Origin: Chiloscyllium plagiosum
Taxonomy: Eukaryota
Direction of reading: 5' to 3'
NCBI RefSeq assembly: GCF_004010195.1
Contig: NC_057718.1
Coordinates: 71,638,856 to 71,658,855, forward strand
Length of the DNA stretch: 20,000 nucleotides
A program made the translations under genes and the position numbers. Position 1 is the stretch's first letter; each line of letters begins with the position of its first letter. The notes beneath the pieces are model-generated. The model saw only the letters and a list, made by a program, of their open reading frames with translations. It ran no database searches and had not been told where the DNA came from. Below, one piece after another: positions 1 to 20,000 of this stretch.

Positions 1-54
1 TTTGGATTCAGGCTGTGGTTCTCCCACCACTGAACACCTCTGTTTCTCATTTGA

Positions 55-1682
55 GTCTCAATTATGCATCAGCGATCACATTTTCTTGACTTGCCACATA
101 CATAACTTTCAAATTCAATGGCTGTAAATAAACATCTGAACAGTGTGACATTTTTGTCCTTAAATCTCTCCACAAACTTCAATGGGTTATGATTTGGAGG
201 TGCCAGTGTTGGACTGGGGTGTACAAAGTTAAAAATCACACAACACCAGGTTATAGTCCAACAGGTTTATTTGGAAGTGCTAGTGTTTCCAAATAAACCT
301 GTTGGACTATAATCTGGTGTTGTGTGATTTTTCTCAATGGGTTATGATCGGTGTATACAAATGTATCAGATGCGTTGCTGGTAATATAAACAAAGAAATG
401 TTGTAGTGCCAACATCAAGCTTAAGTCTCTTTCTCAACTGTTGAATATTTCTGCTGATAAAAGTTCAACTTCCTGAAGAAATACCCAATAGAAATACCAA
501 ATCTGTCTTCTCGTCATCTTCTTGCAGGAGCACAGCACTGATACCCATATCATTTGCATCGATAACCACCTTGAAAAGCTTTGTGCAATCAAGTCTGGCT
601 AATACTGGGGCAGTGGTTAACACAATTTTCAGGCTGTCAATGCCTCTGACAGTCCGCTGTCCACTGAAACTTCTTAGCTTTCTTTAGCAATTCAGTGAGT
701 GGAGCAGCCACACTGCTAAAATTTGGTAGAAGCTTTCGGTAAAATCCACTCAATTCCAGGAACCGTAGTACTACCCTTTTTGTTGATGGTATGGGAAATT
801 CCCTAATCACCATGGGACCATTTATCCATGTCTAATAGCATGGCACAGGAAGGTGACTTGTGCTTTGGCAAATTCACTTTTAGCTAAGTAACCACCAAGC
901 ATGCCTTACAAAGTTGTTTGAACAAGTCGAATAAGAGTTGTAAATGTTCCTTCCATGAGTAACTAAAAACCATCAGGTCATCAAAGTACACCACACAGTT
1001 AGATAATCCAGCAATTACCTTGTTCGTTAGTCTCTGAAATGTACTTTCATACCAAATGGCATGACTTTAAACTGATACAGTCCACTTGGCGTTACAAAAA
1101 CCGAAATTGCCCTTGCTCTTTCTGACAGAGGTACCTGCCTCTGAGCAAACCCAACTTAAAAATTTAAGTTGCAGTCTTCCAAGTGTGGAATTGGATGTGC
1201 ATCAGTCTTTATAATTACATTGACTTTGCGACAATCCACACATAACCATTGGGTACCATCTGGCTTTGGCACCATTACTATGGGTGAGCTCCAGTCACTG
1301 TAACTCATTTTGATTATGCCACCTTGGAGCATTCATTCTGCCTCCTTCTGAACCTGTGCCAATGTACGAGGATTATGTTGCTTAATCGGAACAGCATCTC
1401 CTATATCTACATCATGTACAATTAGGTTAGTATTTCCCAGTTTATTTCCATGTATCTCCCCATGCGATAGTAATAACTTTTTAAGGTCATTTTGAATTTT
1501 CTCAGGAAGGTAATTCAATAATTTAATCCAATTTTTGACAACTTCCTTATTGTCCAATTTAATTTGATGAATGTCCAATTCAGAATCCTCTGAATCTTAG
1601 TCTTCCTTCTGTGTTGTAATCATTAACACCATCTCTTCTGGCTTTCCTTCCCTGTCAAAATACCTTTTGAGCATGACATACA
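55..1682 (-). mobile_element. Decayed Gypsy-superfamily (Gmr1-like) LTR retrotransposon pol: integrase C-terminal tail, RT and RNase H
   Basis: Minus-strand translation with frameshifts and stops gives MLKRYFDREG (~1645-1675), HDVDIGDAVPIKQ, SDWSSPIVMVPKPDG..LCVD.RKVN, CVVYFDD (YxDD at ~977-988), RNase H IDANDMGISAVLLQ (~520-563), YTDHNPLKF (split by the 194-333 insert) and NVIADA near 65-85. Confidence 0.9.
194..333. mobile_element. 140 bp fold-back (hairpin) non-autonomous element, PLE-terminus related, with 15 bp target-site duplication
   Basis: Inverted arms 231-276 and 287-332 (one mismatch). TCAATGGGTTATGAT flanks it at 179-193 and 334-348. Removing the insert and one copy restores the RNase H motif TDHNPLKF. 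Same family as 2410-2639, 14535-14727 and 15713-15814. Confidence 0.9.
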
Positions 1683-2069
1683 TGAGAAAGTCTAGAGCCT
1701 TAAAACTTGTCTTTAAACATTTAGACTAAAATGTAATGCTGAATTATAGAACATATTTACTGCACGAGAAAATAGACAGGCAGGAAGGCTCAGAAAAAGG
1801 GGGAACTTAAAGATAGGGATACCTGGGCTCACCAAGTGATAACAGGATGGTGTAAGACAATTGAAAACATTTGTCTCAGCATCGGTGAATCTGTGAACAA
1901 GACACCAAGTGATAACGTGAAATTAATGACAGTGTTTGATTCTGACCCTGAATGAAAATCGGTACTATCAAAAGCTTTGTAATTAATGGTCAGATGCTGC
2001 CAATTATAATGGATCCTCATTACCCCCTTGCAAGCGGGGCAGACACAGAGAAAACAAAAATCTTTGCTG

Positions 2070-2409
2070 ATTGAGTGAATTCTTAGAAGAGTGTAAAGGA
2101 AGTAGGAGTATACTTAAGAGGGAAATCAGGAAGGCAAAAAGGGGACATGAGGTAGCTTTGGCAAATAGAATTAAGGAGAATTCAAAGGGTTTTTACAAAT
2201 ATATTAAGGACAAACAGGTAACTAGGGAGAGAATTGGGCCCCTCAAAGATCAGCAAGGCAGCCTTTGTGTGGAGCCACAGAAAATGGGGGAGATACTAAA
2301 TGAATATTTTGCATCAGTATTTACTGTGGAAAAGGATATGAAAGATATAGACTGTAGGGAAATAGATGGTGACATCTCGCAAAATGTCCAGATTACAGAG
2401 GAGGAAGTG
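2070..2409 (+). mobile_element. CR1-clade (HER1-like) LINE ORF2 internal fragment
   Basis: Encodes LKREIRKAKRGHE..IKENSKGFYKYIK..LNEYFASVFT, closely similar to 10540-10877. Confidence 0.9.
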
Positions 2410-2639
2410 AAACTATCATGGTATTCGAACAGATGAAAGACTCAACAGACAATCAAAGTATTTTTCAGTTACATCACACTGTAAACTTTTGCTATAAATT
2501 GTGTCCTCCACAACCACCTGATGAAGGAGTGGTGCTCCGAAAGCTAGTGTGCTTCCAATTAAACCTGTTGGACTATAACCTAGTGTTGTGTGGTTTTTAA
2601 CTTTGCCCACCCCAGTCTAACACCGGCATCTCCAAATCA
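2410..2639 (+). mobile_element. PLE-terminus-related short element carrying a hammerhead motif
   Basis: The 3' part matches the family sequence at 194-333 and 14640-14727 (TTCCAA.TAAACCTGTTGGACTATAACC...CATCTCCAAATCA), preceded by CTGATGA...GAAA. Confidence 0.8.
2515..2549 (+). ncRNA. Minimal type I hammerhead ribozyme motif, intact core
   Basis: CAC-CUGAUGA-A-GGAGU(GGU)GCUCC-GAAA-GC-UA|GUG. Stem I is CAC/GUG, stem II is GGAG/CUCC, stem III is the loopless palindrome AGCU. Predicted cleavage after A2546. Confidence 0.75.
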
Positions 2640-3199
2640 ATTGTATCAGACATGCGAGCTGTGCATGGTTACTTTATGACCTCTCCAATTAGCTCAGACT
2701 GGACCTCTTTATGATAGGAGTTTATCTCGCTAGCAAGCTGGGTATGTTTTTCCCACCCGATGGATAACTCGAGGCCTGTAGGAGTGATTAGTCAAGCGCA
2801 CACAGATCTGTCAAATAACTTTTCTTCCTTATGAATTATTGTCCTTCACTGTTATCTGTCTAATTAAGAAAATGCAGTGTGTTTTTCAAACTTTTGTATA
2901 AAGGAAGCCACTTTGTATCAGTACAGCGGAGTAGCCTGCTGGGGCACTTGAAGAGCTGGTACCCTACTCTCCTAGGTCATTAGAACCAAGTTAGTTTAGC
3001 TTATAGGTATCCATGTTATGTTGTAACAGTGATGCTATTAGTGAATAAAGGGGATGACTAAAATTAAACTAAATGTCTGAAAAAGGTTTTTATTCTAGAT
3101 ATCCAAAGAGTACAATATCTGGGACAAACCAAGAGAGAGGCTTTACAGGTCTGAGTCCACAAGGGATTCACTGAGCCGGCTCAAATCTGTACTTTAACA

Positions 3200-3985
3200 C
3201 ACACTGTGAGATTTCCTTCTGTCTGGTCTATCACATAGTTCACCTCACACAATTTCCTTTCAATTTGATAAGGTTCCCTAAATCTTGCTTATAAAGTTTG
3301 ACCTATTACTGGAAAGAACATTAATACCCTATCCCCGATAGCAAAATTGTGAATTTTTGATTTCTTATCTGCTTTCTGTTTCATTGTATGCTGTGATAAT
3401 TTTAAATGCTGTCTAGCCAACTCCCAGCTCTATTTAATCATTCTCTAAAATTTGACACATAGTCAAATGTATGGTCTCTGAATTCTGACTTACTAACTAC
3501 TCCTCACTTCATGCCTAAAACTAATTCAAATGGACTGAATTTGATGGACTCATTTGGTGCATCTTTGATCGCAAAAAACATAACCCTTATCCCAATCATC
3601 TGGATAGTCCAGACATGGTCTTTAGTGTTTAATGCCATCTTTATAGTGCTCTCTGGGATTCTGGATGGTACGCAGTAGATTTGAATTGTTTTACGCCTAG
3701 TCTGTCCATAACTTCCTTGAACAGTTTGGATGTGAAATTTGACCCTTGATCTGACTGTATCTCTATTGGTAGTCTTTATCTAGCAAAAAAAGACTAATTC
3801 CTCTCTAATTCGTTTAGCTGTGATATTGTGTAATGGATGGCCTCTGGAAATCTCATCAATACATCCATTATTACTAACAAATACTGATTACCACTTTTTG
3901 TTTGAGGTAGGAATCCTATGCAATCAATTAAGACTCTTGTAAAATGCTGGAATACGTATTAAACGTGCAGGCGTTATTGCCTGTG
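3200..3985 (-). mobile_element. Decayed integrase (rve core plus GPY/F region) of the same LTR retrotransposon
   Basis: Minus-strand motifs LIDCIG, PEAI, QSDQGSNFTS, AYHPESQRAL*RW (the catalytic E position reads as a stop), PYQI and PDRRKSHSVC. Confidence 0.88.
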
Positions 3986-3989
3986 GTAG

Positions 3990-4881
3990 CCTGTGCCTAC
4001 TGGAGTAGCTGGTTGCCTGGAATTGACAGAAAACAGATTTGAATTAGGCCATTCAGTTTAAACTATTCCCTGAAAAAAATACTAATTTTCAATAAAGTTT
4101 GACAATCTTAAAAGCCAATGACACAATCCAATGCCCTGGGGTGTAAGACCGGGGGAAATTGAACAGTTGGGAGGAGAACTGCCAAGCCACAGCTGGTAAA
4201 AGTCTGCCTGAAAAATAACTATCTTAAAAGTACCTTTTTTGATCAGTAACCTGAGCAGCAGAAATCCCTAAGACATAGGAAGATCCAAATAGAAGAACCA
4301 AAAGCTACCTGGTTTTGAGATAAGAAGTGTTGTTTTGTAATTCTTAATTGGGAGGTTTTTTTAAATTGGATTATTTACAGTGTGGAAACAGGCCCTTCGG
4401 CCAACAAGTCCACACTGACCCTCTGATACCCAGATCCATTCCCCCTGACTATTGCATCTGACACTACAGGCAATTTAGCATGGCCAATTCACCTGACCTG
4501 CACATCTTTGGACTTGGGAAGAAACCGGAGCACCCGGAGGAAACCCACGTGGAGGCAGGGAGAATGTACAAACTCCACACAGTCACCCGGGGTGGGAATT
4601 GAACCTGGGTCCTTGGTGCTGTGAGGCAGCAGTGCTAATCACTGAGCCACCGTGCCACCCCATTGGACTTATATTATAAAAGGGAAGATAAAAGATAGGT
4701 TAGAGTAAGTACTTGTACATAATTGTTAATTAATTATTTTCTGTTATACTTGAAGAATTAAAGTTGTTAATTTTTACTTTAAATAGTTCTTGGCCACTCG
4801 AATGTTTACAGATTACTGCATGGGATAAATCTTTTCTGTGTTGCTGGTTTTATGCAGGAGAGTTTACCCTGTGTCGTAACA
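3990..4881 (+). mobile_element. Possible LTR remnant, interrupted by a SINE
   Basis: AT-rich non-coding segment adjoining the integrase and ending in the LTR-like terminus GTGTCGTAACA at 4881. The left boundary and TSD were not identified. Confidence 0.3.
4369..4661 (-). mobile_element. HE1-like tRNA-derived V-SINE
   Basis: The reverse complement has a tRNA-like head (GGTGGCTCAGTG...GGTTCAATTCC), the V-domain (GGGTTTCCTCCGGGTGCTCCGGTTT) and a LINE-like 3' end (GGCCGAAGGGCCTGTTTCCACACTGT). ATTGGA occurs on both flanks. Confidence 0.9.
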
Positions 4882-5125
4882 CTAGACTAAAACATTAACT
4901 CTGCTTTTTCTGTCCACTGATGCTGCCAGATCGGTTGAGTTTCTCAAACAATTTCTGTTTTAACTTTCCAGCATTTGCAGTTCTTTGTCTTGTTTATGCT
5001 TGTGATAAATGGAATGTACAAAATCAAAATACACTGATGCTGGAAATCTGAAACACCTGTTTCTCTTTCCATGGATTCTGCCAAACCTGCTGAGTCCCTC
5101 CAGCATTCTCTGCGTTTGCAAACAA
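4882..5125 (+). repeat. Two short degenerate PLE 3'-terminal fragments
   Basis: GATGCTGCCAGA...GAGTTTCTC and CTGCCAAACCTGCTGAGT..CTCCAGCATT resemble the sequence downstream of the hammerhead at 14385-14517 (reverse) and 15530-15635. Confidence 0.55.
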
Positions 5126-5619
5126 TATAATATTATATGTTTTGAGCTGTAATGTAACCTTGGGGAGAATTCTTGGACACTTTCTTCGTATAGTTCCATG
5201 TGACTTTTTACATTCAGCTTCATAAACAGTTTCGGTTAACATTAACTATAACACTCTGATACAATGCTCTAAATCTCAATTGTACAATGGTCTTTGGAAT
5301 ATTTTTGATTAGCAGAGCTCAGATATCCTACATCCGAAGTTGCCTGTAACTTTTGTTCGTGGATGGTGAGTTGGGGGTGATGATGGCTCAACAATGTAGT
5401 GTTCGCAACACACCTCAACTGCTAACTTTAAAGTGGTCTGGACAGAAGCTGTCCAGTTGTTTCTGATAGCATAAACATCAAGAATCAAAGAACCCGGATT
5501 TAATGTGCCTGGAGAAAAAAAACCTATTCTACGCCGTTTCTGGTTAGGATTTGGGAGAATGTTGAAGAAAGATTTCCTTGGCCTTCAAAACAATGAATAG
5601 TTATGCCAAGAGAGAAAAA

Positions 5620-5795
5620 GGTAGCACTTCCGTATAACAGCTTTTACTATAAGCTATGTGGCTCGCTCTTGCACAGTCGCCACGTCACAGCTGCGCAATA
5701 TGCTTTTGAGCAATCTTAGATCTTGTCTCCGCCCACTGTATCGCTCGTATTTACAGTGGCTCCTCCCTGAATACCCGCACCCCATTGCTCGCATC
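5620..5795 (+). promoter_or_regulatory. Proximal promoter / 5' UTR of the ACAT2-like gene
   Basis: Local CpG enrichment in unique sequence. ETS-like CACTTCCG at 5625-5632, CCACGTCA (TGACGTGG on the minus strand) at 5680-5687, C/EBP-like TGCGCAAT at 5692-5699 and GC box CTCCGCCCAC at 5727-5736, all directly upstream of the ATG. Confidence 0.7.
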
Positions 5796-5847
5796 ATGAG
5801 CCAAGAGGAAGATGTGGTCATCATAGGTGCTGCAAGAACACCGATCG
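5796..5847 (+). CDS. ACAT2: First coding exon of cytosolic acetyl-CoA acetyltransferase (thiolase); exon 2 not found in the window
   Basis: ATG at 5796 (A at -3) encodes MSQEEDVVIIGAARTPI-G, the thiolase N-terminal motif (V-I-x-A-x-R-T-P-I-G) with no targeting peptide. It is followed by a phase-1 donor G|GTAAGG at 5847/5848, which matches my recollection of the vertebrate ACAT2 intron 1 position. Confidence 0.82.
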
Positions 5848-6017
5848 GTAAGGACATTCGGTTTGGTGTAGGAATGGAGCGAACAAGTCGAGTCGGTAGC
5901 CATGTTGTAAAATTGTGAAACGACAGACGGGACTCTTTTTTGCTGTCATTTCGAATTGCCTAGAAAGCCGAAATCCGTGGCCTCTGTTGGGCCAACCGCA
6001 GCTCAGGAGACGGCTGG

Positions 6018-6078
6018 TAACCAATTGCACGTTCCCTATTAATCAAACTTGTTTCTCAGCTCAGCACCTGATTGGCTG
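6018..6078. promoter_or_regulatory. CCAAT (NF-Y) boxes at the start of intron 1
   Basis: AACCAAT at 6019-6025 and CTGATTGGCTG at 6068-6078 (reverse CAGCCAATCAG, a full NF-Y consensus). Confidence 0.45.
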
Positions 6079-6588
6079 TAGGGCCATTGTCTTTGTGTTT
6101 TCCTTGGAATTAATTCAGAGAGATAACAGCAACGAAACCTTTTAAACTGGACCCAAATATTCCAGTTTTTTCTAACACAAATCAATGTAGGTCTTTAATG
6201 TTAAAAGAGCGGCCCTATGTTCCTCTGGAACTGTGGCGACTTTACCTTATCTTCATTTACGAAAAGTATTTGGATAAATCCAGCATATTTGTATACCAAT
6301 ATATTGAAAGCTCTCTGTTGTATTTTCCAGGAATATATCTGTTGATCATATGAGTTCAGTGTGATCACAGCAGAATTTTACAGTGTTCTACTATGCTCAG
6401 TGTGTGTCATGAGGTGGTGCTTCCCTACTCCAGGCCTGGGTAGAGTATTCTGTCTAGCTACCTCCATATGGTTGTGCTTCTCTTAGCAGATTCAAATAAG
6501 AGGCCAGAAAGCAAGATGCCTTTAAATAGCCAATTTGGGGCCTTAACTGGGGCAAGGACAGATAGGATTGTCCTGGATCTTGTGTGTC

Positions 6589-7714
6589 AAGAGTGTGGTG
6601 CTGGAAAAGCACAGCAGGTCAGGCAACATCTGAGGAGCAGGAGAATCAACTTTTCAGGCATAAGCCCTTCATCAAGAATGAAGCATGTGGGTCGGGGCTG
6701 AGAGATAAATGGGATGGGGGGAGTGGGGGGCTGGGTTGGGAGGAGGTAGCTGGGAAAGTGATTGGTGGATAAAGGTGAGGGAGAAAAGGTGGTAGGTCAG
6801 AGTGGGCAGCGATGGACCGGTCTGGAGGGTGATGCTGAGTTTGGAGGCTTGGGACAGGGATAATGTGGGAGGATGGGAAATGAGGAAGCTATTGAAATCC
6901 ACATTTATCCTGTGTGGTTACAAGTCCCCAAGGTGGAATATGAGGCATTCCACCTCCAGGTTTGACAGTGGAGGAGGCCCAGGACCTGCATGTCCTTGAC
7001 GGAGTGGGAGGGGGAGGAAGAAATGTTCAGCCGTGGGGTTGGTGGGGATGGGTGTCCCAGAGATGTTCTCTGAAACGATCCACAAGAAGCTATCCTGTCT
7101 CCCCGAATATAGAGGAGACCACATCGGGCCCAAAGGACGCCGAAGATGACATAGGTAGAGGTACAGGTGAATTTCTGACAGATGACATGTGGGTGGCACA
7201 GTGGTTAGCACTGCTGCCTCAGCGCCGGAGACCCGGGTTCAATTCCCGACTCAGGCGACTGAATGTGTGGAGTTTGCACGTTCTCCCTGTGTCTGCGTGG
7301 GTTTCCTCCGGGTGCTCCGGTTTCCTCCCACAATCCAAAGATGTGCAGGTCAGGTGAATTGGCCATGCTAAATTGCCCGTAGTGTTAGGTAAGGGGTAAA
7401 TGTAGGGGTATGGGTGGGTTGCGCTTCGGCGGGTCGGTGTGGACTTGTTGGGCCGAAGGGCCTGTTTCCACACTGTAATGTAATCTAATCTAAAAAAAAT
7501 CTAATGACTCTATGACTTTATGTGGAAGGGGTCCCTTGAGGCCTTGGTTGGAGGAGATGGGAGTGGTGTGGTTGCAGGATTTGCATTTACTGCCATGGCA
7601 GGGAAAGGCGCCAGGAGTAGGGTGTGGACAAGGGAGTCGCAGAGGGAATGGTCTTTTCGGAACACTGATGGGGTGGGAAGGGATATTTTATCTCTGGTGG
7701 TGAGGTCTGTTTGG
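6589..7714 (-). mobile_element. Penelope-like element, inverted arm (GIY-YIG region plus terminus with decayed hammerhead at 6644-6679)
   Basis: Diverged reverse-complement copy of ~12020-12810, interrupted by a SINE at 7191-7503. Confidence 0.85.
7191..7503 (+). mobile_element. HE1-like tRNA-derived V-SINE, near full length
   Basis: Head GGGTGGCACAGTGGTTAGC, B box GGTTCAATTCC at 7236-7246, V-domain, LINE-like 3' end and (AATCT)n tail. Confidence 0.92.
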
Positions 7715-8981
7715 AAGTCATAGAGTCATTGAGAAATACAGCATGGAAATAAACCCTTCGGTCCTACTCGTCCATGCCGACCAGATATCCCAACCCAATC
7801 TAGTCCCACCTGCTAGCACCCGGCCCATATCCCTCCAAGCCCTTCCTATTCATGTATCCATCCAAATGCCTTTTAAATGTTGCAATTGTACCAGCCTCCA
7901 CCACTTCCTCTGGCAGCTCATTCCATACACTTACCACTCTCTGTGTGAAAACGTTGTCCCGTAGGTCTCTTTTGTATCTTTCCCCTCTCACCCTAAACCT
8001 ATGCCCTCAAGTTCTGGACTTCCCAACCCCAGGGAAAAGGCTTTGACTATTTACCCTATCCATACCCCTCATAATTTTGTAAACCTCCATGAGGTCACCC
8101 CTCAGCCTCCGACACTCCAGGGATAACAGCCCCAGTCTGTTCAGCCTCTCCCTATAGCTCAGATCCTCCAACTCTGGCAACATCCTTGTAAATCTTTTCT
8201 GAACCCTTTCAAGTTTCACAACATCTTTCCGATGGGAAGGAGACCAGAATTGCATGCAATATTCCAAGAGTGACCTAACCAATGTCCTGTACAGCCGCAA
8301 CATGACCTCCCAACTCCTGTACTCAATATTCTGACCAATAAAGAAAAGCATACCAAACGCCATCTTCACTATCCTATCTACCTGCACACTCCACTTTCAA
8401 GGAGCTATGAACCTGCACTCCAAGGTCTCTTTGTTCAGCAACATTCCCTAGGACCTTAACATTAAGTGTATTTGCTAAGATTTGCTTTCCCAAAATGCAG
8501 CACCTTGCATTTATCTAAATTAAACTCCATCTGTCACTTCTCAGCTCATTGGCCCAACTGGTCAAGATCCTGTTGATATCTGTGGTAACCCTCTTCGCTG
8601 TCCACTACACATCCAAATTTGGTGTCATCTGCAAACTTATTGACTATACCTCTTATGCTCGCATCCAAATCATTTATGTAAATGACAAAATGTAGAGGAC
8701 CCAGCCCCGATTCTTGTGGCACTCCACTGGTTACAGGCCTCCAGTCTGAAAAACAACCCACCACCACCCCCTGTCTCCTACCTTTGGGCCAGTTCTGTAT
8801 CCAAATGGCTAGTTCTCCCTGTATTCCATGAGATCTAACCTTGCTAATTAGTCTCCCATGGGGAACCTTGTCGAAAGCCTTACTGAAGTCCATATAGATC
8901 ACATCTACTGCTCTGTCCTCATCAATCTTCTTTGTTACTTCCTCAAAAAACTCAATCAAGTTTGTGAGACATGATTTCCCA
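7715..8981 (-). mobile_element. CR1-clade (HER1-like) LINE, 3' half: RT C-terminal part, 3' UTR and tail
   Basis: GKSCLTNLIEFFE, YMDFSKAFDKVPH, SGVPQES.LGP, YINDLD, KFADDTK, LERVQKRFTRM, RRLRGDL, FTQRVV..WNELP, and an ATGACTCT-type tail at 7715-7730. Confidence 0.95.
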
Positions 8982-9626
8982 AGTTTCGGGCAAAAGCCCT
9001 TCATCAGGAATACAGGCAGAGAGCCTGAAGCGTGGAGAGGAGGGTGGGGGTGGGGAGAAAGTAGCATAGAGTACAATGACTTTATGTGGAAGGGGCCCCT
9101 GAGCTGCCCAACATTTCAACTCTCCCTCCCACTCTGCCGAGGACGTGGAGGTCCTGGGCCTCCTTCACCGCCGCTCCCTCACCACCAGATGCCTGGAGGA
9201 AGAACGCCTCATCTTCCGCCTCGGAACACTTCAACCCCAGGGCATCCATGTGGATTTCAACAGTTTCCTCATTTCCCCTTCCCCCACCTCACCCTAGTTC
9301 CAAACTTCCAGCTCAGCACTGTCCCCATGACTTGTCCTACCTACCTATCTTCTTTTCCACCTATCCACTCCAACCTCCCCCCTGCCCCCGACCTATCACC
9401 TTCATCCCCTCCCCCAGTCACCTATTGTACTCTATGCTACTTTCTCCCCACCCCCACCCTCTAGCTTATCTCTCCACGCCTTCAGGCTCTCTGCCTTTAT
9501 TCCTGATTCGGCTTTTGCCCGAAACGTCGATTTTACTGCTCCTTGGATGCTGCCTGAACTGCTGTGCTCTTCCAGCACCACTAGTCCAGAATCTGGTTTC
9601 CAGCATCTGCAATCATTGTTTTTACC
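8982..9626 (+). mobile_element. Truncated PLE terminus (9105-9626, +) preceded by a short inverted copy of itself (8983-9077, -)
   Basis: 8983-9077 is a close reverse complement of ~9424-9525. Hammerhead motifs at 8983-9011 (-, truncated after GAAAC) and 9499-9532 (+, damaged). The end of the GIY-YIG ORF (EERLIFRLGTLQP) lies near 9195-9240. Confidence 0.85.
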
Positions 9627-11204
9627 CTGCATTTATTTCAGCCTAACGGGGAAGGCAGATGAACTCACGGCATGGTTAGGAACATGGGAAAAGGATATCA
9701 TAGCAATTACAGAAACATGACTCAAGGATGGACAGGACTGGCAGCTTAATGTTCCAGGATACATATGCTACAGGAAGGAAAGAAAGGGAGGCAAGAGAGG
9801 AGGGGGAGTAGCGTTTTTAATAAGGGATAGCATTACAGCTGTGCTGAGGGAGGATATTCCCGGAAATACATCCAGGGAAGTTATTTGGGTGGAACTGAGA
9901 AAGAAGAAAGGAATGATAACCTTATTGGGATTGTATTATAGACCTCCCAATAGTCAGAGGGAAATTGAGAGACAAACTTGTAAGGAGATCTCAGCTATCT
10001 GTAAGAGTACTTAAGGTCGGGGATTTTAACTTTCCAAACATAGACTGGGACTGCCATAGTGTTAAGGGTTTAGATGGAGAGGATTTGTTACGTGTGTACA
10101 AGACAATTTTCTGATTCAGTATGTGGATGTACCTACTGGAGAAGGTGCAAACATTGACCTACTCTTGGGAAATAAGGCCGGGCAGGTGACTGAGGTGTCA
10201 GTAGGGGAGCACTTTGGGGTCAATGACCATCATTCTACTAGATTTAAAATAATGATGGAAAAGGATAGACCAGATCTAAAAGTTGAAGTTCTAAATTAGA
10301 GAAAGGCCAATTCTGATAGTCTTAGGTAAGAACTTTCAAAAGCTGATTGGGGCAGATGTTCGCAGGTAAAGGGACGGCTGGAAAATGGGAAGCCTTCAGA
10401 AATGAGATAATGAAAATCCAGTGAAAGTATATTCCTGTCAGGGTGAAAGGAAAGGTATAGGGAATGCTGGATGACTAAAGAAATTGAGGGTTTGGTTAAG
10501 AAAAAGAAGGAAGCATTTGTCAGGTATAGTCAGAATAGATCGAGTGAATCCTTAGAAGAGTATGAAGGAAGTAGGAGTATACTTAAGAGGGAAATCAGGA
10601 GGGCAAAACGGGTACATGAGTTAGCTTTGGTAAATAGAATTAAGGAGAATCCAAAGAATTTTTACAAATACATTAAGGACAAAAGGGTAACCAGGGAGAG
10701 AATAGGGCCCCTCAAAGATCAGCAAGGAGGCCTTTGTGTGGAGCTGCAGAAAATGGGGGAGATTCTAAATGAGTATTTTGCATCAATATTTACTGTGGAA
10801 AAGGATATGGAAGATATACACCGTAGGGAAATAGTTGGTGACATCTTGCAAAATGTCCAGATTACAGAGGAGGAAGTGCTGGATGTCTTGAAACGGGTAA
10901 AGGTGGATAAATCCCCAAGACCTGATCAGGTGTACCCGAGAACTCTGTGGGAAGCTGGAGAAGTGATTGCTGGGCTTTTTGCTGAAATATTTGTATCATC
11001 GATAGTCACAGGTGAGGTGCTGGAAGACTGGAGGTTGGCTAACATGGTGCCACTGTTTAAGAATGGTGGTAAGGACAAGCCAGGGAACTATAGACCAGTG
11101 AACCTGACCTCGGTGGTGGGCAAGTTGTTGGAGGGAATCCTGAGGGACAGGATGTACATGTATTTGGAAAGGCAAGGTCTGATTAGGGATAGTCATCATG
11201 GCTT
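9627..11204 (+). mobile_element. CR1-clade (HER1-like) LINE, 5' half of ORF2: AP endonuclease and RT N-terminal part
   Basis: Decayed APE motifs (CIYF, IAITET, GGGVA, YRPPN, GDFNFP, DH), then ORF 10471+ with KSP.PD.VYPR.L, WRLAN.VPLFK.G, PGNYRPVNLTSVVGKLLE, ending at SHHG. Confidence 0.95.
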
Positions 11205-11665
11205 GGTTGGGATCCAAGGGATCCTTCCATATCCATCACAAATTCACCTGCACCTCCACACACACCATTTACTGCATCCGCTGCACCCGATGTGGCCTCC
11301 TCTACATTGGGGAGACAGGCCACCTACTTGCGGAACATTTCAGAGAACATCTCTGGGACACCCGCACCAACCAACCCAACCACCTCGTGGCTGAAAACTT
11401 TAACTCCCCCTCCCACTCCGCCAAGGACATGTATCTCTGCCTCCACCCCCTCTCCGGCCTATCACCCTCACCTTAACCTCCTTCCACCTATCGCATTCCC
11501 AGCGCCCCTCCCCCCACGTCCCTCCTCCCTACCTTTTATCTTAGCCTGCTTGGCGCACCCTCCTCATTCCTGAAAAAGGGCTTATGCCCGAAACGTCGAT
11601 TCTCCTGCTCCTTGGATGCTGCCTGACCTGCTGCGCTTTTCCAGCAACACATTTTTCAGCTCTAA
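11205..11665 (+). mobile_element. PLE fragment: GIY-YIG endonuclease piece plus terminus with hammerhead motif (11566-11601)
   Basis: ORF 11198-11476 contains FTCTSTHTIYCIRCTRCGLLYIGETG..LAEHFREH. Hammerhead reads CTGAAAA-AGGGC-TTAT-GCCC-GAAACGTC (G8 to A). Confidence 0.9.
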
Positions 11666-12845
11666 CCTCCCATCACCGTCTCTGGCAACCGACTAACCAC
11701 AGACATATACTACAATCCCACCGACTCCCACAGCTACCTAGACTACACCTCCTCCCTCCCTACCTCCTGTCAAAATGCCATCCCTTATTCCCAATTCCTC
11801 CGCCTCTACCAGCCCTGTTCCCAGGATGACCAATTCTACCTTAGAGAGTCTCAGATGGCCTCCTTTTTCCATGATTACAACTTCCTCCACTTTACGCACC
11901 ATTGCCCTTGAACCCCACCCCTCCCAACACAACAAGGACAGAACCCCACCCTCCCCCGGTCCTCACTTTCTACCCCATACAACCTCTGCATACAATGCGT
12001 CATCCTCTGCCACTTCCACCACCTCCAAACGGACCCCACCATCAGAGATATATTTCCGTCCCAACCCCTATCAGCGTTCCAAAAAAGACCATTCTCTCCG
12101 TGCCCACACCCCCACTCCTGGCACCTTTCCCTGCCACTGCAGGAAGTGCAAAGCCTGCACCCACATCACTCCCCTCACCTCCATCCAAGGCCCCAAGGGA
12201 TCTTCCACATCCATCAGAAATTCACCTGTACCTCTACCAATGTCATCTAGTGCATCCTTTGCACCCGGTGTTGGTCTCCTCTACGTTGAGGATACAGGAT
12301 GCCTTCTCGTGAATTGTTTCAGAGAATGTCTCTGGTGCACCCGTAATTACCAACCCCACCGCCCCATGGCTGAACACTTCAAACCCCTCCCATTCCATCA
12401 AGGACATGCAAGTCCTGGGCCTTCTCCACCAACAAACCGTTAACCACCCGATGCCTGGAGGAGGAATGCCTCATATCCTGCCTTGGGACCCTGCAACCAC
12501 ACAGAATAAGTGTAGATTTCAACAGCTTCCTCATTTCCCCTCTTCCCCCCCCCCCCCATTATCCCAGTCCCAAACCTCTAACTCAGCACCGCCCTCCGCA
12601 CCCGTCCATCACTGCCCCCTCTGACGTATCACTTCCTCCCTCACCTTCATCCACCTATCACTTTCCCAGCTACCTCCCCCCAACGCACCCCCTTCCATTT
12701 ATCTCTCAGCCCCAACCCACAAGCCTCTTTCCTGATGAAGGGCTTATGCCCAAAACATCGATTCTCCTGCTCCTCGGATGCTGTGCTTTTCTAGCACCAC
12801 ACTCTTGACTCTGATCTCCAGCTTCTGCAGTCCTCACGTCTTCCC
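11666..12845 (+). mobile_element. Penelope-like element body (RT C-terminus, Cys-rich linker, GIY-YIG) and terminus with hammerhead motif (12728-12763)
   Basis: Frameshifted PTDSHSYLDYTSS, PGTFPCHCRKCKAC, IQGPKG and LYVEDTG..FRE. Hammerhead reads CTGATGA-AGGGC-TTAT-GCCC-AAAACATC (CpG-decayed). Confidence 0.9.
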
Positions 12846-14384
12846 TCCTGGACCTTGTGTGTCCCATGTAAATTGCTGGACAAATGGAGATAGGGATAGG
12901 GCTGATAGAAGGCTGTTTGAGAATTTTATAGGCTCATCCAGCCTACAAACTCTCCTTCAAGGAACAGTAAAAATTTCCCCTTGGAATTTGGGTACTGTTT
13001 GTGACCACAGACCAAGCTTCTGCAGGCACTACTTTATTAATAATACAGAGTTGCCAGCCAATCTGATTGGATTGCATCTGTCTGAGGTAGGGGTTCCATT
13101 TGGGTGAGGGGCAAAGTTGTTGTCTCTAGCCAATTAATACTCAGTGCCATTTGAAAAGTTTTGCCCATTGTTCCCGACACAAATGCTGGAGATATTTTGA
13201 GTGTATTTAACAAATTTCACCATGTGCTGCAGATTAATGCATTGTCTCTCAGAATCCAACTATCGTGCAGTTGTGAATGCATTTAGATACTACACTACTA
13301 TGAATATGTACAATACCAATATGATTTACAAACTATAAAATCTTACTTTTTAAAGAAAACCACCTGAATTTAACTTCTGTTGGAGAGAGATATCAAAGAG
13401 GAGTCTTGGCTTCTGTGTCTAGCAGCACCAGTTGATCTTTTTCAGAGCTCTTTACCAATGGAACATAGGTCCTTGGATACAGTTTTCTCATGACTGGTTC
13501 TCTCAGCCGAGTACAACACTTTTTACTTTCCGCGTTACAATGATTACATGCAACATTTTTGTCATTCTTAAACACCCCCCCCAAATCTACACATCCAATC
13601 CTGTGAACACACAATCAATGATGGACATCTTTGTGGACAGCCCTAGGTCCTCCCATGACCTCATGATGTTCACCTTTATCACTGGGCCTTGAGATCTTAC
13701 AATGCATCTCATTCAGTCACGTTCCAGCACTGACAGTTATACTCTTTCCCAGATACTTGCTTGCTGCATCAAGTTATTTTCAATAACTTGGATACTTGCT
13801 TATCACTAATGACTTTCAAATTCTGTTAGACAATTCATATTTTGTACTAATATTATAGGAGGTACTAAATGATGCTAATTTCTACCAATTGCTATCAAAT
13901 TTGTAATATCAGTTCCAATGTAAAGTTAGTTATGTGTCAGGATATACAGTTACATCTAATATTATAATCCTTTGACAGCTGACAAATTGGGGAGCAGCTT
14001 CTCTGTCTTGTACTTGGGAGATCAAACAAACACAGTCTCTCTATGTTGCAGCTTTAAGTTGGTTCAAAACAGAGGTTTGATTTTTGGATGGGGCCCATTG
14101 TCTTTACTTAAAATACCTTTCACTCTAGTTTTTCCCACCAAACAAGATAGTGCACATTCAAATTCCAGTGATAAGGATGAAGTTCAATTATTTTTGCAGC
14201 TTTCTGCTTGCTGAGCTGAAGAGAACAGATGCTTAGGAGCAGAGTTCCAAAGACAAAGGAGTTGTTAATAGTGGTGAAAAGGAAAAGGAGATGTAAAATG
14301 GATGTAAATTAAGGTGTGAAAGGGAGAAAATAAGTACTGTCAACTGCTCGTAGGAATGTAAAGTAAACAAGATGCAAACAAGAT

Positions 14385-14517
14385 GAAGCAAAGAATTGTG
14401 GATGCTGAAGATCTGAACCTGAAACAGAAATTACTTGGGAAATTCAGCAGGTCTGGCAGTATCTGTGGAGGGAAAGCAGAATTTACCTTTTGAGCTCAGT
14501 GACTGTTCTTTAGAACT
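14385..14517 (-). repeat. Degenerate PLE 3'-terminal fragment
   Basis: The reverse complement resembles 15500-15635 and 4882-4995 (CTCCACAGATACTGCCAGACCTGCTGAATTT). Confidence 0.6.
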
Positions 14518-14534
14518 CAATTTCAGAACATTTG

Positions 14535-14727
14535 GTTAAAAATCACACAACACCAGCTTATAGTCCAACAGGTTTATTTGGAAGTACAGTACTAGCTTTC
14601 AGAGCACTAAGCTGATGAAGGAGCAGCGCTTTGAAAGCTGGTACTTCCAAATAAACGTGTTGGACTATAACCTGGTGTTGTGATTTTTAACTTTGTCCAC
14701 CCCAGTCCAATCCAGCATCTCTACATC
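14535..14727 (+). mobile_element. Fold-back element of the 194-333 family, with a decayed hammerhead in the loop
   Basis: Left arm 14535-14606 is inverted relative to ~14627-14691. CTGATGA at 14612-14618 and GAAAGCT at 14633-14639. Flanked by CAGAACATTTG (14524-14534) and CAGTACATTTG (14727-14737). Confidence 0.85.
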
Positions 14728-15319
14728 AGTACATTTGAGAAGTTTTGTGAATCTGACTAGTCCTCAATTTGAAATCAGGTGATCATGGCAGTCATTTTAC
14801 ATCAATACTTTAAAAAAAATCACTTTAGTCCTTGAAAGTCAGAGATATTAAAAGTAAGATGATCAAAGATGAATATTGGTAGCCCATGTTTATCATTGTT
14901 GCATTAATCTGCTGTAGTGGTCAATAATCACTCTTCACTTGGAATGGTCTCCCATAAAGATATGTATGGAATTTCTTTAATGCGTAAATGAACCAAATGT
15001 TCTCCTGTGTTGGTATTTCTGATTGGATTTCTAATTTAAGGTTCTAATTCAGCTATCGATTTAATTGTGCTTGGCGACACCACAGAGCATCTGAGCTATT
15101 TCCTTTGAATGCACAATTGCGTATTCACAGAGGCAGCCTTGAAAGAGGAGAGCATTGGAGATGTACCAAGGGAGGAAGGAGCAACTGGGGTAGGACAAGG
15201 AAAGAGATGGGGGTGTGAAGGGAGGAGATCGGACTGAGACAGTGATTGCATCAGGGTGGGGGGGGAGAATTGGCTCACCATTCAGTTGGGATGGACAGAG
15301 TAGGGGGGAGAAAACTTCC

Positions 15320-15635
15320 CCACTGTCCCATCATGTCCTGTTTTCCCCTCTGCCCGTTGTCCTCTTCCCACACTAACAGCCCCACCTTTTCTCCTCTTCA
15401 CTCCCCCACCACCACCCCAATTTGTTTTCCTGACTTCCCACCCATCCAGCCCTCCCATTCTGCTCCCCACCTTCAGCCCCATCCATGTTCCTTTGGCCTG
15501 ATATCTGACGAAGGGTCACCAGACTTGAAACATGCACTTTTGTTTGTTTCCCACAGATGCTCCCAGACCTTCTGAGCTTCAGGAATTTCTGTTTTTAATT
15601 TAAATCTCAAGCATCTGCAGTTCTTTGTTTTATTC
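15320..15635 (+). mobile_element. Old PLE terminus with hammerhead-like motif (15505-15535)
   Basis: A C-rich tract, then CTGACGA-AGGGTC-ACCA-GACTT-GAAAC, then the CCCACAGATGCT..CAGACC terminal motif. The purine-rich tract at 15160-15315 may be an inverted piece. Confidence 0.6.
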
Positions 15636-15712
15636 CAGTTTCAATATTGCGCCTGTGTCCTGTACATGTGCAATTCTGACTTTGCACATGACACAATAAC
15701 ATACGGTTTTTT

Positions 15713-15814
15713 GTGATGTGGTGTTGGATTGGATCTTGGATTGGGGTGGACAAAGTTAAAAATCACACTGCACCAGGTTATCGTCCAACAGATTTACCTG
15801 GAAGTACTAGCTTT
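15713..15814 (-). mobile_element. Single-arm copy of the hammerhead-bearing short element
   Basis: GGGGTGGACAAAGTTAAAATCACAC..CACCAGGTTAT.GTCCAACAG...GGAAGTACTAGCTTT. Similarity stops inside the hammerhead core (AAAGCTAG on the minus strand). Confidence 0.8.
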
Positions 15815-16699
15815 TTTACAGGTTTTGTAACTATGTTCATGCATGTTTCAGAGTGAACAAACATATGCAGTTATCTGCAGTTCCAGTGTCAGCAAATACT
15901 GCATATTGATTTTCCCTTCTTGCATCAGAGCCATTTACAGCCAAGAAGCATACTGACCGGTTTCCTTCTGTTGTGATATAAACATTAGTACCATTTTACA
16001 TACTTCGACTTTGGGTTTGCTCAAATTTCTCTCATCTGACCCGGACTGTTGGTGGGCAATGGATGGTTTCCGTGTTTTGATGCGAGTTATGAAAAAACTT
16101 GTGCACTAGATAAACAAATTGAAATTCTCAGCTCTTTCTTTTCTCTTGGGATTTCCATCTTAGATGTTTGTACTTTATCAGAATTTTGTACTTTATCAGA
16201 ATTTAGTTTGACTTCTATCAGGTATATACATTGTTCCAAGGAATTGGCATATTGTCACCTCACAAAGGAATGTATGTGTTAAGTCATGGCGACACTTTTA
16301 GTCAGAAGGATGTCACTTGGTGCACTATTACCACACCAGCTCTCATTAGAGCAATCCACTGTTGACATTGAGGAACTCAGAAGGGAGTTATACAGGTTGA
16401 AGAACTATGAAATCTATCTTTTGAGTCTCAGCAGACTGATAGGAAGCAGTCAAGAGGAATATCAAGAGGTTCTTCCTCATCCTCAGAGGTGTTGAAAAGT
16501 TGGGAAAGAGACAGGGAAAATGACCAAATTTCAGCAACGGCATGTAGAACCTACTCCTGATGCACACAGTGGAAAGGAAGGGGGTTGGGGGGAATGGTAT
16601 GTCAAGGAAGATCTCCAGGAAGGGTTTCTTGCATTTCTTCTTCCAGAAGGTGCACTCAGTGATTAGCAACCTCAAGGAAAAACATAGCTCAGTAACACG

Positions 16700-17326
16700 T
16701 TAGAGTGCAGGTTCATAGTTCCTTGAAAGTAGAGTCGCAGGTAGATAGGATAGTGAAGAAGGCATTTGGTATGCTTTATTGGTCAGAGTATTAAGTACAG
16801 GAATTGTGTGGTCCTGTTGCAGATGTACAGGATATTGATTAGACTATTTTGGAATATTGGTCTGCTTCCTATTGAAAGGATGTTGTGAAACTTGAAAGGG
16901 TTCAGAAAAGATTTACAAGGATGTTACCAGGGTTGGAAGATTTGAGTTATAGTGAGAGACTGAATAGGCTGGGGCTATTTTCCCTGGAGGGTCGGAGGCT
17001 GAGGGGTGAATAGAGAAAGTCCTATCCCTGGGGTGGGGAGTCCAGAACTAGAGGGCAGAATTAGATTTAGGGTGAGAGGGGAAAGATATAGTAGGGACCT
17101 CATGGGCAACTTTTTCACGCAGAGGAATATATGAAATGAACTGCCAGAGGAAGTAGTCGAGGCTGGTACAATTGTATCTGGATGGGTATATGAATAGAAA
17201 GGGTTTAGAGGGACCTGGGCCAAATGCTGGCAAATGGGATGACGTTAGGTTAGGATATCTATTTGGCATAGACAAGTTGGACCAAAGGGCCTTTTTCTGT
17301 GCTGTACATCTCTGACTCTATGACTT
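16700..17326 (+). mobile_element. 5'-truncated CR1 (HER1-like) LINE 3' end with internal deletions
   Basis: Matches the reverse complement of 7715-8420 and ends in a GACTCTATGACTT tail. Confidence 0.92.
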
Positions 17327-18337
17327 TAAAACATTATCTTTGTCTGACGTTTTGAGGATCAGCAAATCTTTCTATTCCAGACAATATGACATGATGCCCC
17401 CTGGCAGTACAGCCTTCTAATCGTTACTGTCCTTTGTCATGGAAGTCTTAAACCACAGCATGTCAGAGAGACTGGACTGGTCCTTTGAAAAGAATGAAAC
17501 TCTTGGAACCGACGGCTATTGGCCAAGTTGTATTCAGTTGTGTGGGACTTGATTGGCCAGGACCTGATAAAGATGTGTGACAGTATGCACTGGCAGGTAC
17601 CATGTGCGAATCCATGAGGAAAGGTATCATCTGCCTCGTAAACAAGTGGAAGGGGGAGAGGGAGGAAATTAGAAATTGAATATGAGTTACAAAATCCTAC
17701 CTCAGGTCATCGCCAACTGTGCCAGGTCTACTCTGGGATTGGTGATTCACCCCAACCAATCCTGTGCTCTACTGGGCAGAAAGGTCTCTGCGAGTCTCAT
17801 GCTCCTCAGGAATTGGATTGTCTACATACAGGACGGTGGGGTGGACATCTGCCTCAACAGTCTGCACTAGGAGAAGGCCTTCTTTTATGATATTGTACAC
17901 CTACATGAGGGGTGTTCTGTCCAAAATGGACTTTGTGGAGGGAATCCACAATCGGATCTGACTACTTTACACTAACATCAGTAGTGTACTCTCGATCAGT
18001 GGGTGGGAATCAGAAAATTTCCTGATCAGATCAGGAGTCATGCAGGGCTGCCCACTCTCTCCCAATTTGTGTGTTGTATAAATCCTTTTGCCAATTCCAT
18101 ATGAAAGGATGCAAGCCTGAGAGGAGTGACTACACCAGGCAATGCAGGCATGCAGGTCAAAGCCTCCCTGTATATGGATGACATCACCGTTTTCTGCTTG
18201 AATCCACTGTCAGTGCACAGACTCCTGAGCATCTTCAAAAAGTCTGAACTGGCCCTGGGAGCCAAGGTTAATCAAGGTATGAGTGAGCCATGTTCTTTGG
18301 CAGCTGGGCTGACCAATCCTTTATCCCCTTCACTATC

Positions 18338-18673
18338 TAGATTTAGATTACTTTTAGATTTAGATTACTTACAGTGTCGAAACAGGCCCTTTGGCCCAAC
18401 AAGTCCACACCGACCTTCCAAACAGCAACCCACCCAGACCCATTCCCTTACACTTACCCCTTCACCTAACACTACGGGCAATTTAGCATGGCCACTTCAC
18501 CTAACCTGCACGTTTTTGGACTGTGGAAGGAAACCGGAGCACCCGGAGGAAACCCATGCAGACACAGGGAGAATGTGCAAACTCCACACAGACAGTTGCC
18601 TGAGGCGGGACTTGAATCCGGGTCTCTGGTGCTGTGAGGCAGCAGTGCTAACCACTGTGCCACTGTGCCACCC
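18338..18673 (-). mobile_element. HE1-like tRNA-derived V-SINE
   Basis: The reverse complement matches 7191-7503, with the (TAGAT) tail at 18338-18367. Confidence 0.92.
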
Positions 18674-18833
18674 TTAAATCAGGACAGATTACCTGAAGGA
18701 ATATGGTTGGAGGGGCCAGTATGCTAAAACTTGGGAGGAACGTTATGGTGAGGCAATAACTGGGCAAAGGGAGCATCACTCCATCTTCATTTCAAGTAAA
18801 AACCTAATCGTCGAGTGTGAAGTACTCTCAGTT

Positions 18834-19181
18834 GCTGTGTGTGGCGCAGGTTTGGCCCATTCCCTGAGCCTGTGCCACTGCAGTCACTCAAGTCATCTTC
18901 TACTTCATCTAGAGATCAAAGATGGACAGTGTGTGCAAAGTTCTGGATAAGGTGAGGGGATGTGGAAGTACCCAACACTAGTTGAAACTTTATTGCTGGA
19001 ACAGCACGCTGTGTGTGGCGCAGGTTTGGCCCATTCCCTGAGCCTGTGCCACTGCAGTCACTCAAGTCATCTTCTACTTCATCTAGAGATCAAAGATGGA
19101 CAGTGTGTGCAAAGTTCTGGATAAGGTGAGGGGATGTGGAAGTACCCAACACTAGTTGAAACTTTATTGCTGGAACAGCAC
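18834..19181. repeat. Perfect 174 bp tandem duplication
   Basis: 18834-19007 and 19008-19181 are identical by eye. Confidence 0.95.
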
Positions 19182-20000
19182 AGCAGGTCAGGCAGCATCC
19201 AGGGAACAGGAGATTCGACGTTTCGGGCACATGCCCTTCTTCAGGAATGAGCAGAGAGTGTTCAGCAGGAGAAGATAAAAGGTAGGGAGGAGGGACTTGG
19301 AGGAGGGGCGTTGGAAATGTGATAGGTGGAAAGAGGTCAAGGTGAGGGTGATAGGTCGGAGTAGGATGGAGGCGGAGATGTCAAGAAGAAGACTGCAGGT
19401 CAGGAAGGGGTGCCGGGCTGGAGGGATCCGGCTGAGACAAGGTGGGGGGAGGGGGGATGAAGAAACTGGTGAAGTCCAAGTTCATCCCCGGCGGTTGGAG
19501 GGTTCCCAGTCGGAAGATAAGACGCTCCTCCTCCGACCGTCGCGATGTTGTGGTTTGGCGGTGGATGAGTCCAATGACCTGCATAAACTGGTCTCCCAGG
19601 AGGACCAGTTCAAAATACGTACAACACAGATGGCCTCCTTCTTCAAGGACCGCAATTTCCCCCCCGACGTGGTCGACGGTGCCCTCCACCGCATCTCCTC
19701 CACTTCCCGCCCCTCCGCCCTTGAGCCCCGCCCCTCCAACCGCCACCAGGACAGAACCCCACTGGCCCTCACCTACCACCCCACCAATCTCCATGTACAG
19801 CGCATCATCCGCCGTCACTTCCGCCACCTCCAAACAGACCCAGCACCAAGGATATATTTCCCTACCCTCCCCTATCAGCTTTCCGTAGAGACCACTCCCT
19901 CCGCGACTCCCTTGTCAGATCCACACCCCCCACCGACCCAACCACCACTCCCGGCACCTTCCCTTGCAACCGCAGGAGGTGCAACACTTGCGCCCACAAC
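19155..20000 (+). mobile_element. Relatively young Penelope-like element: inverted terminus (19155-19584, -) joined to the body (19592-20000, +), running off the window
   Basis: The minus part encodes RRSEEERLIFRLGTLQPPGMN and carries an intact hammerhead. The plus part encodes MASFFKDRNFP..RTPLALTYHP..IIRRHFRHLQTDP, has a frameshift near 19840, then AFRRDHSLRDSLVRS..PGTFPCNRRRCNTC. CpGs are well preserved. Confidence 0.9.
19213..19248 (-). ncRNA. Minimal type I hammerhead ribozyme motif, intact core
   Basis: Minus strand AUUC-CUGAAGA-A-GGGC(AUGU)GCCC-GAAA-C-GUC|GAAU. Stem I is AUUC/GAAU, stem II is GGGC/GCCC, stem III is the loopless palindrome ACGU. GUC cleavage triplet, cut between plus positions 19217 and 19216. 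Confidence 0.85.

Follow-up and report, generated by a model that had tools for sequence, protein, structure and literature searches.

Penelope-like elements (PLEs) are known to leave insertion units with a tail of 30-40 bp and an adjacent inverted pLTR that is 5'-truncated and tailless (PMC3846280; PMC8557442). Target site duplications (TSDs) of 8-10 bp have been described for these elements, as has a junction into a LINE that is formed by microhomology and lacks a TSD. In the PAc element of Anolis carolinensis the tail lies between two sites at which reverse transcription starts, and in vitro work with PAc found its hammerhead to be dispensable (PMC11167929). Among the 56 examples in Fig. 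S3 of Cervera and De la Peña (2014; PMC4209133), G-C-U variants are present in five (turtle, two rotifers and two schistosome families), and a shrimp PLE has a CUA triplet. The Neptune clade is marked by a CX2-5CxxC linker, which is also found in Nematis, together with a pair of cysteines within the GIY-YIG domain, and the only vertebrate PLEs reported belong to Neptune and Poseidon. Here we describe four copies of a short repeat in a 20,000-nt stretch of shark DNA, the whole of which we refer to as the window. These copies very probably arose as separate, dead-on-arrival insertions that carry the pLTR and tail of a Neptune-type PLE, one that is coding and endonuclease-positive.

The four copies are homologous (blastn; identity to copy 2 from 80/98 to 64/70, E 1e-15 to 1e-31) and the bodies of all four finish at the equivalent of position 2639, which bears out the proposal of the first-pass annotation that they are one family with a shared 3' terminus. 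Copy 2 (2404..2639, plus strand) is the longest, is itself 5'-truncated and has two small deletions relative to most family members, near 2463 and 2504. Its longest frame has no Pfam match, in agreement with the claim that the copies are non-coding. Copy 1 consists of a minus-strand body (190..277; the 3' part of the pLTR plus the tail, 80/88 identical to copy 2), whose 5' end is a few nt from the predicted hammerhead cleavage site, and a tailless inverted arm on the plus strand (279..332; 50/54 identity) that stops at an inner terminus equivalent to 2598. In copy 3, a tailless inverted arm on the minus strand (14535..14607; 64/70 identity) spans the equivalent of 2532-2601, between loop II and the inner terminus, and the plus-strand body (14612..14728) has the tail and opens at the upstream margin of a hammerhead core that is degenerate. 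Copy 4 (15714..15814, minus strand; 80/98 identity) has its 5' end within the GAAA, is without an arm and has an internally rearranged tail. Copies 1 and 3 form long hairpins on folding, and only these two of the four copies have an inverted arm in head-to-head orientation, so that hairpin 5' ends, proposed as a family feature, do not hold as one. The copies are solitary, spaced by 1-12 kb, with no tandem unit in the window.

Copy 2 contains a minimal type I hammerhead of putative activity (2515..2549, plus strand) whose anatomy agrees with the consensus given in Fig. S3 of Cervera 2014. It comprises a core (2518-2524), an extra A (2525), stem II (2526-2538), the GAA (2539-2541) and a palindromic helix III (2542-2545), with a predicted cut after 2546; helix I has 3 bp and helix III is loop-less. 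The extra nucleotide after A9, the G10.1-C11.1 pair, the palindromic 15.2-16.2, the short helix I and the NUH triplet are all shared with the minimal hammerheads of metazoan PLEs, and the AGCU variant of helix III has already been published (PMC4209133). The 56 hammerheads of that figure differ in that they include no shark entry, and the exact pairing of a loop-less AGCU with A17 is absent among them. As judged from its sequence, the hammerhead is of the minimal PLE type and not of the canonical retrozyme type. Motif anatomy also confirms an earlier contrast, namely that this family has an AGCU helix III and a CUA triplet, whereas the window's other PLE family has ACGU and GUC; the longest blastn match between the two families is only 9 nt, in keeping with their distinctness. 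The hammerhead is intact only in copy 2, since in copy 3 stem II is broken and position 17 is a G, while copies 1 and 4 are without the CUGAUGA half. Thus, the description of all copies as hammerhead-bearing is too broad. Among the 40 variant entries listed of 64, none falls in 2518-2529 or 2540-2546, and loop II is variable. The hammerhead fold of copy 2 (-6.5 kcal/mol) is not the minimum-energy fold (-10.8 kcal/mol). No hammerhead family of Rfam matches the copies, the Rfam matches over them being hairpin miRNA models that are all sub-threshold. A pile-up of RNA ends was not seen in the mapped reads, and in PAc as well RNA ends do not pile up at the cleavage site.

Public contigs reveal a second, inner 3' terminus at 2598-2602, located 37 nt from the outer one at 2639. 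In run X1, 189 contigs leave the family at 2602 and 318 at 2639, with unrelated flanks beyond, and in runs X15 and X16 there are 63 and 70 contigs, respectively, that leave at 2639. The fixed 3' end that had been noted is therefore correct for the four bodies, but both inverted arms use the second terminus. Two termini 37 nt apart are a signature of the PLE tail (2603..2639, plus strand), which protrudes 37-45 nt past the inverted arm. The last base of the tail would be the A of the ORF start codon, as the consensus past 2639 opens, in both X1 and X15, with the letters that complete ATG. PAc likewise has two 3' termini that bound a tail and a pLTR hammerhead near the start of the ORF (Frangieh 2024, PMC11167929). 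It differs in belonging to the Poseidon clade and in having its ORF start in stem II, whereas the shark family has the Neptune/Nematis linker motif. In Pen2a_Av the ORF starts inside the pLTR, while the shark ORF apparently starts at the end of the tail.

A poly(A) cassette (2558..2601, plus strand) is located between the hammerhead and the tail, and consists of a hexamer, a poly(A) addition point and a downstream GU/U-rich stretch. The hexamer (2558-2563) is ATTAAA in the window and AATAAA in a substantial fraction of family members, and it is also present in a marine-metagenome contig described below (L002). In the oligo-dT run X21, 418 and 502 raw reads that carry untemplated A tails place poly(A) addition after 2575-2578. 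Polyadenylation of the sense RNA thus occurs within the pLTR, at a point upstream of both 3' termini, and for this reason priming of the short copies probably took place at internal sites in the RNA of the element itself. A paper retrieved by a literature search on Penelope pLTRs describes no poly(A) site in the pLTR, and the word "polyadenylation" does not occur in Schostak 2008. The resulting layout is notable in that a hammerhead, a poly(A) site, two putative priming sites and a start codon all fall within 125 nt.

The family is large, with 17,416 contigs recovered from approximately 61% of one run, which substantiates the view that this is a high-copy retroposed sequence. The short length that had been ascribed to it is not borne out, as reads and contigs continue upstream of 2463 and raw-read depth is sustained as far as copy 2 reaches on its 5' side. 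The six 5' ends in the window are all different (at or before 2404, 2518, 2532, 2540, 2543 and 2552), and they differ between arm and body inside one copy. Five of the six are within 2518-2552, a clustering that is not an obvious expectation under plain random truncation. Additionally, 2515 is the position at which 19 contigs in X16 depart from the family, and fold-back joints are seen repeatedly at 2515-2522. Contig depth summed over copy 2 was rejected as a guide to 5' ends because the deletions of this copy and a 2-nt insertion clip the alignments. An apparent excess of pieces that begin at 2549 is such a clipping artefact and does not represent real 5' ends.

The junctions with target DNA are variable. 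Copy 1 is flanked by an exact 15-bp TSD (179..193 and 334..348, both plus strand), with the last 4-5 nt of the left copy overlapping the element terminus, and copy 3 by a 12-bp TSD with one mismatch (14523..14534 and 14726..14737, both plus strand), with the first 3 nt of the right copy overlapping the terminus. In 3,000 random flank draws, from which pairs less than 200 nt apart were skipped, 15 exact matches arose in none and 12 with one mismatch in two. These two TSDs are solid. An 8-nt candidate TSD with one mismatch at copy 4 was set aside as chance-level, since the same arises in 284 of the 3,000 draws. Copy 2 interrupts a fragment (2069..2409, plus strand; 91% identical to 10538-10878) of what we take to be a CR1-like LINE. 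Their junction is a 6-nt microhomology at 2404-2409 without a TSD; as these letters fit both the CR1 fragment and the family, the 5' boundary of copy 2 carries an uncertainty of 6 nt. A TSD that flanks the CR1 fragment and copy 2 as a single insert was looked for and not found. When compared with canonical endonuclease-positive PLE units (PMC3846280; PMC8557442), the shark copies have the same head-to-head tailless arm, a tail at one end only (here 37 nt) that adjoins the ORF start, a variable TSD, a palindrome at a junction and an insertion into a LINE joined by microhomology. They differ in being only 100-240 bp in length and far more numerous. PAc also primes without target homology, whereas shark copies 1 and 3 have the 3-5 nt overlap between TSD and tail end. 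The insertion pattern is one already described for the PLE class, of which the shark family is a further member.

Several lines of evidence connect the repeat to coding sequence. In a C. punctatum gene model (P0160, XP_072410591.1), residues 82-133 correspond to the pLTR and tail translated in antisense (69%, E 3e-18), residues 144-375 are a PLE reverse transcriptase (RT; 65% to P0006), and a resemblance to the sense frame of the hammerhead returns at the C-terminus; P0160 is the only one of 382 proteins with the antisense match. In a whale-shark (Rhincodon) gene model (P0196), the 12 residues that precede the ORF methionine match the tail translation. With the site set beforehand, 38 of 100,000 shuffles give a match as good. 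The match counts only because the site is fixed, as in a free search over all proteins 318 of 500 shuffles reach it, which is not significant. Both are gene models in which splicing could have joined separate elements. The hammerhead pattern was found at two loci in metagenome contigs. Contig L002 has GIY-YIG coding sequence upstream of an AGCU/CUA hammerhead that is 33/35 identical to 2515-2549, and contig L001 carries this hammerhead together with a piece of RT in inverted orientation; both are rearranged and belong to a family different from that of the shark. There were no matches to the hammerhead pattern in viral contigs or to the exact 24-nt pattern in metagenome, prokaryote and viral contigs, no P0006-related locus was confirmed in viral or prokaryote contigs, and comparing the first 109 proteins with the copies by tblastn produced chance-level matches only. 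Shark-named proteins are 25 of the 120 P0006 relatives listed, with identity of 56-66%, and none is among the 105 long relatives; an intact full-length shark ORF was not recovered, nor was a DNA contig in which this pLTR runs into an ORF. Among the endonuclease-bearing relatives checked, in which the endonuclease is C-terminal, 9 of 11 have the CX2-5CxxC linker and 8 of 11 have two cysteines inside GIY-YIG. Neptune is preferred over Nematis because only Neptune and Poseidon are reported in vertebrates. By way of these gene models and related-family contigs, the repeat is indirectly identified as the probable pLTR and tail of a Neptune-type element with RT and GIY-YIG domains. The search for such an element that ends in this sequence, proposed in the first-pass annotation, has thus yielded gene models and related contigs but not an intact shark element. 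No Pfam match was obtained for a putative thiolase exon, and a literature search returned nothing relevant on shark Penelope hammerheads and no match to an 18-nt motif.

Three other readings have to be weighed. The copies could belong to a non-autonomous mini-element of 90-125 nt derived from the pLTR, transcribed independently from a start in or close to the hammerhead and moved in trans by the coding PLE, such that short copies beget short copies. Its very high copy number, the five of six 5' ends in the hammerhead core, and the X16 exits and fold-back joints at 2515-2522 would suit such an element; non-autonomous PLE derivatives are also known (Chlamys/MRC1) and pLTRs are sufficient in trans. 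However, no two 5' ends agree, even between arm and body of one copy, a short transcript terminated at the poly(A) site would be without the 3' ends found in the DNA, and the family extends upstream and is joined to coding sequence in P0160. We therefore regard this reading as rather unlikely.

Far less probable is a non-LTR retrozyme that spreads via self-cleaved circular RNA. Animal retrozymes are short, non-coding and PLE-related with a type I hammerhead, as are the shark copies (PMC7229834; Li et al. 2026, bioRxiv 10.64898/2026.07.22.740005); they derive from PLE pLTRs and are present in the only chondrichthyan sampled. They are, however, tandem, with a complete hammerhead per unit (canonical in PMC7229834), and have circular RNA, whereas the shark copies are solitary or head to head and mostly without a whole hammerhead. 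Neither two or more consecutive complete hammerheads in tandem nor a canonical type I hammerhead (helix I of about 6 bp, capped helix III) was found, head-to-tail joints are single contigs of depth 6-15 (15 of 27 joints listed), and a circle predicts permuted ends rather than two fixed 3' termini. The earlier view of a separate, retrozyme-like non-autonomous element is thus replaced by that of PLE pLTR plus tail. The hairpins of copies 1 and 3 could also suggest a MITE, or some other derivative of a DNA transposon that has terminal inverted repeats, a reading to which we give practically no credence. Terminal inverted repeats are not present in all copies and the TSD is not constant (15, 12 or none), the tail extends beyond the arm and the fold centres differ; variable TSDs and one-sided copies already refute this reading, as had been anticipated.

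The favored reading of truncated PLE insertions accounts for the termini, tail, inverted arms and RT/GIY-YIG links, which agree in upholding the proposed PLE relationship. The copies are in substance truncations of a PLE, an outcome that had been named as one that would undo the initial interpretation, although their 5' ends are not fully random-looking. A mechanism can be proposed from Frangieh 2024 (PMC11167929) and Arkhipova 2013 (PMC3846280). The target would be cut by the element's own RT-endonuclease, and reverse transcription would start inside the RNA, either at the pLTR end (2598-2602) or at the tail end and start codon (2639). Because ordinary poly(A) RNA terminates at 2575-2578 and does not reach either priming site, the template would be the 5' pLTR of the ORF-bearing RNA or a read-through RNA. 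Synthesis of cDNA would proceed toward the RNA 5' end and stop or run off in or near the hammerhead. Where both target ends are primed, two cDNAs would join head to head to give a hairpin with a protruding tail (copies 1 and 3), and where one end is primed the other would be joined via microhomology (copy 2 and probably copy 4). No separate master element would be required.

An extension of this mechanism, which we offer tentatively and consider possible rather than probable, is that the hammerhead sets the 5' limit, with start-codon priming on the autonomous RNA running to the transcription start or to a cut 5' end, and that a conserved poly(A) cassette withholds the priming sites from terminated RNA. 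Run-off at a transcription start just upstream of the core would give copy 3 and the ends at 2515-2522, run-off at a ribozyme-cut 5' end would give copy 1, which folds back a few nt from the CUA site, and the poly(A) cassette would be conserved between the shark and an unrelated marine family.

For annotation, these results mean that such hairpins are PLE ends and not MITEs, microRNAs or retrozymes. To our knowledge, no minimal hammerhead of a PLE that requires a dimer has been demonstrated to cleave in vivo. If the layout were confirmed genome-wide, it would allow a count-based test of whether the minimal hammerheads of PLEs cleave in vivo and shape the template. Should the tentative extension prove true, the shark genome would hold a very large fossil record of such in vivo cleavage, and the element would possess a built-in switch that yields stubs instead of full copies.

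Three loci in the window besides copy 2 itself (2404/2410-2639, +) match copy 2 as a blastn query, and no fourth significant locus was found. On copy-2 coordinates, copy 1 consists of a body covering 2552-2639 (190-277, -) and an inverted arm covering 2543-2598 (279-332, +), copy 3 of a body covering 2518-2639 (14612-14728, +) and an arm covering 2532-2601 (14535-14607, -), while copy 4 covers 2540-2639 (15714-15814, -). All four bodies reach one outer terminus, so the four-copy family with a common 3' terminus proposed in the first-pass annotation is real; the two arms end at a second terminus further in. The "hairpin" 5' ends were overstated, as they occur in two of the four copies but not in the other two. 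The two clear TSDs are upheld, that of copy 1 being 15 bp and exact (none of 3,000 draws of random flanks was as good) and that of copy 3 being 12 bp with one mismatch (2 of 3,000). For copy 4 the candidate TSD does not exceed chance (284 of 3,000 random draws gave one as good). Copy 2, for which none was found, breaks into a CR1-like fragment at 6 nt that match both sequences. The solid TSDs, those of copies 1 and 3, each include the final 3-5 nt of the tail (190-193; 14726-14728), hinting at short primer-template pairing, whereas priming without homology is reported for PAc, a Poseidon-clade Penelope-like element (PLE) of Anolis carolinensis (Frangieh 2024, PMC11167929).

Part of copy 2 is present in 20 of the 24 sequencing runs listed. 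Alignment of four runs to 2396-2660 at 85% likeness gave 17,416, 4,534 and 5,490 matching contigs and 2,390 raw reads. Exits into unrelated flanks occur after 2602 (189 contigs in run X1) and after 2639 (318, 63 and 70 contigs in X1, X15 and X16), with 24 of 745 loose ends and 15 of 27 joints listed. The 37-nt gap between these exits (2603-2639) is the PLE tail, a feature given as 30-40 bp long (Craig 2021, PMC8557442) and mapped to two RT start sites (Frangieh 2024, PMC11167929). Tailless inverted terminal repeats (pLTRs), 8-10 bp TSDs and a TSD-less microhomology junction into a LINE have likewise been described for PLEs (Arkhipova 2013, PMC3846280). Common sequence extends 5' of 2463 in 146 contigs and 212 reads. 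Raw reads cover 2405-2413 about as deeply as 2414-2422; copy 2, which also carries two small deletions, is therefore itself truncated. The shark family is possibly already in Repbase or Dfam; no description of it was found in the literature searched, where subscription papers were scarce.

The hammerhead pattern led to two loci on marine-metagenome contigs (L001 and L002), identical to 2515-2549 at 33 of 35 positions. In L002 the hammerhead lies ~750 nt downstream of a GIY-YIG-type frame in the same sense, whose domain is 39% identical to the GIY-YIG piece of the window and has no Pfam match; the L001 stretch has an inverted RT piece next to it (Pfam RVT_1, E 5e-5). L001 374-1050 and L002 738-1414 represent one PLE family from a marine animal host, with a ~800-nt 3' non-coding stretch and inverted segments, and its layout of hammerhead and poly(A) hexamer is nearly identical to that of the shark family. 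Searches starting from these contigs reached P0006, an 881-aa PLE ORF. Its 120 listed relatives include 25 named shark proteins, 56-66% identical to it; no intact shark ORF was found, the 105 long relatives including none with a shark name. One protein in 382 matches the four copies, namely P0160 (XP_072410591.1, Chiloscyllium punctatum). Its residues 82-133 are the shark pLTR and tail translated in antisense (69% to copy 2, E 3e-18); residues 144-375 form an RT (Pfam E 1e-6), and the C-terminus again resembles the sense hammerhead frame. In this gene model the layout is an inverted pLTR, a truncated ORF and a pLTR. In P0196, a whale-shark gene model, the ORF methionine is preceded by 12 residues that match the translated tail of copy 1, with a score reached at that fixed site by 38 of 100,000 shuffles and somewhere in the whole protein set by 318 of 500. 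In all four copies the last letters of the tail frame are an Ile codon and an A, P0196 and protein P0236 have Ile-Met, and the letters that follow 2639 in the X1 and X15 consensus complete an ATG. The cysteine motifs of the linker and the GIY-YIG domain indicate either Neptune or Nematis; one survey reports only Neptune and Poseidon from vertebrates (Li 2026, bioRxiv 10.64898/2026.07.22.740005).

To call the family hammerhead-bearing was too broad, as copy 2 alone has the whole motif; in copy 3 stem II is disrupted and position 17 is G, and copies 1 and 4 start past the CUGAUGA half. The copy 2 motif agrees with the minimal consensus in the literature (Cervera 2014, PMC4209133). It does differ from the ACGU/GUC hammerhead of a second PLE family, as first noted, but is no new class. 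Published motifs with a G-C-U helix III come from a turtle, two rotifers and two schistosome families, and a shrimp PLE has a CUA triplet (Cervera 2014, PMC4209133). Among the 40 of 64 variants listed, the core is constant except for one CpG (2538-2539) and loop II is variable. The motif has no Rfam match, copy 2 has a predicted fold of lower energy than the hammerhead, and RNA ends do not pile up in the runs examined, all of which count against the predicted ribozyme activity; in L002 stems I and II do form in the predicted fold. Activity of such motifs is described as low and dimer-dependent, most solo motifs probably being truncated PLEs (Cervera 2014, PMC4209133).

Untemplated A tails follow 2575 and 2578 (418 and 502 reads) in X21, the sole raw-read run, an oligo-dT single-cell set sampled at ~2% and possibly from another species than that of the window. 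They start 12-15 nt past a hexamer (2558-2563) on the hammerhead strand, and read depth is maintained across the predicted cleavage site. Both the hexamer and a GU/U-rich stretch are kept at the same place in L002. RNA terminated here, host-derived or not, lacks both 3' termini found in DNA, and the polyadenylated RNAs may be host transcripts ending in a copy. A poly(A) site inside a pLTR was likewise not found described in that literature.

In its repeats the window resembles shark DNA, with what we take to be tRNA-derived SINEs and CR1-like LINE pieces, and with several PLE fragments that have GIY-YIG-like coding sequence (weak Pfam GIY-YIG match at 11183-11473). The second PLE family is represented by six pLTR pieces (6594-6681, 8983-9011, 9510-9581, 11560-11655, 12724-12783 and 19159-19254), several joined to GIY-YIG coding fragments, and has no similarity to the family of copies 1-4; a 5'-truncated member (11204-11655) interrupts the ORF of a CR1-like element (9690-11203), much as copy 2 cuts into CR1-like sequence. 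A third, older short-repeat family occupies 15505-15628, 14386-14468 (-) and 4880-4988, the copy at 15505 starting with a degenerate hammerhead-like motif. Two head-to-tail 174-nt copies at 18834-19181, 100% identical and beside a PLE insertion, stem either from a very recent duplication or from an assembly artefact. A region of decayed LTR-retrotransposon-like coding pieces (400-1700 and 3460-4130, -), with an RNase H-like Pfam match at 465-680, contains or borders copies 1 and 2. A short frame at 5796-5847 (+), starting MSQEEDVVIIGAARTPIG and followed by a GT donor, has no Pfam match and resembles thiolase exon 1 (ACAT2-like); introns of this putative gene may contain copies 3 and 4.

The structure of the copies is observed, and the steps by which they would arise are inferred from the behaviour of PAc, in which both strands are cut and extended (Frangieh 2024, PMC11167929). 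Very probably the RT-endonuclease of a coding element primes inside its own RNA, at 2598-2602 or 2639, then synthesises cDNA in the direction of the RNA's 5' end. If both target ends prime, a head-to-head hairpin with a protruding tail would result; priming from one end with microhomology would yield copy 2. A mini-element propagating itself is an unlikely source of these copies. We consider a retrozyme, a class characterised by tandem units together with circular RNA (Li 2026, bioRxiv 10.64898/2026.07.22.740005), highly improbable, and a MITE hardly credible. Five of the six 5' ends fall within 2518-2552, one of the six lying at the upstream edge of the core, and 19 contigs in X16 exit at 2515. 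This distribution would be compatible with run-off at the 5' end of an RNA close to the ribozyme, although the six ends are not independent. That the genomic stubs record ribozyme-delimited templates is a tentative and rather doubtful extension. The family itself is real and high-copy, and known PLE biology explains it.
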